Source: Takakia lepidozioides
Lineage: Eukaryota; Plantae; Bryophyta
Assembly (NCBI GenBank): GCA_030704615.1
Contig: CM060731.1
Span: forward strand, 51,212,001 to 51,276,000
Reading direction: 5' to 3'
DNA: 64,000 nucleotides
The translations under genes were made by a program, and so were the position numbers. The notes below the pieces were generated by a model that searched no databases, was not told the DNA's origin, and saw only the letters and a program-made list of their open reading frames with translations. Positions 1 to 64,000 of this stretch are shown here, piece by piece (position 1 is the stretch's first letter; the number at the start of each line of letters is the position of its first letter).

Positions 1-15
1 GATGCAGCAAACAAC

Positions 16-381
16 ATGACCAAAATTCAGATGAGGAGGAAGGATCAGTTTGATGAAGGTAAATTAAAGACTTTTAAGACGGGAGATTTGGTACTGTGGT
101 TGCAGAAGAAGGGAAAGATTAAAGCTTCTAAGCTTAAATCACCATGGAAAGGACCTTATGTCATACAAAAGATGTATGATAACAACACAGCCATGTTGCA
201 AACCATTAACAAAGAGATGCTGGGAAGAGTCAATGCCAATAAGTTGAAGGGATACAGTGGTATCCATGACAAACCATTGCAGCACGATTTGCTTGTTGAA
301 ACACAGAAACAGTCACAGGCTGCACCGGTGATACCAACGGAGTGTGGAGCATTTGTCATTAAGCCGAGTATGTATGGCTAG
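16..381 (+). CDS. Integrase C-terminal region (GPY/F), partial
   Basis: FKTGDLVLW...KLKSPWKGPYVIQK...VNANKLK, the typical Ty3/Gypsy integrase tail. Confidence 0.9.
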   Translation: MTKIQMRRKDQFDEGKLKTFKTGDLVLWLQKKGKIKASKLKSPWKGPYVIQKMYDNNTAMLQTINKEMLGRVNANKLKGYSGIHDKPLQHDLLVETQKQSQAAPVIPTECGAFVIKPSMYG

Positions 382-404
382 GGCGGAAGGTACAAGTGTT
401 CGCA

Positions 405-570
405 TAGCTATCAGAGCCCACCACAGGGTGACACAGTCAATCACAGCCCACCACAGTGTCACATAGTCAATCACAGCCCATCACAACATCACACAGCCTA
501 TCACAGCTCGTCACAGTCTGACACAGCCTGTCACAGCCTAACACAGCCCACGCAGGTTGCACAGTCCATA
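405..570 (+). repeat. (TC)ACAGCC minisatellite downstream of integrase
   Basis: Degenerate tandem acacagcc/tcacagcc units; same motif occurs in the LTR (5060-5225) and in copy B (28750-28868). Confidence 0.85.
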
Positions 571-1326
571 GGGTTAGTGACAGGTGGATGCGGGTTAACG
601 TCAGAAAAGTGGCGGTGGGTGAACGGACAGCTTGGAAGTCAAACACAGAGAATGTGCCACACGGACAGGGGAAGACGGAGGCATGTCTAAAAATGAACAC
701 GTGGCCACTAGGGCGAAGCACACCGCGGTGCATATATTGCAAAAGTGGGTGTCATCATACAAGAGGACAAACTGGGCCGTCAAAGTACCTAACCGGTACA
801 ACAGCCAAAACTATTTGTGGGCCCATTAATGCATTCAGGGTGAAAGTAAAGGAACCCTTCACGAGTACAGAAAAATGGGACTTTTGCCACATGTGCTGTC
901 CTAGTGGACATTCCAGGTGGGAATGTCTACTGAGGGAGGTAACATTAAGAAGTTACTCAAGGGGGCAATAGCCAATCTGGAGCGAGAATTTCATGCAGGA
1001 GGTTCCCTCCAAGAAACAAGAACAAGAAATTAGAAATGTTATGAGCGGAAGAGTCGGGGTGACTCCGAATAACCAGTGTCTCAACAGGAGGGGCAATCAA
1101 AGCTATAGCTTTGTAGCTATGGCGGATATTACAGATTATACGCTCGCTTTACTTCTTACGCAGTGGCGCAAGGACGGACGGGTTGAGAGTACATTCTCTC
1201 TCACTCGGTACTTGCAAGCCCCACACGCACTTACCCATTCTCTTTTGTGCCAATCATACTTTTATGCTCTACGCCTTGCAAGCCTTCCTACAACTGTTTC
1301 AAACAAGGCCTTCTTGTTTGTCTGGG

Positions 1327-4300
1327 ATGAAGAGAGTGAGGGGAATGGAGGATATCAGGGTGAAGAGCACCATGATTCTGCAGAAGCAAACAATTGCTAC
1401 ACCACAGGCAGTGCAGCTGCTAAAGGAGTTGCGATTGGAAGGGCTGCTATGCAAGGACTGGTCTTTGGATCATCGGAAGTATCTGATTCAATTCATTCAG
1501 AACTTTGAGCCTAAGACAGGAGTTACACAGGTGAGGGGAGTAGATATAGAGATTACTCCCCAGTACTTGCAGCAACTGTTTGAATTGCCATTTGGGCATG
1601 TGAATGTGGATGAACACAGGGCAAGATTGCAAATGGTCAATTTGTTCCAAGAAGGGAGTTTCTTTAAAACTCAAGGATACACCTGCACCAAGGCTGAGTA
1701 CCCAGGGCTAAGAGAAGTTGGCCAAATACTGAATGTTCTGTTTGCCATGAAACAGAACCAACAGTACATGAGCAGATCATTCACGGAGGAGATACTGAAA
1801 GCCTTGAGGGGAGAGGATGTAGCTTGGGCGGAGTTGATGTACAATGGTCTAGTGGAAGAGATGAAGCGGTTACAGGGCACTGTAGCTAAGTCTCCGATCA
1901 TAGTGTCTGGCCCAATAATTACGCAAATTATCCTTGATTCTTGCATACTTGATGCACAAGAACGTAAGGAGATGGGAGTGTTTGAGACAACAACCACTGC
2001 AATTGAGGAACAGGGCTCTTAACATGGTGAAGGTGGATTGGAGGGGCAGCACCAGTCCAAGAGGCAGAAGCGGGATACGACTGCGGCAGATCCACTAGCT
2101 TGACGGAAACCACAAGATGATGTTTCCATAGTTCTTGTACAGGATGGGGAACAACAGCACAGAGGGCTGTTGTTACTAGAAGCACGGCCCGTGGAGAGGA
2201 AGAAGTTACCTCAGTACCACAACCACCACAGTCAGTTGACTCAATTGTTCCGGGGGTCACTCAGATAGTACATGCTGTTACACCAGAGCCTATTGCTCTG
2301 GAAGGAGAAGGGCTGGACATTCCCACTACAGAGCAGGTAGTGGCAGAAATTGAGAAGAGGGACCTTCTCTATGAAAACTCTGGCTTGGTCAGGGAACTAG
2401 TGGTGCCAAAGATGCAGAGTTTGACCGAGGAAATCCATGTTGTGCATGTGATGCCTGAACCTGTGGAGGAGGTTCCAGAGGTAGAAGATAGGGGCACTGC
2501 AGCACCTGTGGAGAATGAGGTCGTTCAGGACGAAGATCTTGTGGGAACATGACCTGAATGGTTGGTGAAACATCACACTGTGGAGAATCAGGATGACCAC
2601 CAACAGGGTTCCCATGAAGACCCACAGCAGGCCATGCTTATGAGTTCCATAAGCAGAACACTCAATTTGTTGGGCACATATGTGAAATCTCATATTCCAT
2701 CTACACAATTGGCAGCTTTGAGAGAGGAACTCAAGCAGGAGTTTGAGGCTAGAATTGCAACTGAGTGTGCAAACAAGGTGGATGTGGAGGCCAACCTCAA
2801 GTTGCAGAAAGAATTGGAGGACACCAAGGCTGCCCTACAGCTAGCAAAGGGGAATCTGATTGAAGCGGGTCTGGAGCAGGGGAAGCTGCATGAAGCACAT
2901 AAGCAGCAGCTATACCAATTGCAGGTGAAGCATGAGGGCAAATTGCAGGAAGTGACGGTGCTTCATACAGAGTTGTAGACAGTTCGTTAGAGAATGACCA
3001 TACAATGTGCCACCCTAATAACAGCTCTAGAGCAAACTGCATTAGAAGTTAACAGACGAACAGAGAGATGTATGATGGCAGAGGCTGAGACAGTAGAGCA
3101 GGGGAAACTTATTGCTGATCTGAAAGCTACTCTCCATTGCAATGAGGATACTTTCCAACAGTACAGTCAGGTTGAGGCTGAGAAGGAAATATTCATCATG
3201 CAGTTGCAGCAATCACTCACGGGTCACAAGAATGAACTCTCTGTGGCTAACAAGGCTTGGAAGGAAGCCAATAATATGGCTGCTGCCTATGCGGCCCTGG
3301 TTGAACCTCATGCAAAGCGCATGAAGGCCTTACAACAGCAGTTAGATGTGTACAGACTTAAGGAGGAGCAGACTCTCAGGGGTGCTATACAGGACTTGGT
3401 GGATAATCATCTTATGCAAGTATGGTTAACACAAGGGTCGGTGGAAGGGAAGGCACCACGAAAGCTCACTCAGGGGGAGATGAATGATCTCAGGTTGCAG
3501 GTGCAGAACATTGCCACAAGTACTATAGACAATGTCTATAGTAGGATAGCAGAGTTACAAGATGATGTGGAAGGGCTGCAGACTCAAGTAGATGACTTGA
3601 GTTCCAACATTGACAAACGAGTCTTTGTTCCTGAGGAGCAGCTGGTGGCTACTTATTTGCATGCTAGAACCCTGGTTTTTCAGTCTTCATCACAAGAGGT
3701 ACAAGAAATGTCAGTAATAGAAAAGACAGTGGCGGCAATATCACAGCCCCCACAGCCGGTGGCTGTGCAAGTGGCTGACACTATTGATACCGTGACAATG
3801 CCACAGGCTAAGGTTTGGGGGGATGCTGCTTTTCACCCACCTAGGACTCCTGATGCACTGGAGTACAATCGGGCTATGACTATGTCCTTCAACCAAATTC
3901 CCATTGTGATGGATTTGGCTTGGAAGGAATTCAGTCCTCCATAGTCTTTGACACATTATTACCAGATCATGCGCATTTGGTTGCCAGTGGCCACTAGGAC
4001 TAAGGTTTTTCCAAACAATCGACCCATTGAGGATCATCATTTTGCAAGGTACTGGTCTGAGGCAGGCACCATGCTGAGGGAACTAATTGTCTTTCAGGTT
4101 GTCCATGGGTACATCTAAACCAAAACCAAGGAGGTATCTAGTATTTTCATGGGCTGTGGATTATACTATGTTGCTTGTTTCATTACATGATATCACATTG
4201 AGCAGCAGAAGATGCAGTCAAGATTTTTGAGTTATTCCAGTGGAGATCATTGGGTCTTACCTTCAGTTCCACCTCATATGTATCTATATGATACAAAAAT

Positions 4301-4882
4301 CATGATGCAAAATGATTCCCAGCTTCGTTCATGGTTTAATTTGGCTTGGAACAGCTTGGCCAAAGAAAAATTGGGCCCTGATGATATTTTTTATAAGGGA
4401 CATGAAGCCTGGAAATACTTACACTGTTCCAAGGTCATTGGCACACCTCTCTCATATACGGCCAAGGAGTTCAGGGAGTTCACTCATTTTGCTTGCAAGC
4501 GATTAAAGCAAGTAGTCCAGTTCAAGCTTCCAGACATGGTGGGCCAACACTGCATGCCATGCAGGATTCCTGAGGAACCACTTAAGGTTCGGCCGCCGAA
4601 ACACCTCAGGGGGAAGATGATTATGATACTACTGGTTCTACAGAGGAACCTTTTGACATGGCGGAGGACTACGCACTTTAGATGGCAGAGAAGAAACGGC
4701 GGGGATCTCCTATGCCTGAGAGGTTACCTCGTTATCAACCACAGGAGGGTTGGGCATTTCCGTTTGGTACTCAATCGTCTTCATCACCCAGTGACAGGGC
4801 TCGGGCTCGCACACAGAGCCTTCCAAAGGATTCTCACCGTCAGAAGGGTGCTCGATCACAACGGTTTGTTGATCCTAAATAG
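1327..4882 (+). pseudogene. Extra 3' ORF of the retrotransposon (env-position; Athila/Transposase_32-like N-terminus, acidic linker, coiled coil), with premature stops and a frameshift
   Basis: ORF pieces 1183-2022, 2340-2552, 2562-2978, 2994-3944, 4212-4892 and 4682-4882 join from MKRVRGMEDI to SQRFVDPK; colinear with 25623-28037 in copy B. Confidence 0.8.
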
Positions 4883-4906
4883 TAAACCGTGAGGACACGG
4901 CTTTTT

Positions 4907-4921
4907 GAGAAGGGGGAGGGG
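4907..4921 (+). other. Polypurine tract of copy A
   Basis: gagaagggggagggg, 3 nt before the LTR start TGTTAG. Confidence 0.9.
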
Positions 4922-4924
4922 TAA

Positions 4925-5878
4925 TGTTAGAGAGCTGTCTGGGACTTAGACACTTTTATGGGCTTTGTGGCGTACCCTTAATTTTTGCGCAGACTTACAG
5001 ATGGTAGACTTAGACCAACAGAGGCCTTAGGGGTGACAGCATAGGCTTTAGGGGTGGTAGACAGTTGTACACAACCTATCATAGTCTATCATGGCCATAC
5101 ACAGCTTTATACAGCCCGACACAGCCTATCACAGTTATTCACAGTCTATCACAGCCCGACACAGTCCGACACAGCTAGTCACAGCTCGGCATAGTCACAA
5201 CCCGACACAGCTTGGCACAGCTGTCACAACGTACGTAGGGAACGGTTATCATTGGCAGGGAATGATTGTGTGGGAATGACATCCTGCAGAGGGAACGTGT
5301 TACTTCTTAGGTGACAGTTAGTTAGTTAGGCGTTTAGAACAGCTTGCAGGTAGATTAGGCAGAGCAACAACATGAAGGGGATCACTTCATGGGGAGCACT
5401 TCTTGGTCATGAGTGGAGGAGATGAAGTGGAGAGCAGGAACGGAACCAAGGATGGAGAACACGGCGAAGATGGGAAGATGATTGGATCGATGCTTGATTC
5501 ATGCAAGCTGTAGAATCGTATTGTAGAACAGATTAGAGACACTATGACTACGGCCTGATACTGAACAGAGATTAATATGATACACATTCCTTACCCATAC
5601 CGTGTAGAGAGAACTGAGTGAAGCTGTGGAATGAATGGTTGAGCAATCAAAACCTGGTAGATTGCTGAAGCAAACTATTTCTCAAATATAAACAGTAAGG
5701 TAATATGCTGATATGAAGGCAAGAAAGAATACAAACAAGAAACACTACCATGATACACCAGATATAGGTCATGACTGATTGTTCTGAGCGGGTTAAGTGC
5801 TTAGAGATATCCAACTCTTCTATCTTGGAGTTCCCTCCTCGGATAGCGAAGGGATGGGTGAGTAAAAGCCGCTCGACA
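4925..5878 (+). repeat. 3' LTR of copy A
   Basis: tgttagagagctg...gccgctcgaca; similar to the 5' LTR of copy C (43823-44630). Confidence 0.93.
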
Positions 5879-6689
5879 CAAGCATTTAGATTTTCTCAAG
5901 TTATCCAGCTCGGGGTTTCTAGCAACTCTAGTGAAGAGTCTGTAGGGACCTTTTTGGATTCCGGGAGCGGATTCATCATCATCATTCATAGTATCAATGT
6001 TTGAGTGGTAATATTGCTCAAGAGCCTCACTGATAGTGATCCCATTCTCCATCAACTTCGTCCGATTCAAAGGCCACTTTACTAATGACATGAGCATTCT
6101 AGAATCCCCTTCTACAACTCGCGTAATAATAACACCAACATGGTCCTCTCCCAATTTCTCATCGAGAATAACTTCGTCAGGAAAAGATGCTTGAATTCTC
6201 CCTTCATTCATATGTTCAAATTCACCTCCAAAAAAAGAGCACATCAAATCTCTCCACTTATCTCTTCCCGAGAAAATCTTCTGTAAATGATTCCTGATTA
6301 GTGCAAGTTAGATCCTCATCATGGTCCACGGCCACTTCAACCTCATTTGTGTCTACCTCATACGTCTGAGAGCTCTCATAGTCTCTCACTCCAGTCTCAG
6401 ATACAGAAGCATTGTCGACTTGGATCAACTTGATATCTTGAACATCCCAGCAAACTGGCGTTCCAATCGCCTCCCCCATAGTGTCCGCTCCCATGTGAAG
6501 GTATGGGAGATTGGTCTTCTCGTTTGCATTTGAACAGCTGATTACCACCACACATATTGTTGCGGAAGTAAGCTAGAGACCATGGCATGTCCCACCTCCA
6601 GAGACATTTAGACAATCACCAAGGGCGACGGCCTCAGCACCCCCGTGAAGATATAGAAACACTTTATCTCCACTTTTCAATCTAGTCAT
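5879..6689 (-). pseudogene. CACTA-associated (Tnp1/En-Spm Transposase_23/DUF8039-like) domain pseudogene, interrupted by copy A
   Basis: MTRLKSGDKVFLYL..AVALG..CHG..LP..GADTMGEAIGTPVCW, then a second similar unit (EGRIQ..LGEDHVGVII..LVKWP); in-frame stops; cut by the LTR at 5878. Confidence 0.55.
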
Positions 6690-6694
6690 GTTGA

Positions 6695-7150
6695 TGTGAG
6701 CAACTATAGTCACAAGAACTGAGGAACGATGCTTTCGGACGTGGGTCCTAAATACCACCTAGTCAGGATTTGACTTCCCAATGAGACAATCTCCGTGCCA
6801 AGTTGTGAACCCGCCCGGGCCTCCTCATGCAGTAAACTCCTAGATTTGTAAGCAACTATAGTCACAGGAACTGATGAACGACGATTTTCGGACCTGGGTC
6901 CTAAGTATCAGCCAGTCAAGATTTGACTTCCCAATGAGACGATCTCCATGCCAAATTGCGAACCCCGCCCGGGCCTCCTCATGTAGTAAACTCTTGGATT
7001 TGTGAGCAACTATAGTCACAGGAACTGATGAACAATGCTTTCGGACCTAGGTCCAATGTATCACCGAGTCAAGATTTGAATTTCCAATGAAACGTTTAAC
7101 TCATAGGCAACTGATGATCTCCGTGAATCCCACCTGGGCCTCCTCATTTA
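6695..7150. repeat. ~153-bp tandem repeat, about 3 copies, each with a ggacc/ggtcc palindrome
   Basis: gcaactatagtcac...tttcggacctgggtcc...gggcctcctcat recurs at ~6700, ~6852 and ~7005. Confidence 0.85.
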
Positions 7151-8164
7151 GAGACTCATTGACTGTGGACACATGGTTTGTAATTTCATCACAAGATAAT
7201 ATCAAGATTGAGTCAGGATATGTAACTTTCACAGACACTGATTTCGGACCTTGTTTTGAAGTCCCACCTTGTGAAGTCTTATGTTAAAATAATGGAAAAA
7301 TTGGATGAAAGTCAGATCATGACTTCATGAGGTTAAACAATGTAATGGATGAATGGATGATAATTGGATGAATTATGAATGGATGGATGAGAAGTGAATG
7401 GATGATGTTTCTGTAATCAATGAAATGTATGAGTCTAGATGAAGGAGATTTGAGAGAAATTTTGCAACAGTGCGACACTTCGGCCTAAGGTCCGGACTCC
7501 GAACCAACCTAAGCACGTCAAAAAGTGGATAAAAAAATGGATGTTTTGGTGAAGTGTGATGAGTGCGGATGTGGATAGGTGAATAATTTGGGACTTATGG
7601 TTAAGACTTTCAATGGGATAAAGATCTAGTATATAGACAGAAAATAAGATGGAAAGACGGTCATTGAGAAAGGCGTCTCCAGAGGTGGAGATGACCAAGA
7701 TGAGAGAAGATAGAGAGGGGGGAAGGAGAGAGCAAGCGAGAGGATGGAAACGACTAATGAGGTGCAATAAGCACGAAAAGAGTGAGAATGAGGTGAGGCC
7801 TCATATTTATACATCTCAGATGCATTGTGTGCTAGGACGTGGTCGCTGAAGAGAGGTGCAAACACTACGACGAGGATTGATCTAGTGAAGCCGTCAGATT
7901 TTGGAGAGTCACGATCATGCGGTTGAGATTGCAAGTGAGCTAGCTTCCCATCATATTGGAATTTTGAATAGATGATGGAGAGGCCCTACCAAGTCATTAT
8001 GGCGGATAAGGGTGTGGGACGGAGCTAGAAGGTCAGCTAGCTATCTGAGTATCCCCTATAATGGCAAGTGCGGGGCCCTCACAAGAGCTTTCCTGCCAGC
8101 CTCATAATGGGCCAAATGGTGCGTAGCTTCAGCTTATAAATACTCCCTAGATCCGCCACCAATA

Positions 8165-8235
8165 GCCAGTAGCTCAGTTGGATTGTGCACATTGTGTCCC
8201 CCCACTGGTTTGGGATCAAATCCTGCTACCACGGC
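8165..8235 (+). mobile_element. tRNA-derived SINE head (degenerate)
   Basis: A-box tagctcagttgg and B-box-like ggatcaaatcc; resembles the head of the SINE at 8757-8982. Confidence 0.45.
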
Positions 8236-8351
8236 CTTTGTCGTTTGATTTGTGCTTGGGATTGTAAAAAGCAAAAAAAGAAAGATCCGCCACCATTTTG
8301 GGAGACCCACCACCATCTTTGATTGGATGGCCCACTTTCTTCTCCCAAAAT

Positions 8352-8352
8352 C

Positions 8353-8383
<31 letters not shown>

Positions 8384-8422
8384 AATACTAACTAGTATAT
8401 ATATAGTTAGTTAGTTAGTTAG
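8352..8422. repeat. (CTAA)n-(TA)n-(TTAG)n inverted microsatellite
   Basis: ctaactaactaa...tatata...tatatagttagttagttag, capable of forming a hairpin. Confidence 0.8.
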
Positions 8423-8756
8423 CATTGATATTGGTTCCAGGTTCGAACCCACATCCCATCCTCTCCGGAGCTTTTATTTTTATATCTTGCAAGCTAAACT
8501 TGTGCCCAATTCAATATTTATAACTGGATGCAAAAAGAATGCAAAGAATATGGAGGTTCAAATATGGAGGTCTTTTCTCTTTTTGTTGTGTTGTTAAGGA
8601 GCCTTGAGCTATAAGAAATCTCCAATCACAGCTAAAACAAATGTTACATATATATCATTCCTTAAATGTCATATAACCCAAACAATACCTCTTTAGATCT
8701 CGCATATATGTACGTAAAAAGAAACCTGACAGCCCACAATTTAGGTCCTTGAGGGG

Positions 8757-8982
8757 TTTTTATTTATTTAAGGAAATATGGGAGCGATAGCCCACAATTC
8801 AGGCCCTTGAGGAGGGGGAAAGATTAACCCCCTTTCATTTATGAACCATGAGACCTACGGGACGATCAACGCCCAGACATACCGTCACACGAACAATCCC
8901 ACACACGGGGCAGGGCAGCAGGTTCGAACCTTGAACCACCTGAGTGACACACACTGTGCACTTACCAGCTGAGCTACCAGCC
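8757..8982 (-). mobile_element. tRNA-derived SINE
   Basis: Minus strand ggctggTAGCTCAGCTGGtaagtgcac...GGTTCGAACC (Pol III A and B boxes), unique body, A-rich tail; second copy at 19961-20159. Confidence 0.8.
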
Positions 8983-11371
8983 GATGTGCTTTTTTTTCAA
9001 TCTCAAACCCCTCCATCTTGCATTGGAAATTAACACCAAAATATTATGCAATATCTTATCAATTTTCTCTTTTACCATAGATTGTTTTTTTTGTGTTTTG
9101 TACATATTGAAGAACATCATATATTCTTTAAAACCATTAAATTATATATTAATGGAAATAATTATCCATACCCGGAAACTATTCATACCCTCAGGGTATA
9201 TTTTGGCATATATATCCATACCCGGGGGTTATATAGAAATCTAAAAAGTTAATTTACCCATACCCGGAGGGTAAATAATTTTTTGAGATTTCAATTTATC
9301 CATACTTGGAGGGTAAATGATTTGACAAAAATAACTTACTTATACCCTATGGGTATATTGAAATCAATATACCCGTACAATACTGGTTCGAACCTTGGAC
9401 CTAGGATTAATAAAATAAATTGGAATTGATGTAGGGAGCCCACGTGGGGATCCCACATGTGGAGCCCACGAGACTCCCCACATGTGGAGCCCACGAGACC
9501 TGACAGGAGCCGTCGCCCCCTAGGTTGTAAATACGGTATTAATGTCATTAATATTTTTCAAGGCGTCGACATATCGGCCCTAATGTTGGATGGATTAATT
9601 TGCATGGGAGATGGATGAAAATATAGATGGGTGGATGATTATTCCATGCCCATCCATCCATGAAATTAATGAATTCCATCCCCATTGCCACAACCGTCGG
9701 ATCAAAGGTTTGATCTGACGGTTGTGACACCAGAGACTACATACGGCATACTCCTCGATTCACACCTCGAGCTTTCAGACTCTGCAACTAGGCTGTCAAC
9801 GTTGGGAGAGAGAGAGAGAGAGACGCCATGTGTATGTGTAGGAGAGAGCAACGTGTGTGTGAGAGAGAGCAACGCAGGGAGAGAGAGAGAAAGAGTGTGG
9901 GTGTGAGAGAGAACCCTAGACTTGTGCACTGTGTGTGAGAGAGAAGAGCCTCGAAGAGAGAGCCCGACGGAGCAGCCGCGACGAGCAAACCAACGGCCCA
10001 CTGCAGTGCCTTGAAGCAGGAAAGGAGGGGTAGCTTGACAAGGAGCCTTTGCAAGTGTCACAAGGCCAAAAGGGAGTGCGTTCTTTTCAATTTTGTTTTT
10101 GTTTTGTCTTTTGTTTTTGTTTTTCTAGTGTCAGGCTCATTCTTCGCTTGCAATGCAGATGGCGACGAAGAGAGAGTAGTGGGTGAATGTTTGTTGAATA
10201 TCTTTTCAACGAAAGATGTCGTGTTATCTGTCTCTACACATCCCTAAGCACTCACATAAGCAAATTATACGTACGTGCAGGGCAATTTTTGGAGAGGGGA
10301 TTTTGTATTTGAAACAGGCGGAGTGTCTTGAAGCAAGGAAGGAAGGATCATCATAGCTTGGCGGAGCCTTGTCAAGTGTCACAAGCCATACTCCAAGTAT
10401 CATGTGAGTCCTTTTGTTCTTCGTGTACGGGAAAACCCGCCCGTAGCAACCAGTGAATTCGTTGAAGTTTTCAGGCACTTGGTCGGATTTTCCATAGAAA
10501 TTAGATCTCTACTCGTACCTATACAGGCATGTAGGGCTTCCACTTGTTTTCTCGATTATATGTATCTTCAGACAGATCAGGTTTGTGCCAGTAGTTTCCA
10601 TACCAAGTGTTGTAGGATTCTACTCAGATGCGTGTTGCGATTCAACAAAACAGAGCTAGAGTAAGATGATAACAGAATGGACCTGCAGCATGCTACATTT
10701 ATAGCATTGCACTGCCATGAACTGATGGCTACCACCACACCGAATGTTCCATGTCCTTGTCTGCGTTTCGTCCCTACCTCCGTCTCTCATCGATTCTCTC
10801 TGAATATGGTTGCTCGCAAGCGAGGCCTATATCTCTCATTGTCTCCTTATGTCCAATCATTATTACTTCTTCCTCACACTCAAAGACCTCTCATTTGAAC
10901 GCCAACAGATCATTGTCTCTTTTCTTTTCGTTACTAGTCTTAAGCTCTTGGTTGCTTCATTTTTAACCAACGGAGCGAGCTTTGCCGACCAACGCCACCG
11001 ACACATCACAACATGAAACAGTCACTATGAAACACAAAATGAGGAAATTAGGAACCCTAACAATATGATGTGAAATTTGGTAGACCATCATGGATTTGGT
11101 CCAGATTATCATTTGGGCAGATGTAGGGGTTGTCTTTGATTCAGTTGTTTTTCTGTTGGGAGGGAGAGCTGTAGGGAAGGAGCGAGAGCCGGCAAGCGGC
11201 AGCCATGGCGGGGTCAAGCATACACATCCTCATTCCTTCCCTGATAACCCACTTCTGCTCTCATGCAATGCACCACCACCCATTGGTGATCTGCTCTCCT
11301 TTTATTTATAACATGTTTTTATTTATAAAACTCTACATGCCTCCATCCCTCATTCTTTAAAGTAAATTTAA

Positions 11372-11399
<28 letters not shown>

Positions 11400-11402
<3 letters not shown>

Positions 11403-12490
11403 CTGAAGTTGAACACTCAGCAGCTCAAGTTGACAACTTCAGCTTTTTGTTAAGAGAAAAATGGTAAAATATTTTTGTTTGAATTATATTTTGGACCTAG
11501 GTCCCATTTTTTTTAAATTAAAATTTTAAATTGTCTAATAATTAAAAAAAACCTGAAGTTGTCAACTGGAGCAGCTCAAGTTGTGCACTCAGCGGCTCAA
11601 GTGACAACTTCAGCTTTTTATTAAAGAACATTTGTAAAATATTTTTGTTTAAATTATATTTTGGACCTAGGTCCGTCCTAAGTTTTATTAGCACCCATGA
11701 GCAATGTATCCATGTTTCATGTATCCATGTATGTATGGATCATGTACCCATGGCCCCTATGTATTCATGTTCTCAGCATACCAATGTGAGCTCATAAAGA
11801 CCTAATAGAGGCCACGGTATAACAATACACCTCTCACGATGATGGGTCCGAAACTCAGCATCCTCTGAGAAGGGAACATGTGTCCATGTTCTCATAATAT
11901 CAATATGAGCTCACATATACATAATAGAGGCCACTGTGTATTAGTGCCTCGCTAAGAATGGTGGATTTTGGACCTGGGTCCGAAACTCACGGTCTTGGTC
12001 ATGTCTATGTGTATCCATGTTCTTAGAGTGTCTGTATAGCTCACAAAAACCTAATAGAGGCAACAGTTCAAGAGTGCCAAGCTACGAAAGGTGTGTTTTG
12101 AACAAAAACCTAGTAGTGGCAACAGTTTAAGAGTGCCAAGCTCCGAAACACACAATCATGGTCATACATTTAGGTGTCTATGTTCTCAGAGTACTAGTAG
12201 GAGCTCATATTGACCATATAGAGGCGAGGTTTAAAAGTGCCTCTACCAGGAAGTGTGTTTCGGACCCAGGTCCGAAACCGACAATCCTGATTAAGTATCC
12301 AAACATCCATGCTCAAACAGTCTCTATGTGTGCTAAAACAATCCTAACAAAAAAAGACAATATAGTGCCTCGCTCAACATGTGGTTATCGGAGCCCACAA
12401 TACTGATAATGTCTCCATGCATCCATGTCCTGAGAGTGCAAATATGGTCTCAAAAAAACCTATAGAGGCCATGGGTCCGAGACCAACAAC
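11400..12490. repeat. Degenerate tandem repeats (duplicated ctgaagttg..caacttcag block, then ~120-150-bp catgttctc...atagaggcc units) with ggacc..ggtcc palindromes
   Basis: Recurring catgttct/gagctca/cctaatagaggc and ggacctgggtccgaa blocks. Confidence 0.7.
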
Positions 12491-13599
12491 ACCGATCAAG
12501 AATCCTATGTAATACAAGTTCTAGGAGGGCTAGTGTGAGGTCGTAAAGTCTCTTGTAAGCCGCGGTGTGACAATGGTTCGTTCGATGGTGGGTTTCGGAA
12601 AGGATCAAAAGACTTTGGTACGTGGAAAAAATTAAGAATGATGGTACTGGGTTTTGGACCTGGGTCCGAATGCCTAATCCATCAAATATAGTGGGTGTCG
12701 TACTAGGGTCCAACAACATGGTAGATGGGAACGGTGGAAGTGGGTTTGGGATCCGGATCCCAAAATCTGATGAAACAAGAAAGTCGGATTTGGAACCAGA
12801 TCCGACAAACAGATTGATCACATCCATGCGTCCAAGAAGCCCCAAATTGTAGGTAGTATTGTTATACTAACATGTCATTGAGTCTGGACCGAGTTCCAAA
12901 GAAATAAGCCTGACGGGATAAAATGTTCGTTGGAGACATAGAAGTTGTGTCATGTGTGTCAATAGATGGTAAGAATAACACGAACGCTGAACTGTCTCCA
13001 CACATTGCTAGGTTTCGGACCCGGGTCCGATAACCTGAATAATCATATCAGTGCCCAGAGTGTTGTAAGGTACTGTCACTAAACCTAAGAACGATCAGGC
13101 TCATTAAACGATAATAGATTGTGGACCATGGGACGAAACAATCAGCCTTGAGAAGTGTAACGGATCATGTAACCAAAACAGCTATAATCCACTAGAGTAG
13201 TTGTGTCGACATAGAGTCCGTGCAATGAATTATTTTAGTTCATCACTAAGAATGGTGTGTTTCAGACCTGGGTCCGATGACCTGCATGAAACCCAGGTCC
13301 ACATCGTCTTCAGTTAAGCACAAACATTTAAAGAGAAATGTGTCTAGAGCTGGACGAAATCAAAAGTATAACATCTAGTTGTCAGTGTTTGCATTATGAT
13401 AGTTAGCACGGAACCTTTAAATCCAAGTGACTCAGCTGATCTATGATAGATTGACTTCAAAGTGGATGGTAAGCTTTCATTTGATTCGGAATGTCATCAA
13501 TAGTTGTTTATCTTGGATGTTAATAATATGATTTGTAACCATATAATATTCAGAGCTAATCTTCCTAGCCTTGTATCTAATGCTCTCGTCAATTATAGA

Positions 13600-14345
13600 A
13601 TGGACAATGTGGATGGACCGGATGATTTGGATGATACTCCGCACTTTCCAACAAATCTGTCGACAATTTGTCACTCAAACCATTCGAAGAAACGAATGTC
13701 ATCCATGTGTATCTCATCCTTGGCTGAATGCACTACACCGCAACTAAAGATAGGTATTGTAGGAGATGGACCAATGTTCACACAGTCTGGTGTTTCAATT
13801 CCCTCTGTGAAGAAAAACAGGTCAACATGTGTTGGGAAACCATACACGGTCATGTCAAGTGTAATTTCAGGGTTTACTATACCAGGGCCGAGTTTCAATC
13901 TAAGAGATTGGGCTGGTTCTCCGATAACTCCTGGACAAATCAGTGACCTCAGCTACAATGTCAGGGATTGGATAGGCTCACCGCTAACTCAAGGGCTTGC
14001 AATGACTATCTCCAGGAGTCCCGAAGGAAAGCCAATGACCCCTATTGATAATTTCGCCACTCCAAGAGCCGGAGATGAGCCTCCAAGTTGTTTCAATCCA
14101 GCGTGTCTTGGACTAGTGGTTCAATGCCCTTTTGGAACCCCGAGAGCAGTCAGAGTGCCTTTAACAATTCACCACAATACTTCAGAGGACCAAATAATTC
14201 GCGCCACAACGACTCACTCATTTTCATCCCAAAGGAACTTCATTATTTGCCGTTGCTGAGAGCATTACCTGAGGATGAAAAGTTCCCAGTATGGCTACAT
14301 CCCGTTTATATCGATAGTGAGACTGGGCTCCTGACTTTTGCGTAG
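13600..14345 (+). pseudogene. Unknown protein, frameshifted
   Basis: ORF MDNVDGPDD... with internal repeat (NLRDWAGSP/NVRDWIGSP) overlapping ORF 14088-14345. Confidence 0.35.
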
Positions 14346-14608
14346 TTTCAACTGAGGATGCCAATGTACTTGTGTGTCACTCTTTGAAATAAATGATTTC
14401 AGATCGCCTTATGAGTAATGGTGTATAAATTAGTCTCCTGTGAACCTTAAACAAGTGTAAATTAGTCTCATTTGAATGCATGATGTTAACTTTCTATGTT
14501 TGTCTACATCGGACCCAGGTCCGAAAGATTCTGTGAGTATTTGCGTCTAACTGGGAGCTGAAAGTGTCATGCTACAGGAAGAAGTTTCCGGCCGGATGTA
14601 GGCCTACA

Positions 14609-17600
14609 ATGTCTTCAGACATTGCCGGGGAGGTCCTTTCTGAGAGGTCAGACATATATCGGACAGAACACGTCGCCATTTTCCGTCTATCTGACAAAGT
14701 AACCTCTTGGGGAGTTTCTCTGAGTGGAGCTCCGCCGGATCATGTTCTTCGATTCCTGTACAGGGAGGGAGAGGAAACCACAAAGCTTGAGTATGCTCAC
14801 GTTCAAGATATAGAACTTGAACCTGACGCGGACGATCCGCTGATTGTCATATTTGTACGGGAAGAGGACCAGCAAGCACGCACCATCGGGTATGCAACAA
14901 CGATTTGAATTGCCGACAGAGGTTTGATGACAGGACTCCAGGAGAGTGGATTCAAGTTCCCTAGAGATGGATCTACCCCGGATGAGTTTTCTTTCTACTC
15001 GGAGTGGTCTAAACTTATGGGACGCCTCTTCAATGTAGGAAAGGAAAACGAGAGAAAAAGACAAGAGCTTGAGGCCGAGAGGGAGACAGAACAGGCTCAA
15101 AAGAAGAGAAAGCCGAGAAAACGTAAGACACCTGCTGACACTACACCTCAAGAGGATGGAGACCCTGAAATTACTCCACCTCCGAAGCCGAAGAGAAACT
15201 CTAAGCCCCCGCTTGACCCAGTGTTCTCAAGTGACAAGAAACCGAAAATTGGGGAGATATATGACAAAGCTAAATGTGAGGCAATGGAGAAGGAGCTCTC
15301 AGAAATATATGGGGACTTATTTCCCTTTGGGTTTGAAGAGACCCATTCCATTCCTATTTTGAGTATGGAGCAAGCACCCCGACAGATGGTCTACAGGCCC
15401 TGAATGACAAACACAAGGATGAGATCAAAGCTAGGCTTTTAAAGCTCCAGGTCCTTGATTCAAAACACTCTGTCTACATAGCACCAATGCATCCCAATGA
15501 CAATAGTCTAGTGTGGCCGGAAAAGCCAGAGAGGTGGGATGAAGTGAAGGATGCCAAATTCTTTGTTATTAGTGGGCAACACACCATAATTGTTGCGAAG
15601 GTACCAATTCATGCAGTCCAGCGCTTGAATATGTCATTTTCTATTGTTGTAGCTAAATCAAATATACAGTAGTACCTCTTCGGACCCTATTTCGAAGTCC
15701 ATTGCTTCCTCATATTTTGAGTTGGTTGCAGGAGCTAATCTTGGAGGTGGACAACGAGGAACTGAAGAACTATTACAACAATTGGCCGGCCAAGATTGTC
15801 TGGTCAGATGACGTGCTTCGCCTTATGAAGATTTCAAAACTTCTAAACGATCCAAACAAGACCCAAAAATTTGACATTACATTTCCTGAGAAGGTCGCAC
15901 ATTGCCGGTTTTTTTACGAGCTACAGGGCCGGCCAACAAAACATAACGAGCGTAACTCAAAAGAAGAGACCACTCAATGGGTGGTAGGATCCCAGAACTT
16001 GACCTACATATTTTTTTTTATGTCTCATGCTGATTTGGTCATTAGCTTGGTTGAAACGAGTACTAATACATAAGTGCATCTTATAGGAATTTATGCAAGC
16101 TGTCCATATTATCCTGGAGTCGTCGAGTGTAAAGGAAGCTATGGTTCTTATTCTAGCCACAGAAAACGTTTGGGACAAGTGGCAAGCGGTTTTCAAAAAA
16201 TGGGACCAACATAAGGTGATCAGACACCACTTAACCGGAGTCAGTTGAGGAATATTCAGGGGCTCTCCGAGTGGCAACTTCTCAAGCTGGCCGAGAAGAT
16301 CCTCAGTTGTCAGCTGACCGTCAAATGTCCATACAAAGGGAAAGACCCTTCAATCCAGAGCATAGTGAGTTATATGGCGCATATGAAGGACATGAGGTTT
16401 GTGATCGATGACATCATGACAGGATAACAAAAATTAATCCCAATCCTTATGCTAGAGAGTTGTGGCTTGACGTTAAAAAGAAATACAAGATTGACAAAGT
16501 ACAGTTTGATTTACTCCAAGGGAAGCTTGGGTCGGATTATCTCTGTAGCAAGGTACATAAGAACAAGCTTCAAAAAGACATTCCCGGAGCATTTATAACG
16601 GAGGTTAAGGCTTTGAAGAAGAGCATTGAGGAGAATGATGGGAGAACAAATGTAATGAGGACAAATTTTAAGAAGGTTTATTTCATGCGGGGTGTCAAAG
16701 AGAAAGCAAGTGACCTCAAGGCAAAACTCTCATATCTCCACAAGGATGAGTTTTCAAGCGTAAGCTTTGTCTTCGTGAACACTCTTGCGGAGGACGATTC
16801 CGTGGTTTGGTCTACCATGGATTACTCAACAATCCTAAACGCATTTAAATCCAAGCTGATTAATTGCACTGCCTTTGTATTCATGTCAAACCCAACATCT
16901 TTTGCCCATCTCAGATACTACATTAGGAGTGGAGAGGGAGCCAAGAGATTTCTTTGTGTTCAAGGGTTATATTTCCCTGGTGCGGAGGAGCCGGGTTACA
17001 AGTTCTGTTCCTTTGGATTGTCCAACCCTTTCCTCTGTTTAGACTATGTGTTTCCTGTCACACCCACCGAGTTTGAGCGACCAGAGGAGCATATTGCGCG
17101 GTGCCTAAGAACCACACCCATTCAGACCATATTGAGGGGTACAGATGAGGCCCCATCTGTACCCCTGGGTTTGAAGACGTATCCTCAAGAGCTGAGAAGC
17201 TCTGCTTCTGCTTACATTGCCTCTTTGTTCTGTACGACTGGAATGACAACTGTCAATATTTTTGGGGGTCCTGCACTTTCTTGCCATCTCCACGTAAGAT
17301 TCATGGCCATAATTTGCATATATTGTTGCAATATCCCTAAGAGCTCACTATTTGCTTCCCCATCCATTGTACGCCATTCCTCACTTCAGCTTAATTTTTT
17401 AGTATTCACCAGTTCGGACCCTGGTCCGAAGTTAGTAGAGAGTCATCTTGTTTGATTTCTGATATTTGCTTGTTTTATGCTCACACATTAATAAGTTGTG
17501 TTTATCCCTCGGGCCCTTCAAGTTCGCGTCGCTGACTTCAACCTCAACGACCGGAAAGACCTCTGTAGACAGAGGGTTGAAGCCAAGTTCCGACACTTAC

Positions 17601-19528
17601 CGATACATGACAAAGAGATGGGTCCACTCGAAGGGGAACCGAGCTCCGCTGGGAGTCAGCATGGCGTGCACAACCCACCTGAGGAGGGTGGCAGGGAGTT
17701 GGTCGCCAGCTACAATACGAGTGACGCCAGCGACTGCAGAGCCAAGGATAGTGACGACGGTGGTGAGACAAAGGCTCTCAAGGTCCAAGCTAGGAGCACC
17801 TCACCTCAAGTTACAGAAGGTAGTGCCACCCGAGCTAGACTGATCGATGTTCATAATGTAGCTCAAGGAAATCTACAAGAAATGGGGGCTCATGGCAGGC
17901 TTAACGAGGGGACCTGGATGTATCCGTTAAGGCAGTTGAGCACCGATTTGAACATGGGTTTTGACAGCATTGTTGGCAATACGATCCCACCTACGCCAAC
18001 TGGTCTTCCTCTGGCTTTGTTTTCTATGCCAGGTGCTGTTACTCAAGATATTGCAGAGGAGGCCGGGCCACTAGCATTGTCCTCCACCCCAAAGGAATTT
18101 ATTGTCATAGAGGACAACAATGAGGATGAAGACATTGATTTTGGGCAAGTGGCCGGTGAGGGTTTTACTCCAGCAGACGGAGATGGTCTTGTGGAATTTC
18201 GATCTCCCATGCCATTGAAGAGGCGGAGGAAAGGGTCCTCTACAAGCCATGGAGTGGCTCATGCAAATAATGCTGTAATGCCAGTTACTGAAGATCTCTA
18301 ATCAGGAGCCACATTGATAAGATAGATTGTTAATTATGAGTACAATTTGTACACTTTGCAAAATATTATCTTGTCGGGGGTTTTATCACTTATCTTTTTT
18401 AAGCCCATCTTTGGCAAATATTTGTTAAGCCTTACAGCTGAGACTGTGTATTATAGGTGCACCTCACAGATTCAAATGAGTCACCCTCAGAGGTAGGGCG
18501 GAAAAGTGAGACCGAACTACAGGTGGCAACACCATCAAATTCTCAAGGTTTAGTTATTGGAGGACAATCATGTAGGCCGGAAATCAACCTCAGTCCACAA
18601 CCAATCCAGACACGCAGCACATATGCTGCACGAGTGCTGCAATTGATGTCGCAGCAGCATATTGACGAGACAGAAGCAGTATCTCTTGTGGAGAAAGGAT
18701 CTCCCCCTGGCATTCCAAACGAAGTGGCACAACAACATGCGCAACAACCTCCAGAACAGCAGATAAATGAGCAAACTGGGTAGCAGTGTCAAACAACTCC
18801 AAAGCTGGTAAAGCGCTACATCCTTATCTGACATTTAGGAATCATACGCCGGCCCTTCTTTAAAACTATTAAATTTTTTGATGAAAGTAAAAAGTGAATT
18901 TCATCATTGTATCAGACGTACGTGTAGTGTAGAGGCCCTTAGCTTGGTGTTCTACACTATTGATAGACCTTGTTGATGCTAAGTAATAAGCATTTGTGTT
19001 CAATAGGCAAGATGACATGATATTTCCTGAGCCCAACGATCTTGACAGGGCTATGATGCCCGAGGATTTTTTTGCTTTGTCACTAGGCCCCAATGGTTCA
19101 AGACCTCCATACTATGCTGTAGTTCTCAATTTTGGGTTCTTATGCGATAGATTCCGTGTCAATGGGTCTCGACGTCTCACTGCAACGGCTCCATGTGTTA
19201 CTTATGGAAGTTCAAAATGGCGATTTGACATTGTCTCTTTGAGTTCTTGCATTGGCTACTGAGAAGGTTCTTTGTTATAGTTTGGAACACTGGTCCTGAA
19301 AATAATGTTGTAACTTTAACTAAAGCAATATTTGGAAAGGACTTTGATAGGGTAAGGACATACATCAATGAAAATTGCGTTAAGCATCGGTTAACCTTCA
19401 CGGTGAAATGGGACAATTTTCCACATTCCCCGATATATCTAAAGAAGTTATACGGTATATTTTCAGAGGAAAAGCCCGATATCTATAGGTCAAATTCTTT
19501 AATCTTCGAGACTGCGTGTACCAGTCAT
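14609..19528 (+). pseudogene. 5' part of a spliced multidomain gene: ParB/Srx-like domain, degenerate beta-class DNA amino-methyltransferase-like region, disordered region, first FCP1/HAD-like domain
   Basis: IPI..APRQMVYRP..KFFVISGQHT..WPAKIVW..ISKLLN; YPQELRSSASAYIASLFCTTGMTTVNIFGG; GT-AG introns 15601-15731 and 15984-16086; FFVIVWNTGPENNV..PIYLKKL..NSLIF; stops and frameshifts. Confidence 0.6.
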
Positions 19529-19960
19529 CACTACAACAGATTGCGGCTTTTACGACTCCTATGGGTGCGCAGTCATGACAGATTTGTGGCAGAAATGCCA
19601 TTTGCAGTCGTAAAATGCTTTTGAAGTCATAATGCAGGTCTGGGGAAGGCGTATATGCGACTGCATGGCTCCGGACTCTGCGGAACACAGGTCAAACATG
19701 TTTGACCACGAATATTGGCATGGCAGATATGACTACCAGTCACGGTCATGGCTACACTAGAATGACGTGTGTATATTGCTAGAAAGACATATGACTTCAT
19801 GACTCTCACTCTAATGCATTCTGCCAGATCATCACATGGATGAATCACTACATGACTGCACATGTCAACACATGCTTTTCTGGTTATATATATAATATAT
19901 GAGTATTTATATTTTGAAAAAACGGAGACTCTGACCACTAGAATCAATTTAAAAAAAAAA

Positions 19961-20159
19961 TGGTAAGTGCACAGTGTGTCGCCCTGGTGGTTTGGGGTTC
20001 AAACCCGCTGCCTTATCCCGTGTGTGGGATTGTTCGTGACAGTATGTCTGGGCATTGATCGTCCTGTATGTCTTATGGCCCATAAATGAAGGCGGGTGAA
20101 TTTCCCCCCTCCTCAAGGACCTGTGGTTTCCTTTAAGAAAAGAAAAAAAAGAAAAAAAA
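19961..20159 (+). mobile_element. 5'-truncated SINE copy inside the CACTA
   Basis: Homologous to 8757-8982 in opposite orientation; A-rich tail. Confidence 0.75.
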
Positions 20160-20439
20160 TCAAAGAGGGCTTTTAGGGTTTACAAAAAGGTTAAAAAACT
20201 TAAAAAGTTGCCCATCACGGTAGCGTGAACAGACTTAGAGCGAGCGGGAGGGAGAGAGAGAGAGGGTTGGGACTTAGAGCGAGCGAGCGGGAGAGAGGGT
20301 TGGGACTTAGAGCGAGCGAGCGGGAGAGAGGGCAAACATGCATGGGAGGCCCGCAGTTGGATCAACCTTCGCATTTGGAGCAAGCAACCCTAGAAACGCT
20401 ACGGTATGTGTGCGAGGAGGTTTCGGCTGGGAGCCCGCC

Positions 20440-21350
20440 GTTCTTGGGAGAGTCAGCTTCGTCTTAGCAGGCCGTGTTTCAATCTCTACCCGCTCGGCCC
20501 TGATTTTACAGCACGGAGCAGAGCTGGCATGAGTTTCTAAAAGATCCTTCACGATGGTGGGACAACCGCAATCGCAAGGTGTGGCTTTTTCTTAATGTAC
20601 GATGTGAAGAAGTTTGTCCATCCTGCAAATGTGGGTTGTTGGCTCCTGTTAGTACCATGATTTGGTATTCTTCCTGATGTTTACAAGGTTCTTGGGAGAG
20701 TTAGCTTGGTCTTAGCAGGCCGTGTTTCAATCTCTGCCCACTCAGCTGCACCGTGGTGGTTCTCACTGACCAATCCAACATTACCTGACTACAGAAACAA
20801 GCAGCACACTGAAGAGGTCCTCTTGGGTTCATGGTCAGTCAAATCCTCCATGGGCCATGACACAAGGTCGAGGACAATGTGGTGAGGGCACCTTCTTCTT
20901 CGACCTATTTCAGCCTGTTTTGCCCTCTCATCAGACTCGGCCCTTCATTTGCAGCACCGAGCAGAGTTGGCATGAGATTTTTAAAGATCCTTCACGATGG
21001 TGCGACAACCGCAATGGCAAGGTGTGGCTTTTCCTTAATGTACGATGTGAAGAAGTTTGTCCATCCTGCAAATGTGGGCTGTTGGCTCCTGTTAGTACCA
21101 TGATTTGGTATTCTTCCTGATGTTTCAAGGTTCTTGGGAGAGTCAGCTTGGTCTTAGCAGGCCGTGTTTCAATCTCTGCCTGCTCATCTGCACCGTGCTG
21201 GTTCTCACAGACCAATCCGACATTACCTGACTACAAGACACAAGCAGCACACACAAGAGGTCCTTTTGGGTTGATGGTCGGTCAAATCCTCTATGGGTTC
21301 TTCTTCGACCTATTTCAGCCTGTTTTGCCCTCTCATCAGACTCGGCCTTG
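20440..21350 (+). pseudogene. Tandemly duplicated captured exons with OSB/PDF-like motif (WHEFLKDPSRWWDNRNRK)
   Basis: Motif at 20522-20578 and ~20964-21021, each followed by a GT donor; ~440-bp duplication. Confidence 0.65.
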
Positions 21351-21779
21351 AGATGCATATTGAATTATGTAAGTTAGCTCGTTGCTCATTGATAAGTAGG
21401 GTTGGGGGTGTTTGCTGGAATGATTGTTGTATGCATGATTTTGTGTAGAGGCATAGATAGCTGAAGGAGCAGGGATAGAGTGTGGAAGAGGGCCATATTT
21501 CAAGCTCCAAATTATCTATGATTCCCTGTGGAAGGATAGATACAAGAAACCTGCATGGGTAGATGGTCAATTGGAAGCCGCAGCAGCAGCAGCACAATTG
21601 ATACAATCAAGCACTGCTAATGAAGGCACCTTCTGAAACACATTTCACCCTATTTTCCCCTCTTATCAGAATCGGCCCTAAATTTTCATGTTCAATTCTG
21701 CAAGTTAGCTGGTTGAGTGAATCTAGTTGGAGTGACTTTGACATGATACTGCCAATGTGACAAGAGTCTGCATTAAACC

Positions 21780-22800
21780 CATTGGTAGCGGGATATTGGG
21801 ATATCTCTTGGCCATGTGCCATCGTCAAAGCTGAAACTGTACTAGTTGTCATTCTGACCACTGCCCTAGTGGACATGTATGCCAAATGTGGGTGCAGCAA
21901 GCCTGATGCAAAGGGAGAGTTCGACAACATGGCTAAATGAGATGTGGTGTTGTGGACTGCCATGATTGTAAGGTGTGTGTAGCATAGGTGTGGGAGTAAG
22001 GCTTTGGAAACCTAAGAACAAATGATGTGGGAAAGGTTGAAGCCAAACCAGGTCATGTTCATTTGTGTTTGTTAATATGCATATGCGAGCCTAGCAGCCC
22101 TGGGAAGGGGCCAAGAGGTTCATGGTGACATCATCAAAGCTGGAATTGTACCTGATGTCATTCTGAACATTCCCCTGGTGTATATGTATGTCAAATGCGA
22201 GCCTGGTAGCCCTGGAAAGGACGCAAAGGTCCATTATCAAATCTGGAATTGTACCACTAGATGTCACTCTAAACACTGCCTTGGTGGATATGTATGTCAA
22301 ATGCACGCCTGGCAGCCCTGAAAAAGGGTACAGAGGTCCACGGTGATATTGTCAAAGCTGGTATTGTATTTGATGTGATTCTGAACGTTGCCGTAGTGGA
22401 CATGTATGCCGAGGTTGCAGGGTGCAACTACAAGGATACATGGTTGTTTTGATAATATGGCTGAATGAGATGTGGTACCAGCCTAGCCCATAATTGCACT
22501 TACCTAGAGTAGGCAATGAGTGAAGATGGGGTTTGTGATGTTGATCGTCCAAGCTGGAATTAAACAAATGTTGTTCTGAACTATGCCCTTGTGGACTTGT
22601 ATGCCAAATTGGGGTGCATGGAGGATGATGATCCCAGGATATGCACAACAGCGGCACGGGATGGAGGCCCTTTGGAGAGGTCTATGAGCAAGTGGTGTGG
22701 GAAGGGATACTGCAGTGCAACCACATCGCGTTTGTTACATTTGCAACATGTGTGCAAGCCTGGCAGCCTTGCAAAATAGCAAAGAGGTTCGTGGTGGAAT
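21780..22800 (+). pseudogene. Degenerate PLS-class PPR fragments inside the CACTA
   Basis: TTALVDMYAKCG, FDNMAK*DVVLWTAMI, KPNQVMFICV, repeated LEKG..VH..I..SG..DV..NTALVDMY. Confidence 0.8.
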
Positions 22801-24444
22801 TGTACTAGATGTCGATCTGAACTTTGACATGATGCCAATGTGACAACAGGAAAGTATCCAGAAACAGGTCACAGAGACGAGGAGAAGTTGTGGAATGGTG
22901 GGACAACCGAGGGAAAAAGGTTAATGCCTGTTAGATTATAGAGGGCAGATGCAATTCAACATAGGAACTAGTGTGATAAGCTGAGTTGGGTGTTTCCTAG
23001 ATTAAATGTAGGTTGTCATTATCAGCTGCAAGGCAAGGAAGTATGCATGATTTGTGCAGAAGTAGTGATAGCTGAAAGATCAGGGATAGAGTATGGGTCC
23101 AGATTCATCCAAGAGGGCCAGATTTCAAACACATGATTACCTATGATTACCTGTGGATTTAGCTATAAGAAACCTGCATGGGTAGATGGTGAACTGGAAG
23201 CCGCAGGAGTAGCGGCACAATTGATAAAATCAAGCACTGTTAATAAAAGCACCTTCTTCAACACATTTCACCCTGTTTTTCCCTCTTATCAAAACCGGCC
23301 CTAAATTTCAATGTCTGCAAGTTAGCTGGTTGAGTGAATCTAGTTTGGAGTGACTTTGACATGATATTGCCAATGTGACAACAGGAAAGTATCGAAAAAA
23401 ATTTAACGGAGATGAGGGGAAGCTGTGGAATGAATACTTTTCTGACCCCAGTCAATGGTGGGACAACCGAGGCAAAAAGGTAAATGCCTGTTGGATTACA
23501 GAGAGTAACAGATGCAATTGAGAATAGGAACTTGTGTGGTAAGTTGAGTTGGGTGTTTGCTGGAACAAATGTAGGCTGTCATTGTCAGCTGCTAACAGCA
23601 ATGCAAGGATATATGCATGATCTATGCAGAGGCATGGATAGCTGAAGGAGCAGGGATAGAGTGTGGGTCCAGATCATCCAAGAAAGCCGGATTTCAAGCT
23701 CCAGATTACCGATGATTCCCTGTGGAAGGATAGCTACAAGAAACCTGCATGGGTAGATGGTCATGGGTAGATGGTAGATAGTTTGGAGTGACTTTGATAT
23801 GATACTGCCAAAGTGACAATAAAAAAGTTCCATAAACAGGTAACAGTAGCAGATGCAATTCAGCACAGGCACTAAGGCAAACTCTCCTTCCCCGTAAGGG
23901 TGTGTTTTGGTATCTGAGCGAATAAATATTTTATCTAAGAATATAATTTCAAAAATTCGTTATTTAATAATGTGCCACTGTCCCATGTTGGTCAGTAATA
24001 ATAATTATAATAACAAATAATTATATAATTATTTTAGTAATTATAATAACAATAAAGTAAATCTACAACCCCCAACAGCGACGCGTGTCAATTGACATGA
24101 GGAACCACGTGTCACAATCACGATGCGACACATGCTGACGTCTGATTCCCTCCTCTGCAGTCGGATGGCGTCGCAGTCTGACACGTGGCGTGTTCTGTAG
24201 AGAGCACGTGTCTCTATTACACAGCGGCTGACATGGACCTGTTCAGTCATTCAGTAATGCCAGCGTGTATGACTACCCCCACAGCTGCTCTGGTGCCACG
24301 TGACAGCCAGCCTGGAGAGTCATATCTGCCATGTCACAACTGACTAGGTCTTTACGTCTGCAGAGTCAGGAAGTCGTAAATGGCTTCCATGACTGCATTT
24401 GCAGTCATAACACAGAGACGTAAAAGCCGCAATTTGTTGTAGTG

Positions 24445-24684
24445 CATACTTAAATCCCACAGCTTTGGTTGTGTTTCTAGATATTAAGTTTGAGGCTACA
24501 GAATGATCTTTCTCAAGACAATTTCCTCATTGGAGAATTCAAGCCATTCTTGAGGAACCTTCGAAGGTCTGGGTTGGATGCTTGTGTTTATAACAAGCAT
24601 AACCGGATCAGGCTCTCAGAGTCATTATACTGGAGCGATCCTCAACTTAAGTTCTTGAAGTTGTGGGATTTCAAGTGGCCGAAG
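24445..24684 (+). pseudogene. Exon remnant of the ParB/MTase/FCP1 gene between the two insertions
   Basis: Continues from 19528 (CVYQ-SYLNPTALVVF) and ends WDFKWPK, which continues in frame after copy B (PNEFDEWVKNLEARVDAAK). Confidence 0.65.
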
Positions 24685-25584
24685 TGTCGCGCGGCTTCTA
24701 CTCACCCGTCCCTTCGCTATCCGAGGCGGAAACTCCAAGATAGAAGAGTTGGAAATCTCTAAGTACTCAGCCCGCTCAGAACAATCAGTCATGACCTACA
24801 GCTAGTGTATCATGGGGGTGTTTCCTATTTGTTTTCCTTCCCGCATTCATGTTAGCTAGTTACTTTACTGCTGGTAATTAAGTATCAGTTTACTCCATCA
24901 ACTCATCCATTCATTCCACAGCTTCACTCAGATCCCTCTACACAGTGTGAGTATGAAGTGTGTATCAGATTAATATCTATCAAGTATCAGGCTAAAGTCC
25001 TGGAGTCTCTAATCTGCTCTACATTATAATTCTACTGCTTGCTATCATGAAGCATCAACAGATCCTCCTCCTACTCCGTGCTCTCCATCTTCCTGCTCAG
25101 AGATACGCTCTCCCTCCTTTCCCCAGTGATGTCCGAAGTCTCCCCCAAGAAGTGCCCCCCTCTTGTCTCCGCTGCCCGCTTTATCCCTTCCCCCCTGTTC
25201 TAACCGTTTTCCTTCACTAACCGTCCTCCGTGAATTACATGTTCCCCGGCAGATGTTGTTCCCCACAGTCGTTCCCTGTCATGATAACCGTTCCCTACGA
25301 CTGTGACAGCTGTGTCAGACTGTGACGGCTATTTCGGGCTGTATCGGGCTGTGACTGGCTGTGTATGGCTGTGACGGGCTATGACTGTGACGGGCTGTGA
25401 CTGGCTGTGTATGGCTGTGACGGCTGTGACTGTGTCGGGCTGTGACTGGCTGTGACGGGCTGTGTATGGCTGTGACGGGCTGTCTTAAAAAATTAAGGGT
25501 ACCCCTCAGAACCCATAGAAGTGTCTAAGTCCCAGACTCCACAGAACCCATAAAAATGCCTAAGTCCCAGACTGCCTCCTAACA
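24685..25584 (-). repeat. 3' LTR of copy B
   Basis: Preceded on the minus strand by PPT aaagaggggaagggg(taa); TG..CA termini. Confidence 0.95.
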
Positions 25585-25622
25585 TTACCCCTTCCCCTCT
25601 TTAAAAGCCGTGTCCTCACGGT

Positions 25623-28037
25623 TTACTGCTTAGGATCAGTAAATCTTTGTGAACGTAGTCCTGTCTGTTTGTGAGAGTGCCTTGGAGGGCTCTCTGTACG
25701 TGCCCGAGTTCTATGACTGCTTGCTGGAGATGCTTGAGCTGTACTTGTACCTGATTTGTTGCCCTTTGACTGAACCGGCTGTAATGGCTCTGGTGTGGGA
25801 GATCCCGTTTTCTTGTCGTGCAGTGCTTGATCATATTCCTCCCATACGTCAAGAGTTTGTTCTGAAGATTCAGCTGTTGTGTCCAAATCTGTTTCAGTCC
25901 TGCAATTTTTTGGTTTTCTTGCTTTTTTTGGTTTCTCTGGAATGAAAATTGGCATACAGTGTGGCCCCACCATGTCTAAGTCCCAGACTCCACAGAACCC
26001 ATAAAAAGTTCCTCCTGGAGTCTGTAGGCATCTAACTGCTGTTGCAATCCTTGCATGCGCTTCTCATGAGGTTCAACTAAATTGGCATAAGTTGCAGCCA
26101 AATTATTGGCTTCCCTCGCTGCCTTGTTAGCTACAGAGAGTTGATTCCTATTCGACATAAGGGTCTGTTGTAACTCCACAATGTACTTCTCCTGGTTAGC
26201 CTCAACCTGTTTGTATTGCTGTAAAGCACCCTCATTGTGACATATTGTATCTTTGAGGTCCACAATGAATTTGGCTTGCTCCACTACCTCCGTTTCTGCC
26301 CTTACACATCGCTCCCTCTGCTGGTTGGCTTCTGTTGTGGCTTTCTCTAGAACATTTGTGAGGGTGGCACATTGCACCGTCATTCTTTGATGTACTACCC
26401 CCAGCTCTGTCTGTTGTTCCTTTAGTCCTTGCATTTCATCCTCATGCTTGCTCTGCAATTGGAATAATTGCTGCTTGTGTATCTCCTGCAGATGGTCTTG
26501 CTCCAGACCCCCCTCAATCAGTTGCTGCTTAGCAAATTGCAGAGCATTCTTTGTTTCCCTTAACTCCTGTTGCAACTGCAGATGCACTTCTGGCTCAACT
26601 TTGTTAACACCCTCGGTTGCCAACCGATTTTCGAACTCTCTTCTGAGTTCCTCCTTCAGAACTTCCAACTGAGTCACTGGAACATGTGACTTCATGTAAG
26701 TTCCCAACAAATTGAGGGTTCGGCTTATGGAGTTCATCAGCATAGCCTGCTGAGGCCCATCATGGCTAACATGCTGCTGTTCACCCCCCTCATCCATAGG
26801 ATGATGCCTCACAAACCACTCAGGCCACTGCTCCACCAGATCCTCCTTCTCAATTTCCTCATTTCTCCCAGATGCTGTCGTGTCCTGATGTTCCTCTTCT
26901 GGAACTTGTGGCGCTGGTGGGGGTATTACCTGCACATCAGGAAGTTCACTGGACAGATTTTGGACCTCTGGCTCCACTCTCTCTCTGAGCAAACTAGAGT
27001 CTTCATAGAGAAGATCACCTCTCTCAATCTCTGCCACCACTTGCTCTGTAGTTGGAATATCTAACCCTTCTGTTTCCAAATCTATTATTTGTGGAGGAAC
27101 CGCATGGACCATTTGTGGTAACTCTCTGGCAAGCCGTTCACCTGGCTGTGATGGCTGTGATACTGAATTGACATCATGTTCCCTCTCCATAGGTTGTGCT
27201 GTTTGTAACCCTTGATCTCTGTGCTGCTGTACCCTCTCCTGCACAAGAGCTTGAGTAACTTCTTCCTCCGGCTGCCTTGTAGCCAATGGTTCGGCTTCCA
27301 ATGTGATCCCTTTCCCCTGTCTTTTGGGCTGTTGATGCTCTGCCAATCCCCCTTCACCCTGTGAAGAACCTTGCTCTTCTATGGTAGTGGTTGTCATTTC
27401 CTTCCTTTCTCTCGCATCAAGTACGCATGAGTCTAGGATGATTTGTGCAATGACTGGCCCAGATACTATGATAGGAGATTTAGCGGCAGTTCCCTGCAAT
27501 CTTTTCATCTCCTCTACCAGTCCGTTGTACATGATGTTCTCCCATGCTACCTCTTCTCCTCTCAGGCCTTTGAGTATTTCCTCTGTGAAGGATCTGCTCA
27601 AATATTGCTGGTTCTGTTTCATGGCAAACAGAACGTTCAATATTTGGCCCACCTCCCTGAACCCTGGGTACACCGCTTTGGTACAAGCATAGCCTTGAGT
27701 TTTAAAGAAACCCCCTTCTTCAAACAAATCTTTCATCTGCAATCTAGCCCTGTGCTCGTCCACATGAACCTGACCTGCTGGCAATGAAAACAGTTGCTGT
27801 AGGTATAAGGGAGTAAGTTCTAATTCAACTCCCTTCACCATTGTGGCTCCTGTCTTTGGGTCAAAGTTCTGCAAGAATTCTAACATGTACTTCCGGCAAT
27901 GTCCAATCCTTGTTTTGCAATCCTTGTAATCGCAGTTCCGTCAGTAACTTCACCGCGTATGGCGTCGCAATCGTCTGTTTCTGCAGGATTGTGGTGATTT
28001 TCACCTTGATGTCCTCCATCCCTCTTACTCTCTTCAT
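25623..28037 (-). pseudogene. Extra 3' ORF of copy B (frameshift near 27890; ~1.2-kb internal deletion)
   Basis: MKRVRGMEDIKVK...; the 636-aa ORF 25976-27886 is homologous to the copy A ORF; C-terminal piece 25623-25973. Confidence 0.85.
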
Positions 28038-28869
28038 TTTAGAGAAACCGTAAGGCTGTGGCTGTAACAACTGAAGTAATGCCTGCAGAGCACAAAGCAC
28101 AAACGTATGATTGCCACAAAATGCTATGGGTAGTGTCCTGTACACCTGCGGGGCTTGCAAGCAATGATCAAGAGAAAAGTTACTCTCTGTTGTTCTATTT
28201 CCTCGCCACTGCGTGAGTAGTATCGCGAGCGTATAATCTGCTAGTTCCCTCATAGCTTCAAAACTATCGCATTGATTGTCTGTCCCGTCAAGACGTCCGT
28301 TACCTGGAACGACGCCGACTCTGGCGCTCAGAACCATTTCATTTTCTTGAAGTTGCTCCTGCTTCATGATTGGCTGTAACCGCTGTGACTGGATTTTAGA
28401 ATTAATTTTCTTTAGTGTATTTTCCCCGCTGGCCTGTCCACTAGGATAACACACGTGACAAGAAATTCGTTTTTCTGTACTCGCCGTATGTTCCGTTACC
28501 CTTTCTCCGTATGCATTAATGGGCCCGCCATTCATCCTCTTTGACGTAGTAGGTAGGTACTTTGACGGCCACTCCTGTCCTTTTTCTTGATGACACTTGT
28601 TCTTGCAGCTCCTTCTCAGCTGTGCGTCACGGCCTGACTTCCACGCGTCCACTTTTATACTGACTTCCGCCCTTTCTTCCGCCGGCCATTTCCCTGATGT
28701 TTTCTTTTGTCCACCTGTCACTAATCCTATGGACTGTGTAATTCTCATTGGTTGTGTGAGGCTGTGACAGGCTGTGTCGCCCTGTGCTAGGCTGTGCGCG
28801 ACTGTGTGACATTGTGCTGGGCTGTGATGGGCTGTGTGACCCTGTGTTGGGTTGTGATAGGCTGTGAGA

Positions 28870-31800
28870 ATTCCACTGGAAGTAAGGCTTCCATACCATA
28901 AACTAATTGGAATGGTGTATACTTAGTGGTGACTTTATATGATGTCATGTATGACCACAAGGCTGTCAGCAGCTTTGTATCCCAATCCGTTCTGTTTGCA
29001 TTGACTATCTTAGCCAACATAGTATTTTGTTGGTAGCCTCTGCCTGCCTATTACCCTGTGGGTAATACGTTGTACTCTTCCTATGCACAATCATGAACTC
29101 TTTAGTCAATAATTCAATGGTCTCATTAATGAAGTGACTTCCCTGATCACTGATAAATTCCATGGGACAGCCAAATCGTGTAAGTATGTTCTCATACAGG
29201 AACCTTGCTGTGGACTTGGCTGTGTTGTCCCTCAAAGCTTTAGCTTCCACCCACTTCGTAGTATAATCAGTGGCTGTAATTATGTACCTGTTTCGTGTAT
29301 TCTTGGCTGGTGGGTTAATCGGTCCAACAAAGTCTAGTCCCCATTTCTGAAATGGTTCCGTAGGCATTGTAGGATGCAAGGCCATCCTTCCAGATCTCTG
29401 CAAAGGTCCTAGCCTCTGACATTCATCACAACTTTGACAATACTTGTGTACATCTTTGAATAAAGTAGGCCACCAGTAACCTGCGAGTAGTATCTTTCTA
29501 CTGGTAGTCTCTTCTCCAAAATGACCTCCAGCCACTCCTTTATGAACTTCCTCCAAAACTTTATTTACTTCATGGTGGTACAAGCATCGTTTTAGTACTC
29601 CATCAGGTCCTAGCTTATACATTCTGCTTCCTACCATAGTATAAGGTAAAGCTTGATAGCGATTCTCTTCCTCTGCTCCTTACCATAACTAGGTGGGCAT
29701 TGACCATGAGTAAGGTAGTATCTGATTGGCCACTGCCAATCTAGCCATTCATCTGCACTTCATTGCACCTCCATTACAAATAAACTCGCATCAGGTAACT
29801 GATCGTCCACTCCTGTGGCGGCCTCTCCTGTTGTTAGTCGTGACAAATGATCTGCCACAAGATGCAAACAGCCAGGCTTGTAAATAACTTCGAACTCAAA
29901 CTCATGCAAGATTATTAACCACCTCGCTATCCTTCCACTTATCAAAGGTTTGTTCACCAGATATATCAGAGCCTGGTGATCCACATAAACATAAACTTTC
30001 TTCCCAATAGGTAATGCCTGAATTTCTTGACTGCATAAATCATTGTCAATGCTTCTCTTTCAGTTGTGCTATAGTTCCTTTCAGCACTGTTCATCAACCT
30101 GCTAGCATAGTACACAGGTGAATCTATATTTCCTGTAACATTCTGGGCTAACACCGCTCCCAACGCTTCTCCTGATGCATCGCAGTGAATATGAAATACT
30201 ACATGCCAGTGAGGGTTAATCAGAATAGGTGTAGTTGTTACTGACAATGTAAGTTCCTCAAACGCCTGTTGACATTCAGCTGTCCATGCAAACACTGCAT
30301 CTTTCTTCAGAAGCTTGCTCAATGGTGCTGCTATTTGTGCATACCTTTTGACAAATCTTCTGTAATAACTGGTTTGCCCAAGGAATCTCCTTAAACTCTT
30401 AACATTCACTGGTGGTGGAGAGGCTTTAATGGACTCTGTCTTCCTGGGATCCACAAGAAGCCCCTTCTTACACACAATGTATCCCAGAAGCACCCCTGAG
30501 TTCACACAGAAAGTACACTTCTCTGGATTCAAGCCCAGACCTCTCATCCCGACATAACTCCAATTTATGCAAGTGCTCATTCTTAGAGCTATACACACTA
30601 AAATCATCCAAGAACACCTGCATGAAATCATCCAGATACTCATGAAAAGATTCACTTATTACTCTCTGAAAGGTTGCTGGTGCATTACAAAGTCCAAAGG
30701 GCATGACTTTGTATGCATAAGCACCCCAGTCTATGATGAAAGCTATCTTTCCTTGATCTTCTTCTGCCACTTGCACTTGATTATAACCACTGAAGCCATC
30801 CATGAATGAGTACATCTCATGGCCTGCCACAATGTCCAATACTGCTTCTGTGAATGGCAAAGGGAAAGGATCTTTCTTCGTACAAGCATTCAACTTCTTG
30901 TAGTTCACACATACTCTTAGTTTACCATTCTTCTTGGGAACTATAACAATGGGTGACAACCAAGTTGTATACTCTATTGGGTATATAAACTTAGCCTCAG
31001 CCAACTTCTTGATCTCTTCTCCAACCTTCTGTGCGTAGTTGGGATTCATCTTGTATCTTTCATGTTTAACTGGTATTGATCCTGGTTCCAGTTCAATCTT
31101 ATGTTGACAGATCTCAGGTGGTATCCCCTTCAGATCCTCATAGCTCCAAGCAAATACATCTCTGTATTTAATGAACAGACTCTTTGCTTCCTCAAAGAAT
31201 TCTGGCTCTAGATCCGCCCCTACCTTCACCATCCTTGGTTCCTTCTCTGTTCCCACATTTACTTCCCTCACCTGCTCATCAGCTGTTATTGTCCAACCAG
31301 TCACCACTTCATCCTGTAAGCTCACAGTGGCTGGTTCCTCTAGGATTTCCATTTCTCCTTCTCTTTCTTCATAGAAATGTGATGGGTAACTGTTGGTTTC
31401 TTCTTCAGTTGGTGTTGCTGTCACTACACCACAGCAGATACCTCTTAAACAACTTAGGCTTTCCAGCCGCATCTCTGCAACCTGCTCCCACTCTGGGTGT
31501 GCAGCAAACAAGGTAGCTTCCTGTTCCTCATCCAGTCCTTCTTTCCAATCATACTCTCTGACCCCTCTTGGTCTTCTTGTAGCAGATAGTCTTTCAGATT
31601 TCTTAGTGGTGATTTGTATCTTGTTCAACCCATCCTGCACAGTCAGTAACTGTGAATTCCAATCATGAGACACCTTGGCTTGTTTCAGCCATGGTCTTCC
31701 CAACAATAAGAAATAAGCTTCCAAGACTTCATTCATCTTCAACACAGTTACTGTGATCTTAAAGATCATCTTTTGAATCTGGATTTTAACTCCTCTGATT

Positions 31801-34431
31801 AATCCCAATGGCTGTACACTCCTTTGGTCTGCCATGGTTACTGTAAATGGGGCTGGTTTCATGTTGTTTAGACCTAGCTTCTGTCTCAATTGGTCTGTCA
31901 TGATATTCACACCAGAGCCTCCATCTATCAGTACATCTGCTAGCTCTGTGCTTCCAATTCTCAACTGGATAACGGGCATAGAATCATCAAAATCCATGAC
32001 TGTTTCTTGCCCTTCTGGCCTCACATTATAACTGGTCACCTTGCTGTTCAGGTCTGTGTTCTCTGTCAATTGGGCAATCCTGTTGATTGCTTGATACAGT
32101 CTGTGTCTATAATAAGGTGCCACAGCTAATAGCTGTCCAATGGTAATTTCCATTTTGGACTGGCATATCACTTCAGCCAATGTCCCTTCCTTACCCTGCA
32201 CTTCTGCAGCTTCCCTCTTTCCTTCTTCCTCACTGACCTCTTCTTCTCCTTCAGAGTCTGAGGAGTCTACCATGGGAATATCAGTACTCTTCTGCATTTC
32301 CCATATAGTATCCGCCACTTCCTTGTGCAGTTCCTTCTCATCTCTCCAAGCCTCATCATCTTCAGGCACATCACTGCCATCTTCATTATCATCAACTTCA
32401 TCTTCCACTGGAGGTTCTATTTTGGCTCTGCTTCTTGTTACTATCATTGTACTCACTTCCGGTACAATACATGGCCTAACCATGTGGGCTGCCACTACTG
32501 GCCCCTCATTCCCAGGAGCTCTCATCTCATTCTGGTGTCTGATCCAGAATGGACAAGCCGCCTTACGATGTCATGTCTGATTACAATAGTAACACAGTTC
32601 TTCTCCATTGGGTCCTCGACCTTGGTCTGCTCTGGGATTATTTCTGTAATCCTGATTCCCTGGCTGGTAATTCCCTCTTGGATTACCTCTCCTTTCCATG
32701 CCATTGTTATAACCACCTGTCCTACCATAGTGGTCTTGATCATTGTTTCTTCTTGGCTGGGGTTGCACTTGATGCACCCTTACTTGCCTAGGCTCTCTTA
32801 CTGTTGTTCTTCTGTTGTAGTAACAATTCTCTGTAGAATGGTTATCCATTTTACAGATAGTGCAGTGTTTCTCCTTCATGTGGCATTCAGTAGTGGTGTG
32901 GCCTTCATTCTGGCATTTTTACACACCAAACACCCTTCCTCCAATGTGTTGCAGCCTCTGTGGCATATTTTTTTAAGATTTCTTCTAATCTCTTCTCATA
33001 ATTTTCCCTCTTCATCTTTTCCTTCTTTTTACTCTTCTTCTTATGCTCCATCTCCTCTTCTTCTTCTGACTCATCCTCAGAGTCCTCTTCATCTCTTTTC
33101 TCCTTCCTGAGCATTCCCAACTGCTCAATTCTGTTTGGTGTTTCAAATGCCTCCTCCACTGTATTGTGGGGTAACATGTCTACTTTCTTTTGCAACTCTG
33201 GCCTTAGTCCATTCACAAACCAAGCCTTCTGCAATCCTGGTGCTGGTATAGCAGCCAACTTTTTCATCATCAACTCCATTTTCTCCATATACTCTTCAAC
33301 AGTTTCATGCTTTTTCTGCTTCAGCTGCTGTAAACTCCCATACACTTCATCCTCAGTTTTACTGGTCCTGAACCTATTTTGGAACGCTGTACTTAAGCCA
33401 TTCCAGGTTAGGAAATGATTATCAGGGAATCTTGCATACCATTCACTGGCTTTCTTTATAAGTGAACACGGAAACAGTCTCATCTTGGCATCATCGCCAT
33501 TCTCATTGTTCACTATACACATGTGCTCAAATTGGCTAATGTGTACATCATGATCCCCTTTCCCTGAATATATCGGAAAAGGTGGTTTAGCCCGTGTTGG
33601 TTGTAACGCCATCTGCGACCCTACACTCTGCCCCCTGACAGTTGTTGGCCTTTTGGCTGATGCTGGTCCTTGTGGACCTGTAGTATTTGTGGTGGTTCTT
33701 CCACCAATTACTGGCCCCTGAACCCTTCCTGTTCCTGGCCTTTCTATATTCACAGTATTCCCAGCCTCAGTTGCACTACTTTCCACACTCCCTGTCCCCC
33801 CAGAGCCAGATCCAGGTCTTCCGCCTGATCCCTCTGAGCCGACACCTTCGTTGGCCTGTGATCCAAGTGCTCCACTTGATCCAGGTCCAACGGGTTGGGA
33901 TGTCCTGGTTGTAGTCTCAACCTCAGCTGCTAGGTCTACTTCTTCATATTCTTCCTCTTCCAATTTCTTCTCTCTGTTTTCATCCTCCAAGTTCTGCCCT
34001 TGGTTTTCTTCTTCTTCACTCATGTAACTATTTTGTAATAATGTTGGAGAGTTTGAACTCTCCGCTGGTTCTGCATCCTCCTCTTCTGCTCCCGAAACTG
34101 GAGTTCCTGCTCTTGGTGTTCCATGCCAACTCTTATCAAAGATTTCTGCCAAATCTTTTATCCAGGGATGTACCTCAGATCTTCCACCTCGTGGTTGATC
34201 TTCTTCCTCTGCCAAGTCCCTTAATCTTTCTTGCAAAGAAAAAGAAGGTGTGGTATCCAACTCTAGCTCCTCTGGTATAGGTGATGTACTCCCTGATCTC
34301 AATGGTGTGAGAGGTCCAGATGATTCCCCAATGTCTATTCCTCTCTCCCACAGGTATGGATAATGAGCTTTCAGATAACTTTCTCTTTTTGCTGAATATC
34401 TTTGGAGTCTAGCTTCTCTTTCATCACTCAT
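28870..34431 (-). pseudogene. gag-pol: gag-pol polyprotein (gag with three CCHC knuckles, protease, RT, RNase H, integrase lacking its GPY/F tail)
   Basis: LFPCSLIKKASEWY (gag), LIDGGSGVN (PR), MPFGLCNAPATFQR and FLDDF (RT), CDASG/YSTTERE (RH), H-H-C-C plus WGLDFVGP/SDQGSHF/QAEATN (INT); stops and frameshifts. Confidence 0.95.
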
Positions 34432-34452
34432 GTCCCATATCTTTCATTTCTT

Positions 34453-35148
34453 TTAGTGTGGCAACAACCAAAATTCTCTCCTGTAGTATCTCTCATATAT
34501 GCCTGGGTTTCTTTCCAGCTTCAATGTACCTCTGACTATACTGGAAGTCTCCGTTACCATATAACCATATGGTAAACAAGTCTGAAAAGCTGTTCTTGGT
34601 GTAAGTTTGATCCACAAGATATCCTTTGGAATCCAATTCTTTACCAATACAAGCTCCTCATGCATATGAGTGTAAACATTCACTTTCCTTTCCTCCCAGC
34701 TTTCAAACTCTACCCGCTTAATAGATAGTAAGGCTATCACATAAACCAATGTTGGTAACCACCGTGCTCTTCCTCTACAGGCTACCTGATAAATCTTTAT
34801 CACTCCTTTCTCCAGACCCCATTCCGGATCAGCATCATGCACTCGCTTAAGAATATTTTCTTTACAACCGTCTGGTAATTCCAAGAACCTTTGAAAGAAT
34901 TGTTTGGACAATCTTTCTTCCTTCGTTCCACAGGGAATTTGATTCACTTCAAATTCTTTAATCCTCCAACCACCATGATCCCACCAGATGCCTGTCACAT
35001 CTGGTTGTTCATGACTCAGTTCCCCAGTATGGTCGCCAAATGTCGCGCGGCTTCTACTCACCCATCCCTTCGCTATCCGAGGCGGAAACTCCAAGATAGA
35101 AGAGTTGGAAATCTCTAAGTACTCAGCCCGCTCAGAACAATCAGTCAT
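34453..35148 (-). CDS. Extra 5' ORF (ORF0, 231 aa) starting in the 5' LTR, crossing the PBS and ending just upstream of gag
   Basis: Intact ORF; the homologue in copy C differs mostly at synonymous positions. Confidence 0.75.
   Translation of the reverse strand: MTDCSERAEYLEISNSSILEFPPRIAKGWVSRSRATFGDHTGELSHEQPDVTGIWWDHGGWRIKEFEVNQIPCGTKEERLSKQFFQRFLELPDGCKENILKRVHDADPEWGLEKGVIKIYQVACRGRARWLPTLVYVIALLSIKRVEFESWEERKVNVYTHMHEELVLVKNWIPKDILWIKLTPRTAFQTCLPYGYMVTETSSIVRGTLKLERNPGIYERYYRREFWLLPH
35021..35038 (-). other. Primer-binding site, tRNA-Arg-like
   Basis: TGGCGACCATACTGGGGA, 2 nt from the LTR end; resembles the complement of plant tRNA-Arg 3' ends. Confidence 0.8.
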
Positions 35149-35876
35149 GACCTACAGCTAGTGTATCATGGGGGTGTTTCCTATTTGTTTTCCTTCCCGC
35201 ATTCATGTTAGCTAGTTACCTTACTGCTGGTAATTAAGTATCAGTTTGCTCCATCAACTCATCCATTCATTCCACAGCTTCACTCAGATCCCTCTACACA
35301 GTGTGAGTATGAAGTGTGTATTAGATTAATATCTATCAAGTATCAGGCTAAAGTCCTGGAGTCTCTAATCTGCTCTACATTATAATTCTACTGCTTGCTA
35401 TCATTAAGCATCAACAGATCCTCCTCCTACTCCGTGCTCTCCATCTTCCTGCTCAGAGATACGCTCTCTCCTCCTTTCCCCCAGTGATGTCCGAAGTCTC
35501 CCCCAAGAAGTGCCCCCCTCTCGTCTCCGCTGCCCGCTTTATCCCTCCCCCCCTGTTCTAACCGTTTTCCTTCACTAACCGTCCTCCGTGAATTACATGT
35601 TCCCCGGCAGATGTTGTTCCCCACAGTCGTTCCCTGTCATGATAACCGTTCCCTACGACTGTGACAGCTGTGTCAGACTGTGACGGCTGTTTCGGGCTGT
35701 ATCGGGCTGTGACGGGCTGTGTATGGCTGTGACGGCTGTGACTGTGTCGGGCTGTGTATGGCTGTGACGGGCTGTCTTAAGAAATTAAGGGTACCCCTCA
35801 GAACCCATAGAAGTGTCTAAGTCCCAGACTCCACAGAACCCATAAAAATGCCTAAGTCCCAGACTGCCTCCTATCA
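35041..35876 (-). repeat. 5' LTR of copy B
   Basis: Matches 24685-25584 apart from about a dozen substitutions and a minisatellite length difference. Confidence 0.95.
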
Positions 35877-35881
35877 CGAAG

Positions 35882-36925
35882 CCGAATGAGTTTGATGAAT
35901 GGGTAAAGAATCTAGAGGCAAGGGTGGATGCTGCGAAGGTTATTTCACGAATTAGACATCTCCAAATTTGAAGTTACATGTACAATGTCCCCATGTGATT
36001 TCATTTTTTGTTCATTTTCTTCTGATGCGATGATTTGTTGTTGAATATTCTATATTAACCTAAGCTTCTCACTAACTTGTTTATTTGGGGTTTCACCTTT
36101 TACCAGAATGAGCCTCAACGACCACTTGACGAAGTGCAAAGTGTCCCGAAAAGAGTACTGATTGTATTTGACCTGAATGGTGTGCTTTGCTACACTGAGA
36201 GATTTGAGGATAGTGGTCACCACACGAAGGAAAATTCCAAGGCGAAAAAGGATTTCAGATATTCCCTAGTTATTGGCAATATGACATTGGTATACCGACG
36301 CGAGCGCTATGATAAATTATGGCGTTCTCTGAGTGATTCCTTCGATCTAGCTATCTGGAGTTGTATGATGCCCCAGAACCTCATGCCAATTGTCAAGAGG
36401 TTTTTTGAAGGTTTGCCACAACCTATTTTTGTTATGTCGCAGGACAATTGCATTGTTTGTCCAACCAATATTGCTCCCAAAAACTTCAACGCAGCAAAAA
36501 GTTCTACAGAATCTTCTCGCCCCTTTTTTCTGAAGCCTCTTAGGAGAGTGTGGGACAAATATGATGAGGAAAATACTCTCCTTGTTGATGATAGCCCATA
36601 CAAGTGTGTCATCAATCCCGTGGGATCATGCATTTATCCTCCACCCTTCGAAACATTTGCAAAGGACAAATGTTTGCTTAGAAAGCTTGAGAATTACCTC
36701 CTTGGATTGTTGGAAGCTCCGTCTGTGGCGAAATATGATGAGATGAACAGGTTCGGGGATCCACATGAAAATTTGGACGATCCAAAGTTTCGGAGACTTC
36801 TGGCGTATCTTCAAATACAAACGAAAAAAATGATACTATTAATTATGGTGTTCCGAGACCAGACTATTGATAAATATAATGATCAATCGATCAATTTGAT
36901 ACGTTCGGACCTAAGGTCGAAGTAG
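35882..36925 (+). pseudogene. 3' part of the interrupted gene: FCP1/NIF-type HAD phosphatase-like domain
   Basis: Exon 35882-35938, GT-AG intron 35939-36106, then LIVFDLNGVL...LAIWSCMMPQN...FFLKPLRRVW...NTLLVDDSPYKCVINP. Confidence 0.8.
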
Positions 36926-37392
36926 CGTGATTTTATGTCTTTTATTTTGCATATGCTCTTAACCAGATAAGTAGTGGTTTCAAGTTCATATCTCACAATT
37001 GATATTGATCCTATCATCGTTTTTTTGCATTGGATTTTATCAGCCTGAAATTGATATTTCTTCAGCTGCAAGCGAGTCGACATTCATCCAATGTCCGGGG
37101 CATCTCATAGTGGTACATCGTTGCGTTGGCATATATCCTGTCGTCGCCAGAGGAGGAAATCACTTGATTTTGACCCCCCCGCATAGCCTAGTTGCAAATT
37201 TGGCCGTGACGTGGCGTTGACGCGTCAGCGTCACGTCCTAAACCGACGTTACTGTACATAAATATGTTTATTTTTTTACTTTACTATTGATTATTTACTA
37301 TGAGAACCGACGTGGCAACCGATGTGGCCTCATTACGTGGGCTTCTTTAATTATTTGTAAAATTCATATATTATGATTTATATTGTCAATCA

Positions 37393-37815
37393 TGCGACCG
37401 TCAGTAAAGGTTGGTCGGACAAATTTTTATTTTTTTAAAATAGGTGCGACCACCAGAAGGGGGTGGTCGCACATTTTTTCTTATTTTTTAAATGGGTGCG
37501 ACCACCAGCAGGTGGTGGTCGCAACATTTTCATTTTTTTTAATAGTAGCGACCACAAGTAGAGGTTGGTCGCACATTTAAAAAATAAATAAAATTGGGTG
37601 CGACCACCAGCAGGTGGTGGTCGCAACTTTTTCAAATTTTTTTAAATAGGTGCGATCACCAGCAGGGTATGGTCGCACATTTTTAATTATTTTTTAAATG
37701 GGTGCGACCACCAGCAAGGGATGGTCGCACATTTTTAATTATTTTTTAAATGGGTGCGACCACCAGCCGGTGGTGGTCGCAGACTTTTTCTTTTTTGTTA
37801 TTAGGTGCGACCGCT
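37393..37815. repeat. Array of ~9 hairpin units (TGCGACCACC-N-GGTGGTCGCA) with ~52-bp period and A/T-tract spacers
   Basis: Units at ~37394, 37443, 37495, 37548, 37597, 37649, 37701, 37753 and 37804. Confidence 0.9.
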
Positions 37816-37881
37816 CCCTGGACATGTGACGAGGCGTGAATGGGCAGCAGAGGCGGTCGCACGCCGGGCCTCTCGAGGTAG

Positions 37882-37888
37882 TATATAA
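37882..37888 (+). promoter_or_regulatory. TATA box upstream of the kinase-like gene
   Basis: TATATAA followed by a pyrimidine-rich leader, ~300 bp before ATG 38178. Confidence 0.45.
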
Positions 37889-38177
37889 GGGCCTACCCCT
37901 CATTCCCAACCCATTTTTTTCCTTCTCTGTGAGTGCGGTTCTGGGGCGTCTTGGAGTTTGAACTTCGATGGCCAGGACTGAGCGTGGGGGGATGAGAAAG
38001 TGGATTTGTGTGGGGAAGGAATTTTTGCCTTTTTTTCCTGGGACTGCGGGAGAGTTTGCTTTGGGTACTATACCAATAGAGGGTGAGGAAATTGGTCTGC
38101 TAGTATATAAGGTTATCAATAGTCTGGGTTTAGTTTTCCGTTACGAAGCCGCGTCTATTCCGCAGAGTACTTTCATC

Positions 38178-39589
38178 ATGTCCGGAAACGTTGCTTCGAA
38201 CACAGTGTCAGGGGGTTCCTCGGGAAGTGGGCGTAAAGGTAGGAAGCGTAAACATGCACATAAATGGGATAGTCAGGTCAACAAAAAAGACTATCCAAGC
38301 GCAGAGGCCGCGAAGGTGGTGAAGCAAGTAGTGCTAGATTATTTGAAGGACAATGACATAATGCGTTTGAATCTTTTGTATGTCCGACATGGGAATGAGG
38401 GGTTCCTTAGATTCCAACACAATATGGAGATGAGAATGAGGGAGGCTTTGGCCGGGGATGAATGGGAGGAGGACAGGGCGAAGTTCCAGTTCACGAAATG
38501 GATGGAGGACCGGCCCCATAATGCCACATGGAATCTGAGGCAAACCATGGACAAGTTTGTTACAAGAGCACCTGTAGCTGAAGGTTGCATGCCAACTTCG
38601 GAGGAGGAGTTCTTTGTGCTTGTGGATTGGTGGTCTGACATGGCAAAGGCCCACGCCAAACGACGTACAAAACCACTCCCATGGAAGGCAGGGTCCTCAT
38701 CCGCAGATGCGGCATTGAACGTGAAATACATATCCACAAACGCACAGGTACAACAACTCGACAGGGAAACAAATGCTGAGCTTGCCAAAGTCCAACATAA
38801 CAATGAGGCGTTGGCTATAAAGTTCCATCATTTCGGCATCATAAAGTATTTTGCGTTGCATCCACGTCGAAATGAAGGTTACACACATTGGTGGAATGGG
38901 GGGACCATACGATCATGGTTGAGTATTGACAGGAAATGGGGGAATGATCGGGATAACAGAGAGTTAATGGAATGACTGGGGACGGAGCAGGAAATGCAGG
39001 AGGTCAACCGACTGGTTCGATTCCGACAAAATCGCACCCAATTGGCATGGGCGCTTTTGCACATCATGCTCAACATCCATAACACCACCTCTTGCACAAC
39101 GACATGTCCCCCGACAACATCTTGTTGCATTTTCCACAAGGGTCTGAAGATGTATTCATCGGGGTATGCGATTGGGGGATGGTCTCCACGACGGATGACC
39201 CAAAAACCACGTTGTACATTTTCGAGAGCAGAGACAAGATGATAAAGACTCTCGCACATAGATGGTGGATTGCACCTGAAATTACAATTGTTCATAATGT
39301 AGCCAACAACCAGTCAGATGGCACACCTCGTAGGCCCCCTCTAACCGTGTCATCAGAGACCTTTGCAATTGGGAAGATAGCCCAGGCAATAAATAGGGGT
39401 AACACGTTCGATGCAAGTCTGTTCAATGATATGTCTACTGGAACCTGTTTTACTTCCGCTCTGAAAAACTTGTGTGTAGACACAGTAAAGTTGCGGTACA
39501 AACTAGAAAATGTTGTGAAGCGTTTCATGACGGGGCTATTCAATTGGCCTGAGCCCAAAAATTGCTGGAGGATGGATAGAAACTTGTAG
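38178..39589 (+). pseudogene. Intronless atypical protein kinase (stop at 38973, frameshift near 39085)
   Basis: HFGIIKYFA, WWNGGTI, LHNDMSPDNILLHF, IGVCDWG, WWIAPE, SETFAIG kinase motifs. Confidence 0.82.
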
Positions 39590-39754
39590 ACCTCTGACGC
39601 TACATCATGTTTGAATAAATGTTGTTTTCAATTGTGTTTGTCTCGTACCATAATGTTTTAATGGTTTGTTACTTGGCCATGGCACCTGGGTCCATCATAT
39701 GGGATAATCAAGCACCACACCCACGAATCTTGAAGAGTGACAGTGTACACCGGG

Positions 39755-41720
39755 TCAATGGGTGAACCAATCGTTCCCCTGCCAAATGATTTTAGATTGA
39801 TTTGAAACTTTGGGAGTGTGTTGTACATGCCCTCTTTAAGTTACCGGACAAGTATAAGGTCAATCTAAAATGGTTCTAAGGATGAACCAATAGTTCTTCT
39901 ATTAAATGATTCATGATTGTAATTTGGTTGAGGGCAAATGATTATTTCTTCGCTTGCAACTTTGTGTACGTGATTTGTACGTACTTAAGCACATATGGAC
40001 CAAAGTTGAACTTCAACAAAGTTGTTTGAATCGGTTATTCAAATTCATAAGGAGAAACAACCTTTCGCCTGCACATGAATTGTTTTTAATTCCATTCTGA
40101 AGCCATATGCTTGGTAACAACATGAAGAGTTGCATGCAAAATATCACCATGAACAGACATCGTCTGCATCCAAAACACATTTTATTCCCTCATTTGCACT
40201 CCAAGGTGAAGTTATCTTCAACTTCATGCACTCTTCATAGAGAGTTCTGCAATAGTGAGCATAGAGCAAAGGATGAACGTTTTTTTCCAAACATTTTTCT
40301 TTGGTACATTTTTTGGCAAGGATGTGGTGGTGTGAGGGTTCAACTCACAGAACAAAATCAAGCCAAAAACAAAACCATTGCGCCCCACAATCCTATGCCC
40401 TCTAAATCATTTTATTTAGTAAAAATCCAGTTCAATTCAAAATTGGATGAAAGGGTGAACGGAAACTTCCCTGATGAAATGATATTTTATTGCTCCGAAA
40501 CTTTGCAAGTGTCTTCTACATGCCCTCTTACACGTCTTTGAGAAGTATGACATCAATCTAAAAAATGGTTTAAAAAGGGTGAACCAATCGTCCCTCTACC
40601 AAATGATTTTAAATTGATTTGAAACTTTGCAAGTGTCTTGTACATGCCCTCTTACAGGTCTTTCACAAGTTTCAAATCAATCTAAAATGGTTGAAAGGGT
40701 GAATCAATCATGAACATATCAGATGATTTTGGAGTGCTTTAAAGCTTTGCAAGTGTCTTTCACATGCCATTTTAAAGGTACCGGACAAGTATGAGGTCAG
40801 TAGAATATGGTTGAAAGGGTGAACCAATTGTTCCACTATCAAATGATTTTACATTGCTTTGAAGCTTTGCAAGTGTCAGCCACATGCCCTCCTACAAGTA
40901 CCGAACAAGTATGATGTGAATAAAAAATGGTTGAAAAGGTGAACCAATCATTTCGCTATCAAATGATAATGGCGGGGGAGTAGTGGTGGGATGCTGGAAG
41001 CTGCAGAACAAATTGAGCCAAAAACAAAATCGATACGTGCCAGAAACCCCCAATGAAAGGCAGTGCAAACCTATTTATTGGCTTAAAATTAATTTAAATT
41101 CAATTACATTATGGAATGGCTTGGTGTCGATGGGGAGGCAAATGATTTATTCGTCTGTTGTGTCTCCGCACACATGTTCAAGCACATGCGGGCAAAAGAG
41201 GGGCTTCAACCACATCCATTCAGTGGGTGCAATAGTCGTGCACGCATTGCAGGATTTTTTTTCCGCAATGAACAAAAACCAGATGACAACTGAACGCCTC
41301 ATTGGCCCATCGAACAAATTTCGATTGATCTTATATTACACTGGGACCTATCAGAGGGTACATTGAACACACTGGCCAAGTCTCAAAGCGAACGAAAATC
41401 ATTTGGATGGGCAACCATCCGTCGGCCCATTGAACAAATTTCGGTTGATCTCATATTACTCTGGGGCCTCTTCCATGGCACATTGAACATACTGGCTAAG
41501 TCTCAAAAATCATCTCGATGGCCAACCATCCGTGCATGCCCTCTTAAAGGTACCGGACAAGTATGAGTTCGATTTAAAATATTGCAATGGGTGAACCAAT
41601 GGTATCTTCATTCAGCAATTTTTGATTGTTTTGAAACTTTGCTAGTATATTGTACATGTCGTCAAACAGGTACCGAACAAGTATGAGGTCATTTAAAAAT
41701 GGTTCAAAGGATGAACCTCG
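39755..41720. repeat. Degenerate ~120-bp tandem repeat
   Basis: gggtgaaccaat...caaatgatttt...gaaactttgcaagtgtc...catgccctc...gacaagtatga units at ~40457, 40577, 40697, 40817 and 40937, with outlying copies. Confidence 0.85.
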
Positions 41721-41814
41721 TATTTTCAAAAATTATGTAGACTATACAATGGGTTGCACATTTAAGTTTTCGCAACCTGAGACCTTTGGCCTACTACCTA
41801 CGTTTCTAGCCTTT

Positions 41815-43822
41815 CTAATCATCTTCATCTAGATTTATTACTTCGTTATCATCATCTCCAGATGTTGATGAAGATGCTGCGGGTGTAGAGGACGTGCCTC
41901 CACCTGTACGGAGAGCTCGAGCCTGGGCTCGAGTGGTCAAAGAGGGACCCAGTGTTGTGTGGTCCACCCTTGCCATCATGCGTAGCGTTCTAGGCGAGTG
42001 CTGATTCTCTTTCACATTTGCCAGAGCTGGGTGTGTCGCTCTTGCTACGGCTTCATGCAATTTTTCAATTAAATCCGATATGTTTGGAAGTGGCAAGAAC
42101 ACCCCTGGAATAGGGGCAACTTGGTCACGCCATGTGTTCTGCCAATACTTTACAGCACTCGTGATGGCAGCCTTGAAATTGTCCAACACCTCCTCCTGCT
42201 GGGGGTCTCTGCGCAACTCTGGAAGAAATGGCCCTTCATCCCGACGAGGCACCCAGTACGTCTCATTCATATCCTCCCAACGGATGCTAGCGGCCTCCAA
42301 CTCCCTCAGAAATAGGTCTCTCCCAATCGGTTCACGATTGTATGGGTCGTTTTCCACTGGCACCCACGGATCCTCAGGCAATCGGAAGAATCTTTGTCTG
42401 GTACAGCTCCAATGCCCTCCCAAGTTCCGGCAAAAAAGCTCCCTTTGGACTGGGTCCCGTATGCCTCTAGCACACACGGTTATTTCCCAGTTGGATGTCA
42501 CCCAAAAGGTCACCGGATCTTTAACCCTAGTTAACGTCTTCGCATCCAAGGCGTGCATCTCTCTTGGAGCATCCCATGTCATTGTCTCCCCCCAGTGCTG
42601 CCAATTTAAAATATCGTAAGGCGATACATCCAATGGCATGTTGTACCGGTTGTACTCGTATCCCGTTGGCATATTGTCTTGCAACCCAAACAACTCGTAG
42701 AAACGTCGATGGATTGGTCCACGACAGTCAGGGCATTGGCTGGCTCGCATGGCTGCCGATATGAGACATGCGGGATGGAACAAATGGCCACATGAACCAA
42801 GCATATAGCCTCCCTCCGGTCCATAAGGGTTTAGGTACGTTGTGCACACCGTACCATCTGTTACCCATGACGCTGGATTGCTCTGTGGTATCCACGTCCG
42901 TTTATCCTCATGAATGTAGGATAACATCCTCGGCCTGGTGTCCTACTCCTCCTCTACTTCCAAATCCAAGTTTATGCTGTTATTGGTATCGGAAATTGTA
43001 TGCACATAGTGCTCAAACATGGCATCCACATCAGCCCATGTGGTGAATCCAGTGTACTTTGACGTGAATACATCACGCACAGTGTCGTGCCTTTACAAAT
43101 TAGCATAGATGCTATCTACACTTTGATTCGACAAACGTGCTGCACGTTGGAGGGATGACAACGTTTCTTCTATCCGTGTTTCCCGCGATGCTAGATGGTC
43201 AGACATTTGCACTTCATTCCCATGCCCGATTGAGTCAACCCCGTCGATGACGCGGTCAATGTCCATTGGTGGCATATTCAAACGCGCAAATATGTCTTGC
43301 TCGTTGGTGATTGGCCTCGGGTCCTGAAGCACACCGCGTACGTTGTCGAGAGTCCCCAACCCCATTCTTTCCAGCAACTTCGCTATTTGCCACCGTTGCA
43401 AATGAACAATGTCCTGCAGGTCTTTGATGTGCTATTCATGTGCGGCCAACTATTCCTCCAACGAAAAGCGTACCTCGCCCCCCTCCACCTCAGACGTTTA
43501 AGGCCCGGCTGCGGAAACCTGTTGCAGCATATAATCTGGAGGTTGGTCTGCATTTCCTCCTTCTTCCACATCGTCGTTTCCATCCGCCTTTCCTCCTTCT
43601 TCCACCTCGTCGTTTCCATCGAACCATATGATATCCTGCCCCTGACGTATATACAAGTCTGGGATATCAGAGAACATGTATAGTCTAGTACGCTGTCTCG
43701 CAGTGGCAGTTTGCCAATCCACTGGTCGTAATAGAATCAATTCTGTGTACAACATGGCCGCAAATAAATACGGGACCTTGTTGTTGACGAGCGGTTGACC
43801 CCACAATGTTGTATGTACCTCC
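41815..43822 (-). pseudogene. Intronless RING-finger protein gene with in-frame stops, 5' end interrupted by copy C
   Basis: CTTYLNPYGPEGGYMLGSCGHLFHPACL..CPDC (RING-H2-like, second Cys replaced); ORF pieces 43498-43806, 43093-43401 and 41815-42927 are in one frame. Confidence 0.72.
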
Positions 43823-44522
43823 TGTTAGAGGGCTGTTTGGGACTTAGACGCTTTTACAGGTTCTGTGGGGTACCCTTAATTTTTGCGCAGACTTACGAAT
43901 GGAAGACTTAGATCAACAGAGGCCTTAGGGGTGACAGGCACATGCTTTAGGGGTAGTAGACAAGCTTTACACAGCCCGTCACAACGTACATAAGGAACGG
44001 TTATCATTGACAGGGAGCGACTGTGTGGGAACGACATCTGCAGAGGGAACGTGTTACTTCAGGGGTGACAGATAGTTAGTTAGGTGGTTAGAACAGCTTG
44101 CGGGTAGATGAGGAGAGCAGCACCAGGAAGGGGAGGAGGACACGGGAGCACTTCTTGGTCAAGTAGGGGAGGAGATTGAGCAGAGAGCAAGAGGATGAGC
44201 AAGGATAGAGAGCACGGTGAAGGTAGAGAGATGAACAACAAATGCTTGTTATATGTAGAGCTGTAGGGATATTGTAGAGCAGATTAGAGACACCATGGCT
44301 ACGGCCTGATACCTGATAATCTGAGTCTGATACTTATTTGGTACAACACACACTGTTTAGAGTGACTTGAGTGAAGCTGTGGAATGAATGATTGATTGAT
44401 TGGAGCTTGATAGATACTGAAGCAATCTGATGCTTCAGTATACACAGTAAGGAAATTGGCTAACATGAAGGCAAGAAGAAATACAAATAGGAAGCACAAC
44501 CATGATTCACTAGCTGTAGGTC

Positions 44523-45217
44523 ATGACTGATTGTTCTGAGCGGGCTGAGTGCTTAGAGATATCCAACTCTTCTATCTTGGAGTTTCCGCCTCGGATAGCG
44601 AAGGGATGGGTGAGTAAAAGCCGCTCGACATTTGGCGACCATACTAGGGAACTGGGTCATGAACAACCATATGTGACAGGCATCTGGTGGGATCATGGTG
44701 GTTGGAGAATTAAAGAATTTGATGTGAATCAAATTCCTTGTGGAACTGAGAAGGAAAGATTGTCCAAACAATTCTTTCAGAGGTTCTTGGAATTGTCAGA
44801 TGGTTGTAAAGAAAACATTCTTAAGAGAGTGCATGATGCTGACCCTGAGTGGGGTCTGGAGAAAGGAGTGATAAAGATTTATCAAGTGGCCTGTAGAGGG
44901 AGAGCACGTTGGTTACCAACACTGGTTTATGTGATAGCATTGCTATCCATTAAGCGAGTGGAGTTTGAAGGCTGGGAGGAAAGGAAAGTGAATGTTTACA
45001 CTCATATGCATGAAGAGCTTGTACTGGTAAGAATTGGATTCCTAAGGATATCCTGTGGATCAAACTGACACCAAGAACAGTTTTTCAGACGTGCTTGCCA
45101 TATGGATATATGGTAACAGAGACCTCTAATATAGCCAAAGGTGCATTGAAGCTGGAAAGAAATCCGGGCATATACGAGAGGTACTACAGAAAAGAGTTTT
45201 GGTTATTGCCTCATTAA
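44523..45217 (+). pseudogene. ORF0 homologue of copy C (1-nt frameshift near 45030)
   Basis: MTDCSERAECLEIS...EFWLLPH, near-identical protein to 34453-35148. Confidence 0.75.
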
Positions 45218-45237
45218 AGATATGAAAGACATGGGAC

Positions 45238-48200
45238 ATGAGTGATGAAAGAGAAGCTAGACTCCAGAGATATTTAGCAAAAAGAGAAAGTTATCTGAGA
45301 GCTAATTATCCATATCTTTGGGAGAGGGGAATAGACATAGGGGAATCATCTGGACCTCTCACACCATTAAGATCAGAGAGTACATCACCCATACCGGAAG
45401 AACTAGAGTTGGATGTCACTCCTTCTTATTCTTTACAAGAAAGATTAAGGGAATTGGTACAGGAAGAAGACTAGCCACAAGGGGAGAGATCTGAGGTACA
45501 TCCCTAGATAAAAGATTTGACAGAAATCTTTGATAAGAGTTGGCATGGAACACCAAAAGCAGGAACTCCAGTTTCTGAAGCGGAAGACAAAGAAGGAGGG
45601 GAGGATGTGGCAGAGCCAACGGAGAGTACAGACTCTCCAACACCATTGCAATTGAGTTACATGAGTGAAGAAGAAGAAACCCAAAGACAGGACTTGGGAG
45701 ATGAAAACAGAGAGAAGAAATTGGAAGATGATGAGTATGAAGAAGTAGACCCAACAGTTGAGGTTGAGACTACAACCAGGACATCCCAACCTGTTCAACC
45801 TGGATCAAGTGGAGCACATGCCAACGAAGGTGTCGGCTCAGGGGGATCAGGCGGGCAGCCTGGATCTGGCTCTGGGGGGACAAAGAGTGTGGGAAGTAGT
45901 GCAACTGGAGCTGGGAATACTGTGAATATAGTGGGGCCAGTAGCAGGGAGTGCTCAGGGGCCAGCACCTGGTGGGAGTTCCACCACTACTACAACAGGTC
46001 CTCAAGGACCAACACCAGCAGGGGGACCAGCACCTGTCAGTGGGCAGGGTGTAGGGCCACAGATGGCGGTGCAACCAACACGGGCAAAACCACCTTTTCC
46101 AATATATGCAGGAAAAAGAGATCCTAATGTACACATCAGCCAATTTGACGACATGTACATTGTGAACAATGAAAATGACGATGATGCTAAGATGAGACTG
46201 TTTCCATGTTCACTTATTAAGAAAGCAAGTGAATGGTATGCAAGATTCCCTGATAATCATTTCCTAACCTGGAATGGCCTTAGTACAACATTCCGAAACA
46301 GGTTTAGGACAAGCAAAACTGAGGATGAAGTGTATGGAAGTTTACAACAGTTAAGGCAAAATAAGCATGAAACTGTTGAGGAGTACATGGAAAAGATGGA
46401 GTTAATGATGAAAAAGCTGGCTGCTGTACCAGCGCCAGGGTTACAGAAGACCTGGTTTGTGAGTGGACTAAGACTAGCGTTGCCAAAGAAAGTGGATATG
46501 TTACCCCATAATACAGTGGAGGAGGCATTTGAAACAGCCAACAGGATTGAGCAATTAGGAATGTTCAAAAGAGATAAAAGGGATGATGAGGACTTTGAGG
46601 ATGAGACAGATGAGGAAGAAGAGCAAGAGCTCAAAAGGAAGAGTAAGAAAAAGGAGAAGTTGAAGAGGGAAAACTATGAGAAAAGATTGGAAGAGATCTT
46701 GAAGAAGTATGCCACAGAGGCTGCAACTCATTGGAGGAAGGGTGTTTGGTGTGCGAAATGCCAGAATGAAGGCCATACCACAGCTGAATACCACATGAAG
46801 GAGAAACATTGTACTATATGTAAAATGGATAACCATTCCACTGAGAATTGTTATTACAACAGAATGACAGCTGCAAGAGAACCTAGGCAAGTAAGGGTGC
46901 ATCAAGTGCAGCCCCAGCCAAGAAGAAACAGTGATCAGGACCACTATGGTAGGCCTGGTGGTTATAACAATGGTATGGAAGGGAGAGGTAATCCAAGAGG
47001 GAATTACCAAGGCAATCCCAGGGGCAACTATCAAGGTAATCCAAGGGGGAATTACCAGCCATGGAATTAGGATTATAGAAATAATCCCAGAGCAGATCAA
47101 GGGCGAGGACCCAATGGTGAAGAACTGTGTTACTATTGTAATCAGGCAGGACATCGCAAGGCAGCCTGTCCATTCTGGATCAGACACTAGAATGAGATGA
47201 GAGCTCCTGTGAATGAGGGCCCAGTGGTGGCAACTCACATGGTTAGGCCATGTTTTGTACCAGAAGTGAGTACGATGATAGTAACCGGAAGCAAAGCTAA
47301 ACTAATACCTCCAGTAGATGAGGAAAATGATGATAATGAAGATGGTAGTGAAGGCTTGGAGAGATGAGAAAGAACTGCACAAGGAAGTGACAGATACCAT
47401 AAGGGAAATGCAGAAGAGTGCTGATATCCCTATGGCAGATTCCTCTGATTCTGAAAGAGAAGATGAAGAGAGTGAAGATGAAGTGAGGAAAGAAGCTGCA
47501 CAAGTGCAGAGTAATGAAGGGACTTTGGCCGAAGTAATATGCCAGACCAAAGTTGAGATTACCATTGGACAGCTATTGGCTGTGGCACCCCATTGCAAGC
47601 ACAGGCTGTATCAAGCAATCAATCAGATTGCTTGTGTGACAGAGAACACAGGCATGAACAACAAGGTGACCAGTTATAATGTGAAGCTGGAAGGGCGGGA
47701 AACAGTCATGGACTTTGATGATTCTATGCCAGTAATCCAATTGAGGATTGGAAGCACGGACCTGACTGATGTACTGATAGATGGAAGCTCTGGAGTGAAT
47801 ATCATGACAGACTAGTTAAGGCATAAGCTTGGTCTAAGTAACATGAAACCACCCCCTTTCACAGTAACAATGGCGGATCAAAGAAGTGTTTCAGCCATTA
47901 GGCTTGATAAGAAGAGTGAAGATACAAATTCAAAAGATGATCTTTAAGATCACAGTGACTGTATTAAAGATGGATGATGTCATGGAAGCTTACTCCTTAT
48001 TGCTGGGTCGACCATGGCTGAAGCCAGGGTATTCCATGACTAGAATTCCCAGTTATTAACTGTGCATGATGGAAAGCACAAGATACAAATCACCACTAAG
48101 AAATCTAGTAGACTGCCTGCTACGAGAAGACCTCGGGAAGTCAGAGAGTATGACTGGAGGAGAGGACTTGATGAGGAGCAGGAAGCTACCCTGTTCGCTG

Positions 48201-49860
48201 CACACCCAGAGTAGGAGCAGGTTGCAGAAATGCAACTGGAAGGCCTAAGTTGTTTAAAAGGTATCTGCTGTGGTGTAGTAATAGCAACACTAATTGAGGG
48301 TGAAACAAGCAGTTACCCACCACATTTCTATGAGGAAAGAGAGGGGGAAATGGAAATCCTAGAAGAACCAGCCACTGTAAGTTTACAAGATGAAGTAGTG
48401 ACTGGTTGGACAATCACAGCTGATGAGCAAGTGAGAGAAGTGAATGTGGGAACTGAGAAGGAACCAAGAATGGTGAAAGTAGGGGCTGACTTAGAACCAG
48501 AATTCTTTGAGGAAGCTAAGAGTCTATTCATCAAATACAGAGATGTATTTGCTTGGAGCTATGAGGATCTGAAAGGGATACTACCTGAGATCTGTCAGCA
48601 TAAGATTGAACTGGAACTAGGGTCAGTACCAATCAAACATGCAAGGTATATAATGAATCCCAACTATGCACAGAAGGTTGGGGAGGAGATCAAGAAGTTG
48701 GCTGAGGCTAAGTTCATATACCCGATAGAGTATACAACATGGTTGTCACCCATTGTGATAGTTCCCAAAAAGAATGTTAAACTGAGAGTTTGTGTGAACT
48801 ATAAGAAGTTGAATGCTTATACAAAGAAAGATCCCTTCCCTTTGCCATTCACAGAAGCGGTGCTGGACACTGTGGCAGGCCATGGGATATAATCATTCAT
48901 GGATGGCTTCAGTGGGTATACCCAAGTGCAAGTGGCAGAGCAGAAGAAGACCAGGGCAAGACAGCTTTCATCACAGACTGGGGTACTTATGCATACAAAG
49001 TCATGCCTTTTAGACTTTGTAATGCATCAGCAACTTTTCAGAGAGTGATAAGTGAATCTTTCCATATGTATCTGGATGATTTCATGCAGGTGTTCTTAGA
49101 TGACTTAAGTGTGTATAGTTCTAAGAATGAGCACTTGCATAAATTGGAGTTATGTTTGGCCAGATGCAGGATGAGAGGACTGGGCTTAAATCCAGAGAAG
49201 TGTACTTTCTGTGTGAACTCAGGGGTATTTTTTGGACACATTGTGTGTAAGAGGGGACTGCTTGTGGATCCCAGAAAGACAGAGGCTATTAAAGCCTCTC
49301 AGCCACCAGGAAATGTTAAGAGTCTAAGGAGATTCCTTGGACAAACCAGTTATTACAGAAGATTTGTCAGACGGTATGCACAGATAGCAGCACCATTGAG
49401 CAAGCTTCTGAAGAAAGATGCAGTGTTTGCATGGACAGCTGAATGTCAACAAGCTTTTGAAGAACTTACATTGTCAGTAACAACTACACCTGTGCTGATT
49501 AACCCTCACTGGCATGTAGTATTTCATGTTCACTGTGATGCCTCAGGAGAAGCATTGGGAGCAGTGTTAGCCCAAAATGTTACAGGAAACATAGATTCAC
49601 CTGTGTACTATGCTAGCAGGTTGACGAACAGTGCTGAAAAGAACTATAGCACAACTGAAAGAGAAGCATTGGCAATGATTTATGCAGTCAAGAAATTCAG
49701 GCATTACCTGTTGGGAAGAAAATTTATGTTTTATGTGGATCATCAGGCTTTGATCTATTTGGTGAACAAGCCTTTGATAAGTGGTAGGATAGCGAGATGG
49801 TTAATAATCTTGCACGAGTTTGAGTTCGAAGTTGTTTACAAGCCTGGGCGTTTGCATCTT
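45238..49860 (+). pseudogene. gag-pol: gag-pol of copy C (degenerate, truncated)
   Basis: MSDEREARLQRY, gag core, CCHC knuckles, LIDGSSGVN, RT FLDDL, RNase H; many stops and frameshifts. Confidence 0.92.
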
Positions 49861-50409
49861 GGGGGGCGATTATGGTATAGCTTTATAGGATTGTGTGCTT
49901 AGATTGTGTGGTGGACAACGATGTATGTTGTGGCACGATGCTTAGGTGCACGACAGCTGTCATGGTTTTAGTCATGGTTATCTAGAATTACCTACTTCTG
50001 GTTAACTATGACACTTTAGATATTTATATTTATATTTTGTGTGTTGGGACTTCATTGGGTCTCACATGCCAAGTGAGGTGTCGACCCTCACTTGGGACAT
50101 GGGGATAGGTTTTCTCCTTGTGAGGATAGAGGAGGCTCATCTTTTTGTAATTGAGCCTCCATTAGCCTCTCCCACCTCCATAGCTCTAGGTATTGAGAGG
50201 GAGTGTGGTGAGGGCTTTGTAGGGTGGATTCCTTTAGCAAAGGTGCCCTTGGCTTGATTTAGTTTATGTGATTGAGAGGATTCATGAGTGGAGTGTTTCC
50301 ATTGTGTTCACTTTCCATTATCATTGTGGTATAGTTTTCTAGGATTGTGTGCTTAGATTGTGTGGTGGACAGCGATGTATGTTGTGGTACGATGCTTAGG
50401 TGCATGACA
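49861..50409 (+). mobile_element. PPT plus two 85-bp mini-LTRs (49871-49955, 50325-50409) related to the PHD-Gypsy LTR
   Basis: ggggggcgat then t(a/g)tggtatag...ggtgca(c/t)gaca direct repeats; share the PPT and the tggacagcgatgta...gtgcacgaca end with 62294-62480. Confidence 0.65.
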
Positions 50410-50773
50410 GTGATATGGTTAGGCTTCACCCCTCCGCGGATCATTTGCTCATAGGTCTCCAAAGCCTCCATCCCACACCCATGTTGTGCATATCATGCGA
50501 TCATCGTGTTCCATGACATCACATTTCGTTCAACCATGTTGTCGAACACTTCCTCTGCATCTTCGATACTCCCACATTTGGCATACATATCGAGCAATGC
50601 AGCGTTCCATATGACATGTGGTACCATTCCAGATCTGACAATGTCACCATAGACCTCTTTGCCTTTTTCCAAGGTTGTCAGGCTCGCACATGCATTGCAA
50701 ACGCAAACAAACGTGATATGGTTGGGCTTCACATCTTCCTCATCATTTGCTCATATGTCTCCAAAGCCTCGAT
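50410..50773 (-). pseudogene. PLS-class PPR fragment
   Basis: KPNHITFVCVCNACASLTTLEKGKEV...ALLDMYAKCGSIEDAEEVFDNMVERNVMSWNTMIA*YAQHGCGMEAL. Confidence 0.9.
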
Positions 50774-52403
50774 GAGGGTAGCTACCATGTGAGCAGTTCA
50801 CGTGAGCACGTTCACGCTTTAAGTGGTAAACGAGAGCAGAATCCCTTAAGCGTGAGCAGATTCCAAGCGTGAGCAGAATGAGAGCCTACAACCAAGGGAA
50901 GAAGATGGCCTATTGCCGTGGACAAAACTACACTGCACTGACGCAATCTCCACCCCATCCGACGGAAGAGTCCTTGCTGGGTGACGACCATATGGTACGA
51001 ATGTGCGATGAAAAGCTGCCGGATAAATGGTTTTGAGATGAATGAAAACAGGAATGGATGAATGTTGGATGACTCTTGGATGAAAAATGAGCGACATGAA
51101 TGAACCATGGTGCGTGTGCAGGTGCTCGGGATTAAGGTGTCGTCAACGACATCTTAATTCCCAGTATGAGTTGGCACATGACAGCTTACGAAAAAACCAA
51201 AATCCCCGAATTGTTTTTCCCAAAAACATTAACCAAAAAAATTTCAACCCAAAAAACTTTCAAGGCGAAGAAGCCTTGGCGGTAAGGCGGTGTGTGTGCA
51301 GGTGGTGGGGATTAAGGTGTCGTCAACGATATCTTAATTCCCAGCAAGTTTTTATTATTATTTATTATTTATTATTTATTTTATTATTATTTAATTTCTC
51401 CCCCCCCCCCCCCCCAATGTGCCAGATTAAGGTGTCGTCAACGTCATCTTAATTCTCAGTCCGAGTTGGCACATGACAATTCATGGAAAAACCAAAAACC
51501 CCAAAAAAAATCACCTAAAAAATTTCAACTCAAAAAAAATCTGATGACGAACAGCCTTGGCGGTAAAGCGGTGTGTGTGCAGGTGCTGGGGATTAAGGTG
51601 TCGTCAACGACATCTTAATTCCCAGTACAAGGTGGCACATGACAATTCATGGAAAAACCAAAAACCCCAAAAAAATTCACCCAAAAAATTTCAAACCACA
51701 AAAATCTGATGGCGAACAAGCCTTGGTGGTAAGGCGGTATGTGTGCAGGTGCTGGGGATTAAGATGTCGTCAACGACATCTTTATTCCCAGTACGAGTTG
51801 GCATATGACAATTCATGGAAAAATCAAAAACCCCAAAAACTTTCACCCAAAAATATCTGATGGCGAACAAGCCTTGGCGGTAAGGCGGTGTGTGTGCAGG
51901 TGCTTGGGATTAAGGTGTCGTCAACGACATCTTAATTCCCAGTACGTGTTTTGAAATGTTTATTTATAAAGCACGAGTTCACCTCTCTGCCTTCTTTATA
52001 TTTGGGTGTGAGCATTTCTCTCAACCTTGAATACCTGGAAAAATGACAAGTAACCCCTCCTCAATCCACAAAGCAATGTGGATTCATTGTTGGCAATATA
52101 CACTGCACTTTCACAATTGATGACTAGCATGGTTTAAAGGATTTCGGAGCTCGGGGATTTCGGAGCTACTACTACAAAACAACTTTGTATTATTTCATTC
52201 ATCCATCATCATACAAACATTCATCCGCCATTCATCCCTCATTCATCCCAGTAGCATCCATATACTGGCCACTATGTGTAGTAATAGGTCTTCTAAGTCG
52301 AGTAGGCCCCTGCGGTTATAGGTGGGTAGATCCTGAAGCGTGAGCAAATTTTTGCTCACGGTTTTTTCTGCTCACGGGATCTGCTCACAAAATAGCATCC
52401 CCC
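50774..52403. mobile_element. Non-autonomous TIR element (MULE-like) inserted in the PPR fragment
   Basis: Imperfect TIRs gagggtagctaccatgtgagcag / ctgctcacaaaatagcatccccc, subterminal cgtgagca repeats, 9-bp TSD-like agcctcgat/ggcctcgac; PPR reading resumes across it (YAQQGRGVEA-LETYEQM). Confidence 0.65.
51110..51945. repeat. ~150-180-bp tandem repeat with internal hairpin gggattaaggtgtcgtcaacgacatcttaattccc
   Basis: Six hairpin copies at ~51128, 51308, 51425, 51588, 51755 and 51906. Confidence 0.9.
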
Positions 52404-52860
52404 GGCCTCGACACCACGCCCTTGCTGTGCATATCCATGTCCTGCGATCAGTTTGATGAGAGGGCAAATCAGGCTGAAATAGATTGAACAAGAAGGTTCC
52501 CTCACCACATTGTCCTTGACTTTGTGTCATGACTGATGGGGGATTCAACCGACCATCAACCCAAAAGGACCTCTTGTATATGCTGCTTGTGTCCATGGTG
52601 GGGTAATGTCTGATTGGTCTGTGAGAACCACCACGGTGCAGCTGAGCAGCCATAGATTGAAACACGACCACCTAAGACCAAGTTGACCCTCCTAAGCACT
52701 TTGTAAACACCAAAGAAAAATACCAAATCGTTATACTAACATGAAGAGCCAAACTTCTTCACCACATACATTAAGAGAAAGCCACACCTTGCGATTACGG
52801 TTGTCCTACCATCGTGAAGGATCTTTAAAGAACTCATGCTAGTTCTGCTCCGTGCTCCAA
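52404..52860 (-). pseudogene. OSB/PDF-like motif plus PPR start fragment, homologous to the CACTA cargo at 20500-20940
   Basis: Reverse complement reads gcatgagttctttaaagatccttcacgatggtaggacaaccgtaatcgcaaggtgtggc...tcagctgcaccgtggtggttctcac. Confidence 0.75.
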
Positions 52861-54282
52861 GGTAGACTTTTGTGCCCGAAAATCCGGCAGCATCAACATT
52901 TTGCCAAGTTCATTTACGGAGGGGTGCTAGTGAGCTTTCAACAACATTCATGCTGGTCGCTTTGGGCTCCATTGGACTCTCCACAACGAGGACATACGAA
53001 CATGTCCAAATGTTAAACCAGCTTATGTCTGCAGTGTGGAGATTTTGGAGTGGTCTTTGAAAACGAGCAAGAGCATCTGAGCAGCGCCAGTCTTGTTTGG
53101 GCTTACTCCCCAAACACGATTTTTGAAAGAGGGCATGATGTATGCTTGGGATGCCATGTAGCATGGGGAGGATGAAGGCATGCAGGGGGGATGGAGGGCG
53201 ATGCCATGCATGAGGGCATGTCTCATATCCTGGCAGCGGGAACATGAGGCCCGGGAGGGCGTGCTGCGTGGCAGCAGCCTTGCGGTGTACAGGCGTTGGA
53301 GGGGGGTGGGCGTGGGGGTCCACGCTGGCGGAACCGGGCCCCTCGCATTCAACTCCAGGGCCCACCTAATGCTTGGCAAACGGTATATACCCTGGTTACA
53401 GGGGCGACGGTATTTTTTACAAGGATTGGTTCGCTGACACTCCACGGTTGGGACGGTACGAGACACGACAGAGATAGCCCCATAGCCTCGAGGGAGGCCT
53501 GCCGCTCGATCACAATCTGGGCGTGTTGACCGAGGACATCATATTTCATTAACTCACAAATAACTCACAAATGTAATGTAGGGTGGTTGGGGGTCCCGGC
53601 ATAATTAAAGTGCCGGGTGGGAGGTAGATTTGAGGCGGACCCCGCAGCAAATCTGCCGGGGTGAGCCAATCATGGAGCAAGATGCGCGACATTTTTGGGC
53701 TCCGCGCCGTTAGAATGCCGTGTGGGGGCAAGTGCCGTGGCACTGTGGAGATGCTTTTAGTCAAACGTTATATAGCCTGGTTATAGGGGTGAAGGTATTT
53801 TTTACAAGGACGGTTAGGTTGGCACCGTGGAGATGCTCTTAGTCAAACGTTATATAGCCTAGTTACAAGGGTGAAGATATTTTTTACAAGGACGTCTCCG
53901 TTGACACTCCACGATTGGGACGGTAGCAGACCCCACACATACCCAATCACAACTTGGCGGGAAGCGCTCTCCCAATCTTGGAGTGTTGAAATAACCTTGG
54001 AGTGGTGAAATGCCTATCTATAGAGGGCGCAATTGATGGCTGGGTTGGCTTGCTCGTGCAAATGTAATGTACATGGTTGGTGGGGTCCCTTTATGCCTGA
54101 CGTAAAGAATTTAAAAAAAAACTCCTTTGTATTTCGAGTGGGCTTATTTCGTGGAGTAAAGTGCGAGGCCTATCGAATAGCGTTATGGAGTGTAAGCCAC
54201 TCGCACTCTGTAACGCTACTCGCCAGCCTGGCAAGGCACTTTTTTTTTTCAATTCTTTATGCAAGGTAAACAACCCACGTGT

Positions 54283-54373
54283 TGCTTCACAGGTGTGAGC
54301 CCCTTGCCATGTGGGCGGAGGCCCCGCCCCTCGGGCTCCGCCCACGTGGCAAGGGGCTCACACCTGTGAAGCA
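54283..54373. repeat. 38-bp inverted repeat with a 15-nt loop
   Basis: tgcttcacaggtgtgagccccttgccatgtgggcggag ... ctccgcccacgtggcaaggggctcacacctgtgaagca (1 mismatch). Confidence 0.9.
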
Positions 54374-57214
54374 CCTCGCCTGGGTTGCTTATCCTACACA
54401 AAAGTAAGAGGTAAAGCCCTGCCCCGGGACTTTCCTGGATTTGAGGCGCCTGTCCCAGGGCGGAGCCCCAGGGCAAGGGTCCGTAATCTAGGAAAGTCCA
54501 AGGGCGAGGGCTCCACCTTTCGTTAAAAACGAAACTGCCCGTTTTCGAGACTGCCCGTTTCTCCACTGCGTTGCCACTACGGTTTCATTGTCACGTCATT
54601 GTAGCTCGCTGCCCAAGTTTGAAAAACGTCTGCCCAATATTAAGAATAATAGATCCATAAAATATGCCAGCCTGCTGGGGGACAAATTCCATAATCTGGG
54701 ATTACAGCCCCCCTCCCGGGGCAAAAACCTGTAATCAAGTGCGAGGGAAAATTCATGTCAGGGAAGCCCTAATTTTAACAAAGCCAAAAAATCTGAAGGT
54801 TTTTACGTGTCCCGACGCAGATTTGCTCCGGGACGGAAGCATCTAAAGTTGAATGACCTACTGTAGTGTGAAAACGCCTCTCCTTCTAAAATGAGAGGCG
54901 TGTGAAAACTTGGGTGACGAAGGGTGTCATAATGCAAATGTATGAAAATTTTGGATGAGCAACTATGTTCGTCAGCGCACATTTTTGGCACGCAGGCTCA
55001 GAGTGAGTGAAGAAGCTTTGAAAATGAATCTTCTCGAGCTCGGAATGAGTGCCTTGCAGCTGACATTCGTACATCGATTCTGCTCAGGAGTCAGATCTGC
55101 TCCGGGAGTGCATTTCGATGGCGTGTGTTTATGTGAAGGGTGATGACCCTTAGTAATAATTTGGGTGTACATTGTAGTGGCAGCTACCCGCAAACGGCGG
55201 AAAGTCCGCGGGCAGGAACTTTCCGCTGCGTAAAAATTTGCTCACCTGGTTCCACACTCTGACTAGCTGGCTTCACATCCAAATGATATGTCATCCAAGG
55301 GACAAGATTGCGTTCCACTAATCTCCCTCTGGCAAACCACCCGTTCCATGCTACCGCCCCCAAATGGCACGACTGGTTCATGCCACTTGTGCATCCTGGG
55401 GAGTTCTGCTTCAAAATGCCCAAAGGAAAATCTAGAGCAGGTTTTTACGATTCACTGACGGAGGTATCATGGAAAACTGAAGCAGGTACGATGACATCGG
55501 AGCGGCGGCTGGTATGGACTATTTAGGCCGGGATAGAGAAGGGTAAGACAGACTTTGGGAGAGTGAAGAAGGAAGGTGGAAGATCCATAAGTTTGTGGAA
55601 ACAGGTCCCTGACAAGATCATTATAGTGTATGGTAGATCTTGTTCGATCAACGCATTGCTAGAACAGGACAGACGAGTGTCTCTCATTGTTCTCTCTCAC
55701 CCTCATCAGTAAAGTTGTGTGTGGTAGACTTGATAGTCGTAATATACCAAGTCTGCAAGGGAGGCCGGTCATTGGTTGGAGGACCATGGCAGCTATGATC
55801 AGTTGCAGTGGTACTGGCCGGTTGAAGTTAGGGGACGTTGCAACTAGGGTTTTATTGCACCGGGACGACCGTAGCCTTCAGAAACAACAACACACCAGAT
55901 TGGGACCGGTTTACATCGCGAAGCGCACTTGCCGATCTCATGTAAGAAACTACACCATACAAATTGATCATACAAAATACTATATAACATATTTCGAGTG
56001 ATATATCGGTGCCCTGCTAGGTCGAAGGTCAGTAGTGAGTAACCATTTATATCTGATGGATCCTATCGTAGGAAATGCTTGTTGATGTTACAAAGACAAG
56101 CACTGCAAATTTGTTTATCAATACCGTCACTCGTACTAATGCTGTTTGCCCGCGATGCAGCCACTTGAAAATTCATCTGTTTGTAAGAGGGCCTTAGTGC
56201 AGTAGCAGGAGACCCTTACTCACTTGACCACAACCAACCCAAGAGGCATATCGTTTTCCACCTTAATGTTCTTATGGTCATGTTCTGCGTTAAACAGGTC
56301 AATAAAGATATGTGTTACACAAGATTAACTAGAAGAGTTTTGAACTGGATTCTCAGTTCCATTATAATCTAGGTAACAGGTGTCTTTCAGAACTTGACCA
56401 TCGAATTGGGATGGTTAAGTACGTAGCTCTGATATTATTGTCCAATTCCACAAATGAATTTGTGATATATTGTAAGCTTCTCACAGTCTCTGATCTCTAG
56501 AACAGTGACAGATGTTGAGAGCGAGGTCCTGAGTCTGCCATTGACTATCTTGTTGTTCGGATTTCGCCCGTCCTTTCATTGCAAACGAGATTGCGTTCTT
56601 CTTTATAATTAGTCTACTTGGGGACGCATACGACGCCTATTTTGACATAGCCACAACGGCCTGGGGTGGCTTATAAATCTAGCAGTTGGACTTCACTCAA
56701 TAATGAAATTGCGTACTCGTCTCAAACGATATTGTTACTGGAGCAGCCATAGTACAGAACGAACCTGAGAGGAATAGTATATCAGGCCGAGATCAAGACA
56801 AGACGGCTGTAATTTGAAGTCTGAGGACTACAACACATTCTCTCACCAAGTCACTTGAAACCCCAAAAATATATAACAAATTTATGTGTCATGGCTTTTC
56901 GCTCTCATTGCTCCATGGTATATGGTAAAATCTCAAATTTGTCTCAAGATTTCATAACTCTGATCACCGCTTGACATAACGCTTGATCACCTCCTCGGGT
57001 TGACCTTGCTTCAGCCGGTTTTAGTGGCTTGTAACAACACTTCTTTACAAGTGCATTTACTTCAGGATTGGATAACTTTCTTCTTGCCCCCCAAACAAGG
57101 GACAGCTCCAAGGGATTCAGAGCAAGTGGGATTTATGGAATGCTCGTGTGTGTATTGTAGAAGCGGACTTGTCAAAAGACGATCCGAGCAGGTCTGAAGG
57201 ACGAACCTTTTGAG

Positions 57215-60045
57215 ATGCACTCTATGAATCCTATACTGCTGCCTGGCGAGGGAGGTGATCCCTTACCATCTGCACGGAAGACATTACTCAGGGAGGTAAG
57301 CACAGGAGGCGCCATCGGGCCGATACTGGAAGAGGACCACCCCATAGCAGCTATGGCCAAGCTTGTACAAAAGGAGATGAAGATAATCTACTTGGCATCA
57401 TGCTATGACATACCTTGTGCGTTGATGCCCTTTTGGTGTGGTGGCATCAACATGCTAGCAATGCAACCCCACATGCAGGGGTAAGTCCACAAGACTTTTG
57501 TGGTTTTGAAAGCACATTGCGTGTTTAAGAGACTTAGCGTACGTGATCTACAATTAGAAAGAGGTGTCCTTGATGTAACTACGGGATACGTCTTAGTCTG
57601 TATCTTAATATACACGTTATACCTTGGAGGTAATATCTGCAGCTGGAGCTCATCGAGCCTTGCAGATGTCACGGAAGCTGGTGCTTACAATATAGAAGTA
57701 CAAGGGAACTGCACAAGCATACTGGGAAGTACTGGACCATTCGGGCATATAAAATCCTGTGGCACTTGGTGATCATATTTATGCAGTGGGGTACTCCGGA
57801 AATTTCATAGCGTATAGTGATAGTCCTGACAGCTGCAAGTGCATAGTGATGATGAGAGCACAGAAGGTCGCCATATTTCTCTTCCGTCACTAAAAGGGTA
57901 GTGAGACCACTCCAAGGCTTTCGACTGCATCCTTGGTAACATCATCCTCTCACATAATGCTTCGTTTGTGGACAGATTAGATCAACAATTTTGGATTCAT
58001 GCTGCAGAAACGTTTGGTAAGGAAGTTTTATATTCGTGGCTGTACGTCTACACCTTCAATCTTGCCAATCAGTACGTTGGTGGACCGGATGACCTGATCG
58101 ACAAGCCATGGCGTCCCGTCGCTTCGGGTTTAATTTCTCGGGAAGGGTGTCTCAGTCGCTACATCTTGGTCAACTTACTCTTCAGCTTTGTAGGCTGGCA
58201 TGTAAGAATTCTCATCAAATTATTAGAGAGAAGGTTTCTATGCGAATCTCTTTACTAGCATATAGGGAGATCCTGAAGTCGTCTCCATTTATCGGAAAAG
58301 CTCGCTGATATTTCTCGTGAAGCCAGATCAGTTTAAAATAGTTTAAGCCTTCACACTAACTAGATTATAAAGGCAATTTATTGTTTCCTCAACTGAGTAA
58401 GTGTCTAGGCATAGTAGCATCTTTTAATTTTAGGAGTGCCTACATCTAGAATTTTTTTCCAATGAATGAAGAATCTAACCGCTAAAAATATACTGAGTCT
58501 GCAAGATATCATCTGGTAATGGATTGTCTACTATATACTGAATGTTCAGCTGTTTCAGTGGTCGTGACAGTAACAACCCGGGTTGTGGTCGCGTGCTTGC
58601 GTCAGATGGGAGTGCTGCATTGGACATTGCTGTGGCAGGGAATAGTCCTTTGGGGCCTTCTAGGCCTGCAGGAGGGGAATTCCTCAGGTGTGGGGAAAAG
58701 TTTTGCAATGTGGATGGGCGCTATCACACAAACCAGTGTGTCTATAAGTATTGCAAATCCTCTGACAGGTACACTACCAAGAGGCCCTGCCAAGATTTCC
58801 CGACTGTTATGTTTGGCGTTATGCCCAAATGCAATGGGTACATGGATTAGTCACAGTACCTAGTACCTGGGGTAATGAATGAATGAAAGAAAAGCTCGCG
58901 ATCACCTTGTACAGTCTAAACTTTCGCTTACTCGCTTCGCCTTGGGGGGGTCCATGTCGTAGAGCGGTCCCTGAAGATCTAGTCGTGCACATCTCCTGTT
59001 CCAAACAATTCTAAATGTGCAAAAGTTTAAACCAATCAGCTCATAGTATCATTTGTACAGACTTTATATCTTCTTACAGTTGATAAATGTGGGAACAGAC
59101 AAGTTGTTGTGGTGGGCACTTGCAAAAGCAGCCCAAGCTGGAAACCAACATTGGCTCCAGGTCAGTGTTTCCTGCAACAGCTAGCCCTACGACTGTCTTG
59201 AGTAATAATGACTTAAAGCTAGCATGGACAAGGAGAAATGACTAATGTTTTTTTGGGATGGATATAGGACTTCAGAGACGTGGCTGGTGATACCAAAACT
59301 GGAAGAAGAACGTTTCCAGTGATATTTGGAGATGATCTAGCTCGGAAAATATTGGCATTCATATTTCTCATGGATCCGCTGTTCACACACTATGTTCTCA
59401 TGAAGGACTCTTCATACTCTACTCCACAACTTATCTGCGAAGCTATCGGTGCCATCCTGTCTGGCTGTCTGGCTTACCGGTACAGACATCTCCATATTCT
59501 CTGTGTGAATTATAGAATGAACCCTTGTAGAGCGGATTTGAGTTCTTTTCGATTCTAATCCGACAGGCTCCCCAACTGCCCCTGTGGGTTTCCATTATCT
59601 ATCACCGCCCGCGTTGGACGAGAAGTGAAGCAAGCTGGCGGGTCTCAGTAGGCATTCACATCAGTTATGTCCTGAAATATGTTAAAGCTGATATAATCTT
59701 TTGTTGCACCAGGGTCTCAGAGAAAGTGAGGTGGTAGTCTGACATAACCAGAATGTAATCTTGATGATAAGAAGATCTCTTTCGGTCAGTTTTAGTTTAA
59801 CTGGTTGCAGCAGAGCTCTATCACTAAATGAATTTTCGATTCACATAACATTGTTCAACATTATTACCTGCGTTGACACTCACATGCAAGTATTGACATA
59901 CAGTCATATGATGTATTGGCCGACATTGGACTGCAGAATCCTGAGCTACAGGACTGCAAAAGAGGACCACATTACGTACGATACTTGGTTTGCCCTATTT
60001 TGGTACAACTTCAGCTTTTTGACCCTGCCTGGGTTTCTTCTCTAG
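57215..60045 (+). CDS. UbiA-superfamily membrane protein, probable UbiA-type terpene cyclase (~345 aa; exons 57215-57480, 57976-58201, 58606-58768, 59099-59160, 59268-59479, 59937-60045)
   Basis: Phase-consistent GT-AG introns, 1038-nt CDS with no internal stop; YVYTFNLANQYVGGPDDLIDKPWRPVASG, QDFRDVAGDTKTGRRTFP, EDHITY; hydrophobic helices. The exon 4 acceptor and the start codon are the least certain parts. Confidence 0.82.
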
Positions 60046-62293
60046 CTTCAGTAGCAGACAACCGGAGCTCTCACGGATTCAACTCAAGGAAGCAAGTCTA
60101 CAATTGTTTGATATACCAGTGAGACAGTACTGTCCAGATGAATATATCAGTAAGCTAGTGAGCATTGCATTTGTTAGTTACTGCAGGTGACTACGCTGAA
60201 CGAATCATTAGCGACGGAGTCACCAAGAGCGACGACTACGTGCTACTGCCACGTCACCACTGCTTTCCCTCTTTCATATAAGTGTCCATACATGCAGTAT
60301 TGTTTTACAGTGTTGTTGTATTGCTCCTCCGATATATGAGCGCTAGATGCTAGTGTGTGTGTGCCTAGATGTGCATGCTCTGATTACGTTGTTGGTAGAA
60401 AATCAGCAAGCATACTAGTATACTAGGGAACAGTCTCGGAACATTAAGAACTCCGATTAGCATAAGTTGATTTATACAGAGTGTACGCCTAACTACTCAT
60501 AAAGACTAAGATAAGAGTTAGCTACAATCACTTTGGTACGCATAATGTTTCAATGTACAGACTGGCCTAAAACGCGTTATCTACCTGTATACTAGGAGAT
60601 CATAAATAAAGGTGTGTATTTTCTACACCTCCTCTCACACCTTATTTATCCTATATACATTAGTCTAATGAAATGAGTTGAGCTGACTCCTAAAGATTGG
60701 CACTTCTGATTTCTAAATGGTCTCTCATCTCTTCAAACCTTGTGCGCCCTAAGGGTTTCCTAAGGAAATCAGCTAACTGCTCTCGAGTGGAAATATGATA
60801 TAAATCCACTTCTTTGTTCACTATCCTCTCTCGAATGTACCGACTGTAGTGTGAATGCACGGGAGTGACATTAAAATTTTTGTTACTTGCTCAGCTTCCG
60901 CATTTCTAGAAGAGAGGGGCTATGATACCGGTGAGAAGGAAGTTGAGCTATCCCTGTGATTTTATTTCATCCATTGAATGGACGGATTTTTTCCCTGATT
61001 TATCATCCCAACGATGGCGGAGTTCATCCATACTTGCCAGGTTATTTCAAGAGTTGAGAAAAGGATTTTCGCATGGATGGAAATAGGTAAGCTATGAAAC
61101 AATGGATTTTTCATCCGACGGATGAATGAAGTTCATCCATGTTCTAGGAACATCATGGGAACATTGGAGAACGTTTGGCCAGGATATAGCCCAAGTGCCT
61201 GCAATTTTTCATCCATCAGATGAACGAGGTTCATCCATGATTTTTAGTGCTGCAGATCGTGGAAATTAGGGCCTGTCAAGTGTGAAGAATTCATGACGAA
61301 CGGCTGAAACGGAAGTGAAAGATTTTTGCCATAGAGTAATGTATCATGTCCTTTCGGGTGCGCCCACATGGAGTGACAATGGTGAATGAGACCTGATGGC
61401 GGTAGAAACGGGGGATGAGCCTCACCGTTAGACCTTTACCGCTTGAGTAAGGGTATAAAGCACCCAAGTACGATGGTCTTCTTCTTCTTTCACTTAGGAA
61501 TAGTTGTTGTTGCTTTGATTTAGGAGCTCTCAAGCAAGACTGATGTAGGAGATAAGATTTTGAGAAATGGAATGGAGACCTGTGGCTTGACTTCAAACCA
61601 GGGGGATATTGATTAGAGGCCAGATGCAGCCCCACTATAGTCATTGAGTGTATGATGTTTCTTTTGCTTTAGATCATGTGTTTCCAGTAGCATGAATCTG
61701 GACCCAATGTTCTGTATCTGGTCCTGCTGGATGTGTTGCCTTGGTGTAATTGCACAACATGTAGGAAGGGTGCAGTGTTCTACATGATACCCAGAGAATA
61801 TTTTGTCATGCAAGGGTGAGAAAAGAAATCTAGAAAAAAAAAGAGCTGCACAGAAAAAGGAAGAACGAAAGGATAACCAGTTGTAAGCTAAGAGATAAAA
61901 ATGGAGAAGCTTCCTAGTCCCATCCATGTTTTCTCTTCCGCTGCTGTATGGATGATGGCATCTGGTCTCTGGTCATGAACAGTAAAGGGTCAATGATTGA
62001 GGATAGTGATTTAGGTAGCAAATTTGTCTTCACTAGGGTGTAGTGGCTGGGGCAGCAAGCCTCTTTGCACTACAAACCAAATTTAGATTTTACAAAAGGG
62101 ATTCATGCCCTTCTTTTTTCACACTACAGATAATGAACCTCTATATGTTTAGTCTTAGCATGGAACACTGGATTGTTAGCAATCTTAAGACTACTTTGAT
62201 TATCACAAAATATAGATGAAATCACTTAACCGAGATGGGAATTTGATAACTCTACCTGATCGCATTGGTTCTGATTGCCTTGGTTGAAGGATG

Positions 62294-64000
62294 TGTCGTG
62301 CACATACATATCGCTACACAACTACATCGCTGTCCAAAACCACACAACACATGTGCACGCCACACACTAGTATATCACTAGTCCACCACTAGTCCAACCA
62401 CTAGGCTACAACTAGTCAGTCACTAGGCTGCCACTATGCTGCCCACTATGGCAGTCACTAGTCCACACAATCGCCCCCCTAGCTGGTGCTTAGGTCCCTC
62501 TAAGTCCAGGTAGCCACAAGATGTGATAGTGACCATAGCCTCACTAAGTCCTCCACCACTATCCCTACTACACTCAAACTCGATAGATCAAGAGGCCAGG
62601 TGCAAGAGTTGCCCCATCATTAGTCGCCGTCTTGCAACCTGTGAACTTGAGCTTAGGATCTCATGTATTGACTCCTATGAACTTGGCCTCCCATGTCTTG
62701 TTAGCTGCCTCCAGTCATGTCCACTGCCACTATCCCAAGCAGTGTGGACACAACCAATCTCCGTCAGGAACCTTCTCAAGAGGTGGAGTCAAGCATCCCA
62801 TATGCCAACCCCTTGAGCATCGATCACACACCAGCATGGTGGCTGCCCCTTTGGCAGACCCACAAAGCATGCACCTCAAACCTGCAGGTACCACTGCCAA
62901 GTTTGGATCAACTCTGCCATCGACATTGGGAAGGTGACATGGCGCACAATTACGCACATGGTCCTTCCAAGTCATGCCATCCTGACCCTCCAAGATCAGG
63001 ACCCCTGAGGGCAACACCTCTCGAACCCTCAGAATAACACGCCCTGTAGTAACATCCAGAGTCGTAGGAGCAGTCTGCTGCAAATAAACATAGTCACCAG
63101 GGCTAAACCTCCAAACCCCATGACGATATCCTCCACCACGTATAGTGGCATACCTCAACGTATCACGGTGCTGTGCAATGGCAAGGTTCTCAAAAGCCAT
63201 GGGCATGACTTTCTTGAACAACTCTGCACGCTGATCACATGCACGTACCCATACGTCCGGATTGTCAAGGTTAAGGACTTGAGCAGTGTCCATACGAATG
63301 GCTGCAGGCAAATCCGGCTTTCGGCCAAATAGAAGGAAATATGGTGAGAATGAGGCAAGTGATGCTTGTTTGCTGAACCTGTAGCCCATGGCTAACCAAG
63401 GAACCTAAAGATCCCAATCTCCTAGGTATCCCTTCTGCAAGCCATACTTGCGCAAACCCCTCTTCACCGTCTGAACAACTCTCTCTGCCAAGCCATCGGC
63501 CTCAGGATGATCCCGAGAAGTGGTGCGGTGGTCTATCAAGGCTTTATCACACAAAGCCTGAAACTCCCCCAAGAACTCTTTCCCGTGGTCCGTGAGTACC
63601 TCAGCTGGAGCACCAAATCGACTAAGCACACGATCCAAGAATGCATACGCAGCCCCCTCACTAGCCTTGTCAGACAATGGAACCAACTCAATCCACTTGG
63701 AGAAGTGCTCCACCATCACCAACACATATCTGTGGTGGCGCATAGTCGGTGGCAACGGTCCTGCGAAGTCAAGACTCCACCTGTAGCCCAATCCCATGAT
63801 TGGTAAAGGATGCAACTGTGGTATAGGGGCGTTGAATGAAGCACCCACCCTGTCACACACCATGCACCTAGCCATGAACTGTTGCACCTCTGTATGCATA
63901 CCACGCCATAAATACTGCCCCTGTAGTAAACTGTGAGTGCATCGCACTCCAAAATGCCCCAACTCCTCATGGGCATGCCGCACTAACCGTGCACGCTGTG
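62294..64000 (-). mobile_element. Ty3/Gypsy retrotransposon 3' end with PHD-finger integrase and a short (~176-bp) LTR
   Basis: Integrase core, PPT agggggcgat (62470-62480), LTR tgtgtggactag...gtgcacgaca (62469 to 62294). Confidence 0.8.
62730..64000 (-). pseudogene. Integrase (HHCC, DDE) with C-terminal PHD finger; stop at 63405
   Basis: HEELGHFG..CMVC, WSLDFAGP, LTDHGKEF, DGLAERVVQT; CMLC..LVCDRCSRGWHMGCLTPPLEKVPDGDWLCPHC (C4HC3). Confidence 0.88.

Follow-up and report, generated by a model that had tools for sequence, protein, structure and literature searches.

An expressed, multi-copy plant gene for a predicted UbiA-type terpene synthase of likely microbial descent

Does a land plant carry an expressed gene for a terpene synthase of the UbiA type and, if so, where did the gene come from? 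The question is raised by a locus in the 64-kb stretch of DNA analysed here (the window), which a sequence-only reading had taken to encode a microbial-type membrane terpene cyclase, acquired by a non-seed plant and then intronised. UbiA-type terpene synthases have been described in bacteria and fungi (PMC9835599), and also in a sponge (PMC13483135) and in red algae (bioRxiv 10.64898/2026.10.28.762581). Their published marks are NxxxG/AxxxD (motif I) and QDxxDxxxD (motif II) (PMC9835599), with NQxxG/AxxED as a stricter definition of motif I (PMC13483135).

Firstly, the gene model was compared with transcript data. The six exons originally proposed, with a product of about 345 aa, are separated by GT..AG introns, hold no internal stops and give 345 codons followed by TAG at 60045. 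Sequencing runs were counted as RNA by inference, not by label. In two such RNA-like runs, from different studies, there are exon-only contigs from which exactly 495, 404, 330, 107 and 457 nt are skipped, and one 2.2-kb RNA-like contig covers all five joints; none of the five is present in a DNA run. The acceptor at 59099, which had been singled out for checking, is confirmed, since the RNA-like contigs of both studies splice exactly there. An alternative acceptor at 59080 is stronger-looking and would shift the frame; it was rejected in favour of the site that the contigs use.

The original start, ATG 57215, is internal. The frame is open up to an acceptor at 57161, and the match to the 2.2-kb contig begins there, not at 57215, with 533 more letters upstream. 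The last 30 of these map uniquely to 55912-55941 and are followed in the window by GT, which adds one more GT..AG intron (1219 nt) to the five. An ATG with a good context at 55786 opens a frame that runs without a stop across this joint. The full coding model (Table 1) has seven exons and about 415 aa, with ATG 55786 as the presumed start; there may be another exon upstream of exon 1. Full-length liverwort-type proteins are 444-452 aa long and have a basic, unconserved N-terminus followed by a conserved extension. The longer model is supported because that extension matches exon 2. The exons, phase, stop and splicing of the earlier model therefore stand, but exon 1 had been missed and the protein is correspondingly longer.

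Table 1. Features of the UbiA-type gene and of its surroundings. Positions are those of the window.
Feature	Position	Strand	Description
Open reading frame	36077-36925	+	282 aa, open; NIF/FCP1-like phosphatase domain, E 4.5e-11; probably transposon-carried
Open reading frame	41815-42927	-	370 aa, intronless, open; RING finger; probably transposon-carried
Tandem repeat	51092-52004		Six units of ~150-180 nt each, several with a near-perfect 35-nt palindrome
Inverted repeat	54278-54378		46 nt, 91% complementary, 9-nt loop; ~1.4 kb upstream of the start codon
Exon 1	55786-55941	+	52 aa; directly matched part 55912-55941; frame and GT donor; putative start ATG
Intron 1	55942-57160	+	1219 nt, GT..AG, phase 0
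Exon 2	57161-57480	+	106 aa; RNA-like coverage from 57161; contains ATG 57215; liverwort-specific N-terminal extension and start of first membrane helix
Exon 3	57976-58201	+	75 aa; motif I and KPWRP; Pfam UbiA E 9e-5; RNA joints
Motif I, NQYVGGPDD	58067-58093	+	Exon 3
KPWRP	58103-58117	+	Exon 3
Exon 4	58606-58768	+	54 aa; GVGKS, equivalent of microbial WxxKN
Exon 5	59099-59160	+	62 nt; last residue is Gln of motif II; acceptor RNA-confirmed
Motif II, QDFRDVAGD	59158-59160 joined to 59268-59291	+	Divided after Gln by intron 5; joint RNA-confirmed
Exon 6	59268-59479	+	70 aa; DFRDVAGD (59268-59291) and GRRTFP; Pfam UbiA E 1e-4
Exon 7, coding part	59937-60045	+	DHITY at 59965-59979; TAG stop
3' UTR	60046-60500	+	Transcript to at least 60500, probably ~60630; contig pieces
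Copia-like remnant	60600-60860	-	RNase H C-terminal remnant, then polypurine tract (60628-60639); LTR start 60627
Integrase fusion	62730-63389	-	C-terminal part of integrase fused to PHD finger

Copies about 90% alike to the window gene, with introns in common, are present in the DNA run, and paralogous transcripts occur in one RNA-like run. The window gene is intact, spliced, transcribed and multi-copy. That it is a contaminant from a fungus or bacterium, or that it is non-functional, is highly improbable: the RNA nature of the runs is only guessed, but the gene has six spliceosomal introns and surroundings rich in gypsy/copia elements, two studies gave contigs of exons alone, its paralogues have the same introns, and its orthologues lie on megabase contigs of the liverwort Calypogeia. 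The host is probably a non-seed plant, as had been proposed, and the nearest kin of the gene are liverwort proteins. It had also been described as the only undamaged cellular gene in the window; intact it is, but two other reading frames are open (Table 1). The 3' UTR appears to cross the antisense LTR that has its start at 60627.

Homology searches were made with the window gene exon by exon, and Calypogeia-type proteins represented the window protein in the trees and the structure model. Exon 3 as query gave 126 matches in a set of 1.8 billion cluster representatives; the two highest, about 63% identical, are a Calypogeia fissa protein and a transcript contig. Further protein searches added a second transcript contig and several paralogues from C. 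fissa. Apart from Calypogeia, these protein searches, which need shared 5-residue words and therefore could miss distant plant members, found no named plant or green alga with a member of the family. In every core exon the liverwort proteins scored best, followed by members of the microbial clade; among the latter, bacterial proteins are closer kin than fungal ones. The C. fissa proteins (CAM6099353.1, CAM6092244.1 and paralogues) are about 60% identical to the window protein in the core exons. Identity to liverwort kin is 59-63% in exon 3 and 57-61% in exon 6, and exon 2 is 30-38% identical to Calypogeia-type proteins. The two plants have in common the N-terminal extension, a C-terminal insertion and multiple copies. 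A JGI metagenome scan with the liverwort alignment gave no match, an Atlas search with the N-terminal extension gave no credible match, and NCBIfam and Pfam gave no domain on exons 1-2.

Three Calypogeia loci were examined, and all have intronless coding regions on megabase contigs. At one of them a P450 gene (L091:6713-8232, minus strand; annotated as 273 aa and possibly partial) stands 1.8 kb from the UbiA-type copy in head-to-head orientation, and the two form a candidate biosynthetic pair. Neither a P450 nor a prenyl synthase was found near the window gene in the 64 kb; likewise, a P450 resembling the Calypogeia neighbour is absent from the window.

Outside the liverworts the matches are 25-35% identical and carry NQxxGxxED, KPxRP, QDxRDxxGD and DHxTY. 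Among the exon 3 matches with readable motifs, all have NQxxGxxED followed by KPxRP, and most also have QDxRDxxGD and DxxTY. The bacterial kin belong to Actinomycetota, Myxococcota, Cyanobacteriota, Chloroflexota and Bacteroidota; the fungal kin are many, some of them annotated as beta-trans-bergamotene synthase. At 29 of the 80 bacterial loci there is a homologue of polyprenyl synthases no more than 4 kb away. On a Streptomyces megaplasmid such a synthase and the UbiA-type gene form a pair between IS elements (L006:6832-8828), so this cassette is mobile in bacteria. Many heterocystous cyanobacteria (Nostoc, Calothrix, Komarekiella and kin, L016-L066) have a UbiA-type cyclase-like protein, and none of these loci has a polyprenyl synthase homologue within 4 kb.

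The four motifs that had been read from the letters (NQYVGGPDD, KPWRP, QDFRDVAGD and DHITY) are all located in exons. The combination of motif I with KPxRP occurs once in the window and in none of 30 shuffles. NQYVGGPDD fits NxxxG/AxxxD, and the residues joined across intron 5 fit QDxxDxxxD. Position 5 of motif I is Gly, where canonical plant UbiA proteins have Asp. Both motifs, together with KPxRP, the C-terminal DxxTY and the UbiA fold, are common to the window protein and the characterised enzymes Fma-TC, EriG and Tps1A/Tps2A (PMC9835599). In Tps1A the motif aspartates are required for cyclisation (PMC9835599).

The canonical plant proteins ChlG, HPT/HST, COQ2 and MenA share with the window protein the Pfam PF01040 fold and an N-terminal presequence, putative in the window protein, but a place among them is not borne out by the scores. 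Models for canonical families (ChlG, MenA, DGGGP synthase and others) gave the liverwort kin and the exons 16-48 bits, far below curated cut-offs of 100-520; the ChlG model gave 28-37 bits against a cut-off of 436, and the HPT model had no similarity to the liverwort proteins at E<0.01. An AlphaFold model of the core of a Calypogeia protein (about 60% identical to the window protein; pLDDT 87) has the UbiA fold, with DGGGP synthase and AfUbiA (6m31, 4tq4) as best matches. The same structural best matches are reported for the red algal UbiA terpene synthases (bioRxiv 10.64898/2026.10.28.762581). On sequence grounds, the window protein is a member of the microbial clade of UbiA-type terpene cyclases, apart from the canonical plant UbiA prenyltransferases; the motifs, the profile scores and the tree with Calypogeia-type stand-ins all agree with the original assignment.

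Three positions have drifted. At position 8 of motif I almost every microbial member has Glu and the Calypogeia-type proteins have Gly or Ala; the window protein has Asp, a conservative change that nevertheless departs from the stricter NQxxG/AxxED. The microbial KN/RN is KS in the window protein and RS in Calypogeia. A Tyr conserved in fungi, presumably the cation-stabilising Tyr155 of Tps1A, aligns to Trp in the window protein, Ser in Calypogeia and His in bacteria, in a gap-dependent alignment made without Tps1A itself. These changes may alter the product or the chemistry.

The main alternative as to function is that a gene of the same origin has taken up new chemistry, as an aromatic prenyltransferase (acting on bibenzyls, for example) or as a prenyl-diphosphate hydrolase giving linear alcohols. 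The drift at these three positions and the long stem of the liverwort-type clade (below) are in keeping with this, and prenyl transfer is the native activity of the UbiA fold. Prenylated aromatics are made by liverworts, and the aromatic prenyltransferases of plants are plastid UbiA proteins. New chemistry is nonetheless a minority reading in our estimate, as the signatures of the cyclase clade (G5 of motif I, QDxxDxxxD and DHxTY) have been kept and the HPT model did not recognise the liverwort proteins. Overall, we give a probability of about two in three that this is an expressed plant gene for a UbiA-type terpene synthase, in a small multi-copy family of microbial and most likely bacterial descent, with the activity itself being a prediction. 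The figure is held at that level mainly because of the three drifted positions.

The origin of the gene was examined with trees of uncharacterised liverwort-type, bacterial and fungal proteins, with E. coli UbiA, MenA and CyoE as the sole outgroup. The liverwort kin fall inside an ingroup with 96% support against the E. coli proteins. The liverwort-type proteins form one clade (100%), which lies within the microbial cyclase clade but in no tree among the fungal proteins, themselves a clade (99-100%); the backbone is weak, and the liverwort-type stem is long, at 1.6-2.0 changes per site. In AU tests, whose values are provisional because the tree searches had not fully converged, a grouping of liverworts with fungi was not rejected (p=0.82 under a mixture model, p=0.41 under LG+G4) and one of liverworts with cyanobacteria was (p=0.017).

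Other markers separate bacteria from fungi. In the window protein and in all five liverwort-type proteins, motif II and DxxTY are 81 residues apart. The spacing is also 81 in 52 of the 75 bacterial proteins (range 79-88), and 72-74 in 42 of the 45 fungal ones. A liverwort profile gave a median score of 121 bits for bacteria and 49 for fungi, although the bacterial set had been picked for closeness to the liverwort clade and its scores are therefore inflated. When the core introns were compared with four fungal genes, four of the five matched no fungal position; the fifth, in phase 1, has a basidiomycete intron of that phase within 1-2 codons, a closeness that could be due to chance (roughly 1 in 10).

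Acquisition from a microbe is likely, and the spacing and profile markers suggest that the donor was probably a bacterium. Gain from a fungus or another eukaryote, as for the fungal-type MTPSLs, would be compatible with cyclase function, and the AU tests and the one neighbouring intron position speak for it. It is unlikely, given that the liverwort-type clade is never nested in the fungi, that spacing and scores are of the bacterial type, that the other four core introns are without fungal counterpart and that the Calypogeia copies have no introns. Distinctly unlikely is an old eukaryotic gene, passed on by vertical descent without recent transfer and lost in most plants. Such a history would accord with the presence of UbiA-type synthases in fungi, a sponge and red algae and with the weak backbone. 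However, the plant and green algal matches in the protein searches are limited to Calypogeia and two transcript contigs, so that the gene would have had to be lost many times; the red algal enzymes have retained the canonical NxxxDxxxD and are therefore probably a separate lineage; and a sister relationship to cyanobacteria, as expected of a gene from the plastid endosymbiont, was rejected in the AU test above.

Later intron gain in the window lineage is plausible, given the intronless coding regions of both bacteria and Calypogeia, and it is simpler than loss, although the Calypogeia copies may have become intronless through retroposition. The distribution in plants is patchy (only liverwort-type matches, in searches of limited sensitivity), and the introns, transcripts and paralogues attest to integration into the host. 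The proposal of microbial acquisition followed by intronisation thus holds as to a likely transfer with bacterial markers; the AU tests do not fix the donor.

By analogy with characterised members of the family, Mg2+ and the diphosphate group of a prenyl diphosphate would be held by the two Asp-rich motifs; ionisation of this substrate would leave an allylic cation, to be cyclised within the membrane cavity. Deprotonation would then yield a terpene hydrocarbon or alcohol, perhaps to be oxidised by P450s. The first 52 aa contain 8 Ser/Thr, 10 Arg/Lys and 3 Asp/Glu and are unconserved, with a similar N-terminus in Calypogeia; this composition weakly suggests an organelle-targeting peptide, most likely for the plastid, within the 115-150 extra N-terminal residues. 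Were the enzyme in the plastid, where GGPP and GPP are available, one of these would be the likelier substrate and di- or monoterpenes the products. Our tentative fuller picture, which we hold at somewhat less than even odds, is of a bacterial membrane cyclase gained by liverworts and fitted with a targeting N-terminus and, in the window lineage, six introns; in the plastid it would make di- or monoterpene skeletons peculiar to liverworts.

Compared to the bacterial and fungal UbiA-type cyclases, to which its product is about 25-30% identical, the window gene is plant nuclear, has six introns and the N-terminal addition, and is altered at Glu8 of motif I, at KN and at the Tyr site. The sponge AcUbiA1 (PMC13483135) and the Laurencia UTSs (bioRxiv 10.64898/2026.10.28.762581) are likewise eukaryotic UbiA-fold terpene synthases that exist beside class I TPSs, in other kingdoms; compared by description only, the sponge enzymes have the motif type of the window protein and the Laurencia enzymes have NxxxDxxxD. 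The MTPSL genes of non-seed plants are also microbe-derived terpene synthases of liverworts with expanded copy number, but the enzymes that they encode are soluble, have the class I alpha fold and show no sequence relationship to the UbiA family.

No report of a UbiA-type terpene synthase from a land plant was found in the literature searched, with most subscription journals lying outside its coverage, and two recent reviews, one on bryophyte terpenoids (2026) and one on gene transfer to plants (2025), make no mention of UbiA enzymes. What appears to be newly seen is a liverwort-type clade of the UbiA-type cyclase family with an added N-terminus and altered active-site positions. The surprise is tempered because the family has just been extended to the sponge and red algae and because microbe-derived terpene synthases are common in liverworts.

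About 1,600 terpenoids are known from liverworts (PMC12890914), and the literature consulted explains them by TPS and MTPSL genes. An expressed and duplicated UbiA-type family would escape the usual searches for terpene synthases, and its members have probably been filed wrongly as housekeeping prenyltransferases. They are cloneable candidates for orphan liverwort skeletons, and the intronless Calypogeia copies, set against the six-intron copy in the window, offer a case study in the domestication of a transferred gene. If the reading as a plastid cyclase is true, these genes would represent a class of land-plant terpene synthase so far unreported, the third after TPS and MTPSL.
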